Assembly (NCBI GenBank): GCA_003554845.1
Contig: PWHK01000017.1
Location: 11,242 to 75,241 of the forward strand
Direction: 5' to 3'
DNA from: Candidatus Aenigmatarchaeota archaeon
Lineage (GTDB): Archaea > Aenigmatarchaeota > Aenigmatarchaeia > PWEA01
DNA length: 64,000 bases
Shown here: piece after piece, positions 1 through 64,000 of the stretch
Layout of the letters: the number at the start of each line of letters is the position of its first letter
How positions within the stretch are numbered: the first letter of the stretch is position 1
Notes under the pieces: model-generated
Databases searched by the model: none
What the model was told of the DNA's origin: nothing
The model's input: the letters and a program-made list of their open reading frames with translations, nothing else
Program-made: the position numbers and the translations under genes

Positions 1-1
1 A

Positions 2-1372
2 GGCCTTGGAATAACGACGGAGGAGGTAAGAGCAATCAACCTCGACTTCGGAATGGATATCGTAGGAGGTACAAGGGTTCTACTCGAGCCACAGTTTGAG
101 GAGGGCCTCAACGAGACAGAAAAGACAAGGCTTATCGAAGAAACGATAACAACCCTTGAAACAAGGCTCAATGTCTTTGGACTTGATGAGATGGAGTTCG
201 AGAGGATGAGTGGTCCTGCCGGTGACTTTATACAGATAGAGGCAGCAGGGGTTGGCAGACGGGAGGTGGAGGAGCTTCTCGAAAGAACAGGAGAGTTCGA
301 GGCCTACATACCAAGAACCATGGAGTTCGGCAATCGGACAACATACGATCTTGTGATAGGCGGCGAGACACATACATTTGAAAGAACCGATGGAAATATG
401 ACCTACAGAAACAGAACAGTCGGTATAAACGATACCTTTGAAATACAGGACATGAAGTTCGAGGTGTGGAACATCACAGACGGTTCTGCTACAGTTGCAG
501 GAAGGGTCTTCAGTTCCGATGATATACGACATGTATACAAGACAGGTAGGGATGCATATGTCAGACAGAACAGGCAGACAGGACTGTACGAATTCAACTT
601 CAAAATACTTATATCGTCCCGGGGAGCCGAGAGGTTTGCTTTACTCACAGAGGGACTCGAGGGACAGGATCCTTCTATGGTTCTCTTTATGGACAGGGAG
701 GAGGTCACAGCCCTAAGCATACAGGAGGGTCTCATAGGACAGGAGGTACAGGAGCCTGTTATAACAGGATCAAGACAGGTGAGGGAGGATGCCCTCAGAG
801 AGATGAACAGACTTCAGTCCGTCCTTGATAGCGGCAGACTACCCGTCGAACTCAAACAGGTCCAGATTGATTCTATAAGCCCCAGACTCGGAGAAGAAAT
901 GCTTAGATCCTCTATAGTAGCAGGCATAGGAGCCCTCATGGCAGTAACCTTGATAATATTTATTCTCTACAGAAAGAAGGAGATAATAACGCCTGTCATA
1001 TTTACGTCCTTTTCCGAGGTTGTGATTATACTGGGATTTGCTTCGATTATCAACTGGACCATAGACCTCCCTGCAATAGCCGGTATCATTGCTGCAATAG
1101 GTTCCTCCGTCGACGATCAGATCGTCATAACATCCGAAACACTCAGGGAAATGGATGAGGACAAGAGCAGATACTCACTCAAAAGAAGGATAAAGAGAGC
1201 ATTCTTTATAGTATTTACGGCGGCAGCGACCACTATAATGGCCATGGTTGTGTTAGGGTTTGTAGGTATAGGGATGATGAGAGGTTTTGCAATTACAACT
1301 ATAATTGGTGTCCTGGCAGGAGTTCTGATAACAAGGCCCGTCTTCGGAAAGATACTTGAAAGGGTTCTCTAG
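2..1372 (+). CDS. secD: Protein-export membrane protein SecD (5' end truncated by window edge; in-frame with nt 2)
   Basis: Motifs GMDIVGGTRVLL and a C-terminal multi-TM region with GxxSSVDDQIVI typical of SecD/SecF; the reading frame stays open upstream to the window start. Confidence 0.7.
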   Translation, partial: GLGITTEEVRAINLDFGMDIVGGTRVLLEPQFEEGLNETEKTRLIEETITTLETRLNVFGLDEMEFERMSGPAGDFIQIEAAGVGRREVEELLERTGEFEAYIPRTMEFGNRTTYDLVIGGETHTFERTDGNMTYRNRTVGINDTFEIQDMKFEVWNITDGSATVAGRVFSSDDIRHVYKTGRDAYVRQNRQTGLYEFNFKILISSRGAERFALLTEGLEGQDPSMVLFMDREEVTALSIQEGLIGQEVQEPVITGSRQVREDALREMNRLQSVLDSGRLPVELKQVQIDSISPRLGEEMLRSSIVAGIGALMAVTLIIFILYRKKEIITPVIFTSFSEVVIILGFASIINWTIDLPAIAGIIAAIGSSVDDQIVITSETLREMDEDKSRYSLKRRIKRAFFIVFTAAATTIMAMVVLGFVGIGMMRGFAITTIIGVLAGVLITRPVFGKILERVL

Positions 1373-2778
1373 AATAGACTCATTATATAGTCTACTATTC
1401 TTTCAAGAGGCCCTTTTCTTCTGTAGACTTCACCTGTTATTTCTACATCCGTGGTGTTGTCCTCTACGATCTCTCCTTCAACCACATCCACGGTTCCCTC
1501 CAGATCGGCCTCGTCTCTTATCCTGACCTTGAAATCATACTCGCCGGGTTTTGCGTCCTTCCCTATTCTGTTTTCGAGCACCAGGGCCCTCTTTCCCTCT
1601 GGTTCCACCTCGACCCTTTCCTCGTTTCCTGTCCATCCTTCTTCGTTGATGGTCTTTTGATCCTCGTAGAGGTATGAGTATACAACGAGATCCTTGGCCA
1701 CAGAGTCCTGGTTTCTTATGAGAACGGTTGACTGCATACTTCCTCCCTGCTCCACCTCTTCATCATGGCTAAAGAGTTCGAACTCCTTTTCCCTTTCCGT
1801 GGGGTCCTCCTCTTCATCTGGGTATACATAGTTTCTGAGCGCCGACATCTCCCCACTGTCCATTCTGTTTATGGCTCTCTGTATATCCTGCATACGGACC
1901 TCGCACTTTTCCTCCTCAGTTTCCGTCTCCTCTACATCGGTGCAGACATTTTCAGAGAGATCCCAACCGTCTTCAGGAGGCATAACATAGGCCTTTCCCT
2001 CTTGCTTTATTTCACGGACCGTGGCTTCTCCAAGACCCTCGACCTGAATAAGATGCGCCAGGGAGTAGAAACTACCGCAGTCTTCTTTGATTCTGTTGGC
2101 TATGGTAGGGCCTATGTTTGTTATTCTTTGAAGGTCTTCGCTGTCGGCGCTGTTTATCTCTATCCTTTCTTCCTTGTCGTTTGTTTCGTTCTCTTCCTGA
2201 TCATCGTCTTCATCGCCATCCTCTTCTTCGTCACCATTTTTATCCTTGGGCCATCCTTCTGGAGAGGGTTCGGTGGAAAACCAGGCTGCTCCTGCTGCAA
2301 CGTCGGCCTCTGGTTCATCACCTCTGTGTACCCCAAGACCTATCGTTCCGGTCCCTGCACTGTCCTGATCAATTTCCATCTCCACACCCTGCCATCCATC
2401 TTCACTCTGTATTTCTAGCTTTTCCGAGTCCTTGTCTTCGCCCTCCACATCTGTATATCTTATCCAGGCCTCGCCTGTGCCTTCTCCTGGGACCTTGAAC
2501 CATGCCTCTGCAAAGTAGATTCCCTCTTCTACTTCGACCTCTTGGTATGCATAGTCAAAGTAAGGAGTCTCTCTGGCCGAAGCATTGTGTCCAAGAAGAC
2601 CTTCAATTCTGTAGTCGGCGTGTTGTGCAAACTGACCTGTCCAGTTAGCTATCCCTTCCTCGTCCCATCTACCGAGCGAAGGATTTTCAAGAAGATTTTC
2701 GGAAGCACCTGAGCCTGTAGCAACCCCTCCAGAAAGTACAAAAAATAGGGTGAGGAGAGTTAAACAGACTTTCCTCAT
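1369..2778 (-). CDS. Secreted protein with signal peptide, N-terminal beta-sandwich-like domain, acidic linker and ComEA-type helix-hairpin-helix DNA-binding domain
   Basis: N-terminal hydrophobic signal MRKVCLTLLTLFFVLSGG; the segment INSADSEDLQRITNIGPTIANRIKEDCGSFYSLAHLIQVEGLGEATVREI matches the ComEA HhH consensus; DE-rich low-complexity linker. Confidence 0.55.
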   Translation of the reverse strand: MRKVCLTLLTLFFVLSGGVATGSGASENLLENPSLGRWDEEGIANWTGQFAQHADYRIEGLLGHNASARETPYFDYAYQEVEVEEGIYFAEAWFKVPGEGTGEAWIRYTDVEGEDKDSEKLEIQSEDGWQGVEMEIDQDSAGTGTIGLGVHRGDEPEADVAAGAAWFSTEPSPEGWPKDKNGDEEEDGDEDDDQEENETNDKEERIEINSADSEDLQRITNIGPTIANRIKEDCGSFYSLAHLIQVEGLGEATVREIKQEGKAYVMPPEDGWDLSENVCTDVEETETEEEKCEVRMQDIQRAINRMDSGEMSALRNYVYPDEEEDPTEREKEFELFSHDEEVEQGGSMQSTVLIRNQDSVAKDLVVYSYLYEDQKTINEEGWTGNEERVEVEPEGKRALVLENRIGKDAKPGEYDFKVRIRDEADLEGTVDVVEGEIVEDNTTDVEITGEVYRRKGPLERIVDYIMSLF

Positions 2779-2828
2779 GGATACAACTATGGTGTTTGAA
2801 ACTTTTATAACTTCTGTTTTCAGGGGTT

Positions 2829-4811
2829 TCAGTAACCTGAAACGTCCTGTGGGCCGTTATAACCAACTATATCCGCTATCTCTTCGAGGCATTCTGGGTT
2901 GTTTGCAGTTCTCATATCACCCAGTTCCTCGTCCTTGAGAAGCGCCCTGAGGAACCTCCTTATCACCTTTCCTGATTCGGTCTCCGGAAGTCTTGATACA
3001 AAGTATATCTCACCGGGAGAAGCAACAGGTCCGACCTCCCTTCTCACAGACCTGACTATATCCCCTTTGAGATCCTCCGATGGCTCTGCTCCGTCGATCA
3101 GTATAGTGAAAACAGCAGGAACCTGGCCCTTTACATCGTGTGGCTTTCCAACTACTGCCGCCTCTGCTACCTCTTCAACCTCCTGAACTGCATCTTCTAT
3201 CTCTGCGGTTCCGAGGCGGTGGCCTGCCACCTCCATCACATCGTCCATCCTTCCAAGTATCTTGAAGAGTTTCTGGCCTCCTATCTCATGTTCTGTCTTG
3301 ATGCCTTCGTCTCCTGTAAAGTAGATCTCTTCGCCGTATCGGCTCCAGTACTCCTCTTTGTATTTATCTGGATTTTTGTAGACGCCTCTGAGCATTCCAG
3401 GTGAAAAGGGCTCCTTTATAACCACAGCTCCCTTTTCTGTCGGGTTGCCGTCTATATCCAGAATATCGTAGTTCATGGGTGGAAGAGGAGTTCCTGCAAC
3501 ACCAGGGACAAATGGACCGAGCCCTGGGAGGGATGTTAGAAGTATGCCCCCTGTCTCTGTCTGCCAGTATGTATCAACTATAGGACATCTTCCTCCACCT
3601 ACCTTCTTGAAGTACCAGTTCCATGTTTCGGGATCTATAGGCTCTCCTACGGATCCTAGTATACGGAGAGAGGAAAGGTCGTGCTTTTCTGGAAGGTCTC
3701 TGCCATGTTTTATGAGCATGCGCAGGGCGGTGGGTGCAGTGTAGAACTGGGTTGCCCCGTACTTTTCTATTATATTCCACCATCTGTCCAGATCCGGGTA
3801 GTCGGGTGATCCTTCGTACCAAACAGTGGTTCCTCCATGTATAAGAGGTCCATAAAGCGTATATGTATGGCCTGTGATCCACCCTATATCTGCAGTCGAG
3901 TAGAAAACATCGTCCTCGTGGAAATCAAAGACCCATTTCATGCTGAGGGCAGCCTGTACAAGGTAACCTCCTACGGAGTGCTTTATGCCCTTGGGCTTTC
4001 CGGTTGTTCCGGATGTATAAAGGAGAAAACCAATGTCCTCTGCATCCAGAGGCTCTGCATCGCAGCTTTCTTCTACGCCGTCCATCAGATCCGACAGGAA
4101 GTGATCCCTTCCTTCTACCATGGTTGGCTCGGTGTCTGCTCTGTTGACAACTATACAGTTTTCGGCCTCTACTCTATCAAGGGCATCGTTTATGTTGTTC
4201 TTGAGTTCCATTACCTTTCCTCTTCTGTAGAAACCATCGGCTGTTATCAGTAGATCCGATCCTGCGTCTTCCATCCGTTTTCTGACGGCTTCCGGTGAAA
4301 AGGCTGTATATACTATGGAGTGCCATGCCCCTATCCTTTGGCATGCGAGGGCTGCCATGGCAGTTTCCGGTATCATAGGCATCCAAAAAGTAACGGCATC
4401 GCCCTTCCCTACTCCAAGTTCCTTGAGTACGTTTGCAAACTTCTGGACACCTTTATGGAGTTCTGTGTATGTAAGAACCTCCTTCTCCTCGTCCGTGGGT
4501 TCAGGTTCCCATATTATAGCAGGCTTGTCGCCCTTGTCTTCGATATGTCTGTCCAAACAGTTGTACGACAGGTTTACCTTTCCTCCTTCGAACCACTTGA
4601 AGAAGGGAGGATTCCACTCATTTGTCCTTTCCCAGTCAGAATCAAACCAGTCTATAAGTTCTCTGGCCCTTTCTGCCCAGAATTCGACGGGGTTTTCCTT
4701 GGCCTCCTCGAATATATCCGGATTGGTTATAAACGCCTTTTTCTTCATGTTTTCTGAAGGCCAGTATATACCGTCCTTCTCGGTTACCCACATTTTTCCT
4801 TTGTCTGACAT
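2829..4811 (-). CDS. acs: Acetyl-CoA synthetase (AMP-forming)
   Basis: 660 aa; YTSGTTGKPKG AMP-binding motif; N-terminus typical of ACS (WFEGGKVNLSYNCLDRH). Confidence 0.9.
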   Translation of the reverse strand: MSDKGKMWVTEKDGIYWPSENMKKKAFITNPDIFEEAKENPVEFWAERARELIDWFDSDWERTNEWNPPFFKWFEGGKVNLSYNCLDRHIEDKGDKPAIIWEPEPTDEEKEVLTYTELHKGVQKFANVLKELGVGKGDAVTFWMPMIPETAMAALACQRIGAWHSIVYTAFSPEAVRKRMEDAGSDLLITADGFYRRGKVMELKNNINDALDRVEAENCIVVNRADTEPTMVEGRDHFLSDLMDGVEESCDAEPLDAEDIGFLLYTSGTTGKPKGIKHSVGGYLVQAALSMKWVFDFHEDDVFYSTADIGWITGHTYTLYGPLIHGGTTVWYEGSPDYPDLDRWWNIIEKYGATQFYTAPTALRMLIKHGRDLPEKHDLSSLRILGSVGEPIDPETWNWYFKKVGGGRCPIVDTYWQTETGGILLTSLPGLGPFVPGVAGTPLPPMNYDILDIDGNPTEKGAVVIKEPFSPGMLRGVYKNPDKYKEEYWSRYGEEIYFTGDEGIKTEHEIGGQKLFKILGRMDDVMEVAGHRLGTAEIEDAVQEVEEVAEAAVVGKPHDVKGQVPAVFTILIDGAEPSEDLKGDIVRSVRREVGPVASPGEIYFVSRLPETESGKVIRRFLRALLKDEELGDMRTANNPECLEEIADIVGYNGPQDVSGY

Positions 4812-5019
4812 ATCACAAAAATGTTAGTGCGAGCAGTTTAAAAACTTTCCTGATGGATTCAGGCTTATAAGTTTTCAGAAGAAATCTATATGTGGGCAAT
4901 GAGCGCACCGCCCCATTCCGACTCCTGAGGCGTGAGCTTCCGGGTGGATGAGGATAAGGGTAGCTAGTGAGCCCCCATTTTTCCAATAAAGTTTTAAACT
5001 ATAGGGACAAATTGAGTAA

Positions 5020-5262
5020 GTGATTAAAATGGTAGATTTTGAAACAGTTAAGGGAACCGAGGTCAAGTTTGGAAAAAACGACTTTATACAGGTCGCAAGA
5101 AAAAAGGCCATCTCAGAGGATGGAGAAAACTTCTTTCTTTCGCTTTCAAGAGGTTTTTTCGGAGACGACGACGAAAGAATATGGAAGAAGAACTTTTCAA
5201 TTCCAGACGACCAGGAGGTTCTCGATAAGATCATAGAGGCTCTGGAAGAACTCAGAGAATAG
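5020..5262 (+). CDS. Hypothetical small protein (probable start ATG at 5029)
   Basis: 80-aa ORF with no recognisable motif; sits immediately upstream of a tRNA. Confidence 0.3.
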   Translation: MIKMVDFETVKGTEVKFGKNDFIQVARKKAISEDGENFFLSLSRGFFGDDDERIWKKNFSIPDDQEVLDKIIEALEELRE

Positions 5263-5268
5263 ACAGTT

Positions 5269-5432
5269 GGGGCCATAGTGTAGTCAGGCCCAGCACAGCA
5301 TCTGTTGGTGCGCTGAAGGTGGACTCCAGACTATAGGAGTATTGACCGTTTTTCGGAATGATAGAAAAAAGGATGTACGGCTTATGCCGAGGGTGACATC
5401 CACAACCCCCGGTTCAAATCCGGGTGGCCCCA
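5269..5432 (+). tRNA. tRNA-Trp (CCA) with a canonical 37/38 intron (~68 nt) and a probable second ~21-nt insertion between the D-arm and anticodon stem
   Basis: Acceptor GGGGCCA/TGGCCCC 7-bp perfect; T-arm CCCGG-TTCAAAT-CCGGG; anticodon stem GTGGA/TCCAC flanking loop CTCCAG[intron]A; D-arm GTGT-AGTCAGGCCCA-GCAC; a T-rich tract follows the 3' end. Confidence 0.6.
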
Positions 5433-5436
5433 CTTT

Positions 5437-7089
5437 TTATTCTTCCAGGCTATCCATTTCTTTTTTCAGCCTTTCCACGAGAGTCTTCCTCATATTTTCC
5501 ACTGCCTTTTCGCCGTTGTGTATAGCCTCTTCGACGTAGTCCATGAGTTGCTCTGCCGCCAGTAGATCGTGGACCATTACATAGTCGGCCCCTTGTTTCA
5601 GCATTCTGTTTGCCTCTTTGAAGCTGTTTGAACGGACAACCTTTCTTGCATCTGTTTCCAGTGCCAGTATCTTTTCGGATATATGTCTCTGTGGTGGTGT
5701 GGATATTATCATATCTGCCTGTTTGAAGTTTGCTGTTTCCCAGCTCTCGTCGTCCATAGCACTTCCGAAGACCCTGTTTTTTAGATCCTCGGTCTCCTCG
5801 AAGACCTTGGGGTTTACATCTATAACCACAAATTCCCTGTCACATTCCCTGAGATAGTCGCCTATCTTTTCGCCTTGTACATCGTAGCCCACTAGTATTA
5901 TATGGTTATTCAGCTCTGTGGTTATCCTTGTGTTGTATCTTCTAAGGCCTTCTGGTGTGTCGAAGGGTAGGTTTTTCGAGAGCCAGTTCTGTATTCTTCC
6001 GGAGTATCTGTCTGTGATGGCGGTAGTTATCATGGTTACAGTAGTGGCGAGTATTATCCCCTGGAAGATCGGTGCGGCTATTGCACTTACCAGGTAGGCC
6101 TGTATCGCTATTATGAGAACGAACTCGCTGACCTGGTCCAGGGTAAGTGCACATCTGTATGCGGTTCGCTTACTGTATCCATAGTGCATCAGCGAGAGAG
6201 CAGTTAGGAGGGGTTTTACGAAAACAGCGACAACTATTATGAAAAGTGCTATCGCCAGAGTTGCAACGCCTGGGAATGTAACAAGGGCTCCCAGGGAGAA
6301 AAAGAAAACTGCTGCAAAGAAGTCCTTTAAAGACTCCATGCTTTCAACTAGTTCGATGTTGTACGGGAACCTTGAGAAGGCAAGGCCTGCAAAGAAAGCA
6401 CCTACAACTATTGATATTCCTGTGAACTGTGAGATAGCTATCATACCGCCCAGGAGCGAGATTCCAGAAAGAAGCATAAGTTCCTCCGAATGATCGGACA
6501 GTTCGAAAAGCCATGGGAACAGGAATCTTCTGAAAGCCAGGGAAAGGATAAACATCCCTCCACCCACAGCCAGTGCGTATCCTATACCTACGTTGAAGAG
6601 GACAGGACTTAACAACAAAATAAGAACTATCGCCAGTATATCATGTATAACATCTGTTGCCTCGGCCAGTCTTGCGTACAGGAGCTCTACTGTAGCGTAT
6701 TTTTCTGAGAGCTCTGTTCCTACCAGCGACGAACTGAAAACCAGGGCTGCACTTATGTATATGGAGTTGAGTGTTCCGAAGCCCGAAAGGTATAGGGCAC
6801 CGAAGAATCCCAGTCCCAGTCCTGTTATCTGTGCGCCTGTGCTGAGAAGGCTTCCGCCTATACCATGCTTCAGTTTACCGGGTTCCAGTTTTGCACTGAA
6901 TATAAACACGACAAAGGCTATACCCCATTGCATTAGTTCCAGCAGCCCTTCCTCTGTCAGGAACATCCCGCCTATTAGGCCTGCTATTATGTATGCCGGG
7001 ATCGTGAGCTTGAAGATCTTATGGAATACGAACAGCAGTACGGCCGAAAGCACGAAAACGGTTGCAAAGGTGTATATAACTCCTATCAT
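5437..7089 (-). CDS. CPA2-family (Kef-type) cation/proton antiporter with C-terminal RCK/TrkA-N domain
   Basis: Polytopic membrane N-terminal region; C-terminal HIILVGYDVQGEKIGDYL...VVIDVN Rossmann-type RCK domain. Confidence 0.7.
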   Translation of the reverse strand: MIGVIYTFATVFVLSAVLLFVFHKIFKLTIPAYIIAGLIGGMFLTEEGLLELMQWGIAFVVFIFSAKLEPGKLKHGIGGSLLSTGAQITGLGLGFFGALYLSGFGTLNSIYISAALVFSSSLVGTELSEKYATVELLYARLAEATDVIHDILAIVLILLLSPVLFNVGIGYALAVGGGMFILSLAFRRFLFPWLFELSDHSEELMLLSGISLLGGMIAISQFTGISIVVGAFFAGLAFSRFPYNIELVESMESLKDFFAAVFFFSLGALVTFPGVATLAIALFIIVVAVFVKPLLTALSLMHYGYSKRTAYRCALTLDQVSEFVLIIAIQAYLVSAIAAPIFQGIILATTVTMITTAITDRYSGRIQNWLSKNLPFDTPEGLRRYNTRITTELNNHIILVGYDVQGEKIGDYLRECDREFVVIDVNPKVFEETEDLKNRVFGSAMDDESWETANFKQADMIISTPPQRHISEKILALETDARKVVRSNSFKEANRMLKQGADYVMVHDLLAAEQLMDYVEEAIHNGEKAVENMRKTLVERLKKEMDSLEE

Positions 7090-8783
7090 AGTCTCGCCTC
7101 CCAGTCTATTATCTGTTTGTCACCTTCTACAGCTTTGTCGAAGAGATCGGGGTTCTCGAGGAATGACTCGATGTATTCATTCATCTTTTCTGCCGATAAC
7201 ATCCTTTTTATTATTACAAAGTCTGCGCCTAGATCGTAAAGCTCTGCCGCATCTTCCCTGTCCCTGGCCCGCAGGAATACCACGGCACCTTCTTTTCTAT
7301 CGCCGAGTATCCTCCTGTTAACAGCATTATCCATGGCCATGCTGACTATCATGTCTGCCCTTTTCAGGCCTATGGATCTCCTCATCTCCTCGTGTTTAAG
7401 GTCACCGAAGACGAACTCGGCACCGGACTTCCTGAGCATTTCCACGTACTTTGGATCTTTGTCTATGACGACGATATCCCCATACTTTTCCTTTAAAACA
7501 GGAATCAATCGCCGTGTTATCTCGTTGTAACCTACGACAATAGCATGGTTGTCCAGTGTTTTTATGTCAAAATCGCCCTTTTCCTCCGACTCCATGAACT
7601 CAAAGAGATGTTTTACGTGGTCGTAGATCCAGTGGTTGTACTTTATTATGTATGCCGACAGACCCATGGTCATGATTGCCATGAGGCTTAAGTAACCCAT
7701 GATTTCATTTCCAATCAATCCTCTGGTGACCGCAAGGGCCCCGACTACCAGAGAGAACTCACTGACCTGGACCATGTTTATACTTCCAAGGAACGATGTC
7801 TCGAGACTGAACTTTTCCCTATCTATGAGATAAAACATTATTAGGAAGTTACCTACCATAAGGAGGGCAGAAGCTACTACGGCTTCCTTCCAGTAGACCG
7901 TTAGATATTCAGGCGCAAGACCGAGTCCTATCGTGGCGAAGAAAACCATCATAAAGAAGTCGGTTATGGGCTTTACCTGTTGCTTCAGTTCGTCGCTATA
8001 CGGACTCTGTGCCAGTCCAAGTCCTGCTATAAAAGCGCCGACTTCCACAGGTACGTCCAGCGCAAGGGAGACCGCTATGAACAAAAAGGCCCATGCTGCA
8101 CCATTTACGAAGAGAAGGTGCTTGTTGTTGCCTACCTCCTTTACGATCTTTGGAACCATCCATTTGGACACGGCGTAGGAAAATACACCGAGAACAGCCA
8201 TTACTCCCATTACTTGGAAGAAGTTGATAGCTATGGGAACAGGGTTTGTGAGATCAGGCGCGCTGAAAAGTGTGAGATAAACAACGAGTATTATGTCCTG
8301 TACTATAAGCACACCTACGTCTATCTTACCGGGCAGCGAGTTTATCTCGTCCTTTTCGTCCAGTAATTTAACAATAACGGGCGTCGCACCAAAAACCGTG
8401 CATAGTGCCATGACGATGACTTCTATCATCGCAAATCCAAGGAAGTAGTATATAACGAAGGCGAGGGAAGTCTGGAGCACAGTCTGCCAGAAAGAGATCT
8501 TCAGGATGGGCTTCAGTATATTACGTATTGCATCGAACTTGAGCTGCAGTCCTAGAAGAAATAGTAGGAATGCAAGTCCGAGTTCTGACATGAGTTCAAG
8601 AAGGGCAGTCTCTTGTACGACATCGAGAAAAACAGGACCCAGGATAAGCCCGGTTATAAGGTAGGCTATTAGATTGGGCTGGTAGGTCTTATGCGCTATA
8701 TAACCCATGACAGTCGCGACCGCGATCAACAGTACGAAGTCCCAGGTTATGAAAAGACCTTCTGTTATGGCTATATCGAACAT
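7086..8783 (-). CDS. CPA2-family (Kef-type) cation/proton antiporter with C-terminal RCK/TrkA-N domain (tandem paralog)
   Basis: Same architecture as the downstream paralog; HAIVVGYNEITRRLIPVLKEKYGDIVVIDKD; 4-nt overlap with the next gene. Confidence 0.7.
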   Translation of the reverse strand: MFDIAITEGLFITWDFVLLIAVATVMGYIAHKTYQPNLIAYLITGLILGPVFLDVVQETALLELMSELGLAFLLFLLGLQLKFDAIRNILKPILKISFWQTVLQTSLAFVIYYFLGFAMIEVIVMALCTVFGATPVIVKLLDEKDEINSLPGKIDVGVLIVQDIILVVYLTLFSAPDLTNPVPIAINFFQVMGVMAVLGVFSYAVSKWMVPKIVKEVGNNKHLLFVNGAAWAFLFIAVSLALDVPVEVGAFIAGLGLAQSPYSDELKQQVKPITDFFMMVFFATIGLGLAPEYLTVYWKEAVVASALLMVGNFLIMFYLIDREKFSLETSFLGSINMVQVSEFSLVVGALAVTRGLIGNEIMGYLSLMAIMTMGLSAYIIKYNHWIYDHVKHLFEFMESEEKGDFDIKTLDNHAIVVGYNEITRRLIPVLKEKYGDIVVIDKDPKYVEMLRKSGAEFVFGDLKHEEMRRSIGLKRADMIVSMAMDNAVNRRILGDRKEGAVVFLRARDREDAAELYDLGADFVIIKRMLSAEKMNEYIESFLENPDLFDKAVEGDKQIIDWEARL

Positions 8784-8852
8784 GTTATCAGACGGGGGTG
8801 CTCAGACTCCTTAATCCATAACTTTAATTAGCTTCTATTTAAATATGGTATT

Positions 8853-9461
8853 ATGCCTCAGCAGTGCCCCTTTTGTTACTTCATAAACAATAAACCCGAG
8901 GATATATGGGTCGTTGGAGAGACCGAGAACTTTTACGCCTGGCTTGAATATCCGGAACCAAGGGCAAAGGGACAGACGAATATAGTACCAAAGGAGCACA
9001 AGGAGAGTCTGATGGAACTGACTGAAAAGGAGTGGGACGAAGCAATGGGCTTGTTGAGGGAAATAGTTCAGAGTGTTACGATAGGACTGGATGCAGACGG
9101 CGTTTCAGTGACTATGAACATCAAGGAGGCAGGAGGTCAGATGGTTCCACATGCCTATATACAGATTTTTCCACGGTTCTCAGGGGACGAAAACGCCGGA
9201 ACGCCTACCGGTGCAATATTTTCCAAGAAACAGGAGATACAGAGCGAAGAGGTTTTCCAGAAGGTTCAGAGCAGTATAAAGGATGCAGAGGTCGGAGTAA
9301 ACAAGCCTCTCAAACAGAGGCCAAAGGTATCAAAGCGTCATATGGAAAGCACTGAAGAACAGGAAGAGAAAGAAAAGGAAGAGGAAGAAAAGGAAGAGGA
9401 GAACGAAAGAAATAAAAATGCTGCCGAGCAATGGAAGAGAATGAAGAGAGGAAGTTACTGA
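8853..9461 (+). CDS. HIT-superfamily-like protein with degenerate histidine triad and E/K-rich C-terminal tail
   Basis: N-terminal CPFC..., central IVPKEH and VPHAYIQIFPR resemble the HIT fold, but only one His of the HxHxHxx triad is present; low-complexity EEKEKEEEEKEEEN tail. Confidence 0.45.
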   Translation: MPQQCPFCYFINNKPEDIWVVGETENFYAWLEYPEPRAKGQTNIVPKEHKESLMELTEKEWDEAMGLLREIVQSVTIGLDADGVSVTMNIKEAGGQMVPHAYIQIFPRFSGDENAGTPTGAIFSKKQEIQSEEVFQKVQSSIKDAEVGVNKPLKQRPKVSKRHMESTEEQEEKEKEEEEKEEENERNKNAAEQWKRMKRGSY

Positions 9462-9472
9462 ACTAAAAACGA

Positions 9473-9590
9473 GCGGCCGTGGTCTAACGGCTAGGACTCG
9501 AGCCTTCCATGGGCACGTCCGGTAAATTATTTTCGGGCGCGTAGTCCGGAGCCAGCTCGCTGTCCGGGTTCAAATCCCGGCGGCCGCACC
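9473..9590 (+). tRNA. tRNA-Gly (UCC) with 44-nt intron at canonical 37/38 position (intron ~9510-9553)
   Basis: Acceptor GCGGCCG/CGGCCGC; D-arm GTCT-AACGGCTA-GGAC; anticodon stem CGAGC/GCTCG around loop CTTCCA[intron]A; T-arm CCGGG-TTCAAAT-CCCGG; T-rich 3' flank. Confidence 0.7.
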
Positions 9591-9612
9591 TTTTATTCTT
9601 CCTCTGCAACCA

Positions 9613-9622
9613 TGGTACAATA
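9613..9622 (+). promoter_or_regulatory. Candidate archaeal TATA box (atatataag) ~25 nt upstream of the Rpp21 start; near-leaderless transcript
   Basis: AT-rich TATA-like element at appropriate spacing from the ATG at 9644. Confidence 0.3.
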
Positions 9623-9643
9623 TATAAGTTTACAGAAGGAATA

Positions 9644-9955
9644 TTGGTCTTGATGAAACCCGAATGGCAGAAGAAGATAGCCAGGGAGAGAATAGATATA
9701 CTGTTTGAGGAGGCGGAGAAGGCCTTCCCCGAGAACAAAAGAAGAGCAGACAGGTACGTGGAACTTGCCAGGAAGATAGCCATGCGGTATCGTGTCAAGA
9801 TCCCCAAGAATCACAAAAAGAGGTTCTGTGAAGAGTGCCATGTATACATAAAACCAGGCGTCAACTGTGATGTGAAAGTGGGAAGCAAAGAAAGGGCCGT
9901 CAAGTGGGAGTGCAGGGAGTGTGGACATATAAAAAGGTATCCGTACAAGGGATAG
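9644..9955 (+). CDS. rnp4: RNase P protein subunit Rpp21 (Rnp4), zinc-ribbon
   Basis: ARERIDILFEEA...RYVELARKIAMRYRVKIP...KRFCEECHVYIKPGVN...CRECGHIKRYP matches Rpp21. Confidence 0.8.
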   Translation: MVLMKPEWQKKIARERIDILFEEAEKAFPENKRRADRYVELARKIAMRYRVKIPKNHKKRFCEECHVYIKPGVNCDVKVGSKERAVKWECRECGHIKRYPYKG

Positions 9956-10002
9956 TTTAACCTTTAAAAACCTTAACGTTGTATTAAAGTCAGTGGATTG
10001 AT

Positions 10003-10422
10003 ATGGTAACAGTTTACGATGTAAGACCCAATGAGCTTATAGAAGCAGTTGCAGAGAGTCTCAAGGATGTGGAAGAGATCGATCAGCCCGAGTGGAGTGA
10101 GTTTGTAAAGACATCCTCCGCAAAGGAAAGACCACCGCAGCAGGAAGACTGGTGGTATATGAGAAGTGCTTCTCTACTGAGAAAACTATACACAGAAGGT
10201 CCAATGGGAGTAAACCGATTTAGAAGAGAGTACAGCGATAAAAAGGACAGAGGACATAAACCCGACCACTCACGTCCGGCAGGAGGCAAGATAATAAGAA
10301 CAGCACTCCAGCAGCTGGAGGAAGCAGGCTTTGTCGAAAAGGAAGACGGTGACGGAAGAAAGATAACCCCAGAGGGAACGTCATTCCTGGACGGTGTAGC
10401 CAAACAGATCAAGGAAGGGTAA
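10003..10422 (+). CDS. rps19e: 30S ribosomal protein S19e
   Basis: TVYDVRPNELIEAVAESLK...DWWYMRSASLLRKLY is diagnostic of S19e. Confidence 0.9.
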   Translation: MVTVYDVRPNELIEAVAESLKDVEEIDQPEWSEFVKTSSAKERPPQQEDWWYMRSASLLRKLYTEGPMGVNRFRREYSDKKDRGHKPDHSRPAGGKIIRTALQQLEEAGFVEKEDGDGRKITPEGTSFLDGVAKQIKEG

Positions 10423-10423
10423 A

Positions 10424-10756
10424 ATGGACAAGGACGAGATCAGGAGAATAAAAGAGAGAAAGAAAAGGGAGCTCCAGGAAGATAGTGAAATGCAGAAGAG
10501 AAACCAGGAGATGGAGAAAAAGATAGAACAGAAAAAGAAGGAGGCCCTTCGTAAGATATTGACCAAGGAAGCAAGAGAAAGGCTCAACACTGTGAAGCTC
10601 ACAAACAAGGAGGTAGTGGACCAACTGGAGACTTATCTTGTACAACTGAGCCAGTCGGGTCAGCTGAGAGAAAAGATAGACGAGGAAAAGTTAAAAAAGA
10701 TACTGAGGTCCATAAAGGACGAACAAAAAAAGGATTGGAATATAAAGAGGAGATAG
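10424..10756 (+). CDS. PDCD5/TFAR19-family dsDNA-binding protein
   Basis: Basic/coiled N-terminus plus EARERLNTVKLTNKEVVDQLETYLVQLSQSGQL typical of archaeal PDCD5 homologs; conserved position between S19e and L39e. Confidence 0.7.
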   Translation: MDKDEIRRIKERKKRELQEDSEMQKRNQEMEKKIEQKKKEALRKILTKEARERLNTVKLTNKEVVDQLETYLVQLSQSGQLREKIDEEKLKKILRSIKDEQKKDWNIKRR

Positions 10757-10757
10757 T

Positions 10758-10913
10758 ATGCCTTCAAGAAAGACAAAGGGAAAGAAAAGAAAGCTCATAA
10801 AGAGAGGAAACATTTCAGATGCTCCTATATGGGCGTCCATAAGAAAGTACGGAATGAAGAGAAGCAGGACGAGACGGATAAGAGTCAACAAAGGTAAGCA
10901 CTGGAGAGAGTGA
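10758..10913 (+). CDS. rpl39e: 50S ribosomal protein L39e (51 aa; absent from ORF track)
   Basis: Manual translation MPSRKTKGKKRKLIKRGNISDAPIWASIRKYGMKRSRTRRIRVNKGKHWRE; conserved L39e-L31e-eIF6 gene order. Confidence 0.85.
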   Translation: MPSRKTKGKKRKLIKRGNISDAPIWASIRKYGMKRSRTRRIRVNKGKHWRE

Positions 10914-11551
10914 TCCATATGGAAGACAACGTTTTCAGAATTCCTCTCAGGGTGAAAAAGGTTGAGAGAAGGAATCGGGCAGCAAGGGCTGTACGTGAGA
11001 TAAAGAAGTTCGTAAGAAAACAGACAGAAAAAGATATCAAGATAGACCAGGAGATAAATGATATAATATGGAAAAGAGGTGCACAGAAACCACCTTCATC
11101 TATAAGAGTAAGGCTTGTTGATTCGAATAGCCATGTGCTGGTACAGTCCCCCGACAGAGAGCTTCCCTCGGAAAAGAAGTTCGAGTGCGAAGACTGCGGG
11201 AAGACATTTTCAACGGAGCAGGGACTCAAAGTGCATGTATCGAGGGCCCACAGGGAAGAAGAGGAACAGGAAGAGGAAGAAAAGGAAGAGGAGAACTACG
11301 TATGCGAGGAATGCGACAGAGAGTTCGATACAAAAAGAGGACTTTCTATACATCAGTCACAGTCACATGACGAGGACGATGACGACGACGACAGAGAGGC
11401 ATATGAAGAGGCACTGTCCGGAAGCATATCCGATGCAAAGGAAGCTATAGATAATATGGACGATCCAGACTTTGATCTTTTACTTGAAATAGAGGAAGAG
11501 AACAAGGACAGAAAGGGAATGAAGAAATACCTTGAGGATCAGATCAGTTGA
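10910..11551 (+). CDS. rpl31e: 50S ribosomal protein L31e fused to two C2H2 zinc fingers, a poly-acidic tract and a conserved ~45-aa C-terminal module (likely start ATG 10919)
   Basis: N-terminal ~90 aa RIPLRVKKVERRNRAARAVREIKKFVRK...IDQEINDIIWKRGAQKPPSSIRVRL is L31e; then FECEDCGKTFSTEQGLKVHVSRAH and YVCEECDREFDTKRGLSIHQSQSH; DDDDDD; C-terminal [38 protein letters not shown]. Confidence 0.8.
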   Translation: MIHMEDNVFRIPLRVKKVERRNRAARAVREIKKFVRKQTEKDIKIDQEINDIIWKRGAQKPPSSIRVRLVDSNSHVLVQSPDRELPSEKKFECEDCGKTFSTEQGLKVHVSRAHREEEEQEEEEKEEENYVCEECDREFDTKRGLSIHQSQSHDEDDDDDDREAYEEALSGSISDAKEAIDNMDDPDFDLLLEIEEENKDRKGMKKYLEDQIS

Positions 11552-12234
11552 TATTTCTTGATACTATGGTCAATATACAAAGGACGAACTTCGATGGAGA
11601 TCCAAATCTAGGTCTACATACAGAACCCACGGAAGATCTATGTATAGTAGATCCGGGCCTTTCTAAAAAGTGCTATAGGAGGATAAGGGATGTTCTTGGG
11701 GTTGAGGTACTTAAGACCACTGTAGCAGGTTCAAGCATGCCGGGTATATTCTGTGCCGCCAACTCCAACGGTGTTGCACTTCCAAAGAACACAGAGGAAG
11801 AGGAGAAGGAATTTTTTGATAACCATGGTATAGAATGGAAAATCCTTGAAGCCAAACACACAGCCCTTGGGAACCTTATAATGGTTAACGACAGTGCATG
11901 TGTTGTATCACAGAGACTAATGGACTCGAAGAAAGACCTTGAAAATCTTTTTGGTGTTCCAGTGGTCTCCGGGTCAATAGCAGGAAGGGATCTTCTGGGA
12001 AGTAGTTCTGTGGTTACAAATAGAGGGCTTCTGACACACAGGGACACAACGGAGTCCGAGATGGAATACCTTGAGGAGATATTTGACCTGGAGTGTGGAA
12101 TAGGAACAGTTGGATTTGGTGTTCCATTCGTAGGAGCATGTATAGTTGCAAACACAGAGGGAATCCTTATAAGCGAAGATACAACAGGCCCAGAGATGGG
12201 TAGAATACAGCAGGCCCTTGAACAAAACCTATAG
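11548..12234 (+). CDS. eif6: Translation initiation factor 6 (eIF6)
   Basis: 228 aa; internally repeated eIF6 fold motifs (GSIAGRDLLGSSSVVTNRGLL, VGFGVPFVGACIVANTEGILI). Confidence 0.85.
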   Translation: MIFLDTMVNIQRTNFDGDPNLGLHTEPTEDLCIVDPGLSKKCYRRIRDVLGVEVLKTTVAGSSMPGIFCAANSNGVALPKNTEEEEKEFFDNHGIEWKILEAKHTALGNLIMVNDSACVVSQRLMDSKKDLENLFGVPVVSGSIAGRDLLGSSSVVTNRGLLTHRDTTESEMEYLEEIFDLECGIGTVGFGVPFVGACIVANTEGILISEDTTGPEMGRIQQALEQNL

Positions 12235-12245
12235 CTGTTGATAAA

Positions 12246-13151
12246 ATGTTTTCAAAGTTCAGAGAAAAGGTCGATGATGCCCTGAGCAAGGCTGGGAAGG
12301 AGATAACCGAGAGAAAGATATCCGAACGGGATCTCAACAAGGTCCTTGAGGAACTTAAGATATCTCTCATACAGTCAGATGTTGCACTTGAAGTAGCCGA
12401 AAGGATATGCCGGGATCTGAGAAGCAAGCTCTCGGGAAAGGAGGTAAAGAGAACGAAGGTGGAGGAGATCATAAGAGAGAGCTTCAGATACACTGTAAGG
12501 GGTATACTTTCAAACAAGCCCCTTGATATCGTTGGGGATATAGAAAAAAGCGATGAACCTGTTCTTGTACTGTTTCTGGGATTTAACGGATCGGGAAAGA
12601 CCAGTACACTTGTAAAGTTTGCACATATTCTCAAACAGAAAGGAATGGATCCTGTTCTTGCAGCAGGCGATACATATAGGGCGGCATCTATAGAGCAACT
12701 GGAAAAACATGGCCAGGAACTGGATCTTAAGATTATAAAACATGGCTACGGATCTGATGCTGCAGCCGTGGTATACGATGCAATGGAACATGCAAAGGCA
12801 GAGGGAAAAAAGGCCGTTCTTGCGGATACTGCAGGCAGATCACATTCGGACGCCAACCTCATGGATGAGCTTGAAAAGATATGCAGGGTAAACAAGCCCG
12901 ACTATAAGATACTCGTAGTCGACTCGCTTACAGGAAACAATGCCGTTGACCAAGTAAAGAGGTTTGAGGAGGTGGTGGGCATAGACGGTGTTGTTCTGAC
13001 AAAGATGGATGTAAACGAAAAGGGAGGAGCAGCGTTGTCCATATCACATTCAACCGACAAACCTATACTCTATATAGGTGTTGGCCAGGAGTACCGTGAT
13101 TTAGAAAGGTTTGATGCCGAGGATATTTCAAAAAGGATACTTTCGGAATAG
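12246..13151 (+). CDS. ftsY: Signal recognition particle receptor FtsY
   Basis: SRP-GTPase motifs GFNGSGKTST, DTAGR, TKMD; 301 aa. Confidence 0.9.
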   Translation: MFSKFREKVDDALSKAGKEITERKISERDLNKVLEELKISLIQSDVALEVAERICRDLRSKLSGKEVKRTKVEEIIRESFRYTVRGILSNKPLDIVGDIEKSDEPVLVLFLGFNGSGKTSTLVKFAHILKQKGMDPVLAAGDTYRAASIEQLEKHGQELDLKIIKHGYGSDAAAVVYDAMEHAKAEGKKAVLADTAGRSHSDANLMDELEKICRVNKPDYKILVVDSLTGNNAVDQVKRFEEVVGIDGVVLTKMDVNEKGGAALSISHSTDKPILYIGVGQEYRDLERFDAEDISKRILSE

Positions 13152-13177
13152 TTTTAACTACATGGAAGAGGAAGGCC

Positions 13178-14494
13178 ATGACGATTTTTAGAAAATACGA
13201 TGTACGTGGATCTTATCCCGATGAGATAGACGAAACGATGGCAGAAAAGATAGCCATGGCCTTTGCCCAGGTCAAAGATCTATCGGGAAAAACGGTGGCA
13301 GTTGGAAGAGATGTGAGAAACAGCTCTCCTAGCATATCGGAGAGCGTGGTCAAGGGGCTAAGGGACCAGGGATGCGATGTTATAGATATAGGGACTACTG
13401 CAACACCTGTACTCTACTACGAAGTTGTCGAGGAGAACCTTGCAGGTGGCGCAATGGTAACTGCCTCGCACAATCCAAAGGGGGACAATGGAATAAGGTT
13501 TTGTGGGGAGATGGGCCTCGACTTGGTTTATGAGGCAGGTATAAGTGATATACGAAGAACATACAACCTTGAACACAAAAAGAAGGAAAAGGGAAATCTG
13601 ATGGAGAAGGACATTGTCGATGGATTTAAGAAAAAGGTAGTGTCCTCTGTGGATATCGATGGTCGGTTCAAGGTTGTCGTTGATCCAGGAAACGGATCTG
13701 CTTCTCTCTTTGCTGGAGATATATTCAGGTCCATTGGCTGTGATGTCGTTGAGATTAATTCCGAAGTAGACGGCAACTTTCCTGCAAGAGGCCCCGATCC
13801 CGTCGAAGACATAGGGGAACTTGGAGATACTGTTGTCGATGAAGGCGCCGACCTTGGAGTTGCCTTCGATGGGGACGGCGACAGAGGCGTTTTTGTAGAT
13901 GAGAACGGCTGCCGGGTAGACAACGACATTCTTCTGGCCCTTTTTGTAAAGAACCTCGTGGGTAGGGGAGACACTGTAATACATGATGTTAAGTCTTCAA
14001 GGGCGGTGGAGGACGTAATAGATGAGGTTGGAGCCAGAGACGTTCCCTTCCGAGTTGGTATGAGCTATATCAAGAGGGAGATGATACAGAGGGAGGCGAA
14101 GATAGGCGGAGAGTACACAGGCCACTTTTTCTTTAGGGAAAACGACTACTACGATGATCCATACTACGCAACCGGCAAGCTGCTCGAGATAATGGACACG
14201 AAGGGAAGCCTTTCAGACCTCGTAGGTAAACTTCCAAAATACTACTCTTCTCCTGAGATGAGACTGGAATGTAACAACAAGGAAGAGATCCCCGAAAAGA
14301 TAAAGGAGGAGTTCTCTGAAAAAAGAATCGTAGATATGGATGGCGCCAAGGTATATTTCCAAAACGGATGGGCCCTTGTAAGGCCGTCGGGAACCGAAGA
14401 CAAGATATCCATAAGGTTTGAGGCAGGCACAGAGAAGGATCTCGACAGAATAAAAGAAAGGGTCATGGGCAGTGTAAAGAGCTATATGAAGTAG
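13178..14494 (+). CDS. Phosphohexomutase (phosphoglucosamine mutase / phosphomanno-glucomutase family)
   Basis: Active-site TASHNPKGDNGI, metal-binding DGDGDR, C-terminal GWALVRPSGTE. Confidence 0.85.
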   Translation: MTIFRKYDVRGSYPDEIDETMAEKIAMAFAQVKDLSGKTVAVGRDVRNSSPSISESVVKGLRDQGCDVIDIGTTATPVLYYEVVEENLAGGAMVTASHNPKGDNGIRFCGEMGLDLVYEAGISDIRRTYNLEHKKKEKGNLMEKDIVDGFKKKVVSSVDIDGRFKVVVDPGNGSASLFAGDIFRSIGCDVVEINSEVDGNFPARGPDPVEDIGELGDTVVDEGADLGVAFDGDGDRGVFVDENGCRVDNDILLALFVKNLVGRGDTVIHDVKSSRAVEDVIDEVGARDVPFRVGMSYIKREMIQREAKIGGEYTGHFFFRENDYYDDPYYATGKLLEIMDTKGSLSDLVGKLPKYYSSPEMRLECNNKEEIPEKIKEEFSEKRIVDMDGAKVYFQNGWALVRPSGTEDKISIRFEAGTEKDLDRIKERVMGSVKSYMK

Positions 14495-14542
14495 CCTTCT
14501 ACCAACTATTTAATATTCCGCGATCAAATTAAAGGTGGTAGC

Positions 14543-15577
14543 ATGAACAGACAAAAAAGAAAGAGGCTTGTGACGAGGCTTACAGACGAAGTAGTTACAG
14601 AAGAGGAACTGGATGGGATACTCGAGAAAGATAAGCCTGTGGCGTACATAGGCTATGCACCTACAGGTCTTCCCCATATAGGCCATTTTGCTACACTCAG
14701 AAAGGCAGCCGACTTCGTAAAGGCAGGCTTTGAGTTTAAGGTTCTTATTGCAGATGTTCACGCAGAGCTCGATGTAGAAAAGACACCTCAGGACCTCATA
14801 GATGCAAGGTCCGAGATATACGAAGAGTCCGTGAAGGAGATGATAAAGCAGAGCGGTGTAGGACTCGATAGTGTCAAAATAGTCAGAGGAAGCAGCTACC
14901 AGTACGACAAGCCGTACCAGAAGGGATACATCCATCTTATGGAAAATACAACTGTGGCCAGAGCCGAACGGGCATCGAGTGAGGTTGTAAGGCACGAGGA
15001 TGGAATGAAGGCTTCGGGAATACTGTATCCGTTTATGCAGATAATGGACTGCGTGGCCTTGGATGTCGACGTTGCATACGCAGGAACCGATCAGAGAAGA
15101 ATATACATGCTAGGCAGAGAGACGTTGCCCAGTATAGGAGAAGATAAGGTAACAACAGTACTCTATCCTCTACTCGGGGGCTTACAGGGAGGTAAGATGA
15201 GTGCATCTGATCCAAAATCGAAGATAGGAGTACTTGACTCCGACGAGGAGATAGAAGAAAAGGTAATGGATGCCTACTGTCCACAGGGAAAGGTCGATGG
15301 AAACAGCCTTCTTGGCTATGTAAAGTACCTAATGTTCCCGATTATAGAAGACAGAGGAACCTCGTTTGATGTAGAGAGACCCGAAAAGTACGGAGGAGAT
15401 GTTTCATACAGCAAATACAGTGACCTGGAAGATGATTTTCTGTCAGGTGATCTCCACCCACAGGACCTCAAGAAGGGCGCATGCGAGGTTATGAAGGATA
15501 TAATAGGTCCTATAAGAGAAAGACTGTTTCAAAAGAAGGATGTTTTGAAAAGAGCATACCCCGAAGAGTTAGACTAG
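14543..15577 (+). CDS. tyrS: Tyrosyl-tRNA synthetase
   Basis: Class I HIGH-like GLPHIGH and KMSAS (KMSKS) motifs; archaeal TyrRS length. Confidence 0.85.
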   Translation: MNRQKRKRLVTRLTDEVVTEEELDGILEKDKPVAYIGYAPTGLPHIGHFATLRKAADFVKAGFEFKVLIADVHAELDVEKTPQDLIDARSEIYEESVKEMIKQSGVGLDSVKIVRGSSYQYDKPYQKGYIHLMENTTVARAERASSEVVRHEDGMKASGILYPFMQIMDCVALDVDVAYAGTDQRRIYMLGRETLPSIGEDKVTTVLYPLLGGLQGGKMSASDPKSKIGVLDSDEEIEEKVMDAYCPQGKVDGNSLLGYVKYLMFPIIEDRGTSFDVERPEKYGGDVSYSKYSDLEDDFLSGDLHPQDLKKGACEVMKDIIGPIRERLFQKKDVLKRAYPEELD

Positions 15578-16179
15578 ACAACTGTTTCTAAGATGTCTAT
15601 AAGGAACTGGAATATTGGAATATTCATCTCAAAAAGTGCTCCCATCTTGAGTCCGTAGTATGTACCGAATCCCAGCATTGCTTCGTGAAGAACTATTCCT
15701 ATAAATGAATAAAATACAAAGCTCTTGAACTTCATCTCTGTTATGCCTGAGAATATAGCTACCCAGTCTCCTCCTATTAGAGGAGTGAGCCTGAACAGAA
15801 CTATTGAGAACTTACCGTTTTTATCGAAGGCCCAGTTAAGAAATCTCCATATCCTTCCGGACTTTCTTTCCTCATTTATAAGCCTCTCACCCAACCAACG
15901 GAACAGAAGAAAAACCACTGTGTTTGCTATTAGTATAAAAACCGTTGAAATGAGTACGATTCCTGCGACATGGGTTACGGTTTCGCTGTAGAAAAGGACG
16001 TAGGATATGATAACGACTTCGTCGGGTGCTATCCAGAAGAGCATGAAACCACGGGCCAACGATGCCAGGATCAGAGCAGTAATTCCGTATGTGAGTATAA
16101 AACTTTCAGTCAGGGAAACACCCTGGCTCAGTGTGTTTATGACAAACCCTTCTATCCTTTCAGAAACGGCCTTGAGCAT
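15574..16179 (-). CDS. DedA/TVP38-family membrane protein
   Basis: Polytopic 201-aa protein with a DedA-like core. Confidence 0.5.
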   Translation of the reverse strand: MLKAVSERIEGFVINTLSQGVSLTESFILTYGITALILASLARGFMLFWIAPDEVVIISYVLFYSETVTHVAGIVLISTVFILIANTVVFLLFRWLGERLINEERKSGRIWRFLNWAFDKNGKFSIVLFRLTPLIGGDWVAIFSGITEMKFKSFVFYSFIGIVLHEAMLGFGTYYGLKMGALFEMNIPIFQFLIDILETVV

Positions 16180-16192
16180 ACAAATACCTCTT

Positions 16193-17341
16193 CTATATTT
16201 CTACTTTATTGTTCCACATCTCTCTAGCAAGCTTGCCTTTGTACATCATCTTCTTTTTAGCCTTCGTGGATTTCTCCTTTCTTTTTTGGTGCTCACCTAG
16301 AAAGCTGTTCAACTTCTCTATAAGTATCTCCTTTACCTCTCCCGTTAACATATCTCCATTGTTGTACTTCCTTCCTATTTCCTTTATTCTTTGGTCGTCG
16401 TCCAGGAAAAGATTACGCAACCATTGATAGGCTACGTCTACAGATAGATCGGCTCCCTTTTCCCTGTGTTCCTTCTTTGTTATCTGTCCTCCGGAGTAGG
16501 CCCTTTCCATCACCTTTTTCCTGACGTCTTCCGGGCCGTCGTTCAGCATTATTGCATCCCTGGGCTTCGAAGACGACATCTTCCCTTCTGGACCTGTTAA
16601 CGCCGGAACAAGTTTATTGTGTATCTGTGCAGCCTTTTTTCTACCGATCTTCGGTGCTATATCCCTCTGTATTCTCCAGTATGGATCCTGGTCTATTCCA
16701 GCGGGTATCAGACACCTTCCTTCCTCGAAAAATGTAGGCAGAATTTGGAGCGCAGGATACCAGTTGAGGCCTATGTTGGTTGAGCTGCCGAAACCAAAGA
16801 CAGCAGATACCACAGAGTTGTTTATATTTTTGGCCACCTTGGTTGCAGCCTTGTACATGTTTCCTATGTATTCCGTATTTTTGAATATGAAGGTCTTGTC
16901 GGGATCAAATCCAACTGCAGCCACGTCTTTGAGGTTATCCTGGGCGAATTTCTCCACATCTTCATATTTGTTTCCCCTGGTCCAGTATTTTTCGTCGTCT
17001 GGGAACTGGATGTATACATTTACATCGAAGTTGTCCTGGAACCATTTTGTCATCTTAAAGGATATTATATGGCCTATATGCATAGGCCCGGATGGTCCTA
17101 CTCCTGTGTATAGGAAGAAACCATCCCCTTCTTCGTAGTCTTCCATGACCTTGTCCATGTCGCGGTGCGAAAACACGAAGTCTCTGTCTATGTAGAAGTT
17201 TTTTGAGCCGGCGTTTCCATGTATGCGTTCTTTGAGGTTTTCTGTGAGCCTTTCGGTTCCAAACTTTTCTATAAGTTTTCTGTAGTCCACGTTGCCCTCA
17301 ACGTCCCAGGGCGTTACTTCAAAACTGTTTTTATCTACCAT
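16193..17341 (-). CDS. trpS: Tryptophanyl-tRNA synthetase
   Basis: Class I motifs (GPSGPMHIGH HIGH-like, KMSSSK KMSKS-like); 382 aa, archaeal/eukaryal-type TrpRS. Confidence 0.85.
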   Translation of the reverse strand: MVDKNSFEVTPWDVEGNVDYRKLIEKFGTERLTENLKERIHGNAGSKNFYIDRDFVFSHRDMDKVMEDYEEGDGFFLYTGVGPSGPMHIGHIISFKMTKWFQDNFDVNVYIQFPDDEKYWTRGNKYEDVEKFAQDNLKDVAAVGFDPDKTFIFKNTEYIGNMYKAATKVAKNINNSVVSAVFGFGSSTNIGLNWYPALQILPTFFEEGRCLIPAGIDQDPYWRIQRDIAPKIGRKKAAQIHNKLVPALTGPEGKMSSSKPRDAIMLNDGPEDVRKKVMERAYSGGQITKKEHREKGADLSVDVAYQWLRNLFLDDDQRIKEIGRKYNNGDMLTGEVKEILIEKLNSFLGEHQKRKEKSTKAKKKMMYKGKLAREMWNNKVEI

Positions 17342-17391
17342 TCTATCCTCTACTCAACAAATTCTTCTGGTTATTAATAAGTTCTTAGAAT

Positions 17392-18537
17392 TTACACTTC
17401 CCTTGTGATGATGTAGTCTGCCAGACCCTTCAGAAACTCTGTGATTTCTGGGTCCAGTTTATCTTCATCCAGGGCCTTCTTTCCCTCTTCTGCAAGTTTT
17501 ACAGTTAGCCTTCTCGAGTAGTCATAGGATCCTGTCTCCTTGACAACCCTTCTGACCTCCTCTATCTGTTCATCTGTGACATCTCTGTTGCCGAGCGCGT
17601 CCAGTATAGTCTTTCTCTGCTTTTCGTCGCTGTTTTCAAGGGCCTTGAGTATAAGCAGCGTTCTCTTTCCCTCCTTGAGGTCGGAATCTGCTGGTTTACC
17701 AAGTTTGTCTCTGTCGCCGAAGAGTCCAAGCATATCATCATATACCTGGAAAGCCTTTCCGACATTTTCTCCGTATTTTTTCAGTACATCTATCTGTTCT
17801 TTGGTTCCCTTTCCAAATATAGCTCCCATCTCAAGTGGTCCTGCTATGGTATACTGTGCTGTTTTGAGATGGTGCACAGTAAGCACATCTTTCTCGGTTA
17901 CGTTCTCGACATCCTTTTCATTGAATGTAACATCTAGAACTTGGCCGTATCCTGTGTGTCTATGTATCTGTTCGAACTTTTGCAGGGCCTCTATCTTTGT
18001 CTTATCGTCGAAATCCGTCTTAAGTATCTGTGACACTGCAAATGAGTTTGCTATATCACCGGCGATTATTCCCATATTTTCACCGAACTTTTCAGGCCTG
18101 TCCCCGGAGAACTTTTTTTTGTGGTACCTCTCGTACATTTTATGGAGCGTATCGTCCCCTCTTCGGAGATCGTCCTCGTCCATGATATCGTCGTGTACAA
18201 GAAGATAGGACTGAAGAGCCTCTATAGACAGAGAAGCAGGCAGTATGTTTTCTTCATCTTCACCACCGACGGCCTTGTAACCTGCTATTATTAGAGCAGG
18301 TCTCACCCTTTTACCTCCCCTCATGGTGTAGTCCTTGAGATATTCTATTACCTTTACACCCTCGGAATGTATCCTTTCTCCCCTTTTCTTATGTTCCTTG
18401 AACTCCTTCCGAAGTTCTTTGTTTATCTTTTTCTGCCATTTTTTTAGTTCTTCTATGGCACTATCCATTCTTTCTTTGTCGACTTCAATATCTTCGATCA
18501 TTTTATCATACTGATGATGTTCTTTGTTTATAAACAT
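17392..18537 (-). CDS. Geranylgeranyl diphosphate synthase (trans-isoprenyl diphosphate synthase) with ~55-aa N-terminal coiled-coil extension
   Basis: First aspartate-rich motif LVHDDIMDEDDLRRG and second motif FQVYDDMLG. Confidence 0.85.
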   Translation of the reverse strand: MFINKEHHQYDKMIEDIEVDKERMDSAIEELKKWQKKINKELRKEFKEHKKRGERIHSEGVKVIEYLKDYTMRGGKRVRPALIIAGYKAVGGEDEENILPASLSIEALQSYLLVHDDIMDEDDLRRGDDTLHKMYERYHKKKFSGDRPEKFGENMGIIAGDIANSFAVSQILKTDFDDKTKIEALQKFEQIHRHTGYGQVLDVTFNEKDVENVTEKDVLTVHHLKTAQYTIAGPLEMGAIFGKGTKEQIDVLKKYGENVGKAFQVYDDMLGLFGDRDKLGKPADSDLKEGKRTLLILKALENSDEKQRKTILDALGNRDVTDEQIEEVRRVVKETGSYDYSRRLTVKLAEEGKKALDEDKLDPEITEFLKGLADYIITREV

Positions 18538-18576
18538 TCGTCATTTATATAGTATCTTCAACGACCTTTGTCTAAC

Positions 18577-19626
18577 CTACAGATCAAGATATTCCTTCAT
18601 AACTCCTGTTATTCTAAATCTGGTTTCTGACAGTTCCTCGAGGTTCTTTGAGCCTGTAACAAACATTGCAGTTTCAAGCTCCTCGATAGTTCTGTTTATC
18701 CTCTGGACAACAGCCTCACTGCTTTCCATGGCCGGTTCGAGGAAAGGAAGTGCTGCTGCAGTGCATCTGGCACCTATTGCCACGGACTTCGCGACGTCAA
18801 GGCCGTTTCTTATCCCACCGCTTGCCACAACATAGGGATGTACCTTGCTGGCAAGTAGGGTAGATGCCACGGTTGGTATTCCCCATCCTTTGAAAACTTT
18901 ACCTATATATGCCTTGGTTTTATTTCCAGCGGCATCTGCTCTGTATGACTCTATATAGGGCCATGAAGTACCTCCCTTGCCCCCTGTATTTATTATATCT
19001 ACATCTATACTGTCCAGCTTCTTTGCAGTTCTGCGCGAAATTCCACACCCCGTTTCCTTTACCATTACAGGAACGCTCAGTTCCTCTGTCACCCTCTTTA
19101 TCTCCTCTATGCAACCATATGCATCTACATCACCCTCGGGCTGTGCAGCCTCCTGGGTAAAGTTGAGATGTATTGCCATGGCATCCGCATCTATCATTCC
19201 AACGGCTCTTTCTATATCGTCTGTACTGTACTCCCTGAGCTGTGCTGCTCCTATGTTTCCATATACAAATGCCTTCGGAGCCTCTTCTCTTACAACGGAG
19301 TAGGTTTCGGCCAGATCTTCGTCCTCCAATGCCGCCCTCTGGCTTCCTACACCTATGCCGATTCCACATTTTTCTGCAGCAGATGCAAGCCTTCTGTTTA
19401 TATCCATGCCTCTCATGCTGCCTCCTGTGATAGAGTCTATAAGAATCGGCGCATTCAGTGTATGGTTGAGAATCTTACAGGATGTGTCTATACTGTCTTT
19501 GTTTATCTCTGGGAGGGCGTTGTGTTCGAGATGTACGTCCTTGAAACCTGCTCCTCCTATCTCGACTTCTCTTTCCAGAGATATTCTTATATGGTCGTCC
19601 TTCCGGTTCGATGTTTCTTGTGACAT
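18577..19626 (-). CDS. fni: Isopentenyl-diphosphate delta-isomerase type 2 (FMN-dependent)
   Basis: 349 aa TIM-barrel with INTGGKGGTSW and VVASGGIRNGLDVAKSVAIGA. Confidence 0.85.
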   Translation of the reverse strand: MSQETSNRKDDHIRISLEREVEIGGAGFKDVHLEHNALPEINKDSIDTSCKILNHTLNAPILIDSITGGSMRGMDINRRLASAAEKCGIGIGVGSQRAALEDEDLAETYSVVREEAPKAFVYGNIGAAQLREYSTDDIERAVGMIDADAMAIHLNFTQEAAQPEGDVDAYGCIEEIKRVTEELSVPVMVKETGCGISRRTAKKLDSIDVDIINTGGKGGTSWPYIESYRADAAGNKTKAYIGKVFKGWGIPTVASTLLASKVHPYVVASGGIRNGLDVAKSVAIGARCTAAALPFLEPAMESSEAVVQRINRTIEELETAMFVTGSKNLEELSETRFRITGVMKEYLDL

Positions 19627-19637
19627 ACAGTTCTCCC

Positions 19638-20156
19638 TCAGACAGATTTTTTGATAAGATCGAGTATTTTTTTCTTTATATTTCTACTGCTACTTCTTGT
19701 TATCCAGATTATTTTTCCTCTGTCCTGGAACTTATCCACGAGGTTTGTGTGGAGTGTTGCGATAAGTAGGCTGTCGGATTCTATAGCCTTGTCAAGCATT
19801 TTCTTGAAGTTATCGGAGTGGAGTTCCATTGCACCTATCTCGTCTATGGCTATGCCTTCTGTGTCCTCTATATCTTCTTCTACCTTTTCGGAGAACATTT
19901 TAAGGCCCTCTAGATTTACCCTGTACTTACTGACCGATGGACCCTTTTCTATATCGATCGAGGCCAGGACACCCCTATCTCCTGTTATTATATCCTCTAT
20001 ATGAAACCCTTTTCTTTTACCGTCTTCCCTCATCTCAGGCGTCAGGAACCCGCAGAAATCAATATCCAACTCTTCTACTATATCTTTTAACAGGGCAGTC
20101 TTACCAGAACCCGGCTTTCCAGTTAGGAATATGTTCATGTAAACCCCCGTGGCCAT
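19638..20156 (-). CDS. Nucleoside-triphosphatase THEP1 family
   Basis: Walker A MNIFLTGKPGSGKT; 172 aa. Confidence 0.75.
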   Translation of the reverse strand: MATGVYMNIFLTGKPGSGKTALLKDIVEELDIDFCGFLTPEMREDGKRKGFHIEDIITGDRGVLASIDIEKGPSVSKYRVNLEGLKMFSEKVEEDIEDTEGIAIDEIGAMELHSDNFKKMLDKAIESDSLLIATLHTNLVDKFQDRGKIIWITRSSSRNIKKKILDLIKKSV

Positions 20157-20209
20157 AAGACCCAGAAATCTTAAGGATAATTGTTGGCTTATGTTTTTAA
20201 GTCTTTTGA

Positions 20210-20587
20210 TCAGTTTTCAAAGTTACTGAGGTCCTTTTCGCCGAAGTATTTTTTCTTTGCCGACTTCATTGTTCCCGATACACCCAGTGATCTTATAGAG
20301 ACCTCTGATTCGCCTATTCTGTTTATAAGCGCCATGGCAAGCCTTACCTCGCTTACATGTCTATGGCTGCACTTTATAAGCCCCCTCTTAGTTTTTTTTC
20401 TCCATGCATCTTTTACAAGCCAGAAGTCTATTTCACCTGTATTTACTTCACCAAATAGATCTAAAATAGAGCTCCAAAGTGCGTTTATAAGATCCCCGAA
20501 GTCTATATCCTCCTCCGAAAGTATTTCGAATGCTATGTACCTCTTCTTCTTTCTAAGAGACGACGGAAGTGTTTCGGGCCTTGACAT
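20210..20587 (-). CDS. rnp2: RNase P protein subunit Pop5 (Rnp2)
   Basis: LPSSLRKKKRYIAFEILSEE N-terminus and RRM-like fold typical of archaeal Pop5; adjacent to Rpp30. Confidence 0.75.
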   Translation of the reverse strand: MSRPETLPSSLRKKKRYIAFEILSEEDIDFGDLINALWSSILDLFGEVNTGEIDFWLVKDAWRKKTKRGLIKCSHRHVSEVRLAMALINRIGESEVSIRSLGVSGTMKSAKKKYFGEKDLSNFEN

Positions 20588-20618
20588 AGATATAACCTTT
20601 ACTTGTGGCTGCAGAGTG

Positions 20619-21365
20619 CTACAGCCTTTCTACTCCTCCCTTTTTGATCCTTCCTCCGAGTTTCTTTCGGTTGTTTTTTACAATTTTATGTGGAACGGTC
20701 GAGACTGTGTCCATCGCCTTCGATGGATCCACTCCGAGGACCTTTGGGAGAGACGCAAGCTCCCTGGGTCCTCTCATACCGTATATGTCTCTGGCTCCGG
20801 AGACTACAATGAACTGCACTCCGTACTTTTCACAGAGTTCTATGGACTTTCTTATATGGTTTATGACATGGGACCTCACCTTTCCATATGTCTGATGAAG
20901 GTCGTGCATAACAAATCCTATGGTGACGTTTTTTTCTGCCGCCATCTTCGCAGTCTTGTGGTCCATTCCAGTGTCCTTTCTCCTATGTTCAGGATGTAGG
21001 AGTATGTCGACCCTTCTGTCCCTTGTGGCTGCGGTGTTTATGTCGAAATTCCCGCCCTTGACCAATATAACATCGACCTTCTGTCTCGTTTTACCTATCT
21101 TATTTTTCATATCCCTCGGGTTGTCTGCCTTTATTTCACAGCATCTCACAAGATCTATGTCTAGATCTCCGCCGAGGTTGTCCATCTCCTCGAGATATTT
21201 GTTTAACATCTTCTTGTTATCATACCTATGTGCCGGACCGATACCGCTGAAGTTCATCTTCATTGCAGTTTCAACGGCCTCTTCTATGTCATCGACGGGT
21301 ACATATAGATCGTAAAAGTTCATATCCATCCTGTCTTTTAGTTTGTACTTAAATCTTATAAACAT
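20619..21365 (-). CDS. rnp3: RNase P protein subunit Rpp30 (Rnp3), PHP/TIM-barrel
   Basis: 248 aa with DVILVKGGNFDINTAATRDRRVDILLHPE and FVMHDLHQ motifs of the Rpp30 family. Confidence 0.75.
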   Translation of the reverse strand: MFIRFKYKLKDRMDMNFYDLYVPVDDIEEAVETAMKMNFSGIGPAHRYDNKKMLNKYLEEMDNLGGDLDIDLVRCCEIKADNPRDMKNKIGKTRQKVDVILVKGGNFDINTAATRDRRVDILLHPEHRRKDTGMDHKTAKMAAEKNVTIGFVMHDLHQTYGKVRSHVINHIRKSIELCEKYGVQFIVVSGARDIYGMRGPRELASLPKVLGVDPSKAMDTVSTVPHKIVKNNRKKLGGRIKKGGVERL

Positions 21366-21404
21366 GGCGAAATGGATTTAAACCCCTCTACAACAGTTTA
21401 AAAC

Positions 21405-21677
21405 ATGTCTGTAAGAAAACATCTCTTTATAGAAGGTAGGGTTCAGGGAGTTACCTTCAGGGCGAGTACACGGAGGATGGCAGATAAACTGGGTTTGGAT
21501 GGATGGGTCAGAAATCTTTCGGATGGAGGTGTCGAGGCTGTCTTTGAAGGCGATAGAGAAGACGTTGAAAGAATGGTCGATTGGTGCCGAAGAGGTCCTG
21601 CGCCTGCCAAAGTAGAGAATGTGAGAGAAAAAGACGAACAACCGGTGGGTCTAGAGGGTTTTGAAATAAAGTACTGA
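21405..21677 (+). CDS. acyP: Acylphosphatase
   Basis: VQGVTFRASTRRMADKLGLDGWVRNLSDGGVEAVFEG matches the acylphosphatase signature. Confidence 0.9.
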   Translation: MSVRKHLFIEGRVQGVTFRASTRRMADKLGLDGWVRNLSDGGVEAVFEGDREDVERMVDWCRRGPAPAKVENVREKDEQPVGLEGFEIKY

Positions 21678-21682
21678 TGTGT

Positions 21683-22147
21683 CTATCTCAGAGATCTGTT
21701 CTTTTCATTGTCCTTGCATATCCAGTTTAGATCTTTGTCGCTCTTTATGGCTTCATGTTCGGGATCAACAAGAATTACCTCGAACCATTTGTGTTTACCG
21801 TCTTCTGCAACCCAATAGGAGTTAAGCACTCTCATATTAGGAAACTTCTTTGACGTTCTTTGTTCGGCTATCTTCTGTTTTGACTTGTCTCTGGGGTTCT
21901 TTGATCCTGCCTTAGTTGTTTTCCTTCCACCGGAAACCTTTCTTCTTTTCCTTGTACCCTTCTTTACCTTGGTTCTTGCTAGAACTACTCCCTGCTTCGA
22001 CTTGTAGCCCTTCTCCCTTGCTCTGTCGAGTCTCGTGGGCCTCTCGATCTTCTTTATTGTACTTTCCTTTCTGAACTTCTTTAGTCTCTTCTTTACCTGT
22101 GCGTCGGGCTTCTTCCAGGATTCCTTTATGTGTTTGTACATTCCCAT
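21683..22147 (-). CDS. rpl15e: 50S ribosomal protein L15e
   Basis: MGMYKHIKESWKKP...RPTRLDRAREKGYKSKQGVVLARTKVKKG is diagnostic. Confidence 0.9.
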   Translation of the reverse strand: MGMYKHIKESWKKPDAQVKKRLKKFRKESTIKKIERPTRLDRAREKGYKSKQGVVLARTKVKKGTRKRRKVSGGRKTTKAGSKNPRDKSKQKIAEQRTSKKFPNMRVLNSYWVAEDGKHKWFEVILVDPEHEAIKSDKDLNWICKDNEKNRSLR

Positions 22148-22281
22148 GGTATCACCAGAGATAACATTCCTTCAGGTTCTAAACTTTTAAATGTTTCGAA
22201 TATATGTCTTTTCCGGCATAAAATCCTCTATGGATACACCGAAATCTCTCATATCTTCTTCAGTGTGTGCGGTGCAAAACC

Positions 22282-22911
22282 CTAGATTGCAGGCACGAAT
22301 GCCATTATTCCTTCTGGTGTTGTCAGAACTCCGCCGTATATGGCCACAAAGCCAACTGCAAGCACTACGGTTACTCCTACAAGAGCCTCTACCATTCCTA
22401 TTCCGAAAAGCTCCTTTGCAAGTCTAAACATCGATGAGTAGGCTACTGCAAAGAATATGGCTACAAATACAGCTGCGATTACAGGTCCAACTACAGGCAC
22501 GTAGCTGAAAACCATTGCAAGAAGTATACCCACACTTACCGAAAATGCAGGATATGCTACTGTTGTAAGGCCGTTCCAGTAGTCGCCTTCTCCACCTAGG
22601 ACGTTCATTACGGTCTTTGTTAGGAAACCGAAGAACATAACTCCCAGGAAAACCATGAAAAAGGTTCCTGTGGCCAGGTTTACTGTGCCCATATTGAGAA
22701 CCGAAACAACCAGTTCAGGTCCTGTTATCTGTAGGTCCATGGATTCGATAAGTCTCAGACCTACGTATGTATTGATCGAAAAAACTACTGCTGTGATCAG
22801 TGATACAATAAGGGATCCCTGCATGGTTTTTACGGCGGTTTTGCCCTTTATCTCTTCTACAGCTTCACTAGGGTTTTTTAGATAGTCTATTAAAGACATG
22901 GTCATCAGCAA
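22282..22911 (-). CDS. Yip1-domain membrane protein
   Basis: 209 aa, five predicted TM helices after a short soluble N-terminus. Confidence 0.5.
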   Translation of the reverse strand: MLMTMSLIDYLKNPSEAVEEIKGKTAVKTMQGSLIVSLITAVVFSINTYVGLRLIESMDLQITGPELVVSVLNMGTVNLATGTFFMVFLGVMFFGFLTKTVMNVLGGEGDYWNGLTTVAYPAFSVSVGILLAMVFSYVPVVGPVIAAVFVAIFFAVAYSSMFRLAKELFGIGMVEALVGVTVVLAVGFVAIYGGVLTTPEGIMAFVPAI

Positions 22912-22944
22912 AAGAATTGTGCGCGGCAGTTAATAAATCTTACT

Positions 22945-23916
22945 TTACCATGTTATTTCTACGTCGTCGGTTCTCCAGTTCTGTATAAAGGCTGTGTCAT
23001 TCAGCTTATCTCCGCCGCTGTTTCTGTACTTCAGGATACCAAGCCATGCCATCATTGTTCCGTTGTCGCCTGCAAGGCTGTGGGGTACAGTATAGAATTC
23101 TGCACCTCTTTCATTGCACATGGTAGAGAGCATCTCCTGAAGTCTTTTGTTGGCTGCTACTCCACCTGTGAGAAGGACCTCGTCTTTTCCTGCATGTGCC
23201 ATGGCCCTCTCGACGGCTTCTGTGAGCATTGCAAATATTGTTTCTTGTAGAGAGTAACATACGTCTTCCAGATCCTCTTCGTCCAACTTTCTCATGGCCT
23301 CGGTCATGACACCCGAAAACGACATGTCCATTCCCTTCACAGAGTAGGGAAGATCTATGTATTTTGATCCCCTCTTTGCATGTTTTTCCACCTTAGGACC
23401 TCCTGGGTGTTTCAGACCACATTCCCTCGCGAACTTGTCCAGTGCGTTTCCTACCGGGGTATCAAGAACCTCTCCAAACACACGGTACTTTCCCGAAGAA
23501 AGAGCTATAACCTGTGTGTTTCCTCCTGATACATAAAGCGTAACAGGATCCATTGCTTCTGTCTTTAGCTTTCCTATTTCTATATGTGCAATACAGTGGT
23601 TTACTCCAACTATAGGAATATCCAGTGAAAGTGCCAGAGAACGTGCAAAAACGGCTCCTGTTCTAAGGCACGGCGGCAGTCCTGGTCCCTGTGAAAAGGC
23701 CACAAGATCTATATCCTTCTTTTCTATTCCAGCCTCTTCTAGTGCATCATCCAGAACTTTATCACATACATCCGAGTGGTGTTCGGCTGCTTCTCTTGGA
23801 TGTATACCTCCTTCTGAAGGAGTGTACATGTCGGTGACGTTGGCCAGAACCTTATCATTGTCCATAATCCCAATGCCGAAGGTATGTGCCGTTGATTCTA
23901 TTCCAAGACAGATCAT
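22945..23916 (-). CDS. kae1: tRNA N6-adenosine threonylcarbamoyltransferase Kae1 (KEOPS)
   Basis: MICLGIESTAHTFGIGI and metal-binding HCIAHIE motifs; 323 aa, not fused to Bud32. Confidence 0.9.
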   Translation of the reverse strand: MICLGIESTAHTFGIGIMDNDKVLANVTDMYTPSEGGIHPREAAEHHSDVCDKVLDDALEEAGIEKKDIDLVAFSQGPGLPPCLRTGAVFARSLALSLDIPIVGVNHCIAHIEIGKLKTEAMDPVTLYVSGGNTQVIALSSGKYRVFGEVLDTPVGNALDKFARECGLKHPGGPKVEKHAKRGSKYIDLPYSVKGMDMSFSGVMTEAMRKLDEEDLEDVCYSLQETIFAMLTEAVERAMAHAGKDEVLLTGGVAANKRLQEMLSTMCNERGAEFYTVPHSLAGDNGTMMAWLGILKYRNSGGDKLNDTAFIQNWRTDDVEITW

Positions 23917-24001
23917 AGTACCAATGATATCTACAGTGAGCAGTTTTTAATATATTTTTTGAAAGTTTTAAAACCCATGAACCATAAGTTCTAATGGTAA
24001 A

Positions 24002-25963
24002 ATGAATACAGTGATCTTGGCTGCACTTGCTTCGGTTGTATCTCTTACCTTCGCAGGATTTCTGACACTCAAGATAAGAAAAAAGGATAGAGGCCCGGAA
24101 AAGGCCATAGAGATGTCGGATCATATAAAAGAGGGCGCCAGGACGTTTCTAACACAGGAGTTCAAATACCTAGCCGCTGTGGTTGTGATTATATCTGCAG
24201 TGCTCCTTTACTTCATAAATCCAGAGACGGCCCTCACGTTCATATTCGGTGCCTTTCTGAGTTCCCTGGCCGGTGTTATAGGAATGTCCACGGCCACATC
24301 TTCAAACTCCAAGACGTCCGAGGCCGTAAAGAGCAGTCTGGGGGAAGGATTGGACGTGGCATTTTCTTCGGGAACTGTTATGGGTATGTCGGTAGTAGGT
24401 TTTGGTCTTCTTGGAATCACAGCTTTTTACCTTATATTTCCCGATCCGCAGGTGTTGTTTGGTTTCGCCTTTGGTGCTTCATCAGTCGCGCTTTTTTCCC
24501 GTGTAGGCGGCGGAATATATACAAAAACAGCAGATATGGGCGCCGATCTCGTGGGAAAGGTCGAGGAGGACATACCCGAGGACGATCCACGCAACCCAGG
24601 TGTTATAGCAGACAACGTTGGAGATAACGTAGGAGATGTGGCGGCAATGGGCGCCGATCTCTTTGAATCGTATGTCGAGGCTATAATAGCTACAATGGCC
24701 ATAGGAGCCTTGACTTTGAATGTAACAGGAGCAGTTGTTCTCCCACTTTTCATAGGTGCCGCTGGTATAGTGGCATCTCTCGTAGGTTACTTCCTTGTCG
24801 GTGGTTCTGGTGATCTACACTGGGCTCTTAACAGAGGGACCTTTGGTGCCGCTGGAATTTCAGTTATTCTAATGTATCTCGGCGTCATCTACATTTTTCC
24901 GGACATGGGAATGGGAGTATTTTACTCGATAGTTTTCGGACTTATCGCCGGTATGGTGATAGGACTGGTTACAGAATACTATACAGCAAGCAAACACAGG
25001 CCTACAAAAAAGATAGCAGAGGAGTCGACAGGTGGTGCAGCAACTAATATAATAGCAGGTCTTTCAACGGGAATGATATCTACAGTTGTTCCCATGCTAA
25101 CGGTTTCTGCCGCAATGCTGCTTTCGTACCATTTTGCAGGGCTCTATGGAATAGGGATAGCCTCCATAGGAATGCTTTCGACCCTTGGTATAACCCTTGC
25201 TACAGACTGTTATGGTCCGGTCGCAGACAACGCCGCCGGTATAGCAGAGATGGCAGACATGGGACAGAAAGTAAGGGAGAGGGCAGAGTCCCTTGACTCC
25301 ATAGGAAACACAACGGCTGCGATAGGAAAGGGCTTTGCTATAGGTTCTGCCGCCCTTGCATCACTGACGCTTTTTGTAACATATACACAGAACGTAGGTC
25401 TTGAGGCAGTGGATGTATCCCTTACAGACCCGCTTATAGTTACAGGCCTCTTCATAGGGGCCCTGCTTCCCTTTGTATTTTCTGCACTGACCATGAGGTC
25501 GGTTGGTAGAAGCGCAAGCAAGATGATAGATGAGATAAGAAGACAGTTCAGGGACATGGATATACTGTCTGGGAAGGAGAAGCCGGACTATTCCAGGTGT
25601 ATACAGATATCAACGGACTCCGCGCTCAAAGAGATGATTGTTCCAGGCGTTCTTGCAATAGTTTCTCCTATAGCTGTGGGTATTGTATTGGGGCCCGAGG
25701 CCCTTGCGGGTATGCTTGCAGGAAACATATCCACAGGTTTTCTTCTGGCAGTGACAATGTCCAACTCGGGTGGTGCCTGGGATAATGCTAAAAAGTATGT
25801 AGAAGAGGGAAATCTTGGTGGGAAGGGATCGGATACACACAAGGCCACCGTTGTGGGCGATACTGTAGGTGATCCAATGAAGGATACGTCGGGCCCCTCC
25901 CTAAATGTCCTGATAAAGCTTGTTGCTATGACATCTCTTATATTCATCCCTCTTTTAATCTAA
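24002..25963 (+). CDS. hppA: Membrane-bound H+-translocating pyrophosphatase
   Basis: 653 aa polytopic; GGGIYTKTADMGADLVGKVE, DNVGDNVGD, DTVGDPMKDTSGPSLN motifs of the V-PPase family. Confidence 0.9.
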   Translation: MNTVILAALASVVSLTFAGFLTLKIRKKDRGPEKAIEMSDHIKEGARTFLTQEFKYLAAVVVIISAVLLYFINPETALTFIFGAFLSSLAGVIGMSTATSSNSKTSEAVKSSLGEGLDVAFSSGTVMGMSVVGFGLLGITAFYLIFPDPQVLFGFAFGASSVALFSRVGGGIYTKTADMGADLVGKVEEDIPEDDPRNPGVIADNVGDNVGDVAAMGADLFESYVEAIIATMAIGALTLNVTGAVVLPLFIGAAGIVASLVGYFLVGGSGDLHWALNRGTFGAAGISVILMYLGVIYIFPDMGMGVFYSIVFGLIAGMVIGLVTEYYTASKHRPTKKIAEESTGGAATNIIAGLSTGMISTVVPMLTVSAAMLLSYHFAGLYGIGIASIGMLSTLGITLATDCYGPVADNAAGIAEMADMGQKVRERAESLDSIGNTTAAIGKGFAIGSAALASLTLFVTYTQNVGLEAVDVSLTDPLIVTGLFIGALLPFVFSALTMRSVGRSASKMIDEIRRQFRDMDILSGKEKPDYSRCIQISTDSALKEMIVPGVLAIVSPIAVGIVLGPEALAGMLAGNISTGFLLAVTMSNSGGAWDNAKKYVEEGNLGGKGSDTHKATVVGDTVGDPMKDTSGPSLNVLIKLVAMTSLIFIPLLI

Positions 25964-26018
25964 AGACGGATTCTTAAGGTTCCTTTGTAAAGCTCCTTGA
26001 ACCATAGAAAAATAGTCT

Positions 26019-26204
26019 CTATTCACTGTCTCCCTTTATCTCAGAGAAACCACATCTTCCACATGTTAGCCTGTCTCTATGTTCCGCGAGAAAAACACCG
26101 TCTCCGCACCTAGGACAGGTCCTTCCCTTGCGTTTAACTTCGTCTCCGTCCACATCGTACTTTTCCCAAATTTTAATTTTCTTATGTTTTCCCATTCTAC
26201 TCAC
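26019..26204 (-). CDS. rps27ae: 30S ribosomal protein S27a (S31e) zinc-ribbon
   Basis: [23 protein letters not shown]; conserved S24e-S27ae gene pair. Confidence 0.85.
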
Positions 26205-26610
26205 CTATTTTACCTTTCAGGTAGTTCTTCATTCCCTTTCTGTCTTTGTTTTTCTTTTCTTCTTCAAGGAGCTTCTTGTAGTCAGGGTCTTCCATGTTTT
26301 CTATAGCCTTTTTGGCATCGGATATGCTTCCGCCCAGAACATCTTCTTCTTCGCTTTCTTTCTCTACTTCTTCCTGTTCCCCGGAAACCTCTCCAAATTC
26401 ATCTGCCCAAAAACGGCTCTTGTGCATTCCCTTTATAGTAAATATCTTTTTAATTTCTATATTCTCCTCGTCGGTTCCGAGTTCCTCGGAAAGAAATGCT
26501 CTCAGTGAATCGGCAGACGGAGTGGGTTCTTCTGTATGGTCTACTGTTCCCTTTATGGATCTTCTATCTATAAGTGGATTCTTCTTTCTTTCCTCAATAT
26601 CTACCTTCAT
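26197..26610 (-). CDS. rps24e: 30S ribosomal protein S24e with ~45-aa C-terminal extension shared with the L31e fusion
   Basis: N-terminus [44 protein letters not shown] is S24e; C-terminus [38 protein letters not shown]. Confidence 0.85.
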
Positions 26611-26614
26611 ATTT

Positions 26615-26830
26615 TCACCTCATTTTTATTGCGTACTTTCCTGGTGTATCTATACCTACAGTTCTGGCTATTTCAGAGTCTGGATCTACTACTATTACTA
26701 TTCCTTCCCAGTTCTTTGTCAGATCTGATGTTTTGCATGCAGGACATTCGCTACCCTGTACAAGCCTTCTGCATTCCTTACACGCTCTTTCTCTTTTTGC
26801 CATGGTAATCAAAGGGTTTATATCCAACAT
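26615..26830 (-). CDS. spt4: Transcription elongation factor Spt4 (RpoE'')
   Basis: Zinc ribbon CKECRRLVQGSECPAC plus NWEGIVIVVDPDSEIARTVGIDTPGKYAI. Confidence 0.85.
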   Translation of the reverse strand: MLDINPLITMAKRERACKECRRLVQGSECPACKTSDLTKNWEGIVIVVDPDSEIARTVGIDTPGKYAIKMR

Positions 26831-26836
26831 TTAAAT

Positions 26837-27385
26837 TTATTCTTCTTCGTCTTCCTTGTCTTCGTCCTCTAGCCACTTCAGAGCACCCAGTCTTGGCTGT
26901 TTCATTGTGAGTCCTACCTTGTTGTCCTTGGAATAGGATACGGATATTATCCTTGCGCGTACAAGATCCCCGTTTTTGAGTCGCTTTCCTGATTCCTTTC
27001 CATCCAGTGAGTCGTTCTTTTCGTCGTAGTTTACGTAGTCGTCCATGACCTGTGAGATATGGATTAGTGCGTCTATAGGACCTATTCTTACAAATCCACC
27101 GAACTCTGTTACATCGACTACCTCTCCTATAACAACCTCGTGTTCCTGTGGCTCGAAAACAAGCATCTCAAACTCCGCAGGGTAGTAGGCTGCCCCATCT
27201 TCCGGTAGTACCTTTCCTTCTCCAACGTTGACAACATCCTCTACGGAAAGAATAAAGCCTATATCCGGGTTCAGGAGGCCTTCGTACTTTTCTCTGAGGG
27301 ACTCGTATACAGACTTCTCGAGCCCCATGTTGAATTTTTCTGGGTCTACCCTTACTGTATCCTTTACGTCAATTATTTTGTACAT
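26837..27385 (-). CDS. rpoE: DNA-directed RNA polymerase subunit E' (Rpo7) with S1 domain
   Basis: MYKIIDVKDTVRVDP N-terminus and a C-terminal S1 domain; conserved rpoE-spt4 pair. Confidence 0.85.
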   Translation of the reverse strand: MYKIIDVKDTVRVDPEKFNMGLEKSVYESLREKYEGLLNPDIGFILSVEDVVNVGEGKVLPEDGAAYYPAEFEMLVFEPQEHEVVIGEVVDVTEFGGFVRIGPIDALIHISQVMDDYVNYDEKNDSLDGKESGKRLKNGDLVRARIISVSYSKDNKVGLTMKQPRLGALKWLEDEDKEDEEE

Positions 27386-27488
27386 ATTTATCTCCTTGAA
27401 ACAGCTGACACATACTTACTCCTTTCTTCTTTTATATATCTTTTTGCAGTGGTTTATCAATCTTCTGGCCTTTTACCCGGAAAATCCT

Positions 27489-27914
27489 TTATCTTACATC
27501 GCCCTCGATCACGACATGGTCCCTTGTCCTTATGCAGAGCGTTGGAACAGATCTTTTTCTGAACTGATCCCTGAGATTTTTATCATTTGTTGCTACCACG
27601 GGACTTTCACATTTCCTTGCCAGTTCGATTATAGACGAGTCTCCGTCTATGTGTTTTGTTTCCATTGTCTCTACGTTGTTTCTCTTCATCAGCTCGAGTG
27701 CTATTCTGGCTGCCTTTGCCTCCTCGCCCCGTCCCCTTGCAATTTTCTGGAGTTCTATCTTTACAGGTTCGGGCACCACGGTTTCGTAGTCTCCTCCCAT
27801 CAGGGAGTCGACCTCTTCGAAAACATCTATTCCAAGTTCTCCGGGGGCCATGAGAAAGTTGGCGTCCATTATAACTGTTGTAATTACTCTCACCTTTACA
27901 GTGGACTGTTCCAC
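27489..27914 (-). CDS. PIN-domain nuclease, Fcf1/Utp24-like
   Basis: MDANFLMAPGELGIDVFEE and VVATNDKNLRDQFRKRSVPTLCIR resemble archaeal Fcf1 homologs. Confidence 0.6.
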   Translation of the reverse strand: MEQSTVKVRVITTVIMDANFLMAPGELGIDVFEEVDSLMGGDYETVVPEPVKIELQKIARGRGEEAKAARIALELMKRNNVETMETKHIDGDSSIIELARKCESPVVATNDKNLRDQFRKRSVPTLCIRTRDHVVIEGDVR

Positions 27915-27952
27915 ATATCCTACTTTGTGCAGAATATTTAAAAACCTAGAGA

Positions 27953-29680
27953 CTATCTGACCGTTACAGACTTGGCAAGATTCCTCGGCCTGTCCACAGG
28001 AAGACCTTTCTTTCTACCTATCCAGTACGTAAGCATAAATCCCAAAACAGCCGAGAAAAAGATAAAATCCTCATCTTCGTCTGGCAGTTCGAACCTGTCT
28101 GAAAATGGAGATATCTCTATGGAGTTTGCTCCCCGGGATTTTACCTCTTTTAAGTTCGAGACTATGTCCGAATTCCTTCGAGGTACAAGGGATATCACAG
28201 GCGTTCCTTCTTCTATGAGGGCAAGCGTACCGTGTTTCAGTTCCCCTCCCATCATCCCCTCGGCATGTATATATGCTATCTCTTTGAGTTTGAGTGATAT
28301 CTCCTCTGCAACCGGGTGCATCTCACCCTTTCCTAATATGTATATATCTTCTTTGTTTTTGAGCTCCTCTGCAACCTTCTTTACAGCCTCTCCGTTCTTC
28401 TTTATCGTGTTTTTGAGGTTCGAAGGCAAATTTCCCACGGAACTTCTACCTCTTATCCTTTTGGATATTTTCCGAAGTGTGTATACCTGGTTGGTAAATG
28501 TCTTTGTTGCGGCGACACAAAACTCACGTCCTGCATGTATACCAAGGTTGACGTCGGATCTTCTCTGTATAGTTGAATGTGGTGTGTTTGTAATCGATGC
28601 TATGTCTGCACCCATCTTCCTTGCAGTTTCAATGGCATCGAGGACGTCCTTTGTTTCCCCGGACTGCGATACTGCTAGGAGAAGAGTCTCCTCATCTATC
28701 TCGAAGTTTTCTCCGAACTCCGATGCTACAACAACCCGGGCATCCACGCCTACCTTCCTTAGAAAACGGGATCCCAACATCGATGCGTGGTGGCTTGTTC
28801 CCGATGCAGTGAGAACGACTTTGTCTTTACCCAGTAGAGCATCTATAAATCCATCGACCTTTTCACTTTCAACGGTTTCCAGTAGTTTTTCAAGCCTTTC
28901 GATGCACCCAGGAATCTCTCTTATCTCCTTCTGCATATAATGCCTGTATCCATTCTTCCCGAAGCTCCTTTCCTTCCATTCTAGGACCTCAGGCTTTCTT
29001 TTTTGAACGGCCCCGTCGAGGTTTTTTATAGTAACATCACAGTTGTCCACGACGGCATATTCGCCGTCTCTTAGAAAAAGGACCCTGTCTGTGTAGGAAT
29101 GAAATGCAAAGGGATCCGAAGCGATGAATACATCTTTTTTTCCTATACCTATAGCCAGGGGAGAACCATTTTTCAGAAGAAAAACCCTTTCTTCCTTCGA
29201 GTCCATGAGGGCTACAGCATAGCTTCCCTTGGCTTTTTCCATGAAACTTACAACTGCATTTTCGACTCCCAAGGTTGATTTTTCTTCTATGTAGTGAACA
29301 GCGACCTCCGAGTCGGTTTCCGAATAGAATTTGTGCCCACCGAGTTCACTCTTTATTTTTCTATGATTTTCTATTATTCCGTTGTGTACAAGGGAAAACC
29401 TATTTTCACAAGAGGAGTGTGGATGGGCGTTTTCATCAGATGCCCTTCCGTGCGTTGCCCATCTTGTATGTCCAATTCCTCCATCTGCCACCGATCCTAA
29501 AAACACTACATTTTCTTTGATTTTTTCTATATCTCCGGTTCCCTTGACCGTCGATATATCGGATCCAGATAGAAATGCCGCCCCGGTCGAGTCGTAACCC
29601 CTGTATTCGAGACGTTTCAACATATCAAGAAGGACTTCGCCTGTGTCACTGCTGCCATAGTGTCCTGCTATTCCACACAT
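27953..29680 (-). CDS. glmS: Glutamine--fructose-6-phosphate aminotransferase (GlmS)
   Basis: Starts MCGIAGHYG (N-terminal Cys nucleophile), GIGHTRWATHG, two SIS domains; 575 aa. Confidence 0.9.
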   Translation of the reverse strand: MCGIAGHYGSSDTGEVLLDMLKRLEYRGYDSTGAAFLSGSDISTVKGTGDIEKIKENVVFLGSVADGGIGHTRWATHGRASDENAHPHSSCENRFSLVHNGIIENHRKIKSELGGHKFYSETDSEVAVHYIEEKSTLGVENAVVSFMEKAKGSYAVALMDSKEERVFLLKNGSPLAIGIGKKDVFIASDPFAFHSYTDRVLFLRDGEYAVVDNCDVTIKNLDGAVQKRKPEVLEWKERSFGKNGYRHYMQKEIREIPGCIERLEKLLETVESEKVDGFIDALLGKDKVVLTASGTSHHASMLGSRFLRKVGVDARVVVASEFGENFEIDEETLLLAVSQSGETKDVLDAIETARKMGADIASITNTPHSTIQRRSDVNLGIHAGREFCVAATKTFTNQVYTLRKISKRIRGRSSVGNLPSNLKNTIKKNGEAVKKVAEELKNKEDIYILGKGEMHPVAEEISLKLKEIAYIHAEGMMGGELKHGTLALIEEGTPVISLVPRRNSDIVSNLKEVKSRGANSIEISPFSDRFELPDEDEDFIFFSAVLGFMLTYWIGRKKGLPVDRPRNLAKSVTVR

Positions 29681-30360
29681 TCTATCTCCCTGGCCCTTTC
29701 AAGATCGCTGTGTCTGCCTACGTCTATCCAGTATTCTTCGAACTCAGTATGTTTTATATTCTTCCCGTCTTCTAACATCAGTCTGATGGAGTCGGTTATC
29801 TCGTACTCGCCTCGGCTTGAAAGTTCTGTTTTTTCTATGTATCTGTATATTTCAGAGGAGAAGACGTATACGCCTGTGTTTATCAGGTTTGATTTTGGAC
29901 TTTCTGGTTTTTCGACCAGGTTCTTTACGTTCTTTCCTTCTGTCTCGAGTACACCGAACTCCGAGGGATTTTCAACTCTGAAGCTACCTACCACTACATC
30001 TGCACCGTCTTTTTTGAACTCGGAGACAGAGGCCTCTATGTTTTTCCTGTGCATAAACACGTCTCCGTTTACGGCAACAAACGGTGATTCAAAGGAAGAA
30101 AGCCCTATTGCATGGGCCGTTCCCAGCTGTTGATCCTGTTCAATAAACTCAAGTCCTCTGTATTTTTTCAGCCTATCCTCGAGAACATCCCCCATATACC
30201 CCTTTACAATGGATATGTCCTTTATACCCAGGGATCTGAGATCCTTGATTATATGTTCTATAAGAGGTCTTCCCTTTACCTTCACAAGGACCTTTGGTTT
30301 GTTTTCTGTGAGAGGCCTGAGCCTTGATCCCTTGCCTGCAGCCAGTATCAAACCCTTCAT
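29668..30360 (-). CDS. Sugar-phosphate nucleotidyltransferase (GlmU/RmlA N-terminal type)
   Basis: MKGLILAAGKGSRLRPLTENKPK signature; overlaps glmS by 13 nt (same operon). Confidence 0.8.
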   Translation of the reverse strand: MKGLILAAGKGSRLRPLTENKPKVLVKVKGRPLIEHIIKDLRSLGIKDISIVKGYMGDVLEDRLKKYRGLEFIEQDQQLGTAHAIGLSSFESPFVAVNGDVFMHRKNIEASVSEFKKDGADVVVGSFRVENPSEFGVLETEGKNVKNLVEKPESPKSNLINTGVYVFSSEIYRYIEKTELSSRGEYEITDSIRLMLEDGKNIKHTEFEEYWIDVGRHSDLERAREIECVE

Positions 30361-30455
30361 GCTAACCCTTTGGTTTCTTTACCTATATAAAAATAATTAA
30401 AACAGAATCTTTTGTGTTATTAAAATATTTATAACAGTCCGCACATTGTAAACAT

Positions 30456-31379
30456 ATGTCCGAAAGACTTGTCAGGGAAAGGGAAGGAGAGGTATGGATG
30501 AAGGACATGGAGATGCTGGACGAAGAAAGCATAGACTCTCTCAGCAGCAAGACGGTCGGTGTGTTGGGTTCACTTATAGAAGAGGAGTCCTACCCAAGGA
30601 AGATCGCAGAGAAACTGGGAATACATGAACAGAGGGTGTATTATCATATAAACAAGCTGAAGGAGTCGGGGCTTGTTGAGGTTTCAAGGGAGGAGAGAAG
30701 AGGTGGTGCGCTCTGCAAGTTCTACCGTCCGACGGCCGAGGCCTTTGGGTTTAATATGAGCGACAGATGGAGCAGAAGTAAAAAGAGCACACTTAAAACA
30801 GACTCCGGGACACTTAACTTCTTCTCGGATTTCATAGACTCGGGTGTTTTCGGGGGATCCATTGTAGTTGGTTCACCCAAGGAGCATGGTCCCTTTATGA
30901 CCGCTGCCAGGGATGGTCATTATGCCATCCAGCTCGGTCTCTACCTCGGTGGGTTCTGCGACACAGGCAACAGATTTGTAGTTAAACTCGATACAGAGGT
31001 AAAGGCAGAGGAAGCACTTGACAGGGATCTTATACTAGTGGGAGGTCCTATAACAAATACAGTTTCGAGGGATATTAACGAAGGTCTGGAAGTAGGGTTT
31101 GACTGGGAGAACAGATGGAAGATAGTCTCGAAGATTACAGGCAACTCATACTCCGACGAAAACATAGGACTTGTTGCAAAGGTGGATGTGAATGGCCACA
31201 GCAGAATACTACTTTCTGGTCTGGACTTCGAGGGCACAAAGACGTGTATACTGGGGGTAACACAGCAGCCAAAGAAGGTTTTGGAAGGCTACAACCGAGG
31301 AAGTGATTTTTACAGGGTTATAAAGGGATTGGACAGAGACGGCGATGGAAAGACAGATGACATAGAAGTATTGGAGTAG
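30456..31379 (+). CDS. Winged-helix (ArsR/TrmB-like) N-terminal domain fused to an uncharacterised ~200-aa C-terminal domain
   Basis: HTH segment SYPRKIAEKLGIHEQRVYYHINKLKESGLVE; the C-terminal domain has internally repeated G-rich motifs (IVVGSPKEHGP..., LILVGGPITNTVSRDIN) with no confident family assignment. Confidence 0.4.
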   Translation: MSERLVREREGEVWMKDMEMLDEESIDSLSSKTVGVLGSLIEEESYPRKIAEKLGIHEQRVYYHINKLKESGLVEVSREERRGGALCKFYRPTAEAFGFNMSDRWSRSKKSTLKTDSGTLNFFSDFIDSGVFGGSIVVGSPKEHGPFMTAARDGHYAIQLGLYLGGFCDTGNRFVVKLDTEVKAEEALDRDLILVGGPITNTVSRDINEGLEVGFDWENRWKIVSKITGNSYSDENIGLVAKVDVNGHSRILLSGLDFEGTKTCILGVTQQPKKVLEGYNRGSDFYRVIKGLDRDGDGKTDDIEVLE

Positions 31380-31389
31380 GTTACTCCTT

Positions 31390-32310
31390 TTAGAAACCAA
31401 TTTTCTCGGCGTTGACGTCGGCAACTTCCTGTAGATAATCTATTATTTCATCACCGCCTTCCTTCTTGAAGAGATGCTTGAACCTTCCCTGAACCTTGAG
31501 ATATTCCTCTACAGGCTTTCTGTCCTTTACCTTCATTGTATTTGTTATTCTTCCGTTTTCCATCTCAAAGACAGGGTATAGACCTGTTTCCACAGCGAGA
31601 CGGGCTATCTTTATTGTATTCTTTGATTCATGTCTCCAGCCACGCGGACAGGGAGCAAATATCTGTATGTATTTTGGTCCCTCGATCTCAAGCGCCTTCT
31701 TGACCTTGCGTTTAAAGTCCTCGGGATAGGCCACACTGGCCGTTGCTACGTATTCTAATCCGTGCGCTGCAGCTATACTTGGCATATCCTTTTTACGTAT
31801 ATCTTCCCCGAGGCTCTGTTTTCCTGCAGGCGTTGTAGTTGTCGCCGCACCCATAGGTGTGCTTCCACTTCTTTGTATTCCTGTGTTCATGTAGGCCTCG
31901 TTGTCGTAACATATATAGAGTACGTCATGTCCTCTCTCCATCATACCACTGAGGCTGCGTATACCGATATCAAACGTGGCGCCGTCTCCTGCCAGAACAA
32001 CAAAGTTTACATCGTCCTTGTCTGTGTAACCCTCCTTGCCTCTCTTACTGAACGATTTGTATGCGGTCTCTATTCCTCCTGCGACGGCTGCAGAGTTCTC
32101 AAATATATTATGTATCCAGCTTATTCCCCAGGCACTTTCTGGGTAGGGTGTAGTTGTTACTTCCATACAACCGGTTGGCATCGAAAGTATTGTCTGTGGG
32201 CCTGTGGCCTCTGTTACAAGCTTCGATGTCAAAGCTGCTCCACATCCAGGACATGCCCTGTGTCCCGAACAAAATAGATCTTCATCGTGTTTGAACCTGT
32301 CTTCTGTCAT
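31390..32310 (-). CDS. porB: Pyruvate:ferredoxin oxidoreductase beta subunit (TPP-binding)
   Basis: Cys-rich N-terminus [11 protein letters not shown] and TPP motif GDGATFDIG; last gene of a porGDAB-ordered operon. Confidence 0.9.
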
Positions 32311-33530
32311 AGCTCATCATCCCCGGGAAGTATTTCGGTTCTCAGTGAGTCCCATCTTTCTTCGTTTTCGAATCCTACATCTTCGGGATTCTTTCCACGT
32401 ACCTCCTTTGTCTGTTCTACCATTTTTCTTATATTGTCCTTTCTGACGTCCCTGCCTGCAAGCCCCGCTATAAAGTTCAGTATGGGTATACGGCTTCCTG
32501 TGGAGTACATGGCGGACTTTATGTCTATGGCCAGTCCTCCTTGGTATCCCAGAGATATATCTTTCTCTATTACTGCTATGGCTTCGGCGTCCTCCAGGAC
32601 CTTGTTCAGTTCCTCTACAGGGAAGGGTCTGTATACCCTTGGACGTACGATACCGATCTTTTCACCCTTCTTTCTGTATTCGTCTACAATATATCTTATG
32701 GTTCCGCATATGCTTCCGAGGGCTACAAGTATTACGTCTGCGTCTTCTGCGCGATAGGTCTCTATGAGACCCCTGTGTTCAAGTCCATATTCCCTACCGA
32801 ATATATCGGCAAACTCCTCTACAGCATCTGCTATTTTGTCCTTGGCCTTCAACTGTGCCTTGTGGACGGTGTATCTCGTTTCGGTCCAATGTTCGGGCCT
32901 TGCATATGCGCCCATGGTCTTTGGGTTGGACGGATCAAGTGTATATATAGGATCTCTCTGTGGTAGGAATCCCGAAAGTTCCTCTTCGCTAAATGGTTCA
33001 ACGCCTTCCTGTACATGTGTTAGTATAAATCCATCTAGACACGAAAGCGCAGGAAGTGAGATTTCGTTGTCTTCTGCGACCCGGTAGGCTATTGCTATGT
33101 TGTCCATGGCCTCCTGTACATCTTCTGCATAGAACTGTATCATTCCACCGTCTCTTTCTGCAAAGGTGTCCGTATGGTCTCCCCATATACTCAGGGGTGC
33201 TGAAAGGCTTCTGTTGGCCACGGCAAGCACAAGCGGCAGTCTCATTCCGGATGCACTGAACAGAGGCTCGCTCATAAGCTTAAGCCCCTGTGAGCATGTG
33301 GCTGTAAAGACTCTGGCTCCGGCTGCACTTGCGCCTATGGCGGTGGATGCAGCGTTGAACTCGCTGTCTACTTTGACGTATTCACTGGTGAGCTCTCCAT
33401 CTGCGACCATTTCACTTATCCTTTCGACGATGTCGGTCTGTGGTGTTATGGGATATGCCGGTATAACATCTGGATTGCATGCCTTTACGGCCTCTGCAAC
33501 TGCATTATATCCTGTTAGCATCTTTGCCAT
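32307..33530 (-). CDS. porA: Pyruvate:ferredoxin oxidoreductase alpha subunit
   Basis: 407 aa; [33 protein letters not shown]-terminus typical of PorA. Confidence 0.9.
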
Positions 33531-33531
33531 A

Positions 33532-33816
33532 TCACTTCTCCTCCTTCTCCATTATTATAGCCTTCACGGGACATTCTTCGGCGCATATTCCACATCCCTT
33601 GCAGTAGTCCAGATCAATTTCAAACTTTCCATTTTCTGTCTCCTTTACAGCCATGTCAGGGCAGAACTTTTCGCAGTTTCCACACGCCACGCATTTTTCA
33701 TGGTCTATTACAGGTCTTTCCGATCTCCAGCTTCCTGTCTTATTGACAAGCGTTGTCCTTGGTTCTACTACTGCCCCTTTACTTATCTTGAGATCTTTAT
33801 ATGGATTATCTGCCAT
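33532..33816 (-). CDS. porD: Pyruvate:ferredoxin oxidoreductase delta subunit (2x[4Fe-4S] ferredoxin)
   Basis: Two CxxCxxCxxxCP motifs (CVACGNCEKFCP, CKGCGICAEECP). Confidence 0.9.
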   Translation of the reverse strand: MADNPYKDLKISKGAVVEPRTTLVNKTGSWRSERPVIDHEKCVACGNCEKFCPDMAVKETENGKFEIDLDYCKGCGICAEECPVKAIIMEKEEK

Positions 33817-33948
33817 CTAAAATTCTACCTCTTTCATCTACAAACTTTATGTCGTCTTTTTTCTCGTTATAAAGCATCTCTTGGCGGGTATCTCCCCACT
33901 CTACCAAACCAGAGACGGGTTTATAGCCTTCTTCCAGAAGTTTTTCTT

Positions 33949-34512
33949 TCATTCAACCGCCTCGTATGCCTCTTTCATGGCCTTTACGTTTTTTTCACCG
34001 ATTTCTCCTCCGAAGGTTTCTCTTATAATCCCGGCCATACTTTCTTTTTTTATTAGGCCTGTTGCCCTTGTAAAGGCACCCGCAAGTGCAGTATTCATTA
34101 TAGGCCTTCCTAGATGTTTGAGGGCTATCTCTGTTGCATCTACTGTTACGATCTTTGCCTCTGTGTCTATGTCTATATCCTCGGCGTCCTTGGAACTGTT
34201 CACGATTATCATTCCGTCTTCCTTGAGACCTCCTGCAACGTCGACCAGTTCTATCAACGTGGAGTCCTGAACTATGACGTAGTCGGGATTGTATACCTGG
34301 CTCCTGTCTGTTATCTTTCTTTCGTCTACACGTACGTACGACTCTATAGGGGCTCCAAGTCTTTCAACTCCAAAGGATGGAAATCCCTGTGCATGTTTAC
34401 CCGATTCAAAGGCAGCTTCTGCCATCATAGAAGCCATTGTAACACAGCCCTGTCCACCACGTCCATGTATCCGTATCTGTTCCATTCCACACCAGCATAC
34501 AGTCTGTTCCAT
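33949..34512 (-). CDS. porG: Pyruvate:ferredoxin oxidoreductase gamma subunit
   Basis: 187 aa; IRIHGRGGQG motif. Confidence 0.85.
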   Translation of the reverse strand: MEQTVCWCGMEQIRIHGRGGQGCVTMASMMAEAAFESGKHAQGFPSFGVERLGAPIESYVRVDERKITDRSQVYNPDYVIVQDSTLIELVDVAGGLKEDGMIIVNSSKDAEDIDIDTEAKIVTVDATEIALKHLGRPIMNTALAGAFTRATGLIKKESMAGIIRETFGGEIGEKNVKAMKEAYEAVE

Positions 34513-34704
34513 AGTATTGATTCGAGTAGTTTTTAAGTTTTTCCTGGTCCACCGAAACCTAGAGTTCGACGATTATAAAAACGTATGCTCGTTCTTTGAC
34601 GAAAGGCTTGTTGTATGAACATCCTGAGCATTTCCCTATTTTTAAATATCTCTGGTGGAAGTCTACTTTAGGAATGATCTCTGTTAGCACTGTATGCATA
34701 AGAG

Positions 34705-36447
34705 GTGTTGAGAATGTCGGAAAGAAGAAGACAGCCAATAATTTCAGTCCTGGGCCACGTGGATCACGGAAAGACAACTATACTGGACAGGATAAGGGAG
34801 ACAAAGGTGGCCTCGGGGGAGGCAGGTGGAATAACACAACACATAGGAGCAACCGAGATAACCCTTGATGTTATAAAACAGCAGTGTGGAAAACTTCTTT
34901 CTTCAGGCGATATCAAAATACCAGGCCTCCTGTTTATAGATACCCCTGGCCATGAGGCCTTTACGACTTTGAGAAAGAGAGGAGGTTCTGTTTCGGACCT
35001 TGCCGTTCTTGTCGTGGATATAAACGAGGGATTCAAGCCACAGACCGATGAGTCACTGCAGTTTCTAAAGGACTTCAATACACCCTTTGTGGTGGCTGCA
35101 ACAAAGCTTGATAAAATACGTGGATGGAATTCTGTCGATGGGGCGTGTTTCTCGGAGGCCTTCGGTAAGCAGCGAAAAAAAGTCAGAGAAGGTCTCGACG
35201 AAGAGATATACAAACTTATGGGGGACCTCTCGGAGAGAGGTGTTACATCCGATAGATTCGACAGAGTCGACGACTTCAGGAAGAAGGTCGGTATAGTTCC
35301 TGTTTCTGGAATTACAGGAGAGGGTATTCCTGATATGCTTGCGGTTCTCATAGGTCTTTCCCAGAAATTTCTCTCCGGTAACCTCGAAATAGAGTCTAAC
35401 AAGGGAAGAGGAACAGTTTTGGAGGTAAAAGAATCCAGGGGACTTGGTACAACGCTTGATGTCATACTATACCAGGGAATCATGAGGAAGGGAGACAAGA
35501 TAGTTGTGGGAGGAGACAGGCCTGTTGTTTCAAGTGTAAAGGCTCTTTTGAAGCCAAGAGAGCTCGGAGAACTCAGAACCGAAAAGAAGTTTGTTAGCTT
35601 CGATGAGGTGAGTGCAGCCTCGGGTGTTAAGGTTTCGGGTCCTGGTCTTGATGGCGTAGTGGCAGGATCCCCACTTCAGAGCCTCAGGCCGGAAGGTGAT
35701 GTGGAGAGGGCTATAGATGAGATGAAGGAAGAGGTGGAAGAGGTCAAAATAGAGTCCCATGGCGAGGGAATTATAATTAAGGCGGATACTCTAGGGAGCC
35801 TAGAAGGAATGATAAATATGTTAGAGGACAAGGATATTCCTATAATGAAGGCTTCTATAGGTGATGTGACCAGGAAGGACGCCATGGAGGCCAGGTCGGT
35901 TGGGGATCCACTAAAGAGGGCAATTTTTGCCTTCAATGTAGGTGTTACCGATGCTGCATCCAAGTGTAAGGAGGACGTTAAGATATTCAAGAGCCCCGTT
36001 GTATACAGGCTTGTGGAGGAATATGAGGAATGGAAGAAGGAAAGGAGCGAGGAGATAAGGAGGGAAAAGCTGAGGGAGGTCACACGACCAGGCAAGATAA
36101 GACTTCTTCCGGGTTACGTCTTCAGGCAGAGAAAGCCTGCGGTTGTCGGGTCTGAAGTTATAGAAGGTGTTATACAGCCAGGTTACGATCTTGTAAAGGA
36201 AGGAAAAAGAATTGGCAGGATAAAGGAGATACAGGAAGAAGGCGTTTCGGTCGACAGCGCCAAGGGAGGAGATAAGGTTGCTGTGTCCCTGAGTGGCGTT
36301 ACAGTTGGAAGGCAGGTCGAAGAGGGCGATGTTCTTTACAATCTTCTATCGGATAGAGATATACTGAAGCTTGAGGAGTTGGAGGACATGCTGTCAAAGG
36401 GGGAGAAGCGTGTTCTCGGCGAGGGAAAGGAAAAGCTCTACGGATAA
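34705..36447 (+). CDS. infB: Translation initiation factor aIF5B (IF-2 homolog)
   Basis: G-domain motifs VLGHVDHGKTT, DTPGHEAF, TKLD; 580 aa, no intein. Confidence 0.9.
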   Translation: MLRMSERRRQPIISVLGHVDHGKTTILDRIRETKVASGEAGGITQHIGATEITLDVIKQQCGKLLSSGDIKIPGLLFIDTPGHEAFTTLRKRGGSVSDLAVLVVDINEGFKPQTDESLQFLKDFNTPFVVAATKLDKIRGWNSVDGACFSEAFGKQRKKVREGLDEEIYKLMGDLSERGVTSDRFDRVDDFRKKVGIVPVSGITGEGIPDMLAVLIGLSQKFLSGNLEIESNKGRGTVLEVKESRGLGTTLDVILYQGIMRKGDKIVVGGDRPVVSSVKALLKPRELGELRTEKKFVSFDEVSAASGVKVSGPGLDGVVAGSPLQSLRPEGDVERAIDEMKEEVEEVKIESHGEGIIIKADTLGSLEGMINMLEDKDIPIMKASIGDVTRKDAMEARSVGDPLKRAIFAFNVGVTDAASKCKEDVKIFKSPVVYRLVEEYEEWKKERSEEIRREKLREVTRPGKIRLLPGYVFRQRKPAVVGSEVIEGVIQPGYDLVKEGKRIGRIKEIQEEGVSVDSAKGGDKVAVSLSGVTVGRQVEEGDVLYNLLSDRDILKLEELEDMLSKGEKRVLGEGKEKLYG

Positions 36448-36658
36448 CATAAACTATTTAAGTGGTCAGTTGTAATTATATAGTGATAACATGTCCGATG
36501 AAAGACCCGAGACAAAGGATATAGGTTATGATAGTGGAGAGTCATGGAAGAAAGTATACCATGAGATGGGAGTAAAATCCAGGTACCAGGAGAGTTTCTA
36601 ACTCCAATTCCATAATCTTTAAATACCTTGCTATGTCTTTGAACAATGCCCGGAGATG

Positions 36659-36701
36659 ATTTGGAAACGCTTGTTTCCAAACTTGAAAACTTTGTTTTCA
36701 A
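36659..36701 (+). repeat. Two consecutive perfect hairpins (TTTGGAAAC-gctt-GTTTCCAAA and CTTGAAAAC-ttt-GTTTTCAAG) between aIF5B and S6e
   Basis: Two 9-bp perfect inverted repeats, directly abutting; coordinates +/-1. Confidence 0.6.
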
Positions 36702-36719
36702 GAAACTGACCTGGGTGAG

Positions 36720-37148
36720 GTGATTGATATTTTCAAGATAAGTATTTCTGATCCCCAAGAAGGTAGATCTTGGCAGGTAGAAAAGGAAGCCACTCCTCTT
36801 ATTGGGACAAAGATCGGTGAAGAGTTCAACGGATCTCTCATAGGCCTCGAAGGATATACACTTGTGGTTACCGGAGGCAGCGACGAAGAGGGATTTCCAA
36901 TGAGAAGAGGCATCCAGGGAAGCGGCCGTAGAAGGGTTCTTATGAAGACAGGACCTGGATACAGAAACAAAGAAAGTGGAGTAAAGAGAAGGAAGTCTGT
37001 CAGGGGAGAGGTTGTCTCCGAAGATATAGTTCAGGTTAATGTCAAGGTGACAGAAAGAGAAAAAGATGTGGAAGACATACCAGAACTAATTGGACTTGGA
37101 GAGTCCGGTGAGGAGGAACCCGAGGAATCAGAAGAACAAGAGGACTAA
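36720..37148 (+). CDS. rps6e: 30S ribosomal protein S6e (alternative GTG start)
   Basis: FKISISDPQEGRSWQVEKEATPLIGTKIGEEFNGSLIGLEGYTLVVTGGSDEEGFPMR is S6e; acidic tail. Confidence 0.85.
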   Translation: MIDIFKISISDPQEGRSWQVEKEATPLIGTKIGEEFNGSLIGLEGYTLVVTGGSDEEGFPMRRGIQGSGRRRVLMKTGPGYRNKESGVKRRKSVRGEVVSEDIVQVNVKVTEREKDVEDIPELIGLGESGEEEPEESEEQED

Positions 37149-37161
37149 ACTGTGATGGAAT

Positions 37162-38406
37162 ATGTCAAAAAAAGATGAGAGGCTCATACCAAAGGTAAAT
37201 ATAGGTCTTATGGGTCATGTAGACCACGGAAAGTCAACTCTAGCTCAGGCTATATCAGGTAAATGGGCCGATACACATTCCGAGGAGATAAAACGTGGAA
37301 TAACAATAAGACTTGGTTACGCGGATGCAACTATATACAAATGTAAAGAATGTGATGAACCTAACTGTTTCTGTACAACGGACAAATGTCCAACCTGCTT
37401 CGGTGATACAGAGCCACAGAGGACTATATCCCTTGTGGATGTACCGGGACACAAGACACTTATGGGGACTGTGCTTTCAGGTGCAGCTCTCATGGACGGA
37501 TGTTTGTTTGTGATATCGGCCGATGAGCCATGTCCACAGCCACAGACTGCAGAGCACCTGAAAACCTTGGACATAGCAGGCATAGAAAATATTATTATAG
37601 CACAGAACAAGATAGACAAGGTCTCTGAGGAGAGGGTAAAGGAAAGCTACAGTGAGATAAAGGAGTTTGTCAAGGGAACCGTTGCGGAGGATGCTCCCAT
37701 AGTACCTATATCAGCACTCCAGAGAGTCAACGTAGATGCGGTTTTACAGGCTATCCAGGAAAATATACAGACAAAGGAGATGGATTCCGATGCCAGTCCA
37801 AGGATGATGGTTGCCAGGTCGTTCGACGTAAACAGACCAGGAACCTCCATAGATAATCTAAGCGGTGGGGTTATAGGAGGCAGTCTCATAAAGGGAAGTC
37901 TAAAGGTAGGCGACGAAATAGAAATAAGGCCGGGAATTGAAAGGGGCGGTGTAATCGAACCCATCAGAACAGAGATAGTGGGTCTTGAAAAGGTCGGTGA
38001 AAATCTCGACGAGGCGGGACCAGGCGGACTTCTTGGAGTTCAGACAAAACTGGATCCATCTCTTACCAGAAGCGACAACTTCGCCGGATCTATTATTGGA
38101 TATCCAGGTGATCTACCCGATCTTATGGATGAGATGACAATGGAGATACATACCTTCGATAAGGTTGCAGGTATAGAAGGCGAGAGGAACGTTGAGAAGA
38201 TCAAGACAAACGAACCTCTTATGCTGACAGCCGGTACATCAAAAACGGCCGGAGTAGTAACATCTGCTAGGGTTATAAACGGAGAGGACGAGGCTGTAGT
38301 AAGCCTCAAACTTCCAATATGTACAGACCCAGGAGAGAGGATAGCTATTTCACGTCAGATAGAAAACAAGTGGCGTCTTATAGGTTACGGTATTGTAAAG
38401 AACTAA
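37162..38406 (+). CDS. eif2g: Translation initiation factor 2 gamma subunit (aIF2-gamma)
   Basis: GHVDHGKSTL, DVPGH, zinc knuckle CKECDEPNCFCTTDKCPTC, NKID. Confidence 0.9.
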   Translation: MSKKDERLIPKVNIGLMGHVDHGKSTLAQAISGKWADTHSEEIKRGITIRLGYADATIYKCKECDEPNCFCTTDKCPTCFGDTEPQRTISLVDVPGHKTLMGTVLSGAALMDGCLFVISADEPCPQPQTAEHLKTLDIAGIENIIIAQNKIDKVSEERVKESYSEIKEFVKGTVAEDAPIVPISALQRVNVDAVLQAIQENIQTKEMDSDASPRMMVARSFDVNRPGTSIDNLSGGVIGGSLIKGSLKVGDEIEIRPGIERGGVIEPIRTEIVGLEKVGENLDEAGPGGLLGVQTKLDPSLTRSDNFAGSIIGYPGDLPDLMDEMTMEIHTFDKVAGIEGERNVEKIKTNEPLMLTAGTSKTAGVVTSARVINGEDEAVVSLKLPICTDPGERIAISRQIENKWRLIGYGIVKN

Positions 38407-38478
38407 TCGACGATTGTTCTAATGGTGTTATACTTTTTGCCGTAGGTTTTTTAAGCATGGAGAGTATATTACCTTTCA

Positions 38479-39711
38479 ATGAAGGATAAGATTGCTGTAA
38501 TAGGCGTAGGGCATACAGAGTTCGGCGAACTTTGGGATAGTTCATGGATAGATCTTGTCGAAGAGGCAGGACTCGGGGCACTGGAAGATGCTTCCATAAA
38601 GAAAAAGGATATAGACAAGTTCTTTCTTGGCAACATGTCCCTTGGAATGTTCGGTGGACAGGAGCATACTGCTTCAAAGGTCTTTTCTGAGGTATTCAGC
38701 GGAGGCCCCGATTCCCATGTTCTGGGCAGAAGGATAGAGGGAGCATGCTCTTCCGGTGGTCTTGCTCTGGAGGCTTCCTTTAACGATATTCTTGCAGGGA
38801 TACACCACGGCCAAGACAAAATAATAATGGCCGGTGGCTTTGAGAAGATGACAGATAAGCCTACGGATGAAGCAACGAAGATACTCAGCGCAGCTTCGGA
38901 TATGGGAAAGGAAATGGGTTTTACATTTCCTGCCCTCTACGGCATTATAAAGGACAGATATATAGAAGAAACGGGGGCCGAGGAGGAAGACTTCGACTAT
39001 ATAGCAGTAAAGAGTCACAAGAACGCATCACTTAATTCCAGAGCACAGTATTCCTTTGAAGTTTCACACAGCAAGGTTAAAGACTCCTTTAAAGTAGCAA
39101 GCCCAACAAAGCTTCTGAACTCCTCGGGTATCGCCGACGGCGCTGCTGCAGTTATAATGACTACTGTGAGAAAGGCCGAGGAGATAGGAACGGACTATGT
39201 GGTTCTCGAGGACGTTCAGGGAGTTAACGACTCCATAGCCCTCTTCGAGAGGGAAGATATACTTACACTTGTTTCGACCAAAAGAGCTGCAGATATGGTC
39301 TACAGGTCCACTGGCTTCGGTCCAGAGGATGTGGATATAGCAGAGGTACATGATTGTTTTTCTATAGCTGAGATACTTGCCCTTGAAGACCTGGGATTTT
39401 ACCCAAAGAGAGAGGGCTGGAAATGGATAAAGAAGAGCCTTTCTGGCTGCGAGGAGATGGATGGTCCGATTCCCTACAAACTTCCAGGCGGAAAGAATCT
39501 CTTTGTAAATACTTCAGGAGGATTGAAGGCAAAGGGGCATCCGGTTGGAGCTACAGGAATAGCTCAGGTTGTTGAAGTAGTTGAACAGCTGAGTGGACGT
39601 GCAGGTGATAGACAGGTTCCAGATGCCAAGGTCGGTATTACACATAATGTCGGGGGAAGTGGAGGTACCGCAGTGGTCAGTCTTTTGACAAAACCAGATG
39701 GTGTATCATGA
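38479..39711 (+). CDS. Acetyl-CoA C-acetyltransferase (archaeal thiolase)
   Basis: 410 aa thiolase fold with active-site Cys (EGACSSGG), NTSGGLKAKGHPVGATG, NVGGSGG; 4-nt overlap with the HMGCS gene. Confidence 0.85.
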   Translation: MKDKIAVIGVGHTEFGELWDSSWIDLVEEAGLGALEDASIKKKDIDKFFLGNMSLGMFGGQEHTASKVFSEVFSGGPDSHVLGRRIEGACSSGGLALEASFNDILAGIHHGQDKIIMAGGFEKMTDKPTDEATKILSAASDMGKEMGFTFPALYGIIKDRYIEETGAEEEDFDYIAVKSHKNASLNSRAQYSFEVSHSKVKDSFKVASPTKLLNSSGIADGAAAVIMTTVRKAEEIGTDYVVLEDVQGVNDSIALFEREDILTLVSTKRAADMVYRSTGFGPEDVDIAEVHDCFSIAEILALEDLGFYPKREGWKWIKKSLSGCEEMDGPIPYKLPGGKNLFVNTSGGLKAKGHPVGATGIAQVVEVVEQLSGRAGDRQVPDAKVGITHNVGGSGGTAVVSLLTKPDGVS

Positions 39712-41174
39712 AAAGGACAGGACCGGAGTACAGAAGGACCCTTGGATTAAGATACCTTAAGGGAAAGAGATGCAAGGAGTGCGGAAAGATATTTCTTTCC
39801 TCCAGAAACTTCTGCAGTGAATGTGGTAGAAAAGGGGAGCTTACACGGATCGATCTACCTAAGAAGGGCGAGGTCTACTCCTCGTCGGTTGTGCGGAAGT
39901 CCACGAGCGATTTCAACCTCGATTCAAAGATACCATATTCTGTTGGTCTTATAGATTTAGATGGGACAGATTTCAAGGCCCCTGGTATAATAGACTCTGA
40001 AAGTAGGACGACAGGAGAAGAGGTTCAGGCGAGGATAGGACTCCTTGGTGTATCCAACGAGATTAGATTCTACACATATGTATGGAACAGAAAACACCAA
40101 TACCACAGCCCTGAACCGTCTTTCGGGGGATGTAATGTGGACGGTGGTGTTGGTATAGTTGATTACGGTGTCTACGTTCCGAGAAAGAGGATAAAGTCGG
40201 AGGAGATAGCAGAGGTATGGGGAGAGCAGGTCGAGGGTCTTGTGAAGAGCTTTCCGGGAAAATGGGACGATACAGGATCCTATGCAATGAACTCGGCCCT
40301 GAACTGTTTAAAGGGAAGCGGCGTTGATCCATCTGCGATAGGTAAGATAATGGTTGGATCCGAGTCTCATCCATATGCCGTAAAGCCGACGGCTTCTGTT
40401 GTTGCAGAGCTTTTAGGTTCCGATAGACAGTGTGTTGACTTCGAGTTTGCCTGTAAGGCAGGTACACAGGCGATTATAGATGCACACGACTCGGTTAAGG
40501 CAGAAACAATAGACTATGCAATGGCCATAGGCGCCGATTCATCCCAGGCCCGTCCAGGAGATGCATTGAAGTATACTTCAGGAGATGGCGCCGCTGCAGT
40601 TCTTATTGGATTAAAGGATCCCATTGCAGTTATAAATGGATATGAATCCTTTACCACAGATACACCGGACTTTCTGAGAGGCGAAGCCGAGGAGTTTCCT
40701 GTTCATTTTGGAAGGTTCACAGGCGAGCCAGCCTACTTCAAGCACATAAAAATTGCCGCAGAAAGGCTCATGGAAAGCCAGTGTACCAAGCCTGGGGACT
40801 ACGATTATGCTCTATTCCACCAGCCCAACAGTAAGTTTCCAAGAAAGGTAGGTAAAAGACTGGGATTCACAGAGGATCAGATCGAACCCACAGTGGTAGT
40901 TGACTGGATAGGTAATACATATTCTGCCTGTGTTCCACTTGGTCTCTGTAGAATTCTGGACCAGGCCTCGCCCGGCGACAGGATTTTTATAACATCCTAC
41001 GGTTCAGGGGCCGGTTCCGATGCATTTGATATGACTGTAACAGAGAAGATAAAGGAAAAACAGAAACAGAAGAAGAGAAGCGTTGACTCCTGGATAGGAA
41101 AGGAGGATAGAGATCTACTGGAGTTCGAATCCTATGGAAAGTATGTCAAAAATAAAGGTCTTCTTAAGGACTAA
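39708..41174 (+). CDS. HMG-CoA synthase with N-terminal DUF35 (zinc-ribbon + OB-fold) scaffold domain fused
   Basis: Residues 1-135 carry CKECGKIF...CSECG zinc ribbon followed by an OB-like segment (DUF35 type); residues ~140-488 are archaeal HMGCS (VGIVDYGVYVPRKRIKSEEIAEVWGEQ, active-site Cys region FACKAGTQAI). Confidence 0.75.
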   Translation: MKRTGPEYRRTLGLRYLKGKRCKECGKIFLSSRNFCSECGRKGELTRIDLPKKGEVYSSSVVRKSTSDFNLDSKIPYSVGLIDLDGTDFKAPGIIDSESRTTGEEVQARIGLLGVSNEIRFYTYVWNRKHQYHSPEPSFGGCNVDGGVGIVDYGVYVPRKRIKSEEIAEVWGEQVEGLVKSFPGKWDDTGSYAMNSALNCLKGSGVDPSAIGKIMVGSESHPYAVKPTASVVAELLGSDRQCVDFEFACKAGTQAIIDAHDSVKAETIDYAMAIGADSSQARPGDALKYTSGDGAAAVLIGLKDPIAVINGYESFTTDTPDFLRGEAEEFPVHFGRFTGEPAYFKHIKIAAERLMESQCTKPGDYDYALFHQPNSKFPRKVGKRLGFTEDQIEPTVVVDWIGNTYSACVPLGLCRILDQASPGDRIFITSYGSGAGSDAFDMTVTEKIKEKQKQKKRSVDSWIGKEDRDLLEFESYGKYVKNKGLLKD

Positions 41175-41821
41175 GAAACTAAGTCTCTTTCCTTCATCTG
41201 GTCTATTATATTTTTGACCATTGCGTCTATGGGTGCATTGGCCTTTCTGCATCTGTTTACGACGATTGGGATCTTTCCCTCGAAGTAGTCTATTACAGGT
41301 TCCGATCTCTCTTCATAGGTGTTTATCCTGTCCTTTATTACATCTGGTTTGTCGTCGTCTCTCTGGTAGAGGTCACCGCCGCACTTATCACACACACCTT
41401 CTTCTTCTGGTGGATGGAACAGTTTGTTGAATACCTCTCCACAGTCCTTACATATCCTTCTCGACGAAAGCCTTTTGATTATTATTTCGTCTGTAACATC
41501 CAGAAGTATGAGACCGTCTATATCCATGATATCGTTAAGGAACTTTGCCTGTTCGACTGTCCTTGGGTATCCGTCTAGAAGAAAGTTATCCATACCTACT
41601 TTCTTTAGTTTTTCTCTGACTACTTTGTTTACAAGTTCATCTGGGACAAGATCTCCTCTGTCAAGGTACTCCTTTACTCTTTTTCCAAGCTCTGTTTTTT
41701 CCTTTACGGCTTCTCTGAATATGTCTCCTGTTGCTATATGTTCTACGTCTATTTTATCTTCTATTCTTGTTGAATAGGTTCCCTTTCCGGAACCAGGTGG
41801 TCCAAAAATTAAAAACTTCAT
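41171..41821 (-). CDS. adk: Adenylate kinase (zinc-lid type)
   Basis: Walker A GPPGSGKGT; lid CKDCGEV...CDKCGG. Confidence 0.9.
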   Translation of the reverse strand: MKFLIFGPPGSGKGTYSTRIEDKIDVEHIATGDIFREAVKEKTELGKRVKEYLDRGDLVPDELVNKVVREKLKKVGMDNFLLDGYPRTVEQAKFLNDIMDIDGLILLDVTDEIIIKRLSSRRICKDCGEVFNKLFHPPEEEGVCDKCGGDLYQRDDDKPDVIKDRINTYEERSEPVIDYFEGKIPIVVNRCRKANAPIDAMVKNIIDQMKERDLVS

Positions 41822-41822
41822 A

Positions 41823-41978
41823 TTATTTCACCCATTTTGTTTTTTTAGGTTCTCTGCCAAGCTTTCTGTGGTTTTTTTCACACTTCGATGAGCAGTAGTA
41901 GAAACTCTTACCGGCTTTATCTACGACTATCTTGCCTCTTCCCTTTTCTATTTTTTTACCACAAAAGCTGCAATCCAT
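41823..41978 (-). CDS. rpl24e: 50S ribosomal protein L24e (51 aa; absent from ORF track)
   Basis: Manual translation MDCSFCGKKIEKGRGKIVVDKAGKSFYYCSSKCEKNHRKLGREPKKTKWVK; conserved L7Ae-S28e-L24e cluster. Confidence 0.85.
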   Translation of the reverse strand: MDCSFCGKKIEKGRGKIVVDKAGKSFYYCSSKCEKNHRKLGREPKKTKWVK

Positions 41979-41985
41979 GGTATCA

Positions 41986-42186
41986 CTACATCCTTCCTCC
42001 GGAGTCCATCTCTGTCTCCTTCAGCATCAGTATGTCGCCTTTCTTTACAGGTCCAACAACATTTCTTGTTAGAACCTTTCCTTCATCGCGTCCTTCTATA
42101 ACCTTGCATCTAACTGCAGTGACGTCTCCGACACCACTCCTTCCTAGGATATGAACTACTTTTCCCTGTACGGCTTCTCCTGGCAT
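41986..42186 (-). CDS. rps28e: 30S ribosomal protein S28e
   Basis: [55 protein letters not shown]. Confidence 0.9.
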
Positions 42187-42196
42187 AGCGAATCAT

Positions 42197-42604
42197 TTAC
42201 TCTATAGATTTTAAAGTTTTTATCTCGTCTTCTATCTCTTTGACAAGATCTTCTGCATCTCCGACTTCTGTTATGGCCAATGAAGCTGTCTGTACTGTTA
42301 GCCCCGATGCCCTTCCAAGCTCCTCCTTTTCACCTACAAATGCATAAGGAATAGACTTCTCTTCACAGATAGCGGGTAGATGCATTACTACTTCCGGAGG
42401 CTCCACATCTTCTGCTATAACTACCAAGTCTGCATTGCCCCTTTCGACTGCCTTTGTTACTTCGTTTGTTCCGATGTTTATCTTTCCTGTAGCCCTTGCT
42501 GTTTCAACTGCTTCTAGTATTGTATCCTCAAGTTTTTCAGGTACGTTGAACTTTACATAATCTGCCATCAAACCACCTCTCTGATTTTCATCAGTGATTT
42601 TCAT
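42197..42604 (-). CDS. rpl7ae: 50S ribosomal protein L7Ae (K-turn binding; also C/D, H/ACA and RNase P component)
   Basis: [60 protein letters not shown]. Confidence 0.9.
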
Positions 42605-42688
42605 ATTGGCCGTTAGACCAAGCCCGAAGTTTTTACCCCGGGCTTGATTTTCTAAATGTTTTAAAGTATTTAAAGTTTTTTACAGGCT

Positions 42689-44362
42689 TCACTTGTGTGT
42701 AAAATAGAACCTCCTTTCATCTCCGTTGTCTACCCTCAGAAAACCAAAACGCTCGAACTGTATCATGCTGCCGTCCCTCTCTCCGAGCACGTTTCTTTCA
42801 ACCCTTCCGTCCAAGCATTCGGAGCTGGGCATCACTACCTTGCATTCTGTGGTTTCTTTGTCCGAGTCTGGCAGCCAATGAACCTTGGGCATTTCCCTTG
42901 TTATATCGTCGCCTGCATATTTACAACTGTAACCATTCTCTGGAACCTCTATGTTATAGAGACCTTTGAGCCTTATCGTGCTTCCACGGTTCGGTTCAAA
43001 GTCCTTTTTTTCTATCAGAAAACTTTGGCCGACATCTAGCTTTCTTACCTTGTCCTTGTCAGGATGCACAGGAAGTTCTACTTCACCCTTCTTTTCAGGA
43101 TCTACGACATTTATTTCGACGGGATCTCCGACAAAGAAATATCTGTTTGATTTGGGGTCTATTATCTTTCTGTTCATGCTTGTGAACTCTTCCATGGAAA
43201 CCTCTGCATTTGAACCCTTTATTCCATACTTTCTTATGAGACTGTGTATGGCCTCGGGCTGGAAACCGCGTCTTCTTAGGGCTCTTACTGTGCCGAGCCT
43301 TGGATCGTCCCAGCCACTGTACTTACCCGAGTCTATACCTCCTCTTATCTTACTTGTGGAGAGAACCGATCCCTTGAGTGAGAGGAATCCATGGTGTATA
43401 GTTGTGGGATATTCCCATCCGAAATGTTCGTAAAGATCCTTCTGGTTCTCTGTGTTCGTTGAATGTTCCTTGGCTCTAAATATGTGTGTTACGTTCAGCT
43501 CGTGGTCGTCTATTGCAGATGCAAAGTTGTAAAGTGGCCATATAATATAGTCATCGTTTACCAGGGGATGGCTGTGGTTCTTTAAAATTCTAAGAGCAGG
43601 CCAGTCCCTTCTTGCAGGATTTTTGTGTTTTATGTCTGTTTTTATTCTAACAACCGCTTCGCCTTCTTCGTATCCACCGTCCTGCATCTTGTGCCATCTA
43701 TTTATGTTCTCTCCGGGGTCTATTTTTCTACATGGACAACCTTTCTTTTTGTCTCTCAACCTTTTCCATTTCTTCGACTCACATATACAGACGTATGCCT
43801 TCCCTTCTTCTATGAGATCAAATGCCATCCCATAGTACATTTCCAGTCTGTCTGATGATTTTATTATAAGGTCAGGTTCACAGCCCAGCCATTTGAGATC
43901 TTCTTCTATCCAACTGTAGAATCTCTTCTTTGGTGATTTCTCCGGGCTTGATGGGTTTGTGTCGTCGTACCTAAGAATAAAACGTCCGTCGTTTCTTTTT
44001 GCATATAGATAGGATAGTATGTATGCCCTGCTGTTTCCGAGATGGAAGGGACCGTTTGGATTTGGAGCTGCCCTTGTTATTACCTGTCCTTCTTCGTTTG
44101 GAATATCTGGAAGTGTATCGTCTTCTTCCTTTTTCCTTTCCAGGTTTATGCCCATATCATCTGCCTGTGATTTCTGTTCTTCCAACGTGAGATCGTTTAC
44201 TTCGGACAGTACTTTCTTTATATCTTTGATTATTTCCTTGGGTTCTACATTCCTGTGGTCCGACATGACACCACTGAGAACAGCATTTAGATTGGCAGAG
44301 CCTTCGTGCTCCACTGCGTTCCTCAAGGCATATTTACGTATGGTTTCCTTTATGTCTGACAT
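42689..44362 (-). CDS. gltX: Glutamyl-tRNA synthetase (archaeal GluRS/GlxRS)
   Basis: RAAPNPNGPFHLGNSRAYILSYLYAKRNDGRFILRYDDTNP class I catalytic core; 557 aa. Confidence 0.85.
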   Translation of the reverse strand: MSDIKETIRKYALRNAVEHEGSANLNAVLSGVMSDHRNVEPKEIIKDIKKVLSEVNDLTLEEQKSQADDMGINLERKKEEDDTLPDIPNEEGQVITRAAPNPNGPFHLGNSRAYILSYLYAKRNDGRFILRYDDTNPSSPEKSPKKRFYSWIEEDLKWLGCEPDLIIKSSDRLEMYYGMAFDLIEEGKAYVCICESKKWKRLRDKKKGCPCRKIDPGENINRWHKMQDGGYEEGEAVVRIKTDIKHKNPARRDWPALRILKNHSHPLVNDDYIIWPLYNFASAIDDHELNVTHIFRAKEHSTNTENQKDLYEHFGWEYPTTIHHGFLSLKGSVLSTSKIRGGIDSGKYSGWDDPRLGTVRALRRRGFQPEAIHSLIRKYGIKGSNAEVSMEEFTSMNRKIIDPKSNRYFFVGDPVEINVVDPEKKGEVELPVHPDKDKVRKLDVGQSFLIEKKDFEPNRGSTIRLKGLYNIEVPENGYSCKYAGDDITREMPKVHWLPDSDKETTECKVVMPSSECLDGRVERNVLGERDGSMIQFERFGFLRVDNGDERRFYFTHK

Positions 44363-44366
44363 AGGA

Positions 44367-45227
44367 TCACTCCATTACAATTCCGCAGTATCCAACTATG
44401 GAGTCTTCGTTCTTTGATACTTCGTATGACGTCGAGTAGTCCAGAAGTTCACCGTCCTTTGATACGTCTTCTAGGTAGTAGAGAAGCGCTGCCACAGGCC
44501 CGACGCCGCATATAGTTGCGCTGTATCTTTCTACTGTATCTACAAATGTTTCAGGCGAGATATTTTCTATTGCAGAGACGGCCTCCATGTCAATCTTCTT
44601 TATGTAGTCCAGTTTTTTCCCGGGTCCCCCTGATACCGGCGTGTATCCATATGAGGTTCCGAAATGTGTAAAATCGGATGAAGCAATAACAACTACATTT
44701 CTGCCTGTTTCATCTACAGCCTTTTTTATAGCCTTTCCTATCTCCCTGGCCTTCTCTATGCTGTGGTCACTCATTCCTATGGGAACAAACCCGAAGTTTT
44801 TGAACCTTCTCTGTAACCATGGAAGTTGAACCTCTATGGAGTGTTCCTGGTTGTGTGCTTCGTAGTCGTCTTCGAGATGCTCTGAGTGTTTCAGTATAGA
44901 CTCTGCAAGTTCTGTATCTATTCTTGCTGCCCCTAGTGGAGTTTTCCATATGCCAGATGTCATTATGGCCAGAGGGGTATCCTGCCTCGAGTGCGTTGGT
45001 CCAAGAACCACAAATGTAGTTTTTTCGTCGGATAGTGACTTGTAGACATGTGCCTGGGTCTTTCCACAGTATATATATCCTGCATGTGGAACAACAGCAC
45101 CTATAACATCTCTTTTTTCGACATCCGCCTTCCTTGTGAACTTGTCTATCATCGACTCTATATCGCCGGAGCTTCTTGGATAAAACTGTCCAGCAGCAGC
45201 AGAGTTTCGAATTATGATATCTAACAC
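44367..45227 (-). CDS. MEMO1 family protein (AmmeMemoRadiSam system protein B-like)
   Basis: 286 aa; AVVPHAGYIYCG, VVLGPTHS, VVVIASSDFTHFG motifs. Confidence 0.8.
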   Translation of the reverse strand: MLDIIIRNSAAAGQFYPRSSGDIESMIDKFTRKADVEKRDVIGAVVPHAGYIYCGKTQAHVYKSLSDEKTTFVVLGPTHSRQDTPLAIMTSGIWKTPLGAARIDTELAESILKHSEHLEDDYEAHNQEHSIEVQLPWLQRRFKNFGFVPIGMSDHSIEKAREIGKAIKKAVDETGRNVVVIASSDFTHFGTSYGYTPVSGGPGKKLDYIKKIDMEAVSAIENISPETFVDTVERYSATICGVGPVAALLYYLEDVSKDGELLDYSTSYEVSKNEDSIVGYCGIVME

Positions 45228-45262
45228 CCTAGAATAAATTTGGATTCAGATTAATAAGTATA

Positions 45263-45856
45263 TCAGTCCATTTCTTCGCCTGTGAAATCCTCTAAACTGT
45301 ATCCAAGTTCCCCGTCTTCCTCTATCTCGCCCTTTTTCTTCATGGTTTCCCTTGCCAGAAGATAGAATATTGCACCGATACTTTTCTCTCCTTTGTTGTT
45401 TCCTGGAATTATAAGGTCTACGTAGTCGAGATTTGTAAAGCTGTCACATACTGCTACAACGGGAATTCTCTTCTTTATGGCCTCTGATATGGCCTGTTCA
45501 TCTATTATGGGATCAACAACAACCAGTACGTCCGGCTCTGTATATTTGTCAAGAGAAGGATTTGTTAATGTACCAGGCATAAACCTTCCATGTTCAACCT
45601 CAAAATCCGTTGCATCTTTGATCTTTTCCAGTGCAGGAACTGCACTTTCCTTTCTTCCTACAAACATTATGTTTTCGAATCTACTTAGAAACGAGGATGC
45701 AACGTCTATTCTGTTGTCTATCTTTTCTATGTCTATTATCGATAGACCATCGGGCCTGGTCTTGAATATAAAGGAATCCATGTCCTTGGTCTTCTTTCTC
45801 ATTCCCAGGTGTACACCTGACTTAACGTAACTTTCTCTTTCCATTAGATTTGTCAT
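45263..45856 (-). CDS. rps2: 30S ribosomal protein S2
   Basis: YVKSGVHLGMRKKTKDMDSFIFKTRPDGLSIIDIEKI...VVVDP...IPVVAVCDSF. Confidence 0.9.
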   Translation of the reverse strand: MTNLMERESYVKSGVHLGMRKKTKDMDSFIFKTRPDGLSIIDIEKIDNRIDVASSFLSRFENIMFVGRKESAVPALEKIKDATDFEVEHGRFMPGTLTNPSLDKYTEPDVLVVVDPIIDEQAISEAIKKRIPVVAVCDSFTNLDYVDLIIPGNNKGEKSIGAIFYLLARETMKKKGEIEEDGELGYSLEDFTGEEMD

Positions 45857-45911
45857 AATATCCTATGGTTATTTTTCAGATGAATTTAAATATCTTTAGT
45901 TGTTTCCGTCT

Positions 45912-46109
45912 CTATGCATCGGGACTTCTCTGCTTGACCGTAAGAGGCACAACTCCCTTGTCGAACTCTTCCCTTGCTGTCCCTATCGGGTCCATTCCAG
46001 CTTCTCTGTCTATAAGAGGCGGTGCCCCCATGGCTATCTGAAGGGCCCTTGTGGATATTATTCTTGCCTTTTCGAATCTGTTCATGCCATCAAATTTTAG
46101 GAATTCCAT
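45912..46109 (-). CDS. rpoK: DNA-directed RNA polymerase subunit K (Rpo6/omega)
   Basis: NRFEKARIISTRALQIAMGAPPLI is the Rpb6/RpoK core motif. Confidence 0.85.
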   Translation of the reverse strand: MEFLKFDGMNRFEKARIISTRALQIAMGAPPLIDREAGMDPIGTAREEFDKGVVPLTVKQRSPDA

Positions 46110-46118
46110 ATTTTCACC

Positions 46119-46919
46119 TCAGCCTATGTATCTAAGTTTTTCATCGTCGCCGTCGTCGCCATAATCCATCTGTTTCATGCTTTTTTTCTGCAGACCTTCC
46201 AGTTTTTCAAGGAAGTCTTCCATCTCCTTTACCTTTTCATCCATGTCATCTAGAGGTATATCCATGTTGAATATATCCGATACTATCTCGACGATGCTCT
46301 CTGCAGACATAGGATCTGTAAGTATAGGGAAACCTGCAGTTTCTCCCATTAGACATAGTCCGTCCATGTCTCGTTTCTTTGCCATTCCAAGCAAAAGGCC
46401 TGTTCCGCCGACTATCATGCCTATGTTTGATCCTGTGTCTTCGAAGTTTATATTGAACTCATCAAACTCATCTATCATCTCCTTGTGCGTTACAGCACCG
46501 AGGACTTCTGGTCCTTCTTCCATCTCGTCTCCCAGATCGCCTGTACTGTATCCACCCAACGTCAGTATCCTCTTTACGCCGAATCTTTTTGCAAGATCCA
46601 GTACACTTTCTGATACTTCGAAATGTCCCCGGCTTCCTTCCTTTCCTGCCTGGGAGTCTCCGATGAGAAATATTACGTCGTTTCCGTTGTCGTTCTTCCA
46701 GTAGTAAAACTCGAACTTGAGAAGCGATACCTCGTCGTCATCGATAAGTACTATGGGCATAAAGTGTGGAGAATACAGCTCTGCAAACTTCTTTGCATCG
46801 AGATGCTTTATCATATATTCGGCTGCTATCCTTCCAACGTTGCCTATTCCCGGAAGTCCTTCTATGAGTATAGGATCATCTAGATCGGGTTCCTCTATTA
46901 TTTTAAACTCTGTATCCAT
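46119..46919 (-). CDS. PAC2-family proteasome assembly chaperone (start revised to internal Met; the ORF-track N-terminus overlaps Nop10)
   Basis: ILIEGLPGIGNVGRIAAEYMIKHL PAC2 signature; the upstream 39 codons of the track ORF are in another frame of the Nop10 gene. Confidence 0.7.
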   Translation of the reverse strand: MDTEFKIIEEPDLDDPILIEGLPGIGNVGRIAAEYMIKHLDAKKFAELYSPHFMPIVLIDDDEVSLLKFEFYYWKNDNGNDVIFLIGDSQAGKEGSRGHFEVSESVLDLAKRFGVKRILTLGGYSTGDLGDEMEEGPEVLGAVTHKEMIDEFDEFNINFEDTGSNIGMIVGGTGLLLGMAKKRDMDGLCLMGETAGFPILTDPMSAESIVEIVSDIFNMDIPLDDMDEKVKEMEDFLEKLEGLQKKSMKQMDYGDDGDDEKLRYIG

Positions 46920-46938
46920 GTTAACACCTATTAAATCT

Positions 46939-47097
46939 TTATCCTTTCCTTTTAAGCTTTTCCTTTCTTCTGTGTTTTCCGTGTTTGTCGGCTGGAGAAA
47001 AGGGACCTGGTCTTGGAGTTGAGGTTTTTTCTCCACATTCAGGGCATTTTTTCTTAAGTGTGTATACCTTGCATGTTTTACACTTTTTCAACTTCAT
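46939..47097 (-). CDS. nop10: H/ACA ribonucleoprotein subunit Nop10 (52 aa; absent from ORF track)
   Basis: Manual translation MKLKKCKTCKVYTLKKKCPECGEKTSTPRPGPFSPADKHGKHRRKEKLKRKG: zinc-ribbon plus PPRFSP-like motif of Nop10. Confidence 0.8.
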   Translation of the reverse strand: MKLKKCKTCKVYTLKKKCPECGEKTSTPRPGPFSPADKHGKHRRKEKLKRKG

Positions 47098-47132
47098 CTC
47101 AGATACCTTTCTATGTTAAAGAATTTAAATGT

Positions 47133-47819
47133 TCATACGTTTCTGATCTTACATTCTTCCACGTACTTTTCTGCTATGTTTCTGAACTCTTCGAGTTTTT
47201 CCCTTTTGAATCCATCGATGTCCATGTAGCCTTTGTCAAGTGTATTTCTTGGTTTGAACTGCTGTATAAAGAACCTTTCTGCCCCTTCGATTCTCGTAGC
47301 TATCTTCTCTATGGCTTGTCCGTCTATTATAGTAGGCACAGCCGTTGTCCTGAACTCATAGGACTCCAGTCCAAGAACGAAGTCTATACTTTCCTCTATC
47401 TTATCTGTGTTTACTTTTATGCCACATGCCCTGTCGTAATCATCGATGGGTGCCTTTACATCCATGGCAACATAGTCGACTAATCTCTTTCTGACGACCT
47501 CCTTGAGTGTTTCTGGTATAGTTCCGTTTGTGTCGATTTTTATATCGTATCCCATTTCCTTTACCCTTCCGAGGAAGTCGAAGAGATCTGACTGTATAAG
47601 AGCTTCGCCTCCTGTTAACGTAACGCCCTCGAGCTGTCCCTTCCTCTTTTCCAGAAATCCAAGTATATCTTCTTCTGGTATCTGTTCTGCTTCTTCTGTG
47701 ACAAGTTGTTTGTTGTGGCAGAAGGGACATCTGAAGTTGCATCCTACAGTAAAGACTATGCAGGATATCTTACCAGGGTAGTCTGTGACAGTGAACTTCT
47801 CAAGTCCACCTATTTTCAT
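47133..47819 (-). CDS. nrdG: Anaerobic ribonucleoside-triphosphate reductase activating protein (radical SAM)
   Basis: TVTDYPGKISCIVFTVGCNFRCPFCHN motif; overlaps nrdD by 4 nt. Confidence 0.9.
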   Translation of the reverse strand: MKIGGLEKFTVTDYPGKISCIVFTVGCNFRCPFCHNKQLVTEEAEQIPEEDILGFLEKRKGQLEGVTLTGGEALIQSDLFDFLGRVKEMGYDIKIDTNGTIPETLKEVVRKRLVDYVAMDVKAPIDDYDRACGIKVNTDKIEESIDFVLGLESYEFRTTAVPTIIDGQAIEKIATRIEGAERFFIQQFKPRNTLDKGYMDIDGFKREKLEEFRNIAEKYVEECKIRNV

Positions 47820-49954
47820 TTTGAGACCTCTTCCTTTGGAATTACTTTTTTGGAGTAGTCGGACCTACTTTCGAACTCTTCCCGTTTTCCGGGGTTCCAC
47901 TGTTCCTTTGGTCTGAGATATCCAACTATCCTTGAGTAAACCTCACATTTTGTTCTCATGCCATCCTTCTTGCATTCAGGACACAGGTCCATTTCTCCCT
48001 TGAGATATCCGTGCGTAGGACATACAGAGAAACTTGGTGTAAGTGTATAGTATGGAAGACTATAGTCCTCGGAGATTTTCTTTACAAGTTTTTTGGTTGC
48101 TTCTATGGAAGGCATCTTCTCACCAAGCCATGAGTGGAATACCGTTCCTCCTGTATACTTGGTCTGTAGAGGTTCCTGGCGGTCCAGTGCTTCAAAAAGA
48201 TCGTCTGTCTCACCGAACGGAAGCTGTGTTGAGTTCGTGTAGATAGGTTCGGAATCTCCCAGTTCGTATGTGTTGTAGACCTTCAGATCAGGGAAGTCCT
48301 TTTTGTCCTTCCTTGCTAGTCTGTAACTTGATCCCTCGGCAGGAGTTGCCTCCAGGTTGAATATCTTACCAGTCTCTTCCTGGAAGTCTGCTATTTTGTT
48401 TCTCATGAACTCAAGTGTTCTCTCTGCGAAGTCGTGGCCTTCTTCTGTTCCAATACTTACATCCTTGAGGTTAAGAGATGCTTCGTTCATTCCCACTAGA
48501 CCTATGGTTGAGAAGTGGTTTTCCCAATGTGTTCCTTGTGATTTCTTTATGTTTCTCAGGTAGAACTTTGAGTATGGGTAGAGCCCCTTTTCTGTGAACT
48601 CCTCGAGCACCTCTCTCTTGAGAACAAGGCTTTCCTTGGCCTTCACCATGAGTTCACCGAGCTGTTCAAAGAACTCCTCCTCATTTTCCGATAGATATGC
48701 TATCCTCGGTAGGTTCATTGTAACTACACCTATGGATCCTGTGAGAGGATTTGAACCAAATAGGCCTCCTCCCCTCTTCTTAAGTTCGCGGTTGTCCAGT
48801 CTTAGTCTGCAGCACATGGATCTTGCATCGTCTGGACTCATATCGGAGTTTACAAAGTTGGAGAAATATGGTATTCCATACTTTGCTGTCATCTTCCAGA
48901 CCGGGTCAAGTGCTTCCTTTTCCCAGTTGAAGTCCTCCGTTATGTTGTATGTTGGTATAGGGAATGTAAAGGGTCTTCCCTTTGCATCTCCATCCATCAT
49001 TACTTCCGCAAAGGCTCTGTTGAGCATATCCATCTCTTTCTGGAACTCTCCGTAGGTCTTTTCCTTTGTTTCGCCTCCTATCACAACAGGCTCGTCCTTT
49101 ATCATATCAGGTACCTCTAGATCCATCGTCAGATTTGTGAATGGAGTCTGGAACCCGACCCTTGTTGGAACGTTCATATTATAGAGAAACTTCTGCATTG
49201 CCTGCTTTACTTCGTCGTAGCTAAGGTCATCGTAGTGTATGAACGGAGCCAGGTATGTATCGAAGTTTGAAACTGCCTGTGCGCCCGCAGCCTCACCCTG
49301 GAGAGTATAGAGGAAGTTCACCAGCTGAAGAAGCGCAACGTCGAAATGGCTCGCAGGTTTGGATTCTATCTTACCTCTTACACCCTTGAAACCTTCTACA
49401 AGAAGGTCCTTCAGATCCCAACCTACACAGTATGGACCCAGTGTCCCGAGATCGTGTATATGGAAAAAACCTTCATTGTGTTTTTTTCTTATCTCAGGAG
49501 GATAGATCTTCTGAAGCCAGTACTTCCTTATTATTTTATCTGTTACATGTACATTGAGTCCCTGGAGAGAGTAACTCATATTGGAGTTCTCCTTTACCCT
49601 CCAGTCGTTTTCCTTTACATAGTTCTCTACAAGGGAAACATTGCTCATGAGTTCATGGAACTTTCTGAGCTCTTCGTGTTGGCTTCTGTAGAGTATGTAA
49701 GCCTTACCAGTCTTGTAGTGACCATTTTCAACAAGGGTCTTCTCTACCTGGTCCTGTACCTGTTCTACAGTCGGTATCTCGTTTTCAGCAAGATCCTTCT
49801 CCAGGCTTTCAATGACCTCATCACAAAGCTTCTTTGAAAGATCCTTGTTTGTACCTCCGACCGCCTGAGCAGCCTCCCATATTGCTTCTGTAATTTTATT
49901 TTTTTCGAATTTTTCTATTGTTCCATCACGTTTTTTGATAGCTTGAAAGCTCAT
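47816..49954 (-). CDS. nrdD: Anaerobic ribonucleoside-triphosphate reductase (class III)
   Basis: N-terminal ATP-cone; C-terminal zinc ribbon CPTHGYLKGEMDLCPEC and glycyl radical motif SRIVGY; 712 aa. Confidence 0.9.
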   Translation of the reverse strand: MSFQAIKKRDGTIEKFEKNKITEAIWEAAQAVGGTNKDLSKKLCDEVIESLEKDLAENEIPTVEQVQDQVEKTLVENGHYKTGKAYILYRSQHEELRKFHELMSNVSLVENYVKENDWRVKENSNMSYSLQGLNVHVTDKIIRKYWLQKIYPPEIRKKHNEGFFHIHDLGTLGPYCVGWDLKDLLVEGFKGVRGKIESKPASHFDVALLQLVNFLYTLQGEAAGAQAVSNFDTYLAPFIHYDDLSYDEVKQAMQKFLYNMNVPTRVGFQTPFTNLTMDLEVPDMIKDEPVVIGGETKEKTYGEFQKEMDMLNRAFAEVMMDGDAKGRPFTFPIPTYNITEDFNWEKEALDPVWKMTAKYGIPYFSNFVNSDMSPDDARSMCCRLRLDNRELKKRGGGLFGSNPLTGSIGVVTMNLPRIAYLSENEEEFFEQLGELMVKAKESLVLKREVLEEFTEKGLYPYSKFYLRNIKKSQGTHWENHFSTIGLVGMNEASLNLKDVSIGTEEGHDFAERTLEFMRNKIADFQEETGKIFNLEATPAEGSSYRLARKDKKDFPDLKVYNTYELGDSEPIYTNSTQLPFGETDDLFEALDRQEPLQTKYTGGTVFHSWLGEKMPSIEATKKLVKKISEDYSLPYYTLTPSFSVCPTHGYLKGEMDLCPECKKDGMRTKCEVYSRIVGYLRPKEQWNPGKREEFESRSDYSKKVIPKEEVSK

Positions 49955-49958
49955 TGGA

Positions 49959-50423
49959 TCACCTTTTTATTGTTTTTATTTCTTTTTCTAGGGTTTCAAG
50001 ATCGAAGTCCTTGTACACAGACGCAAAGCGTATGTATGCTACCTTGTCCAGTTTCTTTAGACCCTCCATAACGAGATTGCCTATCTTTTTGGACTCTATC
50101 TCATTTACACCTCTTCTTCTGATCTTTTTTACAACATTTCTTATAAGTTCCTCTATCTCTTCGTTGCTGACAGGTCTTTTTTCGCATGCCCTCAATATAC
50201 CCATTTTGAGTTTGTCCTGATCGAACTCTTCTCTTATGCCATCCTTCTTGATTACTCTGACAGAGAGTTCAGGCCTTTCATAGGTCGTGAATCTGTGTTC
50301 ACAGTCTTTACACTCCCTCCTTCTTCTTATGGCTGTCGAGTCTGAGATCTCACGGGATTCTAAAACCTTTGTCGACGAAGAACATGTTGGGCATTTCAAA
50401 TTATCAGTCCTTTTTACTATCAA
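49959..50423 (-). CDS. nrdR: Transcriptional repressor NrdR (zinc ribbon + ATP-cone)
   Basis: MIVKRTDNLKCPTCSSSTKVLESREISDSTAIRRRRECKDCEHRFTTYE and an ATP-cone domain; directly upstream of nrdD-nrdG. Confidence 0.85.
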   Translation of the reverse strand: MIVKRTDNLKCPTCSSSTKVLESREISDSTAIRRRRECKDCEHRFTTYERPELSVRVIKKDGIREEFDQDKLKMGILRACEKRPVSNEEIEELIRNVVKKIRRRGVNEIESKKIGNLVMEGLKKLDKVAYIRFASVYKDFDLETLEKEIKTIKR

Positions 50424-50430
50424 CCTGTAA

Positions 50431-50446
50431 CTACTATATGTTGTGT
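50431..50446. promoter_or_regulatory. Candidate NrdR box (ctaCTATATgTTGTGT) between the putative TATA element (cccTATATATggg, ~50463-50476) and the nrdR start
   Basis: 13/16 match to the bacterial NrdR-box consensus acaCwAtATaTwGtgt; positioned to overlap the predicted transcription start. Confidence 0.4.
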
Positions 50447-50566
50447 TGTTTTTTTGTTGAGGCCCTATATATGGGGACTCATGCTAGAGATAGTTCCCCT
50501 TCTATATAAATTTTTTTATAGAGTAAAACATATTTACGGAAATAGGTTTTACTAAAAACAATTCTG

Positions 50567-51340
50567 TTAGTCGTTGGGTCCCTGGAGATCGAAGTCCTTT
50601 CCTTCGAGCTTTTTCCTTATATCTTCAATAGAACTCTCTATGGATTTCTCTGCTTCTCTGAGATCCCTTGCCCTTTTTATTGCTTCGTAGTTGGGAGCTG
50701 ATATGTATTTGAACTCGACGCCACTTTCCTCTTCTACCTCATAGAGAACCTTTTTTATTATATCGATGCCGTTTGGCTCGCGGACCCTTAGACTGAAACG
50801 TTGGCTTGTCTGCTTTTTCTTCTGCTTAATTTTATCTTCGGCGACGTCCTTTAGTTTTTCCGACCACTTTTCGTCGAGACCTCTTTTAACAAGCTCTTCC
50901 TGCCCCTTTCTTATGGCTATTTCAAAGGGATCAAGCATATCTTTGAATCCTTCCTGGAGATCAAACCCTATTTTTTTGTATACCTTATCGAGGGAAATAT
51001 CTTCTCTGTCTGCGAGTTCCTCTAGAAAGTCCTCTCCTCTTTCATCACGTTTCCATGACTGCATTCTCCTGTTTCTTTCTCTGTCGGATACTTCCTTGAG
51101 TGAAAGGTCTATTTGACCCTTCTCCTTTCTTACCTCCTTAACTTTACAGATGATCTTCTTATCTACAGTGACCCAGTCTCTTATATCACGGACCCACTTC
51201 TTTGCAATCTCGGATATATGTATCATTCCTTCTTTGTCGTACTCCTCGAGCTTAACAAAAACAGAATTGGGATTTATTTCCTTTACTGTACCAACGACCA
51301 ACTCCCCTTCAGACGGGAAGTCGCTCCTCCTCCTTACCAT
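50567..51340 (-). CDS. eif2a: Translation initiation factor 2 alpha subunit (aIF2-alpha)
   Basis: N-terminal S1 domain (GELVVGTVKEINPNSVFVKLEEY) and C-terminal alpha-beta domain; 257 aa. Confidence 0.85.
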   Translation of the reverse strand: MVRRRSDFPSEGELVVGTVKEINPNSVFVKLEEYDKEGMIHISEIAKKWVRDIRDWVTVDKKIICKVKEVRKEKGQIDLSLKEVSDRERNRRMQSWKRDERGEDFLEELADREDISLDKVYKKIGFDLQEGFKDMLDPFEIAIRKGQEELVKRGLDEKWSEKLKDVAEDKIKQKKKQTSQRFSLRVREPNGIDIIKKVLYEVEEESGVEFKYISAPNYEAIKRARDLREAEKSIESSIEDIRKKLEGKDFDLQGPND

Positions 51341-51344
51341 TGGA

Positions 51345-51527
51345 TCACCTGAAGACCTCTTCTATCTTGGACTGTATTTTGCCCATTCCGCCTGTGGGTT
51401 CACAAAGAACCGAACCACATTCTATGCACTCTACCTTGCGTGTTGGTTTGTTGAATATTGTCTGTTTATTTTCACAGTTTGAACACGATATCTTCAAAAA
51501 CTTTGAACTGAGTCTGTCTTTATCCAT
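51345..51527 (-). CDS. rps27e: 30S ribosomal protein S27e (C4 zinc finger)
   Basis: FLKISCSNCENKQTIFNKPTRKVECIECGSVLCEPTGGMGKI. Confidence 0.85.
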   Translation of the reverse strand: MDKDRLSSKFLKISCSNCENKQTIFNKPTRKVECIECGSVLCEPTGGMGKIQSKIEEVFR

Positions 51528-51531
51528 GGAA

Positions 51532-51825
51532 TCACCTTTCTATCTCCAGCCTCTTTACGCGGAATCCTCTTCCAATGGTTTGTTCTTTACCGCACTCCTG
51601 GCATTTGTAGCGCAGATCAACTCTCCTGGTAGGCTTTTCGCCGCTTACCTGTTTTGATGACTTGCCGCTGTTACCGTATCCCTTCTTTCTTCTCTTACTT
51701 TTTCTTTCTCCCTTTGAGTGTGCTGAAGGATTTAATCTCGGTCCCTGGCTTTCTCTTCTTACTTTGTGATCGGTGTGTTTATCGCATTTCGGGCAGTATC
51801 TTCTTTGTTTTTCTGGTATTTTCAT
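51532..51825 (-). CDS. rpl44e: 50S ribosomal protein L44e
   Basis: MKIPEKQRRYCPKCDKHTDHKV...KCQECGKEQ zinc-binding L44e. Confidence 0.85.
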   Translation of the reverse strand: MKIPEKQRRYCPKCDKHTDHKVRRESQGPRLNPSAHSKGERKSKRRKKGYGNSGKSSKQVSGEKPTRRVDLRYKCQECGKEQTIGRGFRVKRLEIER

Positions 51826-51931
51826 TGTATCACCTTGAACTGAATTTTGTGCAACTTTGAAACTTTTAAATCTATCGTTTCATTCGAGAGATACTTCTTA
51901 ATGATCTCCCGATGCTTTTAAATATAAACAG

Positions 51932-52615
51932 CTAAACTTCGGATTCCTTTGCCTTGTTTTTCTTTAACAGAAGCTCTGCAACGTCTTCGGGTAGTGTCAC
52001 AAGATCACCCTCTTCTAGTGGTCCGTAGTTGTTGTTGTCGGTTGCGACAAATCTTTCAACATCTTCTGTTATTCTGAGAAGTTTTTTTCCCTTGTCGGAC
52101 TTGACGTCTATCTCCTCAGATCCCAGACTCCTTGTCTCTACTCTGGGTTCTTCCTTCTTCTCTTCCCCTTCTTCCTCGTCTCCTTCTTTTCCCTCCTCTT
52201 CTTTAACGCATTTTTCCTTCTCCTTCTCATCGATCTTCTTACCTTCGAGTACCTTCTCAAGGAGATTTCTCTGAAGTTCACGTAGATTTTCCACTGTTTT
52301 TTCGAAGAACCTCTTTTCCTCTGGAAGCAGATTCTTTGAAACCCTTTTACTTCTTACGGAATGGAGGGCCAGAAGAAGTATCTTCTTCCTCCTTCTTTCA
52401 AATATATCGCTGACTATGTTTTTGACGTTCTCTATTTCCCTTAGAACCGTTGAGTCTCCTGTCTCATCAAATCTTTTCTGCTTTCTGTTTATCCAGTCAA
52501 CACAAGTTTTAAAGAAATTTTCTGGCAGTTCCTGGAGCTTCTCGTTCTTTTTCTCCTTTCTCTGAAACTTTCTGAATGTTTCGAACGTTATAGCGCCGTT
52601 TTCCTCTTCTGCCAT
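51932..52615 (-). CDS. GINS complex subunit (Gins51/Gins15-like) with acidic C-terminal region
   Basis: Alpha-helical N-terminal domain; position upstream of primase and PCNA as in the conserved archaeal gins-priS-pcna cluster; no family-defining motif verified. Confidence 0.45.
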   Translation of the reverse strand: MAEEENGAITFETFRKFQRKEKKNEKLQELPENFFKTCVDWINRKQKRFDETGDSTVLREIENVKNIVSDIFERRRKKILLLALHSVRSKRVSKNLLPEEKRFFEKTVENLRELQRNLLEKVLEGKKIDEKEKEKCVKEEEGKEGDEEEGEEKKEEPRVETRSLGSEEIDVKSDKGKKLLRITEDVERFVATDNNNYGPLEEGDLVTLPEDVAELLLKKNKAKESEV

Positions 52616-52647
52616 ACCTTATCATTTTTTAACAAGGGTTAAATATC

Positions 52648-53910
52648 TTATTTCTTTTTGAACGGGTAAACAACAGGATTTTTTATCTGTATGTTGTCTG
52701 TTCCCTGTTTGCATTTGTCGTCTGGGTCACACACACCAAAGGATTTGTAGTAGAGATCATTGTCGCACGACGGGGATACAAGCTCTCTATTTTGTCTTTT
52801 GAACCATTTCAGCTGTGTGTTTATGTAGTTTTCACCTAGAGGAGGATTGTTTTTGTTGTTCCACTCTTCTAATCTCTCCTCTACACTTTCCCAGTCCCAG
52901 GCCATTCTTCTCAGGAAGGTTATGAGTATAAATACACTCCTCTTTCTTCCATCATCCAGTCCTTCTAGTATGTGTTTTATACAAGGAGGAAACCTTTTCT
53001 CTGGTATAGGATCCTCGGGTTTTATCTCCTTTGTACTGCCCTCGTCTTCTTCTTCCTTCTTCTTTCTCTTACTCATCCAGTTGATTGAATCGACCATAAG
53101 TTCCTTTGCACAGCCCTTCTTGATATTTCCTATGAACTTTCTACCAAGTTCGACGTTTTCAGGCTTTGCATCATCCATTTTGAAACCATCTATTTCGTCT
53201 TTTTCCAGAGGATAGGATACGTGCCAGGTTCCGTCGTGGAGAGAGTAAGGAAGCCTGAATAGATGTCTTTTACCCCAGTACTTTTCCACATCCACAAAGG
53301 CAAAGGGTGTCATTCTGTCTATATGTGAGTCCAGTTCATCGGAAAGCTTGTGGAAGGAACCCTTGAGATCTATAAAGTCCTGGAGAAGATCCCCCTTTAT
53401 TTTTTTTCTTATGAAGGATGCTATAGACTGTGGTATTGCAGGGAACTGTTTGCTTGTCTTCTCAAAGTCGACCTTTTTAGGAAAGGCCTTCCAAGGAACA
53501 ACAACATGGAAACCTCTTCTCCCTGAAAACTTCATGCCATAGCCATCTATTCCATAGTCCTCGAGCAAGTATATTATTTTTTTGAGTGTCATCTTGGCTG
53601 CTTCCAAGCCCATGGCAGAATCTATATCAAGGATAAGATCCCAGCCCTTCCTGAGACGGTCCATGTCCTCTTTTCTCATTTTGGTGTCGAGCTTCATAGG
53701 ATTTTTCCATCTTTCGACAGAACCATGGAATGCGACACAACCCTTCTTTACCAGTCCGAGTAGATCGTTACTGTACTGGAGAACATTGGGCCTTGAAGTA
53801 TATCCGCCACCGGAAAGAGTTCCACTTATTTCTCTGTCCTTTGATATATTCAGTATAGAATCAATTACCTCTTCTCTGCTGTAGTAGTCTATAATCTCCT
53901 TTCTGTTCAT
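52648..53910 (-). CDS. priSL: DNA primase, single-chain fusion of PriS catalytic domain and PriL C-terminal Fe-S domain
   Basis: PriS motifs LILDIDSA, FSGRRGFHVVVP, FRLPYSLHDGT in residues ~90-235; PriL-CTD motifs FPPCIKHILEGLDDGRKRSVFILITFLRRM and Cys cluster SPSCDNDLYYKSFGVCDPDDKC at the C-terminus. Confidence 0.8.
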   Translation of the reverse strand: MNRKEIIDYYSREEVIDSILNISKDREISGTLSGGGYTSRPNVLQYSNDLLGLVKKGCVAFHGSVERWKNPMKLDTKMRKEDMDRLRKGWDLILDIDSAMGLEAAKMTLKKIIYLLEDYGIDGYGMKFSGRRGFHVVVPWKAFPKKVDFEKTSKQFPAIPQSIASFIRKKIKGDLLQDFIDLKGSFHKLSDELDSHIDRMTPFAFVDVEKYWGKRHLFRLPYSLHDGTWHVSYPLEKDEIDGFKMDDAKPENVELGRKFIGNIKKGCAKELMVDSINWMSKRKKKEEEDEGSTKEIKPEDPIPEKRFPPCIKHILEGLDDGRKRSVFILITFLRRMAWDWESVEERLEEWNNKNNPPLGENYINTQLKWFKRQNRELVSPSCDNDLYYKSFGVCDPDDKCKQGTDNIQIKNPVVYPFKKK

Positions 53911-53945
53911 TTAGAGCCCCCAACTATCTGTCCCAGACCCGGTTT

Positions 53946-54698
53946 CTAGTCTTCGACACGGGGAGCGAGAACAAATGAGATCTCTATTATATCCGGTTCC
54001 TCGAACATGAGTTCCATGGGATAGTCGTTGCCTATCTTGAGTGTTGAAACCTCGGATATCTTCGAGGCCTTCAGCATCTTCTTGAGATACTCAAGGGGAT
54101 ATCTGCTCTTCGTCTCTTCTGAGACATCTATCTCTATTAAATCATCCGAATCCTCCTCGGTCCTTGCCTCTACGCTTCCCGAGTCGCTCTCTGCCAGGAG
54201 TGTAAGACTGCCTTCTTCAGCTTTAAAGAGAACAGAGTCTGCTACAATTTCGGCGTCTGCAACTCCCTTACTCAGTACAGAGCTTTTGAGTTTCATCTCT
54301 GCGGTGAAGTCGAGTTGCTTGGTTTCCGGCACCTGACCCGCCGACAGAGACAGAAGTGGAATTTCAAAATCCCTCTTTGTGCCGTCTCCTATGGATATCT
54401 TTAATCTGGACTCGTCCTCCGACAACTCAAGAACAAGACTGTCGTCCTTTTTGGCCCTTTTCAGTACATCAAGAAGCCTCTCAAGATTTATACCTATCTC
54501 GGTTTCTTCGTCGAATTCGAACTCCTCAAAGGCCCCCTTCTTTAGCTCAAAGTCGACAACGGCTACAGTTGCCCTGTCTGCTGCTCTCATTCTCAGAGAA
54601 TCTGATGTTATCTTGAAAAGGCCTTCATGTATAAGATCGGATATAGTATCCACAGAGTTCTTCAATAATGATGGATCGGATAACTTTGCTTTAAACAT
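53946..54698 (-). CDS. pcn: DNA polymerase sliding clamp PCNA
   Basis: 250 aa; MFKAKLSDPSLLKNSVDTISDLIHEGLFKITSDSLRMRAADRATVAVV is a typical archaeal PCNA N-terminus. Confidence 0.9.
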   Translation of the reverse strand: MFKAKLSDPSLLKNSVDTISDLIHEGLFKITSDSLRMRAADRATVAVVDFELKKGAFEEFEFDEETEIGINLERLLDVLKRAKKDDSLVLELSEDESRLKISIGDGTKRDFEIPLLSLSAGQVPETKQLDFTAEMKLKSSVLSKGVADAEIVADSVLFKAEEGSLTLLAESDSGSVEARTEEDSDDLIEIDVSEETKSRYPLEYLKKMLKASKISEVSTLKIGNDYPMELMFEEPDIIEISFVLAPRVED

Positions 54699-54727
54699 TT
54701 CAAAACCTCCTTTACATAATCATCTGG

Positions 54728-56092
54728 TTATTTATATAAGTCTTTTGTCCGGAGTCCTAGGTCCTCGGAGTTTTCCCTGAATACCTTTTCAAGGCCTCTT
54801 CCCCTTTCCTTTACTCTGTACCTAACCCTTACAACCGGGACATCTACATCAACAAGCCCTGAAAGATCCATGGGGGTTCCGGCAATTACAGCATCACACC
54901 TACAACTGTTTATAGTCTTTTCCAGGTCTTCTATCTGTTCTTTGCTGTAGCCCATCGCCGGTACAACCCTTTTTAGGTTGTTGTATCTTTCGAAAACATC
55001 CTTTATAGATCCGAATGCGTCATTCCTCGGATCGACTATCTTTGACGCGTTGTACTTCCGCGCCGCTATTAAACCGGCCCCATATGAAGCTCCTCCATGC
55101 GTAAGTGTCGGTCCGTCTTCCACAACCAGAACATCCTTATTCTCTATCATTTCGGGGTTTTCGACATCTACAGTTGAGTCTGCGTGGATGATTTCTGCAT
55201 CCGGATTGACCTTCTTTGTATTTTCAACTATCCTTTCTATTTCCTCGACCTCTGCGCTGTTTTCCTTGTTTACCACGACGTAGTCTGCTGACCTCAGGTT
55301 CGCCTCACCCGGGTGGAAGCTTAATTCATGTCCGGGCCTGAGTGCGTCTGCCACAACTATGTGGACGTCGGGTTTGAAAAATGGGAGTTCGTTGTTTCCA
55401 CCCTCCCATATTATGATGTCGCATTCTTCCTCGACCTCTTCAAGTATGCTTTTGTAGTCAACTCCTGCATACACAACGTTTCCATTTTCGATATGTTGCT
55501 CGTACTCTTCCCTCTCTTCTACAGTAGTGTTTTCCCTGTCAAGATCTTCCATGGTTTCAAACCTCTGTACCTTCTGCTCATGCAGATCACCATATGGCAT
55601 AGGCTCCCTTACTACAACTACGTCCTTCCCATGGTCCTTTAGTATCTTTACAATCCTTCTCGAAACCTGTGACTTTCCACATCCGGTTCTTACAGCATCT
55701 ACGGCAACGATGGGTTTGTTGGATTCCAGCATCATCTCCCGAGGGCCTATAAATCTGAAGCCTGCGCCTTCTGAAAGAACCCTTGAAGCAGTATGCATCA
55801 CGTCTTCGTGGGATATATCCGAGTACGAGAAAACCACCTGGTCCACATTCTTACTTTCTATTATACTCTCTAGGTCTTCCTCGGATACTATGGGAATACC
55901 ATCGGGGTACAGTTCACCGGCGAGTTCCGGGGGATATACTCTCTCATCTTCCCTTCCTATTTCACCTATATTCTGTGTGGATGTGTGTGTAAATGCAACC
56001 ACTCTGTAGTTTTCGTTTCCTCGGAAGAACGTATTGAAATCGTGGAAATCACGGCCTGCGGCACCCATTATAACTACGTTTTTTCTCTGCAT
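54728..56092 (-). CDS. COG2403-family P-loop protein, cyclic 2,3-diphosphoglycerate synthetase-like
   Basis: 454 aa; N-terminal Rossmann-like VVIMGAAGRDFHDFN; central P-loop AVRTGCGKSQVS; length and architecture fit the cPGS family but identity not verifiable here. Confidence 0.4.
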   Translation of the reverse strand: MQRKNVVIMGAAGRDFHDFNTFFRGNENYRVVAFTHTSTQNIGEIGREDERVYPPELAGELYPDGIPIVSEEDLESIIESKNVDQVVFSYSDISHEDVMHTASRVLSEGAGFRFIGPREMMLESNKPIVAVDAVRTGCGKSQVSRRIVKILKDHGKDVVVVREPMPYGDLHEQKVQRFETMEDLDRENTTVEEREEYEQHIENGNVVYAGVDYKSILEEVEEECDIIIWEGGNNELPFFKPDVHIVVADALRPGHELSFHPGEANLRSADYVVVNKENSAEVEEIERIVENTKKVNPDAEIIHADSTVDVENPEMIENKDVLVVEDGPTLTHGGASYGAGLIAARKYNASKIVDPRNDAFGSIKDVFERYNNLKRVVPAMGYSKEQIEDLEKTINSCRCDAVIAGTPMDLSGLVDVDVPVVRVRYRVKERGRGLEKVFRENSEDLGLRTKDLYK

Positions 56093-56130
56093 AGTAAAGC
56101 TTCAGTCTTCGGTTTTTAAAAATTTTTTCA

Positions 56131-56928
56131 CTAGTCTATATAGAGCTTTACGGGTACGGCTGAAACTTCCCTTAGTTTCTCGACACTTCTCCTGAGTCTT
56201 TTATTGTGTTTTTTCCCTCCTCCGAGTATATCCCTGTATCTGTCTGCAAGCTCCGGGTAGTTTTCCATCACGACCTTCAATATAGTCTCCTTTCTCCGTG
56301 TGTTTAGATTTTCTACTTGGAACTCGTAGATGAGGTCCTCTGTTTCTTCCATTATCCTCTGGAGATTTGTTATACCTTCTAGCCATGGTCCAACATGTAT
56401 ATACGTCGGTATTCCCTCCGAACGTAGACTCTCCAAGGCATTCTTCCTCTCTTGAATAGTAGAAGCACCGGGCTCCCATATTTTCCTGTCAGCATCGTCG
56501 GAAAAGTTTATTGTAAAACCAACGGACAGCTTTCCGTGTTCAAATTTTTTGAGTATATCGATATCCCTCAGCACAAGGCTGCTCTTTGTGAGTATGGATA
56601 CAGAGAAACCTTTCCTTTGGAGTATCTCGAGCAGTCTTCTTGTTATCCTGTGTTTTTTCTCTGATGATTGGTATGGATCGGTTACCGAGGAAAGAAGAAC
56701 TCTACCTGGTTCTTTGTTTTTTACTTCTTCTTCTAGTACCTCGGGTGCGTTCTCCTTGACGTCAACAAACTCTCCCCATTCTTCGACGTGGCCTGTAAAC
56801 TTTTTCATGAAAACGGCATAACAGTATCTACAGGAATGTCTACAACCTGTATATGGATTCACAGAGTAGTCCAACCCGTATAGCTTTGTGTCCGAGAGAA
56901 CAGATTTACAGGTGACCTTCTTTTCCAT
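56131..56928 (-). CDS. Radical SAM protein, spore-photoproduct-lyase-like (DNA repair photolyase family)
   Basis: NPYTGCRHSCRYCYA CxxxCxxC cluster motif; 265 aa. Confidence 0.6.
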   Translation of the reverse strand: MEKKVTCKSVLSDTKLYGLDYSVNPYTGCRHSCRYCYAVFMKKFTGHVEEWGEFVDVKENAPEVLEEEVKNKEPGRVLLSSVTDPYQSSEKKHRITRRLLEILQRKGFSVSILTKSSLVLRDIDILKKFEHGKLSVGFTINFSDDADRKIWEPGASTIQERKNALESLRSEGIPTYIHVGPWLEGITNLQRIMEETEDLIYEFQVENLNTRRKETILKVVMENYPELADRYRDILGGGKKHNKRLRRSVEKLREVSAVPVKLYID

Positions 56929-56980
56929 GTAAAGTGCTGCGATCCGAAATTTTATAATCCTTTCCTATACAGTTTAAACC

Positions 56981-58069
56981 ATGCCATTTGAAGACGATAT
57001 AGAGAAGACAAAGGAGAAGCTTAAAGGGACACCTGTCAACAAGTCCACAGAGACAGAGCGTGGGCGTCTGAAGGCAAAGATAGCGCGTCTCAAGAGGGAA
57101 AAGGAGCAGAAACAGAAGGAGAGCCAGGCATCTGGTCAGGGCTATGCTGTAAAACAGAGAGGAGACGCAACCGTTTCTCTGGTAGGTCCGCCGTCCGTTG
57201 GTAAGTCTACTCTTTTGAACAAGCTGACAAACGCAGAGTCGGAGGTTGCAGGCTATGAGTTCACTACACTGGAGGTAGTTCCGGGTATGATGAACTACAG
57301 AGGAGCGAATATACAGATACTCGACGTTCCTGGACTGGTTGAAGGAGCCGCAAAGGGAAAGGGTGGAGGTAAACAGGTGCTTTCTGTTGTGAGAAGCTCC
57401 GACATGGTTCTTGTTGTCATCGACGAGAACAGGTTGGATATGGTTGAAGGAATAAAAAATGAGCTATACGGTGCAGGCGTCAGGCTCAACGGAAGACCTC
57501 CAAACATGGATATTATGGAGAGAGGCGAAGGTGGGATTGAGCTGTCTGTTGCATGTGATTTGAAACTTGGAGAGGAGACAGTAAAGCAGGTTCTCAGGGA
57601 AAATGGTTTCCTCAACTGCAAGGTCATAATAAGAGAAGATATTGATCTGGAAGAGCTTGTCGATGGACTCATGGACAACAGAGTATATATACCCGGTTTG
57701 GTCTGTCTAAACAAAACAGACAAGATCGAGGATACGGCGGTGTCAAGACTTAGAAAGGAGCATCCCAATTGGATTTTCATTTCCGCAGAGAAGGGACACA
57801 ATCTCGATGATCTACGGGAGAGGCTATGGGAAGACCTTGGTCTCATTAGGGTATATATGAAAAAGAGAAATAAAGAACCGGATATGAAAGAGCCACTTAT
57901 TGTAGAGGCCGGTTCCACAGTCCAGGAGATAATGAAGTCCCTGGATAAAAAGTTTACAGGAGAGCTTTCCTATGCCAAAATATGGGGCGACAGTGCGAAG
58001 TTTCCGGGTCAGAGGGTCGGTGAGACCCACGTTCTGAAGGACGGGGACGTCGTAGAGCTCAGGTTCTAG
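56981..58069 (+). CDS. Obg-like GTPase of the DRG family with C-terminal TGS domain
   Basis: G motifs VGPPSVGKSTLL, DVPGL, NKTD; C-terminal TGS-like beta-grasp (HVLKDGDVVELRF). Confidence 0.8.
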   Translation: MPFEDDIEKTKEKLKGTPVNKSTETERGRLKAKIARLKREKEQKQKESQASGQGYAVKQRGDATVSLVGPPSVGKSTLLNKLTNAESEVAGYEFTTLEVVPGMMNYRGANIQILDVPGLVEGAAKGKGGGKQVLSVVRSSDMVLVVIDENRLDMVEGIKNELYGAGVRLNGRPPNMDIMERGEGGIELSVACDLKLGEETVKQVLRENGFLNCKVIIREDIDLEELVDGLMDNRVYIPGLVCLNKTDKIEDTAVSRLRKEHPNWIFISAEKGHNLDDLRERLWEDLGLIRVYMKKRNKEPDMKEPLIVEAGSTVQEIMKSLDKKFTGELSYAKIWGDSAKFPGQRVGETHVLKDGDVVELRF

Positions 58070-59391
58070 ATAAACGACATGAGGTTTTCCTGTCTCTGTC
58101 TTTGTGTCAGTATTTTTGAAACCGATGTCCACTGGCAGAACTCTAGGTCAAGAGTTTCTTTGAGATGTCTGAAAGCCATTTCCCTGTTTTTGAACCTAAT
58201 AGGCCTTTTTCTTAGCGCGTCTCGAACCGATTCCCTTACGTTCCATACACCCACAGGTAGTATATAGCCGGGTTTCGCCTCTCTGAGCACAAGGGCTCCT
58301 GCCTGTCTCCTTTCTTCGTCCAGCTTTTCCAGTACTGCAAGCCTTGCTGAGTAGTAGCATCCTCCTATGGAAGCGTATTTGTCTCTGCCATCAAACTCTT
58401 CATTGTCTCCAAATATGGCTATTGAGTCACGTGTCGGGTTCCATGTTGTTTCCGGATAGAAGGCCTCTATGAGCTCGTATCGCCATGACTCCGGTGTAAA
58501 TAGAACCACCCATTGGTTGTCAAGATAGTTTGTCTCATATACACGCCACTCGTCTATCGATGGATACGTTTTAACGGTTCTGCGGAGATCTTTACCTAGG
58601 ATATCATCTACAGCAGTTATACTCCACCTGGTTGGCACAAACTTTCTGTTTCCTTTTGTTCCTGTTCCCCCGACCATGAATATGTCCTGTATTCTTGATA
58701 TGGGTGCACCCTTTCTGTAAAGCCTTTTTACAGCATCGACTGCTCTAAGATCTGTGTCGTAGAATACCTCTTCGAGGCGGCGATCTGATTTCATTGTACC
58801 GCGTTTGAAGGACTCCATGGGTGCAGAGGGACCATGTGGCTGGGACCTTCCATCGAGGCTTATACTTTCTCTGAGGTTCTTTTTGAACCTCACTTCTGTC
58901 TCAGCGGGATTCTTTGCCAGGGCAAGGTATCTTATCTCATTGTCCTTTTCCTTTAGGTTTTTCACATTGACGTCTCTGGTAAGTTTTTTCTTCCCCCGTG
59001 CAAGACTTCCTCTCATTCTTATTATATCGTCCATTTCTACACTTCCAAACCATCGCTCCGGTTGGGAATAAATGGATGTATCACCCTTTTCTGGGGGAAC
59101 AAGGGGGCCTACACTTACACGTGGATAGTTGTGGCGTCCGACAAACACAGAAGGAGGAGAGTTTCCTTGTATTTCCTTTGTGTTGAACTTCTTTACGCTT
59201 TCGGCTTGTGAATAGTATTTCTGTAGAACAGGACATCTGTCCTTACCACAGAGCTTTTTTGTTCCACGGCACTTCAGGCACATGTTCCTGGCCTTGGGAT
59301 CAAGTCGCGGAGCCACCTTTTCGGAGAAGGTCTCCGAGTCATGGCTGGCCCTCTCTGCGCTTATTCTTTTTACAGGAGTCTTCCCGGTCAT
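58066..59391 (-). CDS. nreA: Archaeal Nre-family DNA repair protein with C-terminal PIP box
   Basis: N-terminal Cys cluster CLKCRGTKKLCGKDRCPVL typical of Nre; C-terminal QENLMSFI fits the PCNA-interacting QxxLxxF[FYI] motif. Confidence 0.7.
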   Translation of the reverse strand: MTGKTPVKRISAERASHDSETFSEKVAPRLDPKARNMCLKCRGTKKLCGKDRCPVLQKYYSQAESVKKFNTKEIQGNSPPSVFVGRHNYPRVSVGPLVPPEKGDTSIYSQPERWFGSVEMDDIIRMRGSLARGKKKLTRDVNVKNLKEKDNEIRYLALAKNPAETEVRFKKNLRESISLDGRSQPHGPSAPMESFKRGTMKSDRRLEEVFYDTDLRAVDAVKRLYRKGAPISRIQDIFMVGGTGTKGNRKFVPTRWSITAVDDILGKDLRRTVKTYPSIDEWRVYETNYLDNQWVVLFTPESWRYELIEAFYPETTWNPTRDSIAIFGDNEEFDGRDKYASIGGCYYSARLAVLEKLDEERRQAGALVLREAKPGYILPVGVWNVRESVRDALRKRPIRFKNREMAFRHLKETLDLEFCQWTSVSKILTQRQRQENLMSFI

Positions 59392-59435
59392 AGTAATAGT
59401 TCTGTTTCTATATTTTTATCCTTCGAAATACGGAA

Positions 59436-59762
59436 CTAGGATCTGAACTCTCCCAACTTTTCAAGGATTTCCTCGTACAGATCCACGTCAAAGCCCTCGA
59501 AGTTCTGTATTACCTCTCCGTCCATTGATCCATCGGAGGGTCTTCCGACCACCCTTACAAGGTCGCTTTCATCGAAGCCGTCGAGGTCCTTTGATAGATC
59601 GAAGACAACCTCAATAGTTCCTGTTCCGTCGTCAACCGCAACTCTACTTTCGCCCTTGTCTACAACCGTTCCTATAACAGAAACCCTTATATCCTCTTCT
59701 GATACGTTTTCTATCTTTCTGTGTACTGCAGGTGCCCTTCTCTTATCATCATTCAATGGCAT
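59436..59762 (-). CDS. OB-fold nucleic-acid-binding protein (RPA/SSB-like)
   Basis: VSVIGTVVDKGESRVAVDDGTGTIEVVF...VRVVGR pattern of a tRNA_anti-type OB fold. Confidence 0.45.
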   Translation of the reverse strand: MPLNDDKRRAPAVHRKIENVSEEDIRVSVIGTVVDKGESRVAVDDGTGTIEVVFDLSKDLDGFDESDLVRVVGRPSDGSMDGEVIQNFEGFDVDLYEEILEKLGEFRS

Positions 59763-60084
59763 ACATATCTTCTCCTTCTGTTGTGTTTTTCTCTACCCCT
59801 ATACTCAGATCTCTACTGAAGCCGTCTTCTTCTGTGTGGCTGCCCCTCCATTGTAGAATTCCACCGTCGGGGTACGATTCTCCGTCTATTGTTGGTTCTC
59901 CACCGACTGTTAGCATGAGAACAAAACCCATTATAACTATTATTCCCGCGAGAATCCAAGGTTTATGGGACCGCATACCGAGTAGATCTGTTTTTTTGTC
60001 TTCTGTTTTGTGCATTTGTGCCTTGTGTACACCAAGACCTCTTTTTGAATCGAAACTTCTTCCACATAGGTCGCATTTTGGCAT
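59749..60084 (-). CDS. C2H2 zinc-finger protein with single transmembrane helix and acidic extracytoplasmic tail
   Basis: CDLCGRSFDSKRGLGVHKAQMH finger at N-terminus; hydrophobic WILAGIIVIMGFVLMLTV segment. Confidence 0.5.
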   Translation of the reverse strand: MPKCDLCGRSFDSKRGLGVHKAQMHKTEDKKTDLLGMRSHKPWILAGIIVIMGFVLMLTVGGEPTIDGESYPDGGILQWRGSHTEEDGFSRDLSIGVEKNTTEGEDMYAIE

Positions 60085-60223
60085 ACAGACAATATATTAT
60101 GGAAGATTAAAAAGCTTTCTTAGGTTTTTTGTTTTCCTTTTAGTAACAACAAAGATTTTATATAGTTACAGGGCAAATAAGAAATATCTTAAAAAGAACT
60201 TCTTTTTTTGGAGGTGAAAGCTA

Positions 60224-60376
60224 TGGCTTTGAAGTGTGATGTATGTGGTTGCGATCTTGATAGCTCTAACCTTGGTTTTGTTAAAAATCCAAGGGAATCC
60301 GAGAGGGTAACAAAATGTAAGGGCTGTCACGAAGTTAATAGACCCAAGAAGGAAAGTAGTTATACTCTTCTGTAGT
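60224..60376 (+). CDS. Small zinc-ribbon protein (50 aa; absent from ORF track)
   Basis: Manual translation MALKCDVCGCDLDSSNLGFVKNPRESERVTKCKGCHEVNRPKKESSYTLL; strong Shine-Dalgarno ggaggtga 7 nt upstream of the ATG. Confidence 0.55.
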
Positions 60377-60565
60377 TAACTTGCCTCTGTAAGTATCTTT
60401 ATGGGAAGATAAAGTAGCATCTTTGGATGTATTGATTCACCAAAGAGAAGCCATGTCAGGAACATAAAAAACAGCCCCATGATAAAAAACTTTATGAGCT
60501 TTCTTATCAACCCGCCTTTCCTAATATAATCGACTTGTAACAGACTTATGATTAAAATTAGGTTT

Positions 60566-60850
60566 TCAGCTAAATACCTCATCTATTATCTTCTCCTCGG
60601 GCGTTTTCTCCTCCTCCTGTTTTGCAACAGTTTCCTTCTCAACCGTTGTGTATCCCTTGAACCTATTCCCCTTTATCGTTGTCTGTGTCTCTCTTAACTT
60701 CCCGCTCATCATCATTTCGTCCAGCTTTTCCTGTAGCTTCCTCTCGTCTACGTTTAGAGCAAACTTGTTTCTGAGTTCATCTCTTATCCTTGAAAATGTT
60801 GGGAGTCCTCGTATCCTTTCTACTGCTTCCTCGATTATTTCATGGTCCAT
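60566..60850 (-). CDS. Hypothetical small protein
   Basis: 94-aa ORF, charged, no motif recognised. Confidence 0.3.
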   Translation of the reverse strand: MDHEIIEEAVERIRGLPTFSRIRDELRNKFALNVDERKLQEKLDEMMMSGKLRETQTTIKGNRFKGYTTVEKETVAKQEEEKTPEEKIIDEVFS

Positions 60851-60913
60851 CTTATCCCGCTACCTGGATTAATTCCGCCTAGTTTTATTAATTTAGTGGG
60901 ATTTATTTAAGTT

Positions 60914-61996
60914 ATGCAGGAAATTCTTTCCGAGCTCAACGGGATAGCGGGTAAGGTAGAGGCACTCGAGAACAAGAGAAGGAAGCTAAGCCGTTTTCTC
61001 AGGGACGTAAAGGATGCAGAGATCCAAGGAGAAAAGATACCAGAGAAAAAGATATCCATACCCGTAGAAGAATCGGATATGAAGAAGAAAACTGTGTGTG
61101 GGATAGACGGAGGTCTACTCAAAAAAGCATACCATGCAGTGGATCTCGTTTTGACAAAGTCCGTTGCAGTTGTCTTCGAGTTCGATGGCCGTCTTAAGGA
61201 TGTAAGATATATTCCAAGCTCAATTCCTACACCAAAGCTTTCTGTTTTTACAGAACCACTTTCAAAGGAGGAATTTTCTCTTGCTGCAAATCTGGAGAGA
61301 ATGGAGATGGAGGTAGGTCTGGCCCTTGATACAATGAAATCCGTAGATCTTGATCTTCTTATCATGGACGGATCCATCGTTCCACATCCATCTTCCAATC
61401 CCGGAGAAGACTCCGACGTCAAACAAAAATTTGATATTGTAAGGAACCTCTACAGCGATATTCTCAACAGGCCTCCATGTATGTTTGCAGGAGTATCCGA
61501 GGATTCCAGATCAAGGAAGTTCTCAAGGATAGTTTCAGATGATATACTTGAAAGGGTCAGAAGCACCAAAAAGAAGGATCTAAAGAGAATTTTAGAAGGA
61601 ACGAGAGACACAAACCTACTGTTTCATGTACTGAAACAGGGTGAGAGAACATCTTATTTCCAATACACAGACGATCCGTCCAAGTCGTGTTTGCCCAAGG
61701 ATGTTATCGATGATGTATATTCTTTTTACATTAAGTCTACAGAGTACGATAGGCCTCTCAGAGTTGACTTCTACGCCGAAGATAAGCCTGCCAAAAGGGC
61801 AGATGAGATATCTTCGATTATTCTTTCTCTTTCAGCCGACAATGAGGAGTATGGAGTACCCACGGTTCTTATAGAGGCCGATAAAAGGGCAAGGTTAAGG
61901 GAAGAAGAACTCCGTTTTATATACTCCTCCCTGCAGGACAAGGTAGGCGATGTACCTTCTCTTTACAAACTCAGAAGGAACAGCAGACCATTTTAG
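60914..61996 (+). CDS. NurA-like 5'-3' nuclease (RNase H-like fold) candidate
   Basis: Acidic residues in GIDGG (~res 64), EMEV (~123), LIMDGS (~147) spaced like the NurA catalytic D/E/D motifs; 360 aa; no adjacent herA. Confidence 0.4.
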   Translation: MQEILSELNGIAGKVEALENKRRKLSRFLRDVKDAEIQGEKIPEKKISIPVEESDMKKKTVCGIDGGLLKKAYHAVDLVLTKSVAVVFEFDGRLKDVRYIPSSIPTPKLSVFTEPLSKEEFSLAANLERMEMEVGLALDTMKSVDLDLLIMDGSIVPHPSSNPGEDSDVKQKFDIVRNLYSDILNRPPCMFAGVSEDSRSRKFSRIVSDDILERVRSTKKKDLKRILEGTRDTNLLFHVLKQGERTSYFQYTDDPSKSCLPKDVIDDVYSFYIKSTEYDRPLRVDFYAEDKPAKRADEISSIILSLSADNEEYGVPTVLIEADKRARLREEELRFIYSSLQDKVGDVPSLYKLRRNSRPF

Positions 61997-62745
61997 AGAT
62001 CTTCGAGTCTTCCTATGTATGTTCCATCGAGAAGATAGACCTTTGACTCGTCTACATCCATAATTCCGTTTTCTAGAATAGGGCCCAGAAGTCTCTTTTC
62101 ACGATCTTCGTTCATAGGCATGCCTGTTATAATTTCATTGAAGGCAGGGACAATAAGAATTTCCTCTGTCTTTGCACCGCTTCCAAATCTTTCCCTGAGA
62201 ACACCCCTTTTCACAGGACCTCTGACCCAACAGGGCACCTTCGAAGAGAAGCCCAGGCTGTCTTCGAACTTTACAGCCGGGTGTGAATGTCCCCTTATGA
62301 GTATTTTTGATTGTTTTACTTGTTCGGATGGCCAGGACTGTCCGTGGTTGAAGTAGAAGTCGCCCTCTCTGAATCCATTTGTCGGTTCTATCCCGATGGA
62401 GGAGTCTTTTATCAGTTCCTCTATATTTCCATCGTGGTTACCCTTTGTTATCTTTACCTCTGCTCTTTCTGAAAGATCTCTGAAAAATGACGGAAGGTTC
62501 TTTTTTTCGGATGCGGACGTGGTTGGAACGTTGTGTTTTACATCACCAAGAAGTATTAGTCTTTCTGCATCTGTTTCATCAAGAAGGTTGAATATTCTCT
62601 TTCTTTGTTTTTCTACCCTCGGTGGGATCCTTATCCCCCTTTTGTATATTTCGTATTCAAGTCCCAGGTGAAGATCTGATATAACCAGAGTTTTCTTTTC
62701 AAGTTCATCGAGAACCAGAGCAGGCCTTTCCTTTAGAAACTTCAT
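61993..62745 (-). CDS. Calcineurin-like metallophosphoesterase
   Basis: Motifs ISDLHLG, LLGDVKHN, GNHDG, GHSHP. Confidence 0.7.
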   Translation of the reverse strand: MKFLKERPALVLDELEKKTLVISDLHLGLEYEIYKRGIRIPPRVEKQRKRIFNLLDETDAERLILLGDVKHNVPTTSASEKKNLPSFFRDLSERAEVKITKGNHDGNIEELIKDSSIGIEPTNGFREGDFYFNHGQSWPSEQVKQSKILIRGHSHPAVKFEDSLGFSSKVPCWVRGPVKRGVLRERFGSGAKTEEILIVPAFNEIITGMPMNEDREKRLLGPILENGIMDVDESKVYLLDGTYIGRLEDL

Positions 62746-63338
62746 CTTTCCAGCCTTTTTATTTCCTTTATTTCACCATCTTCCACGACAATTCTGTATC
62801 CGAGGACATCCTTCGATGCCGATGCATTGACGACCTTTGTACGGCCCACAGTTGAAACACCCTCTGATTCGTGTATGTGGCCACATAACCATGCAATAGG
62901 TTGCTTTTCTTCTATGATTTCTCTGAACTCATGGACTCCTATCCTGGCTCCACTGTGGATTTCATCTCTTGTCCTGTGTGGTGGTTCGTGTGATCCTATT
63001 ATTACACGGCTCGGGTCGACGTCTTCAAACCTTTCCAGTACCTTGTTCTTGAGATCAGGGAAGTGGTGTGATCCCACCATCACAAATCTTATTCCACCGT
63101 AGTCGAAACTGTCTATGTTCTTAAGGTACGGCAGCTTCTTCATTCCGTAGTCACGGTTACCTGGTATAAATGACTTTTTCTCTACATCTAGACCTGTGAC
63201 CAGCTTTGAGAAAAAACGTTTAGACATGAAGTCACCGAGCCCCAGAAATATATCGTACTGCTCCCTTTCTACCTCGTCTAGGACCTCTCTGAGAAGTCTC
63301 ATGTTTGCATGTGGATCGGAGAGAACGAATATCTTCAT
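62742..63338 (-). CDS. Calcineurin-like metallophosphoesterase (YfcE/Vps29-like)
   Basis: Motifs VLSDPHAN, GLGDF, GNRDY, GHIHE. Confidence 0.7.
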   Translation of the reverse strand: MKIFVLSDPHANMRLLREVLDEVEREQYDIFLGLGDFMSKRFFSKLVTGLDVEKKSFIPGNRDYGMKKLPYLKNIDSFDYGGIRFVMVGSHHFPDLKNKVLERFEDVDPSRVIIGSHEPPHRTRDEIHSGARIGVHEFREIIEEKQPIAWLCGHIHESEGVSTVGRTKVVNASASKDVLGYRIVVEDGEIKEIKRLER

Positions 63339-63499
63339 ATTGTCACCTTTTAATACCAGTAACCTTTTTTACAAAGGGTTTTATATATTCCGGTTGTTTG
63401 CCAGTTTGTAAATATTAAATAAAAAGAGGAGAATGTTTTTTTTTGATGAAGGTTCAAAAATATCGAGCCCCACACTGAGATCAAGGGTTATGTAGACCC

Positions 63500-63922
63500 C
63501 TAGAACCCGGTTTTTATCGGACTGTAGTTCCAATCACTGAGTTTATCCTCTATGTCTTCATAGCTTTTACCACATAGCATTCCGCCTGCTATAAATTCTT
63601 CCTGTGTTACATCCCCAAGACAAAAATCAGGCGGACTGAATTTCTCCTTTTCGTTCTGTGTTTCAAATTCAAAATCAATCAGAACAAGTCCCTCTAAATC
63701 TCCTTTGAACACATCTATCTCTGCAGTCATATCCTTCCATTTTTTGTAGTAGCGTACCTTGACGAGATCCTTTCCATCTACTTTTTTGAGTGCACGGAAC
63801 TCATCCCCTGTAAGTGGTATTGTATACTCTTTCTGTGTCGATGAGTCACCGTCCTCGGGTTCTTTTTTTGTCATCATGTAGACATCTCCTTTTTTTCTTA
63901 TTCGGATTATGGGGTGTCTCAT
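63500..63922 (-). CDS. CYTH-domain (triphosphate tunnel metalloenzyme) protein
   Basis: 140 aa with alternating charged beta-strand pattern EYTIPL..., VRYYKKWKDMTAEIDVFKGDLEGLVLIDFEFE typical of CYTH. Confidence 0.45.
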   Translation of the reverse strand: MRHPIIRIRKKGDVYMMTKKEPEDGDSSTQKEYTIPLTGDEFRALKKVDGKDLVKVRYYKKWKDMTAEIDVFKGDLEGLVLIDFEFETQNEKEKFSPPDFCLGDVTQEEFIAGGMLCGKSYEDIEDKLSDWNYSPIKTGF

Positions 63923-64000
63923 GTGTCCTGGAATGTAGATGTCTTTTATCTCTATGCTCTCACAGCCATCGAGTTCTGGTAAAAATCTGGCCAGAAAGGT

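Follow-up and report, generated by a model that had tools for sequence, protein, structure and literature searches.

A halo(alkali)philic archaeon of the Aenigmatarchaeota (DPANN) carries its tRNA-Trp(CCA) gene at 5269-5432 of the window (the whole 64,000-nt piece of DNA that was analysed). We consider it likely that both of the stretches which interrupt the tRNA, a short one between the D arm and the anticodon arm and a longer one in the anticodon loop, are introns removed by the splicing endonuclease at bulge-helix-bulge (BHB) motifs; the cleavage sites of both introns are predicted from the sequence anatomy, the BHB geometry, presence and absence among orthologues, covariation and predicted energetics. 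The two-intron tRNA-Trp is a fresh example of a known, uncommon class, found in a lineage where such genes are expected. As the original prediction pointed out, multi-intron tRNAs are known in some archaea, and these include DPANN lineages (PMC4090602, PMC5829648), for which endonucleases with an extra loop have also been reported (PMC5829648).

Anatomy, locus and detection of the gene

The acceptor stem, the T arm and the anticodon stem-loop had been described as canonical, and this was borne out by the sequence and by ARAGORN on the spliced 75-mer. The acceptor stem has 7 bp (GGGGCCA / TGGCCCC) with A5432 as the discriminator, the D arm has a 4-bp stem (GTGT-AGTCAGGCCCA-GCAC), the anticodon arm has a 5-bp stem and U33 (GTGGA-CTCCAG[A]-TCCAC), and the T arm has a 5-bp stem (CCCGG-TTCAAAT-CCGGG). 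The two interruptions were likewise found as described: 21 extra nt at 5298-5318, which read GCATCTGTTGGTGCGCTGAAG, separate the D stem from the anticodon stem, and a 68-nt intron at 37/38 occupies 5330-5397. When both stretches were deleted in silico, the resulting 75-nt sequence was called by ARAGORN as tRNA-Trp(CCA) with a canonical cloverleaf, and when the 21 nt alone were deleted, the same program reported tRNA-Trp with a 68-nt intron in the anticodon loop. The gene and its predicted exons are as follows.

5269-5432, + strand: complete tRNA-Trp(CCA) gene, with three exons and two predicted introns; CCA is not encoded, and a T-run (CTTTTTATT) follows on the 3' side
5269-5296, + strand: exon 1, tRNA nt 1-25, with the 5' strand of the acceptor stem, U8 A9, the D arm GUGU/GCAC and an 11-nt D loop, placed from the ARAGORN cloverleaf of the spliced sequence and the BHB register
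5318-5329, + strand: exon 2, tRNA nt 26-37, with G26, the 5' strand GUGGA of the anticodon stem and the loop CUCCAG; the anticodon CCA lies at 5326-5328
5398-5432, + strand: exon 3, tRNA nt 38-73, with A38, UCCAC, the variable loop AACC, the T arm, the 3' strand of the acceptor stem and the discriminator A

The gene adjoins a Kef-type Na+/H+ exchanger gene (5437-7089, minus strand, assigned by Pfam). Orthologues of the Kef protein were found in seven MAGs (67-83% identity), the records of which are labelled Candidatus Aenigmatarchaeota or Nanobdellati (DPANN), and in all seven (L001-L007) a syntenic tRNA-Trp gene lies directly 3' of the Kef gene. The orthologue set used throughout therefore consists of the window and L001-L007 (n=8). 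Several isolate names of the related MAGs contain 'Sed', which was taken to denote sediment metagenomes, and the source study reportedly gives soda lakes as the origin of the MAGs, which the record titles leave unmentioned. The window encodes an acidic proteome and has a G+C content near 45%. An exact-protein look-up of the neighbouring Kef protein matched no record, and a metagenome scan returned only sequences identical to L001, L002, L003 and L005, which did not widen the diversity of the set. Within the window, no other hidden tRNAs or stand-alone C/D sRNAs were found. One gene for a trans-acting factor is given here as context only.

42197-42604, - strand: gene for L7Ae, a K-turn-binding protein (Pfam PF01248, E=2e-30)

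Genes for EndA, Nop5 and fibrillarin were not among the approximately 50 ORFs of the window that were scanned, and L7Ae is thus the one core protein of box C/D RNPs seen there.

ARAGORN, run at default settings, reported no tRNA anywhere in the window. The Rfam tRNA model left the intact gene unmatched, both at the gathering threshold and at E<=10 on 401 bp. The same model recognised none of the orthologues that bear the 21-nt insert, and it scored two orthologues lacking the insert, L001 and L004, above threshold and over their full length (RF00005, 49.4 and 47.4 bits, respectively); ARAGORN calls these two syntenic genes Trp(cca). With the -i option, ARAGORN reported the intact gene as 'Asn(GTT)' by forcing a mismatched stem, and the identity that it assigned varied among the orthologues (Asn, Ala, Gly). 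If this output were taken literally, the gene would encode a tRNA-Asn(GTT) that has a long extra arm and a single long intron, and its orthologues would encode tRNA-Ala or tRNA-Gly of the same build. We give such a reading practically no credence, since the identity shifts between orthologues, mismatched anticodon stems or an 8-nt loop are required, and the call is gone in the insert-less orthologues, which ARAGORN and Rfam call ordinary tRNA-Trp or tRNA; it is already contradicted. Searches against the Rfam C/D families gave no match at E<=10 on the + strand of the region, and weak Rfam matches on the minus strand (sR52 at 19.8 bits, ctRNA_pGA1 and Plastid-ycf2) were dismissed as chance-level.

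The insert between the D arm and the anticodon arm

An insert of 21-22 nt is located at the same site in the window, L005, L003 and L002. It is precisely absent from L006, L004, L001 and L007, in which the 3' strand of the D stem is followed by one nt (A or G) and then by the anticodon stem, and nt 26 is G in three of these four genes and A in L006. Because the insert-less orthologues share the same D arm, and two of them (L001 and L004) are scored by Rfam as full-length tRNA, the unusual D arm that had been offered as an alternative to a second intron found no support. Excision restores the cloverleaf, and the insert is dispensable in the orthologues. We interpret the insert as an intron on account of its presence and absence, its BHB structure, its conservation and the precedent of the 25/26 site, which is a documented non-canonical intron site of archaeal tRNAs, including genes that carry a canonical intron as well (PMC4090602). 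The elements of this intron and of its motif (BHB1) are listed below.

5297-5317, + strand: intron 1, 21 nt (AGCATCTGTTGGTGCGCTGAA), at the predicted non-canonical position 25/26, with a BHB core and precise presence or absence in orthologues
5291-5294, + strand: 5' strand of the BHB1 central helix, CAGC (tRNA nt 20b-23), which pairs with GCUG at 5312-5315 with 0 mismatches; RNAalifold agrees
5295-5297, + strand: 5' bulge ACA of BHB1, with a predicted cut after C5296
5298-5311, + strand: inner helix of BHB1, GCAUC/GGUGC, 5 bp, with the tetraloop UGUU; pairing-preserving one-sided changes occur in L003
5312-5318, + strand: 3' strand of the BHB1 central helix, GCUG, then the 3' bulge AAG (5316-5318), with a predicted cut after A5317, so that G5318 would become nt 26

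In the register applied here, each strand of the motif consists of a helix, a 4-nt central helix, a 3-nt bulge and a helix, and the cut falls after the second nt of the bulge. As calibration, the register was tried on two canonical introns of the window, those at 37/38 of tRNA-Gly and tRNA-Trp, and it returned the exact junctions of both. The tRNA-Gly(UCC) gene (9473-9590) contains its intron at 9510-9553 in a strict hBHBh' motif with a perfect central helix (CUUC/GGAG), an outer helix of 5 bp and an inner helix of 4 bp. The motifs of tRNA-Trp share with it the cut register and the type of endonuclease substrate, whereas the tRNA-Gly motif is strict and each tRNA-Trp motif is relaxed in one element. 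The BHB-motif search that had been suggested as a check did find a core at the insert, in which two bulges of 3 nt flank a helix of 4 bp and the inner helix has 5 bp. A first permissive BHB scan of the region gave hundreds of meaningless matches, and a placement-restricted shuffle test was used instead, in which 200,000 shuffles of the insert were examined for a perfect central helix together with an inner helix of 5 bp or more at either placement that restores the cloverleaf. Excision of 21 nt restores the cloverleaf at only two placements, and the strict BHB core appeared in 0.035% of the shuffles (p ~3.5e-4).

The 4-bp helix and the two opposite-strand 3-nt bulges of BHB1 are conserved in all four insert-bearing genes. 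In the inner helix, L003 shows one change from U.G to C-G and another from C-G to U.G, and the first central pair has changed from C-G to U.G in L003 and L002; with three distinct versions of intron 1, the covariation of BHB1 is limited to such one-sided changes. RNAalifold, applied to the three distinct insert-bearing sequences, independently recovered both the central and the inner helix, together with the ACA bulge. The outer helix consists of one pair (C5290-G5319) in the strict register and of 3 bp if the 3' bulge has 2 nt, and RNAalifold and the energy model favour this second arrangement, in which G5318 is paired to C5290. BHB1 is a relaxed (BHBh'-like) form, with an inner helix h' of 5 bp.

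By this geometry, intron 1 is best placed at 5297-5317, position 25/26, with C25 predicted to be joined to G26. The second, non-canonical intron of the original prediction thus stood up as an intron, through its BHB, its presence and absence among orthologues and the restored cloverleaf, but probably not at the proposed position 26/27. With the earlier boundaries, intron 1 would occupy 5298-5318 and leave A26, and the cuts would have to fall after the third bulge nt or within a relaxed motif. The product would likewise be a 75-nt cloverleaf, the intron-less L006 has A26, and the pairing of G5318 with C5290 across a 2-nt bulge in RNAalifold means that the geometry of the 3' bulge is not fixed. 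Against this, the four nt 5' of each bulge are unpaired in that register (4/4 mismatches), which leaves no central helix, cuts placed after the second bulge nt give the right 37/38 junction for each of the window's two canonical introns, and G26 is present in three of the four intron-less orthologues. We therefore regard the 26/27 boundaries as unlikely and retain position 25/26.

The energetics of BHB1 were also considered. Folding of the window sequence by itself favours a different, competing helix of 12 bp and gives the pairs of BHB1 a predicted ensemble probability of about 0.05. Since the central helix of BHB1 uses nt 20b-23 of the D arm, the D stem must be open when the motif forms; the predicted energies favour the BHB over the closed D stem by about 1.4 kcal/mol. 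The low probability of the BHB1 pairs in the naked-RNA ensemble, and the fact that the splicing of intron 1 is itself a prediction, would suit a gene in which the 21 nt stay in, so that it is a pseudogene or its tRNA has an additional hairpin separating the D arm from the anticodon arm. To our knowledge, there is no tRNA class with an arm at 25/26. The gene is the sole tRNA-Trp gene at a syntenic site that holds tRNA-Trp in all relatives examined, its exons are intact and identical to those of L005, the BHB is kept in three distinct insert versions by pairing-preserving changes, and a chance BHB at the right place is improbable (3.5e-4). All of these argue against retention of the 21 nt, which we judge to be very improbable, and for an intron at this site.

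The history of the insert appears to be complicated by exchange between lineages. The neighbour-joining tree of the Kef protein groups the window with L002 and L005 with L003, whereas the tRNA genes group otherwise, the window with L005 and L002 with L003. Between the window and L005, identity reaches 86-96% over about 600 bp (4838-5435), compared with 64-80% in the background, and falls off exactly where the tRNA ends on its 3' side. These patterns suggest recombination in which the tRNA gene lay at the border of the tract that was exchanged. Further copies of intron 1 were found neither elsewhere in the window nor in the orthologous loci.

Compared with the archaeal multi-intron tRNA genes of Thermoproteales, Nanoarchaeota and other DPANN (PMC4090602, PMC5829648), the present gene is alike in combining a short 25/26 intron with a canonical 37/38 intron, in a BHB core with a 4-bp helix between two 3-nt bulges, in the refolding of the D arm and in its patchy distribution among close relatives. 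It is unlike them in its halo(alkali)philic Aenigmatarchaeota host, in being a tRNA-Trp gene and in its outer helix of 1 bp in the strict register. The papers searched contained no description of this tRNA-Trp gene. Non-canonical BHB introns in archaeal multi-intron tRNA genes were described by Sugahara et al. in 2007/2008, according to the review PMC4090602.

Guide-like architecture of the 37/38 intron

The 68-nt intron contains, in addition to its own splicing motif (BHB2), a series of elements that resemble a box C/D guide RNA.

5330-5397, + strand: intron 2, 68 nt, at the canonical position 37/38, with the BHB2 central helix CUCC (nt 32-35)/GGUG (5392-5395) containing a U33.U mismatch, the bulges AGA and ACA, and an h' of only 2 bp (5331-5332 / 5390-5391)
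5336-5345, + strand: antisense element GGAGUA, then box D'-like UUGA (5342-5345); GGAGNN-UUGA is invariant in 8/8 orthologues, and G5337, the fifth nt upstream of UUGA, pairs with C34
5346-5364, + strand: K-turn, made up of the C-stem hairpin CCG-UUUUU-CGG, a bulge of 3 nt (AAU) and the box C'-like GAUAG, which is predicted to pair with UUGA through G.A, A.G, U.U and A-U
5365-5377, + strand: spacer, 13 nt in 8/8 orthologues, the 3' part of which (GGAUGU, 5371-5376) pairs with the last two intron nt and nt 38-41 (helix P1)
5378-5389, + strand: hairpin P2 (CGGC-UUAU-GCCG) at the expected place of box D, with conserved YGGC-loop-GCYR and a C-G to U-A compensation in L006 and L004

A BHB is present at 37/38, and its outer helix is the anticodon stem (h, 5 bp). 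The U33.U mismatch of the central helix occurs in seven of the eight orthologues, and the helix of L007 is perfect. All eight introns have the same order of elements, namely the 5' splice site, A and 5 nt, GGAGNN, UUGA, the hairpin, RAU-GAYAN, the 13-nt spacer, P2, A or AG, GGUG and the 3' bulge. Variants of this order are few: the 5 nt after A are replaced by 6 nt in L002 and by a hairpin-containing 29 nt in L007, where GGAG also replaces GGUG.

First, a C'/D'-type K-turn, to which L7Ae is predicted to bind, is recognisable in all eight orthologues by sequence and covariation. Its hairpin has 3-8 bp and shows covariation (CCG/CGG, CCGG../..CCGG, CCAGG/CCUGG, UGC/GCA), its strand motif RAU-GAYAN (RAUGAYAN) is kept throughout, and its fourth pair is A-U instead of the consensus G-C in 8/8, with both sides changed. 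The original prediction had seen only degenerate C/D-like elements in the long intron. Terminal boxes are absent, but the noted AATGATAG proved to be the box C'-type strand of a conserved, compensated K-turn, with UUGA at 5342-5345 as its partner and a C34 guide at N+5; the noted AATGATAGA is indeed a C/D-like element, yet it is one strand of an intact K-turn motif and not degenerate. The search of the long intron for C/D box and K-turn features, also suggested as a check, gave one predicted K-turn in 8/8 orthologues but no terminal C/D pair. Neither box C (RUGAUGA) nor box D (CUGA) is present in terminal position in intron 2 of any of the eight. Several candidates for a terminal C/D motif or a second K-turn were tried by hand (GGAUGUA, GGUGA, the P2 flanks, the exon AGA, the junction of the circularised intron, and a CUGA inside intron 1), and none was conserved or geometrically consistent across the eight.

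Second, the spacing of the antisense element opposite C34 fits that of known guides, in which the target pairs with the fifth nt upstream of box D/D' (the N+5 rule) and the guide has a length of 10-12 nt (PMC7994747). The guide GGAG pairs with C32-C35, and C34 lies opposite the second G of GGAGNN-UUGA in 8/8 orthologues; the C34 duplex is short, with 5 bp in the window and 6-9 bp in the other orthologues. For nt 39, the opposite nt A5373 is the fifth nt upstream of P2, a geometry found in 8/8. Helix P1 is formed across the orthologues by the last six to seven paired nt of the spacer with the final two intron nt and nt 38-41/42, and double-sided covariation is seen at four of its pairs (GGAUGU/ACAUCC, CAGGUUU/AAACCUG, CGAGUUU/AAACUCG). 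The candidate nt 39 guide thus combines a constant spacer of 13 nt, where about 12 nt would be expected of a box C/D sRNA, with the N+5 distance from P2 and four covarying pairs, and P2 itself is not a box D, so that there is no recognisable box to measure from. It is at nt 34 and 39 that methylation is directed through the euryarchaeal tRNA-Trp intron, which does encode a box C/D guide as the original prediction stated (PMC4090602, PMC11408192).

Judged from these elements, intron 2 appears to be a variant of the known tRNA-Trp guide intron, in which one K-turn and the 34/39 geometry have been kept and the terminal C/D boxes are gone. Whether the putative guide still acts in methylation is a separate matter, and here we lean, with modest confidence, towards the view that it does. 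The K-turn and the antisense stretches could instead constitute a structural or chaperone module that guides no methylation; by binding L7Ae and keeping the anticodon stem open, such a module would set the timing of splicing, control it, or make the excised circular intron more stable. Such a role would agree with the absence of terminal box C/D, with the short C34 duplex, with a second antisense element that pairs two intron nt and hence acts on the precursor only, with a guide fold that strongly out-competes BHB2, and with Nop5 and fibrillarin genes not being seen in the window ORFs scanned. It would leave aside the placement of C34 at exactly N+5 from UUGA and of nt 39 exactly five nt upstream of P2 in 8/8 orthologues, the spacer fixed at 13 nt, and the coincidence of 34 and 39 with the methylation sites of the euryarchaeal tRNA-Trp intron (PMC4090602, PMC11408192). 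A purely structural module is therefore possible in our view but not probable, and methylation guidance remains the reading that we prefer.

On its 3' strand, P2 runs without a gap into h' and the BHB2 central helix, and it is plausible that P2 extends the inner helix of the splicing motif by stacking. More speculatively, intron 2 might be a natural single-K-turn ('half-mer') cis-acting guide, in which P2 has replaced the terminal C/D K-turn, has kept the 13-nt/N+5 ruler and doubles as the splicing inner helix; in that case, Cm34 and perhaps Nm39 would be directed by one C'/D'-type RNP, which would afterwards hand the precursor to the endonuclease. We hold this specific proposal to be rather doubtful.

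Compared with the cis box C/D intron of euryarchaeal pre-tRNA-Trp (Haloferax volcanii, Pyrococcus; PMC4090602, PMC11408192, PMC7994747), intron 2 resides in the same tRNA at the same 37/38 site, is antisense to C34 and nt 39, has C34 at N+5 from a D'-type box, has a K-turn, and has a guide fold and a BHB fold that exclude each other. It is unlike the euryarchaeal intron in four respects. It has a single C'/D'-type K-turn (UUGA / GAUAG) with a compensating A-U, it lacks terminal box C (RUGAUGA) and box D (CUGA), it has a YGGC-loop-GCYR hairpin in the place of box D, exactly 13 nt after the C'-type box, and it shares its gene with a second intron. The cis-acting box C/D guide intron of euryarchaeal pre-tRNA-Trp was reported by Clouet d'Orval in 2001, Bortolin in 2003 and Singh in 2004, as cited in PMC4090602, PMC11408192 and PMC7994747. 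Bortolin et al. 2003 reportedly present guide and BHB as mutually exclusive in the cis-acting Pyrococcus pre-tRNA-Trp.

Competing folds and proposed maturation

The folds of the precursor were compared by predicted ensembles and energies. The pair between C34 and its guide has a probability of at least 0.93 in all eight naked precursors (C34:G5337, 0.985 in the window), the pair between nt 39 and the spacer ranges from 0.14 to 0.98 over the eight, with P1 at 0.90 in the window, and the anticodon stem (the BHB2 outer helix) stays below 0.01 in 8/8. In the window, the guide conformer is predicted to be about 10 kcal/mol more stable than the BHB2 conformer. In these models, the guide fold and the BHB2 splicing fold are mutually exclusive. 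Because the folds exclude each other, the precursor would be expected to be modified first and then refolded for splicing.

We infer the following order of events, with the binding of L7Ae, Nop5 and fibrillarin and the methylation, from sequence anatomy, covariation and predicted energetics. Transcription would give a 164-nt precursor with two introns, which would first fold into the guide conformer, with L7Ae presumably bound to the K-turn (UUGA / hairpin / AAUGAUAG). The K-turn would place GGAGUA such that C34 lies at N+5, and a Nop5-fibrillarin unit would methylate C34 (2'-O-methylation); nt 39 may be methylated too, a step for which the supporting box D is absent. In the same conformer, the antisense stretch of the spacer would pair with nt 38-41 and with the final two nt of the intron, and so unzip the anticodon stem. 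The RNA would then refold so that BHB2 and BHB1 form, with CAGC (nt 20b-23) pairing with intron GCUG instead of closing the D stem. Finally, the endonuclease would cut four times, after the second nt of each 3-nt bulge at BHB1, where C25 would be joined to G26, and a ligase would join the three exons.

In conclusion, the tRNA-Trp locus does not overturn current understanding, and it is informative in several ways. Standard tools miss the gene or misname it as Asn, Ala or Gly, so that MAGs of this lineage would appear to be without tRNA-Trp; such an apparent absence lowers estimates of MAG completeness and could prompt false inferences about the genetic code. With two BHB motifs and a guide fold that compete for the same nt in one precursor, the gene offers a compact system for the study of competing RNA folds. 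A putative tRNA-Trp guide intron outside Euryarchaeota that has no terminal C/D boxes and an intact 34/39 geometry bears on the minimum box C/D RNA needed for cis-guided methylation, and the half-mer guide, if true, would be a minimal box C/D architecture undescribed for archaea. In addition, since close relatives differ in whether they have the 25/26 intron, the gain and loss of an intron in a DPANN lineage can be studied here as a clean natural experiment.

Other genes of the window

The tRNA-Trp gene (5269-5432, + strand) shares the window with a second intron-containing tRNA gene and several protein-coding genes.

9473-9590, + strand: tRNA-Gly(UCC), with a 44-nt intron (9510-9553) in a strict canonical hBHBh' splicing motif
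10910-11551, + strand: ribosomal protein L31e fused with C2H2 zinc fingers and an acidic tail
14543-15577, + strand: class I W/Y aminoacyl-tRNA synthetase
16193-17341, - strand: class I W/Y aminoacyl-tRNA synthetase
52648-53910, - strand: single ORF of 420 aa matching the small and large primase subunit families

The tRNA-Gly intron is also present in the orthologues at three syntenic loci of related MAGs (L002, L004 and L006), and the copy at a fourth, L007, is intronless. The two synthetase genes, located approximately 9-12 kb from the tRNA-Trp gene, probably encode TyrRS and TrpRS. Since both primase subunit families are matched by one ORF, the 420-aa product looks like a PriS-PriL fusion. 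For the 454-aa ORF at 54728-56092 (- strand), no Pfam match was found at E<=1e-4.

Surroundings of the tRNA-Trp gene and its L007 orthologue

5020-5262, + strand: 80-aa ORF without a Pfam match
5417-5476, - strand: weak match to the C/D sRNA family sR52 (Rfam)
5437-7089 and 7086-8783, - strand: two tandem Na+/H+ exchanger genes with TrkA_N
L007 7664-7832, - strand: tRNA-Trp orthologue

The stop codon of the 80-aa ORF (5260-5262) lies 6 nt upstream of the tRNA-Trp start (5269), and any promoter of the tRNA-Trp gene must be located within this ORF. Its final ~80 nt (5180-5262) show ~95% DNA identity to the related locus L005. On the other side, the exchanger ORFs overlap by 4 nt, and the first of them (the Kef gene, 5437-7089) is the synteny anchor of tRNA-Trp across all relatives. 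The sR52 match (19.8 bits, E=0.06; gathering score, 50), antisense to the 3' end of tRNA-Trp and to the terminal part of the Kef gene, was judged to be a chance match because it lacks a proper box C.

In the L007 orthologue, CCA is encoded 3' of the discriminator, a feature not found in the other orthologues; the central helix of the splicing motif of its 37/38 intron is perfect (GGAG), and an additional hairpin is inserted downstream of the 5' splice site, ahead of the putative guide element antisense to C34.

High-identity patch shared with L005

Compared with L005, window positions 4838-5435 (~600 bp) showed an identity of 86-96%, versus 64-80% in the flanks. This patch comprises a small ORF and the entire tRNA-Trp gene including both introns, and the identity falls directly 3' of tRNA-Trp. 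The neighbour-joining tree of the Kef protein conflicts with the tRNA-Trp similarity, and this conflict suggests a recombination event with an endpoint at the tRNA-Trp gene.

Follow-up and report, generated by a model that had tools for sequence, protein, structure and literature searches.

An N-terminal fusion of the DUF35 scaffold module to archaeal HMG-CoA synthase, encoded downstream of its thiolase in an Aenigmatarchaeota genome

Introduction

HMG-CoA synthase (HMGCS) is the first committed enzyme of the membrane-lipid precursor pathway. Isoprenoid lipid synthesis begins with an unfavourable step, which nearly all archaea overcome by means of the complex that HMGCS forms with a thiolase and a DUF35 protein. 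The thiolase/HMGCS/DUF35 complex of M. thermolithotrophicus (6ESQ/6ET9) reportedly dates from 2018 and is said to have appeared in PNAS 115:3380. A contig of a Candidatus Aenigmatarchaeota archaeon (PWHK01000017.1, assembly GCA_003554845.1), of which a stretch of 64 kb, hereafter the window, was analysed, raises the question of whether the scaffold can be part of the HMGCS chain itself, and of what such an arrangement would mean for the complex. A preliminary description of this DNA had proposed that a DUF35 module (zinc ribbon and OB fold) is fused to the N-terminus of HMGCS. We conclude that the fusion is a real, conserved and modest variation on the known three-protein complex.

Gene layout of the locus

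All three modules (thiolase, DUF35 and HMGCS) are encoded at one locus, 38479-41174 (Table 1), where the 488-aa frame of the fusion gene is read through without any in-frame stop that could mark a separate N-terminal gene. The thiolase lies directly upstream, as described before, and its TGA stop sits inside the ATGA shared with the fusion gene; this overlap of 4 nt is likely to reflect translational coupling. The same overlap recurs in a bathyarchaeotal locus (L017), while in the loci L003 and L002 the thiolase and fusion genes either abut or are separated by 4 nt. The order thiolase -> [DUF35-HMGCS] departs from the canonical arrangement of three separate genes, HMGCS -> thiolase -> DUF35, which is the order in all of the ~60 complete unfused loci examined. 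The earlier statement that three separate clustered genes are usual in archaea holds for these loci, with the exception of some Methanobacteriaceae/Methanobrevibacter loci in which DUF35 is not adjacent. Gene order is a typical trait of the complex family and not a biochemical definition of it.

No further DUF35, HMGCS or thiolase gene was found within the 64-kb window, and the candidates for a separate DUF35 gene retrieved with an HMM of canonical DUF35 proteins were discarded as zinc-ribbon noise (E >= 0.02). A second, canonical copy may possibly lie elsewhere in the genome, of which 64 kb are covered here. The window also holds a type-2 IPP isomerase (TIGR02151, 388 bits), a polyprenyl synthase, an acetyl-CoA synthetase and a pyruvate:ferredoxin oxidoreductase, so that pathway demand and acetyl-CoA supply are both encoded.

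Table 1. Features of the thiolase/DUF35-HMGCS locus (window coordinates)
Feature	Position	Strand	Basis or remark
Acetoacetyl-CoA thiolase, SCP-x/archaeal type, 410 aa	38479..39711	+	Pfam/NCBIfam matches, motifs
Thiolase insertion IPYKLPGGKNLFV, residues 331-343 (13 residues)	39469..39507	+	Immediately before NTSGGLKAKGHP loop
ATGA overlap: fusion start codon and thiolase stop codon	39708..39711	+	Sequence read directly
DUF35-HMGCS fusion gene	39708..41174	+	488 aa plus stop, ATG start, single ORF
DUF35 module, residues 1-128: short N-terminal helix, rubredoxin-like zinc ribbon, OB-fold barrel	39708..40091	+
Cys4 zinc ribbon, C22-x2-C25 ... C36-x2-C39	39771..39824	+	PF12172 above cutoff
Linker, residues 129-147, RKHQYHSPEPSFGGCNVDGG	40092..40148	+	Invariant P135; preceded by invariant W126
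HMGCS domain, residues 148-488	40149..41171	+	Equivalog models, 6esq_I, tetrad
Catalytic tetrad: E219, C249, H371, N403	40362-40364, 40452-40454, 40818-40820, 40914-40916	+

The DUF35 module, the linker and the HMGCS domain

The N-terminal module, whose DUF35 part spans residues ~12-128, carries both halves of the CKECG...CSECG motif noted previously (CKEC with C22 and C25, CSEC with C36 and C39). Of the two Pfam models that recognition of DUF35 was expected to involve, zf-ChsH2 (PF12172) matches residues 16-42 at 23.3 bits in the whole protein, just above its cutoff of 23.2, and rises to 25.3 bits on the N-terminal 135 aa by themselves; OB_ChsH2_C (PF01796) covers residues 49-87 at 23-25.3 bits, just under its cutoff of 27.1, in a match that extends over no more than the first half of the model. 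An OB fold is nonetheless present, on the joint basis of four comparisons. The best PDB sequence match of the module is 6esq_E (E=1.7e-13), which is DUF35 in the solved M. thermolithotrophicus thiolase/HMGCS complex; a custom HMM of 48 canonical DUF35 proteins encoded in operons matches at E=9.5e-18 over HMM positions 7-110; BbsA (7pxp_A) gives a weak match (3.6e-6, query residues 11-117); and AlphaFold2 predicts a full six-strand beta-barrel out to residue 128 (strands 45-49, 53-62, 77-84, 90-95, 105-116 and 119-128; block pLDDT 81-96). Residue W126 marks the end of the OB fold, and its column and that of P135 are invariant in the A1 and A2 relatives. The linker block has a pLDDT of 89-93, hence it is predicted to be packed and not floppy. 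With a pTM of 0.89 and a mean pLDDT of 86 for the single chain, the fusion is modelled as one rigid two-domain body in which DUF35 is docked on the synthase.

Both archaeal equivalog cutoffs are exceeded by residues 148-480, with 417.7 bits for NF003274 (cutoff 244) and 378.3 bits for TIGR00748 (cutoff 353.35). The HMGCS part shares 50% identity with 6esq_I (E=1.8e-100) and superposes on it with a Foldseek TM of 0.89. Its tetrad aligns with E82, C114, H238 and N270 of the M. thermolithotrophicus chain, the residues by which the E-C-H-N tetrad is defined (PMC12960953), and is invariant in the 32 fused proteins aligned. Judged by sequence, the C-terminal part is an archaeal HMG-CoA synthase with intact active-site residues. 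In the archaeal complex, mutation of the tetrad abolishes HMG-CoA formation, as does mutation of the His of the thiolase HDxF motif (PMC12960953). The earlier claim of an N-terminal fusion is therefore borne out by Pfam, 6esq_E, the custom HMM and AlphaFold2 for DUF35, and by NF003274 and TIGR00748 for HMGCS.

The partner thiolase and its insertion

The thiolase of the window matches Thiolase_N and Thiolase_C_1 in Pfam and retains the nucleophile Cys90 (GACSSGG), HDCF at 291-294 and GHP at 353-355. Its scores against the NCBIfam models PRK06064 and AcCoTHIOL_METTL-like (391.6 vs 420 and 376.5 vs 600, respectively) are both under the curated cutoffs. An insertion of 10-18 residues, adjoining the catalytic GHP loop, is found in the thiolases encoded beside fusions and is missing in 57/57 canonical thiolases: the spacing from HDxF to GGLK is 55-63 residues in the nine scored thiolases of the former kind (six distinct sequences), against 44-45 residues in all 57 of the latter. 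For one locus, L086, it was identified by eye in the translation of frame 1. The strict co-occurrence of insertion and fusion suggests a co-adaptation of the thiolase and the fusion protein.

Relation to known complexes

The locus resembles that of the 6ESQ/6ET9 complex in its three modules, its clustered genes and its conserved tetrad and thiolase motifs. It differs in that DUF35 is covalently attached to the HMGCS N-terminus by a conserved linker of 19 residues, in that the thiolase precedes the DUF35-HMGCS gene instead of standing between HMGCS and DUF35, and in the 13 extra residues of the thiolase before the GHP loop. The preliminary description had hoped that the fusion would inform stoichiometry. 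It adds little in this respect, since a 1:1:1 ratio is already established from crystal structures: PMC11522927 describes 6ET9/6ESQ as an assembly of two dimers each of HMGCS and thiolase with four DUF35 monomers, and the homologous PhlABC is (A2C2)2B4 (PMC6392133).

Proteins in which DUF35 is joined to a partner from the same pathway have been described repeatedly (PMC12329534, PMC6392133, PMC12960953). In the literature searched, only the opposite orientation, HMGCS-DUF35 in bacteria, is described, and neither an N-terminal DUF35-HMGCS fusion nor anything on Aenigmarchaeota mevalonate genes was found; a preprint on archaeal fatty-acid synthases discusses thiolase/DUF35 pairs and not this fusion. 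A fusion of Streptomyces albus DSM 41398 was noted by Vogeli 2018, as reported in PMC11522927, and the ACAT/HMGS-DUF35 of Pseudomonas fluorescens, in which the E-C-H-N tetrad is lost, does not produce HMG-CoA (PMC12960953). As in our locus, the bacterial scaffold is covalently bound to an HMGS-type subunit, and a thiolase gene lies nearby; there, however, DUF35 is C-terminal, whereas here it occupies residues 1-128, and the tetrad lost in the P. fluorescens protein is intact and invariant here. Such C-terminal fusions form a set of their own, ~25 clusters in the best 150 matches, in which HMGCS falls at residues ~2-80 and DUF35 at ~350-460. The two types of fusion must have arisen independently. 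As predicted for our module, the DUF35 proteins of ChsH2/Shy with Ltp2/Sal, of BbsAB, of PhlABC and of MucABC bind an SCP-x-type thiolase-fold partner, but these systems have other partners and other chemistry; BbsAB is a benzoylsuccinyl-CoA thiolase, Ltp2/Sal are aldolases and PhlABC/MucABC acyltransferases. In ChsH2/Shy, DUF35 is moreover C-terminal to a MaoC hydratase on a long flexible linker, in contrast to the N-terminal position and the short, packed linker described here.

Reality of the fusion and alternative explanations

One could object that there is no fusion protein at all, either because the true HMGCS start is internal (~residue 148-150) or because the ORF is an assembly or frameshift artefact of two genes. 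The NCBI annotation of a relative (GCA_046540935.1) indeed starts at an internal ATA and yields an HMGCS of 339 aa, and in L007, the representative of group B, a frameshift breaks the gene in the MAG concerned. This frameshift lies within the HMGCS domain, away from the junction with DUF35, and in L002 a full ORF of 488 aa reaches intact upstream of the annotated start, with no other gene called in the 450-nt gap, while a separate N-terminal gene would need a stop codon of its own, which is absent. Full-length fused homologues number 32, at 47-100% identity and from many independent assemblies, which argues against both an assembly artefact and a chance ORF, as does the invariance of the linker residues W126 and P135. 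Between the window and L002, the DUF35 codons show a pS of 0.85 (saturated) and a pN of 0.16, giving a pN/pS of ~0.19 (pN and pS being used instead of dS because the N-terminal synonymous sites are saturated), and the two other frames hold 7 and 9 stops; by this codon comparison the N-terminal module is under purifying selection. Absence of a fusion protein is accordingly, in our estimation, scarcely credible.

Given a single chain, it may be asked whether its function is still that of the canonical complex. We regard it as unlikely that the pair has been repurposed so that the complex still forms and performs other chemistry (condensation of a different acyl-CoA, or thiolysis only), despite the published precedent that this architecture is readily neofunctionalised in bacteria, as in PhlABC, in MucABC and in the P. 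fluorescens ACAT/HMGS-DUF35, where HMGS and DUF35 are themselves fused (PMC12960953). In the HMGCS tree the fused clade forms a long branch, the lineage-specific thiolase insertion lies beside the GHP loop, and the thiolase nucleophile Cys is apparently replaced in two relatives, L017 and L007; these features make functional drift possible, and it may have occurred within the fused family. The published repurposed complexes nevertheless lack the tetrad that is invariant in our 32 proteins, the HMGCS equivalog cutoffs are passed, and the thiolase of the window retains its Cys, HDxF and GHx motifs. Furthermore, the flanking genes are housekeeping genes with no PKS/NRPS or catabolic neighbours among them, and no alternative HMGCS is present in the window although isoprenoid genes are. 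That DUF35 now does no more than stabilise HMGCS within the chain or keep it soluble, with neither thiolase bridging nor channelling, appears to us very improbable. The absence of the zinc ribbon in group C would fit a relaxed constraint on part of the scaffold, as would the rate of the DUF35 codons, about twice that of HMGCS (pN 0.16 vs 0.07). Yet the main thiolase interface in homologous complexes is formed by the OB subdomain and the N-terminal helix, not by the zinc finger (PMC12329534), and group C keeps both of these parts. In every fused locus examined, across three phyla, the thiolase gene lies directly upstream of the fusion gene, next to it or overlapping it, and the thiolase insertion strictly accompanies the fusion. 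The thiolase reaction by itself is also endergonic, and PMC12960953, citing Vogeli 2018, reports that isolated archaeal thiolase is insoluble and isolated HMGCS inactive.

Proposed mechanism

We therefore retain, as quite probable, the proposal that DUF35 within the HMGCS chain docks in cis, recruits the thiolase and serves HMG-CoA production, a proposal supported by the fact that the two halves match best two chains of one solved complex (6esq_I and 6esq_E). We infer docking at the canonical site, complex formation, channelling and HMG-CoA as the product. The fused DUF35 would fold as a normal zinc-ribbon and OB module and occupy its usual place beside the HMGCS N-terminus through the short, conserved, packed linker, leaving a free face that would recruit a dimer of the upstream-encoded thiolase. 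The acetoacetyl-CoA made endergonically by the thiolase would then be carried by its pantetheine arm, swinging inside a shared CoA site, towards the HMGCS active site (E219/C249/H371/N403), where the exergonic condensation of a second acetyl-CoA would give HMG-CoA. Fusion and ATGA overlap together would enforce a 1:1:1 dosage and assembly. As described in PMC11522927, DUF35 in 6ET9 contacts the beta1-beta2 loop of HMGCS, located right at the N-terminus, and fills the place of the C-terminal extension found in other HMGS enzymes. Both termini of HMGCS thus lie near the DUF35 site, which makes N- and C-terminal fusions both viable. As for the evolutionary route, the canonical HMGCS-thiolase-DUF35 operon was likely permuted to thiolase-DUF35-HMGCS, for instance by tandem duplication after which the outer genes were lost; in a later step, the stop codon that separated DUF35 from HMGCS would have disappeared.

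Distribution, origin and significance

The arrangement is not a one-off, as the survey of archaeal fusions proposed earlier makes clear: among the matches listed, the N-terminal fusion marks a clade of Aenigmatarchaeota and is also found in Bathyarchaeota and Lokiarchaeota. The zinc ribbon is kept in all group A relatives, and in those of group C it is precisely deleted (32 residues). Apparent partial fusions in Methanosarcinales/Methanomicrobiales (tblastn matches from query residues 109-128) were rejected, the canonical three genes being present there and the matches representing read-through of non-coding or unrelated upstream sequence. In a neighbour-joining (NJ) tree of the HMGCS domain, the N-fused proteins group together across phyla (bootstrap 19/60), a grouping that could possibly result from long-branch attraction; the shared thiolase insertion would favour a single origin of the N-terminal fusions. 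It can be hypothesised, albeit tentatively and with the balance of our judgement somewhat against it, that the insertion-bearing thiolase followed by DUF35-HMGCS is a second form of the mevalonate-entry complex of archaea, distinct and coherent in itself, which would have arisen once, through operon permutation and fusion, and reached at least three phyla through ancient paralogy or horizontal transfer. The tethering would have relaxed the constraints on the scaffold, so that the zinc ribbon became deletable, the loss of the nucleophile in some lineages would hint at an altered chemistry, and the insertion would be a new interface element replacing or reinforcing the contacts of a free DUF35.

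The fusion would represent a natural single-chain scaffold-enzyme in which, as the sequence and the model indicate, the DUF35 site on HMGCS could be reached from the N-terminus, in addition to the bacterial C-terminal orientation. For metabolic engineers working on the upper mevalonate pathway, it provides a simpler module of two genes. The subclade without zinc ribbon and the thiolase insertion that co-varies with the fusion can serve as natural experiments on the contribution of each part of the scaffold. The locus also indicates that this archaeon, a member of the DPANN group, putatively has its own genes for the entry steps of lipid-precursor synthesis. NCBI already contains fused proteins of Bathyarchaeota and Lokiarchaeota, under the plain name "HMG-CoA synthase" or cut short in annotation; as pipelines thus hide or trim the N-terminus, surveys that look for DUF35 as a separate gene will wrongly score it as absent from these lineages.

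Fusion of DUF35 and HMG-CoA synthase in one protein

The DUF35 scaffold module and HMG-CoA synthase (HMGCS) of the window are translated as a single protein. The preliminary description gave the right coordinates for the fusion gene and was also right in its CKECG and CSECG motifs and in reporting a 4-nt overlap with the thiolase gene, which reads as a shared ATGA tetranucleotide providing the thiolase stop (TGA) and the fusion start (ATG). Over its whole length the fusion aligns with 32 full-length fused homologues that share 47-100% identity and stem from many separate assemblies; W126, P135 and the entire catalytic tetrad (E-C-H-N) are invariant in them, and an identical protein is encoded on an ENA metagenome contig. 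In comparison with L002, the locus of the closest sequenced relative differing in sequence, the DUF35 codons show a pS of 0.85 (synonymous sites saturated) and a pN of 0.16, the HMGCS codons a pN of 0.07, and the two alternative frames contain 7 and 9 stops.

Features of the window
Feature	Position	Strand	Remarks
DUF35-HMGCS fusion ORF	39708..41174	+	488 aa, ATG start, without internal stop
Thiolase ORF, directly upstream of the fusion gene	38479..39711	+	410 aa
Thiolase insertion IPYKLPGGKNLFV	window thiolase residues 331-343		directly before the NTSGGLKAKGHP loop
Type-2 isopentenyl-diphosphate (IPP) isomerase and adjoining short-chain polyprenyl (GGPP-type) synthase	17395-19626	-	isomerase TIGR02151, 388 bits
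ORF between PCNA and radical-SAM genes	54731-56092	-	454 aa; no Pfam/NCBIfam match at E <= 1e-5
ORF with L31e match	10910-11548	+	213 aa; ribosomal protein L31e (residues 8-74), C2H2 zinc finger (91-114)
ORF with primase matches	52651-53910	-	420 aa; weak matches to PriS (N-terminal part) and PriL (residues ~264-416)

The C-terminal 341 residues pass the cutoffs of two archaeal HMGCS equivalog models (NF003274, 417.7 bits against 244; TIGR00748, 378.3 bits against 353.35) and are 50% identical to 6esq_I, the HMGCS chain of the solved Methanothermococcus thermolithotrophicus (Mt) complex (E=1.8e-100; Foldseek TM 0.89). Residues E82, C114, H238 and N270 of Mt HMGCS, which are essential for HMG-CoA formation (2026 study, PMC12960953), align with E219, C249, H371 and N403 of the window protein. 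By Pfam alone the N-terminal part is borderline as DUF35, the zinc ribbon PF12172 scoring 23.3 bits, barely above its cutoff of 23.2, and the OB model PF01796 lying slightly below cutoff with half of the model matched. Its identity is made unambiguous by the best PDB sequence match, the DUF35 chain 6esq_E of the Mt complex (E=1.7e-13; BbsA is second), by the match to a custom HMM of 48 canonical operon-encoded DUF35 proteins (E=9.5e-18, HMM positions 7-110) and by the AlphaFold2 model, in which a complete OB barrel extends to residue 128. In this model of the fusion protein (pTM 0.89, mean pLDDT 86) the 19-residue linker has a pLDDT of ~90, so that a rigid two-domain body is predicted rather than beads on a string; none of the solved PDB chains covers both modules, the best query-normalised TM being 0.64. 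The window thiolase is archaeal-type, with the nucleophile Cys90 and the HDCF and GHP motifs all present.

Distribution and origin of the N-terminal fusions

The window is assigned to Candidatus Aenigmatarchaeota (DPANN) by the names that close homologues carry and by its best hit among species-representative genomes. Three groups of fused proteins can be told apart in this phylum: group A, with a full zinc ribbon (~488 aa; it includes the window protein), group B (~492 aa) and group C (~452 aa). Group C has lost the whole Cys4 ribbon by a precise 32-residue deletion (P0027-P0036; L003:5001-6365) and kept the OB fold, linker and HMGCS tetrad. In the NJ tree of the HMGCS domain the three groups form one clade (100/100 bootstraps) and C joins B (85/100), a topology that points to a single fusion event with later loss of the ribbon. 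Not all members of the phylum have the fusion: another genome (L023) carries canonical unfused genes. When 1.84 billion representative proteins were searched exhaustively with a profile, at least 10 clusters (50% identity) of N-terminally fused proteins emerged. Those with a taxonomic name come from Bathyarchaeota (HID91176.1; UCH02736.1, encoded on a 1.98-Mb chromosome) and Lokiarchaeota (MCK5587973.1), and all of them carry the bare label 'hydroxymethylglutaryl-CoA synthase'. The tetrad motifs read as intact in P0122 and P0141, the two N-fused sequences inspected by eye.

Proteins of the opposite architecture, with HMGCS first and DUF35 second, were more numerous in this search. DUF35 is C-terminal to the HMGS unit in the fusions of Streptomyces albus (Vogeli 2018, as cited in PMC11522927) and Pseudomonas fluorescens, the latter characterised and with an inactive HMGS unit (PMC12960953), whereas it is N-terminal in the window protein. 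An archaeal example of the opposite type is P0126 (Ca. Alkanophaga liquidiphilum, 485 aa), HMGCS-like at its N-terminus, in which by our reading the tetrad Glu is apparently replaced (…ATTSAPYAEG…) and for which NCBI records disagree, one giving 'OB-fold protein' and another 'HMG-CoA synthase'.

Among the unfused loci, ~60 are complete enough to show the gene order; they come from many archaeal phyla as well as some bacterial MAGs and always read HMGCS, thiolase, DUF35, although a DUF35 gene is not adjacent in some Methanobacteriaceae loci. In every fused locus (groups A-C of Aenigmatarchaeota, two Bathyarchaeota, Lokiarchaeota) the thiolase precedes DUF35-HMGCS. Stop-codon loss in the canonical operon therefore cannot yield the fusion, and the operon must have been permuted first, possibly through a tandem duplication after which the outer genes were lost, a route that would give exactly the observed order. 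The thiolases partnering fused genes have a common 10-18-residue insertion, the HDxF-to-GGLK spacing being 55-63 residues in 9/9 scored and 44-45 in 57/57 canonical thiolases. Being a shared derived character in three phyla, this insertion favours one origin of the operon variant; monophyly of all N-fused proteins is weak in the HMGCS tree (19/60 bootstraps).

In the alignment, the nucleophile Cys (…EGACSSGG…) is apparently absent from the thiolases of L017:1808-2992 (Bathyarchaeota, …TTSSAS…) and L007:1515-2750 (Aenigmatarchaeota group B, …ESGEASGA…), two lineages that may have altered chemistry, and likewise from the canonical Thermoplasmatales thiolase of L021 (…ENSTASGG…).

Several gene calls deserve mention. 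In L002 (GCA_046540935.1) an intact 488-aa ORF (L002:3554-5020) is present despite an NCBI start at an internal ATA (L002:4001), which gives a 339-aa HMGCS (P0022), so that 450 nt count as 'intergenic' and the DUF35 module goes unseen; surveys seeking DUF35 as a separate gene would call it absent in such genomes. P0037 (343 aa, Aenigmatarchaeota) resembles, judged by sequence, a truncated call of a group C fusion (cf. P0030). P0023 (candidate division MSBL1 archaeon SCGC-AAA382A20, 328 aa), 78% identical to the window HMGCS part, starts within the first HMGCS strand and is probably a truncated call; its taxonomic label differs from that of all other close relatives, labelled Aenigmatarchaeota. 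In one species-representative MAG a frameshift within the HMGCS domain breaks the group B fused gene (L007:2998-4463) into two ORFs of 352 and 136 aa, either through misassembly or because the gene is a pseudogene; P0024, a close relative, is intact (492 aa).

Proposed function

The thiolase/HMGCS/DUF35 complex and its stoichiometry are already known, as are fusions of DUF35 to HMGS or other partners, and the N-fused proteins themselves are in public databases; the earlier suggestion that the fusion could inform complex stoichiometry concerns a point settled by crystal structures. No description was found in the searchable literature of the N-terminal orientation with an active HMGCS (activity here being predicted), of its link to operon permutation and to a particular insertion in the thiolase, of its spread across three archaeal phyla, or of the ribbon-less subclade. 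The N-fusion would not surprise a specialist; its use lies in annotation and possibly in engineering.

In the Vogeli 2018 model, as described in PMC11522927, PMC12329534 and PMC6392133, four DUF35 monomers hold two HMGCS dimers and two thiolase dimers, all three proteins build the CoA-binding interface, and the acetoacetyl intermediate is handed from one active site to the other without being released, so that the endergonic thiolase reaction is coupled to the exergonic synthase reaction. According to PMC11522927, DUF35 touches the beta1-beta2 loop, at the very N-terminus of HMGCS, and occupies the place of the C-terminal extension of other HMGS enzymes. Both HMGCS termini thus lie near the DUF35 site, which helps to explain how a short linker from either end can bring DUF35 there. 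We propose that the fused module binds HMGCS in cis with its thiolase-binding side turned towards the enzyme encoded upstream, and that the resulting complex would make HMG-CoA. This proposal is supported by the context: no further DUF35, HMGCS or thiolase was found in the 64-kb window, which also encodes acetyl-CoA synthetase and pyruvate:ferredoxin oxidoreductase, and the IPP isomerase and polyprenyl synthase indicate that this DPANN-group genome encodes downstream isoprenoid steps besides the pathway entry. In homologous DUF35-thiolase complexes the main interface is formed by the OB subdomain and N-terminal helix, the zinc finger being peripheral (PMC12329534); by analogy, it is plausible that group C still bridges to the thiolase despite the loss of its ribbon.

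The most serious rival holds that the fused pair has been neofunctionalised, for which PhlABC, MucABC and the P. fluorescens complex are precedents. Against it stand the invariant tetrad, HMGCS scores at equivalog level, the intact motifs of the window thiolase and a neighbourhood of housekeeping genes. A purely intramolecular role of DUF35 is likewise disfavoured, as the thiolase is strictly linked to the fusion gene and its insertion co-varies with the fusion. Conservation of the N-terminal codons, and selection on them, exclude the possibility that the true start is internal, with no fusion protein made, or that the ORF results from misassembly.

Other ORFs of the window

The ORF with the L31e match may represent a gene fusion, or its call may be too long, and that with the primase matches apparently encodes a fused PriS-PriL primase.

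Follow-up and report, generated by a model that had tools for sequence, protein, structure and literature searches.

Predicted tandem NrdR operator downstream of a putative archaeal promoter element at a class III ribonucleotide reductase operon of Candidatus Aenigmatarchaeota

Mechanistic work on NrdR, a nucleotide-sensing repressor of ribonucleotide reductase (RNR) genes, has all been carried out in bacteria, even though the protein is reported in about one fifth of archaeal genomes. One study mentions it in 'some archaea' (PMC9110341), another puts its share of archaeal genomes at 22% (PMC13584703), and a 2025 preprint describes it as having no archaeal orthologues. NrdR sites consist of two 16-bp boxes with 15-16 bp between them, each box being partially palindromic with highly conserved C4, A6, A8, T9, T11 and G13, and both boxes are required by bacterial NrdR (PMC13584703).

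In the nrdRJ operon of Streptomyces coelicolor (PMC9110341; PDB 7P3F), nrdR is the first gene of a self-repressing RNR operon, its product combines a zinc ribbon with a two-site ATP-cone, and two 16-bp boxes with a 15-16 bp linker lie over the polymerase-binding and start region. The locus analysed here, in a 64,000-nt (64-kb) stretch of DNA from a Candidatus Aenigmatarchaeota archaeon (hereafter the window), shares the leading position of nrdR, the spacing of the box pair and the conserved zinc-ribbon and ATP-cone residues, and is predicted to share both the self-repression and the placement of the boxes over the start site. However, the S. coelicolor promoter is of the sigma-70 type, with boxes over the -35/-10 elements, and its enzyme is of class II, whereas the window has a putative BRE/TATA promoter for TBP and TFB, boxes downstream of the core promoter element and a class III enzyme (nrdDG). 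The best structural relative of the window NrdR by sequence is the Escherichia coli protein (PMC12176259, PMC13584703), with an E value of 1e-41 as against 1e-29 for S. coelicolor NrdR (7P37). E. coli NrdR represses class III nrdDG via tandem boxes, so that the enzyme class is that of the window; unlike in the window, its gene lies outside the RNR operon, and both the host and the promoter geometry are bacterial.

A 2010 paper (PMC3019208) described haloarchaeal nrdR-nrdAB and nrdR-nrdBA operons derived from bacteria, which, like the window, have nrdR heading an RNR operon in an archaeal host. These operons encode class I enzymes, have clear bacterial donors and are located in some cases on plasmids, whereas the window nrdR lies inside a conserved archaeal L44e-S27e-eIF2alpha / Nop10 cluster and has no identifiable bacterial donor. 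We found no operator analysis of the haloarchaeal nrdR operons in the literature searched, nor, in a search that was thin on subscription journals, a description of archaeal NrdR boxes or of their relation to the TATA box.

Bacterial-type repressors acting on archaeal basal machinery are the norm in archaea. Among archaeal repressors, MDR1, LrpA and Phr occupy DNA at the start site or beyond it and keep RNA polymerase from being recruited. The window operator resembles theirs in being located downstream of a putative BRE/TATA and, by prediction, in overlapping the start, and the same mode of action is predicted for it, although their protein families and ligands are unrelated to NrdR and the likeness is one of mechanism alone. 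An earlier note on this DNA had presented a bacterial-type NrdR in an archaeon as surprising, which was overstated since NrdR had already been reported in archaea (PMC9110341, PMC13584703). The locus is largely as expected, and its promoter layout is the only real addition to known NrdR systems.

The nrdR-nrdD-nrdG operon and its regulator

In the ORF list of the 64-kb window, nrdR, nrdD and nrdG are packed closely on the minus strand (47133-50423). Profile matches and gene spacing bear out the earlier reading of an archaeal operon headed by nrdR, with the following features:

49959-50399, minus strand: nrdR coding sequence, 146 aa, TTG start (TIGR00244, 181.9 bits; PF22811 and PF03477)
49956-49964, minus strand: Shine-Dalgarno-like element AGGTGATCC of nrdD, whose span includes the stop codon of nrdR (TGA, 49959-49961), from direct reading of the sequence
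47816-49954, minus strand: nrdD, encoding a class III ribonucleotide reductase that has an ATP-cone of its own at the N terminus (NF006126, 1061.7 bits; PF13597, PF03477)
47133-47819, minus strand: nrdG, radical-SAM activase (TIGR02495, 207.7 bits)

A gap of 4 nt separates nrdR from nrdD, and the reading frames of nrdD and nrdG share 4 nt. The long form of the nrdR ORF spans 49959-50423 on the minus strand; since the TIGR00244 profile alignment begins at ORF residue 9 and the MKCP position is an ATG start in relatives, we place the true nrdR start at the TTG at 50399. One relative (L001) carries ATT at this conserved MKCP start position (3995-4003) rather than ATG or TTG, and has an in-frame TTG 30 nt upstream. 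A weak AGGA alone precedes the TTG start of nrdR, whereas nrdD has a strong Shine-Dalgarno-like element, AGGTGATCC being complementary to the 3' end of 16S rRNA, and the overlap of this element with the nrdR stop codon suggests that translation of nrdR and nrdD may be coupled.

The window genes around the operon are archaeal and include PCNA, primase, GINS, L44e, S27e, eIF2alpha, Nop10 and PAC2. The nearest genomes, at 86-91% NrdR identity, are MAGs from soda lakes and sediment that carry the label Candidatus Aenigmatarchaeota. Elsewhere in the window, a 116-nt tRNA match on the plus strand (9473-9588; Rfam RF00005, 51.5 bits) has a length that suggests an intron-containing archaeal tRNA.

The zinc ribbon and ATP-cone attributed earlier to the nrdR product were both recovered. 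The match to TIGR00244 (NrdR equivalog; COG1327) lies above the cut-off of 124.65 bits and covers profile positions 1-145 of 147, and the Pfam domains Zn_ribbon_NrdR (PF22811) and ATP-cone (PF03477) score 61.1 and 85.4 bits, respectively. The CxxC motifs C3-P-T-C6 and C30-K-D-C33 align with those of the E. coli and S. coelicolor proteins, and all four zinc-binding cysteines are kept in the alignment to S. coelicolor NrdR, for which residues of functional importance have been defined (PMC9110341). The DNA-contact residues given in that study are the specificity pair D15/R17, an RRRR motif, R12 and R37. In the window protein R17 corresponds to R16, the RRRR motif to residues 25-28 and R37 to R36, while R12 is replaced by K11 and D15, conservatively, by E14; the earlier note had let its reading depend on such zinc-ribbon DNA-binding residues, and the four cysteines, R16, RRRR and R36 are all present. 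Among the inner- and outer-site residues of the ATP-cone (K50, R51, E56, K62, F124, V127 and Y128; PMC9110341), K50, E56 and K62 correspond to K51, E57 and K63, R51 is K52, and F124/V127/Y128 correspond to F125/V128/Y129. The long C-terminal tail of S. coelicolor NrdR is absent from the window protein. As judged by profile and residues, the window ORF is a genuine NrdR.

A box pair and a predicted promoter upstream of nrdR

The region upstream of nrdR, taken in the direction of transcription, contains the following features:

50503-50519, minus strand: predicted archaeal promoter, with an A-rich BRE-like tract (50519-50511) and the TATA box TTTATATA (50510-50503)
50478-50482, minus strand: predicted transcription start at about 50480 (G after T), 23 nt past the TATA box
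50462-50477, minus strand: distal NrdR box TCCCCATATATAGGGC, agreeing with the consensus at 11 of 16 positions and at 6 of 6 key positions
50447-50461, minus strand: inter-box linker of 15 bp
50431-50446, minus strand: proximal NrdR box ACACAACATATAGTAG, agreeing with the consensus at 13 of 16 positions and at 6 of 6 key positions
50412-50425, minus strand: conserved leader block GGTTGATAGTAAAA with core CAATAGTAAA, kept to 79% NrdR identity

The proximal box is the 16-mer already recognised as a 13/16 match to the NrdR-box consensus; it is indeed present and is conserved in relatives. It reads CTACTATATGTTGTGT on the plus strand and ACACAACATATAGTAG on the coding strand, where the consensus matched is ACACWATATATWGTGT. 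Upstream of it, the palindrome cccTATATATggg (50463-50475) lies inside the distal box, which is AT-rich in the window and whose flanks (tccC...Gggc) differ from the bacterial aca/tgt flanks. The coding strand from 50477 down to 50431 can thus be written as TCCCCATATATAGGGC-(15 nt)-ACACAACATATAGTAG, with the two boxes 31 bp apart from start to start. At the level of sequence, the window locus carries every feature expected of an NrdR and of a tandem NrdR operator.

One 13/16 box alone is weak evidence, and the strong signal is the box pair. A single-box scan of the 64-kb window allowing up to three mismatches returned four matches where 0.6 were expected. By comparison, a pair scan demanding at least 11 of 12 key positions and a linker of 15-16 bp returned exactly one site in the window, at nrdR, with 12 of 12 key positions. 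In 200 dinucleotide-preserving shuffles, a test that like the motif-blind footprint alignment described below is independent of the pair scan, the mean was 0.010 perfect pairs per window and two of the 200 shuffles gave any. The boxes might be taken for chance matches, with NrdR acting elsewhere or not at all, given that the intergenic DNA is AT-rich and that the window holds four single boxes with up to three mismatches. However, a pair is expected only at the shuffled rate, and the same layout recurs in every relative with nrdR heading an RNR gene, to 57% NrdR identity and in other archaeal phyla. We therefore give almost no credence to a chance origin, which for the box pair is effectively refuted.

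The remaining single 13/16 matches, at window positions 1378-1393, 30402-30417 and 60087-60102, each miss one key position and have neither a partner box nor an adjacent RNR gene. They were rejected as operators and taken as chance. The match at 60087 lies directly against the start of a small membrane ORF with a C2H2-type zinc finger.

Upstream of the box pair, the TATA box TTTATATA ends 25 nt before the distal box. The TATA element is found in all close relatives as AAAAAAnnTTTA(A/T)ATA, within the BRE/TATA pattern AAAAAAnnTTTAWATA, and a survey upstream of crude gene calls in the window found only 16 occurrences of TTTAWATA, at scattered distances to genes. Between the TATA-like element and the distal box, the near-constant interval of 18-26 nt in one group of relatives compares with 19 nt in the Nanoarchaeia locus, 13 nt in another Aenigmarchaeota locus (L027) and 4 nt in the Asgard one. 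In archaeal promoters an AT-rich TATA box of 8 bp follows a purine-rich BRE about 23-27 bp upstream of the start, with its centre near -26/-27, and by this rule the start site is predicted near 50480. From that start the boxes would lie at about +4 to +19 and +35 to +50, in a leader of about 81 nt. Assuming that 50503-50519 functions as the promoter, the operator would be located at and after the start site, not between the TATA box and the start.

This layout differs from the one proposed in the earlier note, in which the palindrome cccTATATATggg was the TATA box and a single NrdR box lay between it and the gene. On such a reading NrdR would act between TATA box and start or compete with TBP at the palindrome. 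The core of the palindrome is TATA-like (ATATATA or ATATAT) in the window, L001 and L020, and with a TATA box at this position the proximal box would overlap the start site. In L002-L004, L013 and L014, however, CACATATAG or CACATGTAG forms the core; neither resembles a TATA box, and the six key positions are nevertheless kept. Exactly 15-16 bp separate the palindrome from the proximal box, a stronger and conserved BRE/TATA element is present 25 nt upstream, and bacterial NrdR requires both boxes (PMC13584703). We consider it unlikely that the palindrome is the TATA box and read it instead as the distal NrdR box, with all six key positions, which corrects a tempting misreading of an AT-rich NrdR box. 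Being AT-rich, the window distal box could conceivably also be a site for TBP. The best reading of the locus is still the autorepression at an archaeal promoter that was suggested before, with the 16-mer predicted to lie past the transcription start and not between it and the TATA box.

Conservation in archaeal relatives and predicted mode of action

When the DNA upstream of nrdR from the window and from four close relatives was aligned blind to the motif, the resulting footprint had three conserved blocks, namely the A-rich tract with TTTA(A/T)ATA and the two boxes. The proximal box is nearly invariant among the relatives, and the distal box is conserved with variation at positions 7 and 10. 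The linker is scrambled in sequence and retains a length of 15-16 bp in the close relatives. The leader block GGTTGATAGTAAAA, located after the proximal box and ahead of the start codon, does not qualify as an NrdR box, and no structure is predicted for it.

Metagenome and genome scans queried with one protein gave few close relatives, and the wider group of loci was obtained by look-up of exact proteins. Each of the archaeal relatives examined whose nrdR leads an RNR gene has a box pair just upstream of nrdR. Together with the window these make up 15 distinct loci (window, L001-L005, L014, L020-L023, L025, L026, L027 and L030), a set that leaves aside L012, L013, L015 and L028, whose boxes duplicate ones already included. 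The loci other than the window are:

L001-L004, L014 and L020: close clade, 11-12 of 12 key positions
L021, L022 and L023: 58-65% NrdR identity, 11-12 of 12 key positions
L005: Guaymas Aenigmatarchaeota, 57% NrdR identity, 11-12 of 12 key positions
L027: another Aenigmarchaeota locus, 12 of 12 key positions
L026: Nanoarchaeia locus, 10 of 12 key positions
L025: Asgard locus, pair at 1231-1279, 12 of 12 key positions, linker of 17 bp
L030: fusion locus, pair at 3446-3494, 10 of 12 key positions, linker of 17 bp, G rather than A at position 6 in both boxes

Thirteen of the 15 archaeal loci thus have a linker of 15-16 bp, the exceptions being L025 and L030. Across the 30 archaeal boxes, C4, A8 and T11 are kept in all 30, G13 in 29, and A6 and T9 in 28 each, a tally that is partly circular since the scan itself demanded the key positions. 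The pair scan returned no site at the Woesearchaeota locus L024, where nrdR stands alone, nor at the Bacillus loci. At the Nanoarchaeia locus (L026:1-7331), nrdR-nrdD-dut-nrdG run in one direction and tmk-folC-thyX lie upstream on the opposite strand, with the intergenic region in common. This locus is a compact dNTP-metabolism island around the NrdR operator.

The variation at positions 7 and 10 bears on the alternative that the palindromes are hairpins in the 5' leader RNA, with a role in attenuation, RNA stability or some uncharacterised form of riboregulation, and not protein-binding DNA. Both boxes would be transcribed if the start is as predicted, and positions 7 and 10 co-vary (T/A to C/G) in the manner of compensatory changes. 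Such symmetric paired changes are, however, equally expected in the site of a symmetric protein dimer, and the conserved bases are identical to those of bacterial NrdR boxes. A consensus fold computed for eight relatives contains only four pairs at -2.8 kcal/mol and gives no covariation signal, with a term of +0.11; the single-sequence fold has a z-score of -1.09, and an Rfam scan gave no match in the leader region. In the Asgard locus, moreover, the distal box lies upstream of the predicted start. An RNA element is accordingly a very improbable account of the palindromes.

We propose, as highly probable, that the box pair is an autoregulated NrdR operator on an archaeal promoter and that the bacterial NrdR cycle acts there. 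TBP and TFB would bind the conserved BRE/TATA element (50503-50519), with transcription starting from near 50480. When dATP rises relative to ATP, the ATP-cone of NrdR would be occupied by ATP at its inner site and by dATP at its outer site, and NrdR would form a tetramer. The two zinc-ribbon pairs of this tetramer would bind the 16-bp boxes at 50477-50462 and 50446-50431, which are separated by three turns of the helix, and the DNA would be bent. With positions of about +4 to +50, the boxes would be within and slightly past the RNA polymerase footprint. Since they would cover the start site and the early transcribed region, a block of polymerase recruitment or escape is predicted, without displacement of TBP/TFB. 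Binding of NrdR would shut off nrdR, nrdD and nrdG together, and high ATP would convert NrdR to non-binding oligomers and relieve repression. Because nrdR is the first gene, the circuit would be self-repressing, and because NrdD has an ATP-cone of its own, enzyme activity would probably be controlled as well. DNA binding by the window NrdR, its dependence on nucleotides and the transcription step that is blocked are all inferred here from sequence.

The order of BRE/TATA element, two boxes across the predicted start, nrdR and RNR genes provides a concrete testable case. It would allow testing how a tetrameric, DNA-bending, nucleotide-sensing repressor disturbs the initiation complex of TBP, TFB and RNA polymerase. 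In the small genomes of DPANN archaea, where regulators are few, dNTP supply would be among the few pathways with dedicated transcriptional feedback.

Possible long residence of NrdR in the lineage, and NrdR-NrdD fusions

A neighbour-joining tree of labelled homologues has a star-like shape in which DPANN, Asgard and Thermotogota sequences are mixed together and only the window's own clade is clearly monophyletic, and no bacterial donor of the window NrdR can be named from it. The gene order primase-GINS-L44e-S27e-eIF2alpha-(nrdR + RNR)-Nop10-PAC2 is kept in L020 and, minus the uppermost genes, in L022. L023, at 58% NrdR identity, has the window's genes upstream of nrdR (primase, GINS, L44e, eIF2alpha), and its fetched locus ends within the RNR. 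This conserved synteny argues for a long residence of NrdR in the lineage. In L023 (3501-7450) and L021 (3501-6807), nrdR and its operator are followed by a class II RNR (nrdJ), which contains an intein in L023, where the window (47133-50399) has class III nrdDG. By this comparison of gene content, the RNR class has been swapped beneath a constant regulator.

A protein database search with the nrdR-nrdD junction of L005 as query gave 18 clusters in which Zn_ribbon_NrdR, ATP-cone and NRDD occur together. The named clusters come from Aenigmatarchaeota, Nanoarchaeia, Micrarchaeota, Woesearchaeota and Asgard MAGs, with identities of 35-80%. A Pfam scan of five of these NrdR-NrdD fusions, most fusion proteins being cut by contig ends, placed the zinc ribbon at residues 1-42, followed by one or more ATP-cones and by NRDD from about residue 262-283; four of the five have two ATP-cones and the Asgard protein has one. 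In L005 and L030, the tandem NrdR boxes are kept upstream of the fusion and after the TATA box. Our literature search, thin on subscription journals, found no description of NrdR-RNR fusions, which if confirmed would represent a new coupling of an enzyme to its own repressor.

The conserved neighbourhood, the constant operator over a swapped enzyme and the in-frame fusions of sister lineages that keep their boxes all fit a long residence. We tentatively suggest, as a possibility that we hold to be somewhat less probable than its opposite, that NrdR is long-resident and vertically inherited in this DPANN lineage rather than a recent import, and that the NrdR-NrdD fusion is a self-repressing 'trigger enzyme'. 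In that case the fusion would be an RNR with its own DNA-binding repressor module, and the window would represent the unfused state, 4 nt from fusion.

Individual fusion genes differ in how far their frames can be followed. At L005 (384-2396) the frame passes from the start of nrdR into NrdD uninterrupted by any stop codon. Other NrdR-NrdD fusion genes are located at L030:3501-4766, L031:3501-4821 and L029:3501-4604; the frames of L030 and L031 are continuous, and that of L029 appears to be frameshifted further downstream.

Follow-up and report, generated by a model that had tools for sequence, protein, structure and literature searches.

A single-chain PriS-PriL-type primase in the PCNA-GINS gene cluster of a putative DPANN Cluster 2 archaeon

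Gene content of the primase locus

The window analyzed here, i.e. the whole 64-kb stretch of DNA, contains a complete gene for a DNA primase, flanked on its own strand by genes for other replication proteins and for translation-related proteins (Table 1). The primase gene encodes a PriS-type catalytic domain and a PriL-type Fe-S domain with four cysteines in one polypeptide chain.

Table 1. Features of the primase locus; positions are those of the 64-kb window and aa numbers those of the primase.
Feature	Position	Strand	Evidence or remark
Primase ORF, complete, 420 aa plus stop	52648..53910	-	ATG start; ORF list; Pfam PF01896, PF21686, PF04104
AEP (PriS-type) catalytic domain, aa 1-262	53125..53910	-	Foldseek and family profile, both against PDB
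AEP motif I, D95-I-D97, metal-binding aspartates	53620..53628	-	D95 and D97 invariant (30/30)
SGRRGFH block (S129-GRRGF-H135) with AEP motif II, sxH, H135	53506..53526	-	G130 and H135 invariant
AEP motif III (hD/E), V208-E209, third acidic residue	53284..53289	-	position 209 E or D in 30/30
RLPYSLH block, aa 219-225	53236..53256	-	R219 and P221 invariant
Linker, aa 263-303: long helix 269-289, then low-confidence Lys/Glu-rich loop	53002..53124	-	DSSP of AF2 model
PriL-type [4Fe-4S] domain (PriL-CTD), aa 304-420	52651..53001	-	
FPPC motif with first cluster cysteine C310 (PPC, 308-310)	52981..52992	-	invariant; aligns to LFPPC, P. abyssi PriL residues 224-229
GRKRS basic motif, aa 321-325 (GRKR, 321-324)	52936..52950	-	invariant (30/30); on helix after FPPC
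C382-x11-C394-x5-C400, other three cluster cysteines	52711..52767	-	all invariant; align to PPNC...LC.PD.HC, P. abyssi PriL residues 335-369
PCNA sliding clamp, directly upstream, 35-nt gap	53946..54698	-	PF00705, PF02747; TIGR00590 117.9 bits, cutoff 99.1
GINS subunit (Gins51/Gins15 type), directly downstream, 32-nt gap	51932..52615	-	PF22090 Gins51_C, PF05916 Sld5
L44e, S27e, aIF2-alpha ("LSI" part of LSIN cluster)	50567..51825	-	PF00935, PF01667, PF07541, S1

On the minus strand, the genes for PCNA, primase, GINS, L44e, S27e and aIF2-alpha follow one another in this order, separated by 4 to 106 nt. An earlier, sequence-only reading of this DNA had described a GINS-primase-PCNA replisome operon, and the three genes are indeed adjacent on one strand. 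This cluster is the published supercluster of PCNA-PriS-Gins15 and L44E-S27E-aIF2alpha, which also includes Nop10 and is known as PPsG-LSIN (Berthon et al., 2008; PMC2643942). PCNA, primase, the Gins15-type GINS, L44e, S27e and aIF2-alpha are shared with it in order and on one strand, whereas the priS slot is here occupied by the fused gene. Nop10 is missing after aIF2-alpha, and NrdR, NrdD and NrdG are found in its place.

Gene order is largely kept among relatives. Of 80 related loci, 68 have GINS after the primase gene, 66 have L44e, 32 have S27e and 24 have aIF2-alpha; with one exception, these last three genes lie downstream of GINS and on the strand of the primase.

A six-frame HMM search of the 64-kb window with both half-profiles matched the primase ORF only (next best E > 0.05), in agreement with the earlier claim that no separate priL lies adjacent. 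No break in GC composition was seen at the primase locus relative to the window. Background genes in the window encode acetyl-CoA synthetase, PFOR subunits, the RNase P proteins Rpp14 and Rpp30, a thiolase, an HMG-CoA-synthase-like protein and a polyprenyl synthase; the RNase P, PFOR, ACS and isoprenoid-type genes cited by the sequence-only reading are thus present.

Domains and motifs of the primase

Profile searches assign the two halves of the ORF to different primase subunits. PF01896 (DNA_primase_S) matches aa 105-235 and PF04104 (DNA_primase_lrg) matches aa 282-361, both as narrow passes (27.2 bits against a cutoff of 26.8 and 26.1 bits against a cutoff of 22.4, respectively). Over Pfam and NCBIfam together, PriS matches fall on aa 100-276 and matches to the C-terminal part of PriL on aa 264-416. 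The single-chain PriS-PriL primase proposed by the earlier reading, which suggested searching each half with HMMs, is borne out: the PriS profile hits the N-terminal part and the PriL profile the C-terminal part of one ORF, with separate fold evidence for each half. The full-length AF2 model has a mean pLDDT of 90.8.

The N-terminal fold is similar to Prim-PolC/LigD-pol and to PriS from human, yeast, Pyrococcus furiosus, P. horikoshii and P. abyssi (Foldseek against PDB, E 7e-10 to 5e-7, probability 1.00). The family profile also matched PriS chains in PDB at E about 2e-6 to 1.4e-5. Single-sequence phmmer matches to PDB were marginal (E about 0.03 for PriS and 0.25 for PriL), so family profiles were needed for this comparison. 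Foldseek with the full-length model was dominated by the N-terminal domain and was uninformative on the C-terminus. In both HMM and Foldseek comparisons, LigD-pol/Prim-PolC is no less similar to the catalytic domain than canonical PriS is, so the name PriS is based on family context and published phylogeny and not on these scores.

The AEP superfamily motifs, defined as hhhDhD/E (I), sxH (II) and hD/E (III) (Schneider, Bergsch & Lipps, NAR 2023; PMC10250227), are present as LILDID (92-97), GFH (133-135) and VE (208-209), with the key residues conserved in 30 of 30 homologues (42-78% identity). V208-E209 lies at the end of a predicted strand (206-208; DSSP of the AF2 model). All three elements of the catalytic signature named by the sequence-only reading (DxD, SGxRGFH and RxPYSxH) are found in the ORF, but the last of them has a different standing: the third AEP motif is V208-E209, and RxPYSxH is a separate conserved segment downstream, in which H225 varies (H in 18 and N in 12 of the 30). 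Residues invariant in this alignment include R215, H216, F332 and L333 in addition to those given in Table 1. The same 30 homologues show no conserved Cys or His cluster outside the C-terminal domain, and neither of the remaining cysteines, C58 and C267, is conserved. Canonical PriS contains insertions, and archaeal PriS carries a Zn-binding module. Human PriS has a non-conserved helical insert (PMC10250227).

The linker is the most variable stretch of the alignment, which nevertheless runs unbroken across the linker helix; in the AF2 model, pLDDT drops to about 65 at aa 290-300.

The C-terminal domain has the helical PriL-CTD fold (AF2 pLDDT 90.2), and C310, C382, C394 and C400 all have an aligned cysteine in P. 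abyssi PriL (9f26_B). It is a true 4-Cys PriL-CTD and not a PriCT or pRN1-type helix bundle. The PPC, GRKR and FL elements and the four cysteines that had led to the earlier PriL assignment are all in place. The fusion to PriL is nonetheless partial. NCBIfam PriL NF002589 is matched over profile positions 199-338 of 348 only, which indicates that the PriL N-terminal domain is missing, and PF04104 over positions 86-165 of 266. By profile coverage and the AF2 model, this PriS-binding domain is absent and the CTD is preceded by one helix and a loop. The reading of the C-terminus as a PriL-type Fe-S domain therefore stands, but of PriL only the CTD is present.

Comparison with known primases

Among characterized enzymes, the closest counterpart is NEQ395 of Nanoarchaeum equitans (AAR39242.1), an active monomeric primase of 393 aa (PMC10250227), compared with which the present protein is 27 aa longer. 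Both have the same order of AEP domain, linker helix, flexible loop (protease-sensitive in NEQ395) and 4-Cys PriL-CTD, and both lack the PriL-NTD. By published numbering, D95, D97 and H135 correspond to D87, D89 and H125 of NEQ395, and the cysteines at 310, 382, 394 and 400 to those at 289, 364, 376 and 384 (spacing 72/12/6 here versus 75/12/8 there). S129 and R132 would, by their spacing, correspond to S119 and K122. The likeness to the N. equitans fused primase noted in the sequence-only reading is thus supported, as catalytic and Cys residues match the published order and spacing. The two proteins differ in phylum (Nanoarchaeota versus the Aenigmarchaeota type) and in that the present primase is known from sequence alone. 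They also differ in context: the PCNA-primase-GINS-L44e-S27e-aIF2alpha arrangement is kept here and was not reported for N. equitans by Berthon et al. (2008).

Several further properties of NEQ395 have been described (PMC10250227). It was detected as protein or transcript during growth, and no other AEP has been reported in N. equitans. The two domains of NEQ395 cannot act in trans; the D87A+D89A and H125A PriS mutants served as the inactive partners in the trans-complementation test. Linker length affects primer length, which is about 9 nt for this enzyme. [4Fe-4S] binding has been demonstrated, but cysteine mutants without the cluster still prime in vitro, which makes the role of the cluster uncertain.

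Canonical PriS/PriL primases (P. abyssi 9f26, human 4bpu/8d0k, yeast 6di2) share the AEP fold and motifs and the PriL-CTD fold with its four aligned Cys. They consist of two polypeptides instead of one, and their PriL-NTD, absent here, docks on PriS. PolpTN2 and the pRN1/RepB'-type plasmid primases are likewise single chains with an AEP domain and a C-terminal helical domain needed for initiation. However, they have independent origins and are plasmid- or virus-borne, whereas the present gene lies in a core chromosomal cluster. Raymann et al. (2014; PMC3914693) describe the pTN2 primase as lacking sequence similarity to the primases of nanosized archaea, and the helix-bundle domains of the pRN1/RepB' type have an unclear evolutionary relation to PriL (PMC10250227).

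Relatives and origin of the fused gene

Searches retrieved 1,120 homologues at E ≤ 1e-3 from a 90%-identity cluster database, 1,792 representatives of protein clusters formed at 50% identity, and relatives in 359 species-representative genomes of GTDB (best match 80% identical), a set that does not include the source genome of the window. Near-whole matches to the query were found for the best-scoring 120 to 150 of each protein search; for the best 120 of the 1,120 homologues, coverage was 95-100% of the query at 42-100% identity. The closest relatives are Aenigmatarchaeota MAG proteins with 72-80% identity and the same gene order, and among the eight closest loci, six keep 9-11 of the 11 query genes in synteny. 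Judging from these relatives and their synteny, the host would be an Aenigmarchaeota-type member of DPANN Cluster 2. More distant relatives, from MAGs labelled Pacearchaeota and Nanoarchaeota, align end to end, including the linker helix, at 43-45% identity, and in these MAGs the fused primase also occupies the ancestral priS slot. In public databases the relatives are named "DNA primase small subunit domain-containing protein" or "hypothetical", and their precomputed Pfam annotation usually misses the PriL-CTD, so that automated pipelines make such genomes look PriL-less.

The fused primase is the already-known standard form in DPANN Cluster 2; its recognition here is correct but ordinary. 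Raymann et al. (2014) report the same fused enzyme in Nanohaloarchaea and Parvarchaeum. According to Dombrowski et al. (2020; PMC7414124), the fused version occurs in all Undinarchaeota and in all lineages of DPANN Cluster 2, which explicitly takes in Aenigmarchaeota, while canonical priS and priL are found only in DPANN Cluster 1. As described in these two sources, the family includes the present protein as a member with no difference of substance.

That the single ORF could be an artefact, with a frameshift or misassembly joining adjacent priS and priL, is vanishingly improbable. Raymann et al. (2014) mention one nanohaloarchaeon in which two neighboring genes together encode the short primase, and a draft assembly may therefore make the split state resemble the fused one. 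Here, however, the identical 420-aa protein, also present in NCBI, and a one-residue variant occur on independent public contigs (P0270 and P0001, respectively), all of the best 120 of the 1,120 homologues read through the junction in one frame, and the junction helix is confidently modeled in AF2. Frameshift-joined genes, which the sequence-only reading had named as grounds for rejecting a fusion, are ruled out by these independent full-length homologues. An independent, convergent PriS-PriL fusion in a less-reduced lineage, implying that such fusions recur in archaea, is extremely unlikely. The background genes are richer than those of N. equitans (ACS, PFOR, RNase P proteins and isoprenoid genes), and an independent PriS-PriL-like fusion does exist on plasmid pTN2 (Raymann et al., 2014). 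Against this, hundreds of fused homologues match the protein over its whole length, linker helix included, and the published NEQ395 spacing of catalytic residues and cysteines is kept. Convergence was excluded in 2014 because the sequences are related (PMC3914693), and the phylogeny of the split halves by Dombrowski et al. (2020) supports one fusion event, basal to Undinarchaeota and Cluster 2 together, for which the fusion is a synapomorphy. The earlier reading treated it as open whether such a fusion is specific to Nanoarchaeota or has arisen more than once, a question that these papers had already answered. The "less reduced background" to which it attached significance is that of an Aenigmarchaeota-type genome, already covered by the fused-primase literature.

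It is also very unlikely that the protein is an accessory or mobile-element primase-polymerase for repair or for plasmid or virus replication, with the true replicative PriS/PriL pair elsewhere in the genome. Fusion of a monomeric AEP to a helix-bundle domain is typical of plasmid and virus primases (PMC10250227), LigD-pol and Prim-PolC are among the best Foldseek and Pfam matches, and the search for a second primase covered the 64-kb window. However, in 66-68 of the 80 related genomes the gene keeps its position within the core supercluster of PCNA, GINS and ribosomal-protein genes, the even GC composition and the true 4-Cys PriL-CTD speak against a mobile origin of this kind, N. equitans has no other AEP (PMC10250227), and among DPANN the canonical pair is confined to Cluster 1, Cluster 2 having the fused version (Dombrowski et al., 2020).

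Proposed function

The protein is very probably the replicative DNA primase of an Aenigmarchaeota-type DPANN Cluster 2 archaeon and belongs to the same fused family as NEQ395. Its location in the priS slot of the PCNA-PriS-GINS-L44e-S27e-aIF2alpha cluster, with the order kept in most of 80 genomes, argues for a replicative role and for vertical inheritance. It is presumably the only primase of its genome. By analogy with NEQ395, the AEP domain would bind two metal ions and the elongating NTP, the metals through D95/D97 and E209, with H135 and the S129/R132 pocket also involved, and would make the phosphodiester bonds. The PriL-type helical domain, probably held by a [4Fe-4S] cluster on its four conserved cysteines, would supply the site for the initiating nucleotide and template that is required for the first dinucleotide. 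A role of GRKRS in binding the template or the initiating nucleotide is suggested by PriL-domain mutants of NEQ395. A helix of roughly 20 residues and the flexible loop would tether the two domains, in place of the PriL-NTD that bridges the subunits of heterodimers, and probably set primer length. Co-transcription with PCNA and GINS is probable and would fit the handing of short RNA primers to the replisome.

As to how the fused gene arose, we somewhat favor an origin in situ, in which a PriL-CTD coding segment was captured at the 3' end of priS and then inherited vertically. Replacement of the native primase by one from a mobile element was left open by Raymann et al. (2014). An in-situ origin, if true, would argue against such a replacement and would give independent, synteny-based support to the single-origin synapomorphy. 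That the fused gene keeps its place within the PPsG-LSIN supercluster is not stated in the primase passages of the fused-primase literature cited here, but may already be known to specialists. Beyond correct annotation the significance of this locus is small, as the fused primase has been a phylogenetic marker of Undinarchaeota and Cluster 2 since 2020 and its enzymology is known for NEQ395. Its PPsG-LSIN context adds modest independent support for a vertical, in-situ origin of the fusion.

Domain architecture of the primase

The 420-aa ORF, proposed from sequence alone to encode a single-chain primase, was recovered on the (-) strand with an ATG start (Table). All motifs named in that reading are found in the protein (D95-I-D97, S129-GRRGF-H135, R219-LPYSL-H225, P308-P-C310, G321-RKR, and F332-L333), together with the C-terminal set of four cysteines (C310, C382, C394, and C400). 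The proposed HMM check of the two halves placed PriS models on the N-terminal half and PriL models on the C-terminal half. In Pfam, DNA_primase_S was identified at residues 105–235 (27.2 bits; cutoff 26.8), LigD_Prim-Pol at residues 44–152, and DNA_primase_lrg at residues 282–361 (26.1 bits; cutoff 22.4). NCBIfam PriS and PriL models each match the corresponding half, the PriL models over their C-terminal part only (e.g., NF002589, positions 199–338 of 348). Since these single-sequence domain scores are marginal, stronger evidence was sought.

The AlphaFold2 model of the primase, built on the alignment, is of high confidence (mean pLDDT 90.8). Its N-terminal domain is mixed alpha/beta, and a long helix (269–289) followed by a low-confidence loop (approximately 290–300) leads to a helical C-terminal domain. 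In a Foldseek search against PDB, the N-terminal part matched Prim-PolC and LigD polymerase domains in the same range (E 7e-10 to 5e-7) as PriS from human, yeast, Pyrococcus furiosus, P. horikoshii, and P. abyssi. The C-terminal-domain profile matched PriL of P. abyssi (9f26_B; E 2.8e-5) and no other PDB sequence. Two segments were aligned, FPPC with LFPPC at residues 224–229 and PPNC...C.PD..C with residues 335–369, and therefore all four primase cysteines fall on PriL cysteines. When C-terminal domains were isolated, 19 of 20 matched PF04104 unaided (best E 1.2e-8). The fold matches, the PriL cysteine alignment, and the PF04104 matches thus identify a chain in which a PriS-type AEP domain is followed by a PriL C-terminal Fe-S domain (PriL-CTD); the N-terminal domain of PriL is missing.

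Sequence conservation and comparison with NEQ395

A search of a 5.8-billion-protein collection retrieved 1,120 homologues (E ≤ 1e-3), the best 120 of which are 398–479 aa long, with 95–100% query coverage and 42–100% identity. Thirty homologues align continuously with the primase from end to end. D95, D97, H135, R215, H216, R219, P221, FPPC (307–310), GRKRS (321–325), F332, L333, C382, C394, and C400 are invariant in this alignment; conservation does not extend to the remaining cysteines, C58 and C267. The AEP motifs are defined as hhhDhD/E (I), sxH (II), and hD/E (III) (PMC10250227). The RxPYSxH sequence, previously counted in the catalytic signature, is present but forms a separate conserved block distinct from motif III, and 12 of the 30 homologues have asparagine in place of its histidine.

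In many members of the family, the loop immediately preceding motif III (profile positions ~200–212) is extended by approximately 25–90 inserted residues, as in homologues P0140, P0142, P0163, and P0176 (~490–560 aa) and P0014 (alignment A1, columns 226–249); this insertion is absent from the window protein. Inteins with LAGLIDADG homing-endonuclease domains interrupt the catalytic domain of some fused primases (P0126, P0165, P0185, and P0222; 883–1019 aa) at two or more different sites. A subset of the family (P0042, P0046, P0055, P0084, P0091, and P0120) has an extra tail of ~30 aa past PriL-CTD that resembles a C2H2 zinc finger (G[FY]xC..C.K.F.....L..H....H), and zf-C2H2 is among the precomputed Pfam hits of P0091. 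The fused primase P0204 (640 aa) has an apparent extra C-terminal SAM-dependent methyltransferase domain (aa 460–614).

NEQ395, the monomeric primase of Nanoarchaeum equitans, is 393 aa long; Schneider et al. (PMC10250227) name D87, D89, and H125 as its catalytic residues and C289, C364, C376, and C384 as its cluster cysteines. These correspond in the same order to D95, D97, and H135 and to C310, C382, C394, and C400 of the window primase, with nearly alike cysteine spacing (72/12/6 vs. 75/12/8 in NEQ395). The NEQ395 model has a long interdomain helix followed by a protease-sensitive loop (PMC10250227), an arrangement also seen in our model. NEQ395 is a highly active monomer that synthesizes primers of ~9 nt and starts them at template triplets whose central base is T. 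Mutants of its PriS domain are inactive, trans-complementation between its two domains fails, a shortened linker yields aborted products of 4–5 nt, and single cysteine mutants lose the cluster but keep in vitro priming (PMC10250227). This biochemistry supports the mechanism proposed by analogy for the window primase.

Gene neighbourhood

Features in the window and AEP motifs of the primase (definitions of PMC10250227); neighbouring genes are listed in gene order
Feature	Position	Strand	Remark
Radical-SAM gene		-	
P-loop protein	54728..56092	-	454 aa
PCNA		-	
Primase	52648..53910	-	420 aa
GINS		-	Gins51_C and Sld5 domains
L44e		-	
S27e		-	
aIF2-alpha		-	
NrdR, then NrdD and NrdG	47133..50423	-	class III anaerobic ribonucleotide reductase (NrdD) and activase (NrdG)
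tRNA	9473..9588	+	Rfam, 116 nt, 51.5 bits
AEP motif I	residues 92-97		LILDID
AEP motif II	residues 133-135		GFH
AEP motif III	residues 208-209		V208-E209; E or D at 209 in 30/30 homologues

Ten (-)-strand genes around the primase, from the radical-SAM gene to NrdD, are separated by gaps of 4–143 nt, a spacing that suggests co-transcription of the primase with its neighbours. The GINS-primase-PCNA grouping noticed earlier is part of a longer run, PCNA-primase-GINS-L44e-S27e-aIF2-alpha, which matches the PPsG-LSIN supercluster described by Berthon et al. (2008; PMC2643942), with the fused gene filling the priS slot. That supercluster contains Nop10, whereas the window cluster does not: no Nop10 ORF was found at its place after aIF2-alpha. 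Of the 80 top-ranked related genome loci, 68 have GINS and 66 have L44e downstream of the primase and on its strand; S27e, aIF2-alpha, and PCNA are present in 32, 24, and 27, respectively. Six-frame searches of the whole 64-kb window with an HMM of each half identified no second PriS-like or PriL-like ORF, extending to the entire window the earlier remark that no separate priL is adjacent.

The NrdR-NrdD-NrdG genes directly follow aIF2-alpha, in the Nop10 place of the canonical LSIN cluster. NrdR is a bacterial-type regulator (TIGR00244, 181.9 bits; cutoff 124.65), and this arrangement is confined to the window and the nearest Aenigmatarchaeota MAGs (NrdR in 7/80 loci, NrdD in 6/80). The P-loop protein, found in just 3/80 loci, has no NCBIfam match and only weak Pfam matches, and is distantly related to cyclic 2,3-diphosphoglycerate synthetase (PDB 9sxb_A; E 2.2e-10; aa 221–306 only). 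ARAGORN detected no tRNA in the whole window; the tRNA identified with Rfam is probably an intron-containing archaeal tRNA.

Distribution and origin of the fused primase

The closest loci are from Aenigmatarchaeota MAGs (isolates T1Sed10_94, T1Sed10_105, T1Sed10_213, B1Sed10_69, D1M06_85, and D1M06_87; 72–80% identity), and 6 of the 8 closest share 9–11 of the 11 queried genes in synteny. The T1Sed10 and B1Sed10 names presumably denote hypersaline soda-lake sediment metagenomes; in that case, the window would come from a haloalkaliphilic Aenigmarchaeota lineage. The window proteome looks acidic (median predicted pI 5.3, 57% below 5.5; ORFs ≥100 aa). NCBI already contains an identical protein (P0270), encoded on a contig of 134.5 kb. 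Relatives occur in 359 species-level genomes in a GTDB-representative scan, the best 80 of which are mostly labelled Aenigmatarchaeota or unclassified, with one labelled Pacearchaeota and one Nanoarchaeota. When 1.84 billion cluster representatives were searched exhaustively with an HMM, 1,792 matched at E ≤ 1e-3 and 367 of them also at E ≤ 1e-30.

A frameshift or misassembly joining two genes is excluded as the source of the single ORF: independent homologues cross the junction in one frame, and the public copy is identical. The conserved core-gene context and the genuine PriL-CTD make a primase-polymerase of mobile-element or repair type unlikely. Convergent fusion in this lineage is excluded, both by end-to-end homology with other fused primases and by published phylogeny (PMC7414124, PMC3914693). 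Raymann et al. (2014; PMC3914693) credit the N. equitans fusion to Iyer et al. (2005) and report the same fused primase in other Nanoarchaeota, Nanohaloarchaea, and Parvarchaeum. The fused sequences are related, and the authors therefore excluded convergence, leaving common ancestry versus horizontal replacement undecided. Dombrowski et al. (2020; PMC7414124) showed that DPANN Cluster 1 has canonical priS and priL, and that the fused gene is present throughout Undinarchaeota and in every Cluster 2 lineage; their split-half trees support a single origin, and their marker table carries the remark "fused in small DPANN".

The question raised by the sequence-only reading, whether the fusion is a Nanoarchaeota trait or recurs independently, had thus already been answered. 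The less reduced background it stressed is real in gene content and falls within the scope of the earlier studies. Its molecular interpretation is right, and the significance it claimed has been overtaken by the literature: its family has been described before, and the window primase is an unremarkable member. The sole aspect that may be mildly new is the location of the fused gene, which has stayed in the ancestral priS slot of the PPsG-LSIN supercluster; this retention favours a fusion formed in situ and inherited vertically over mobile-element replacement.
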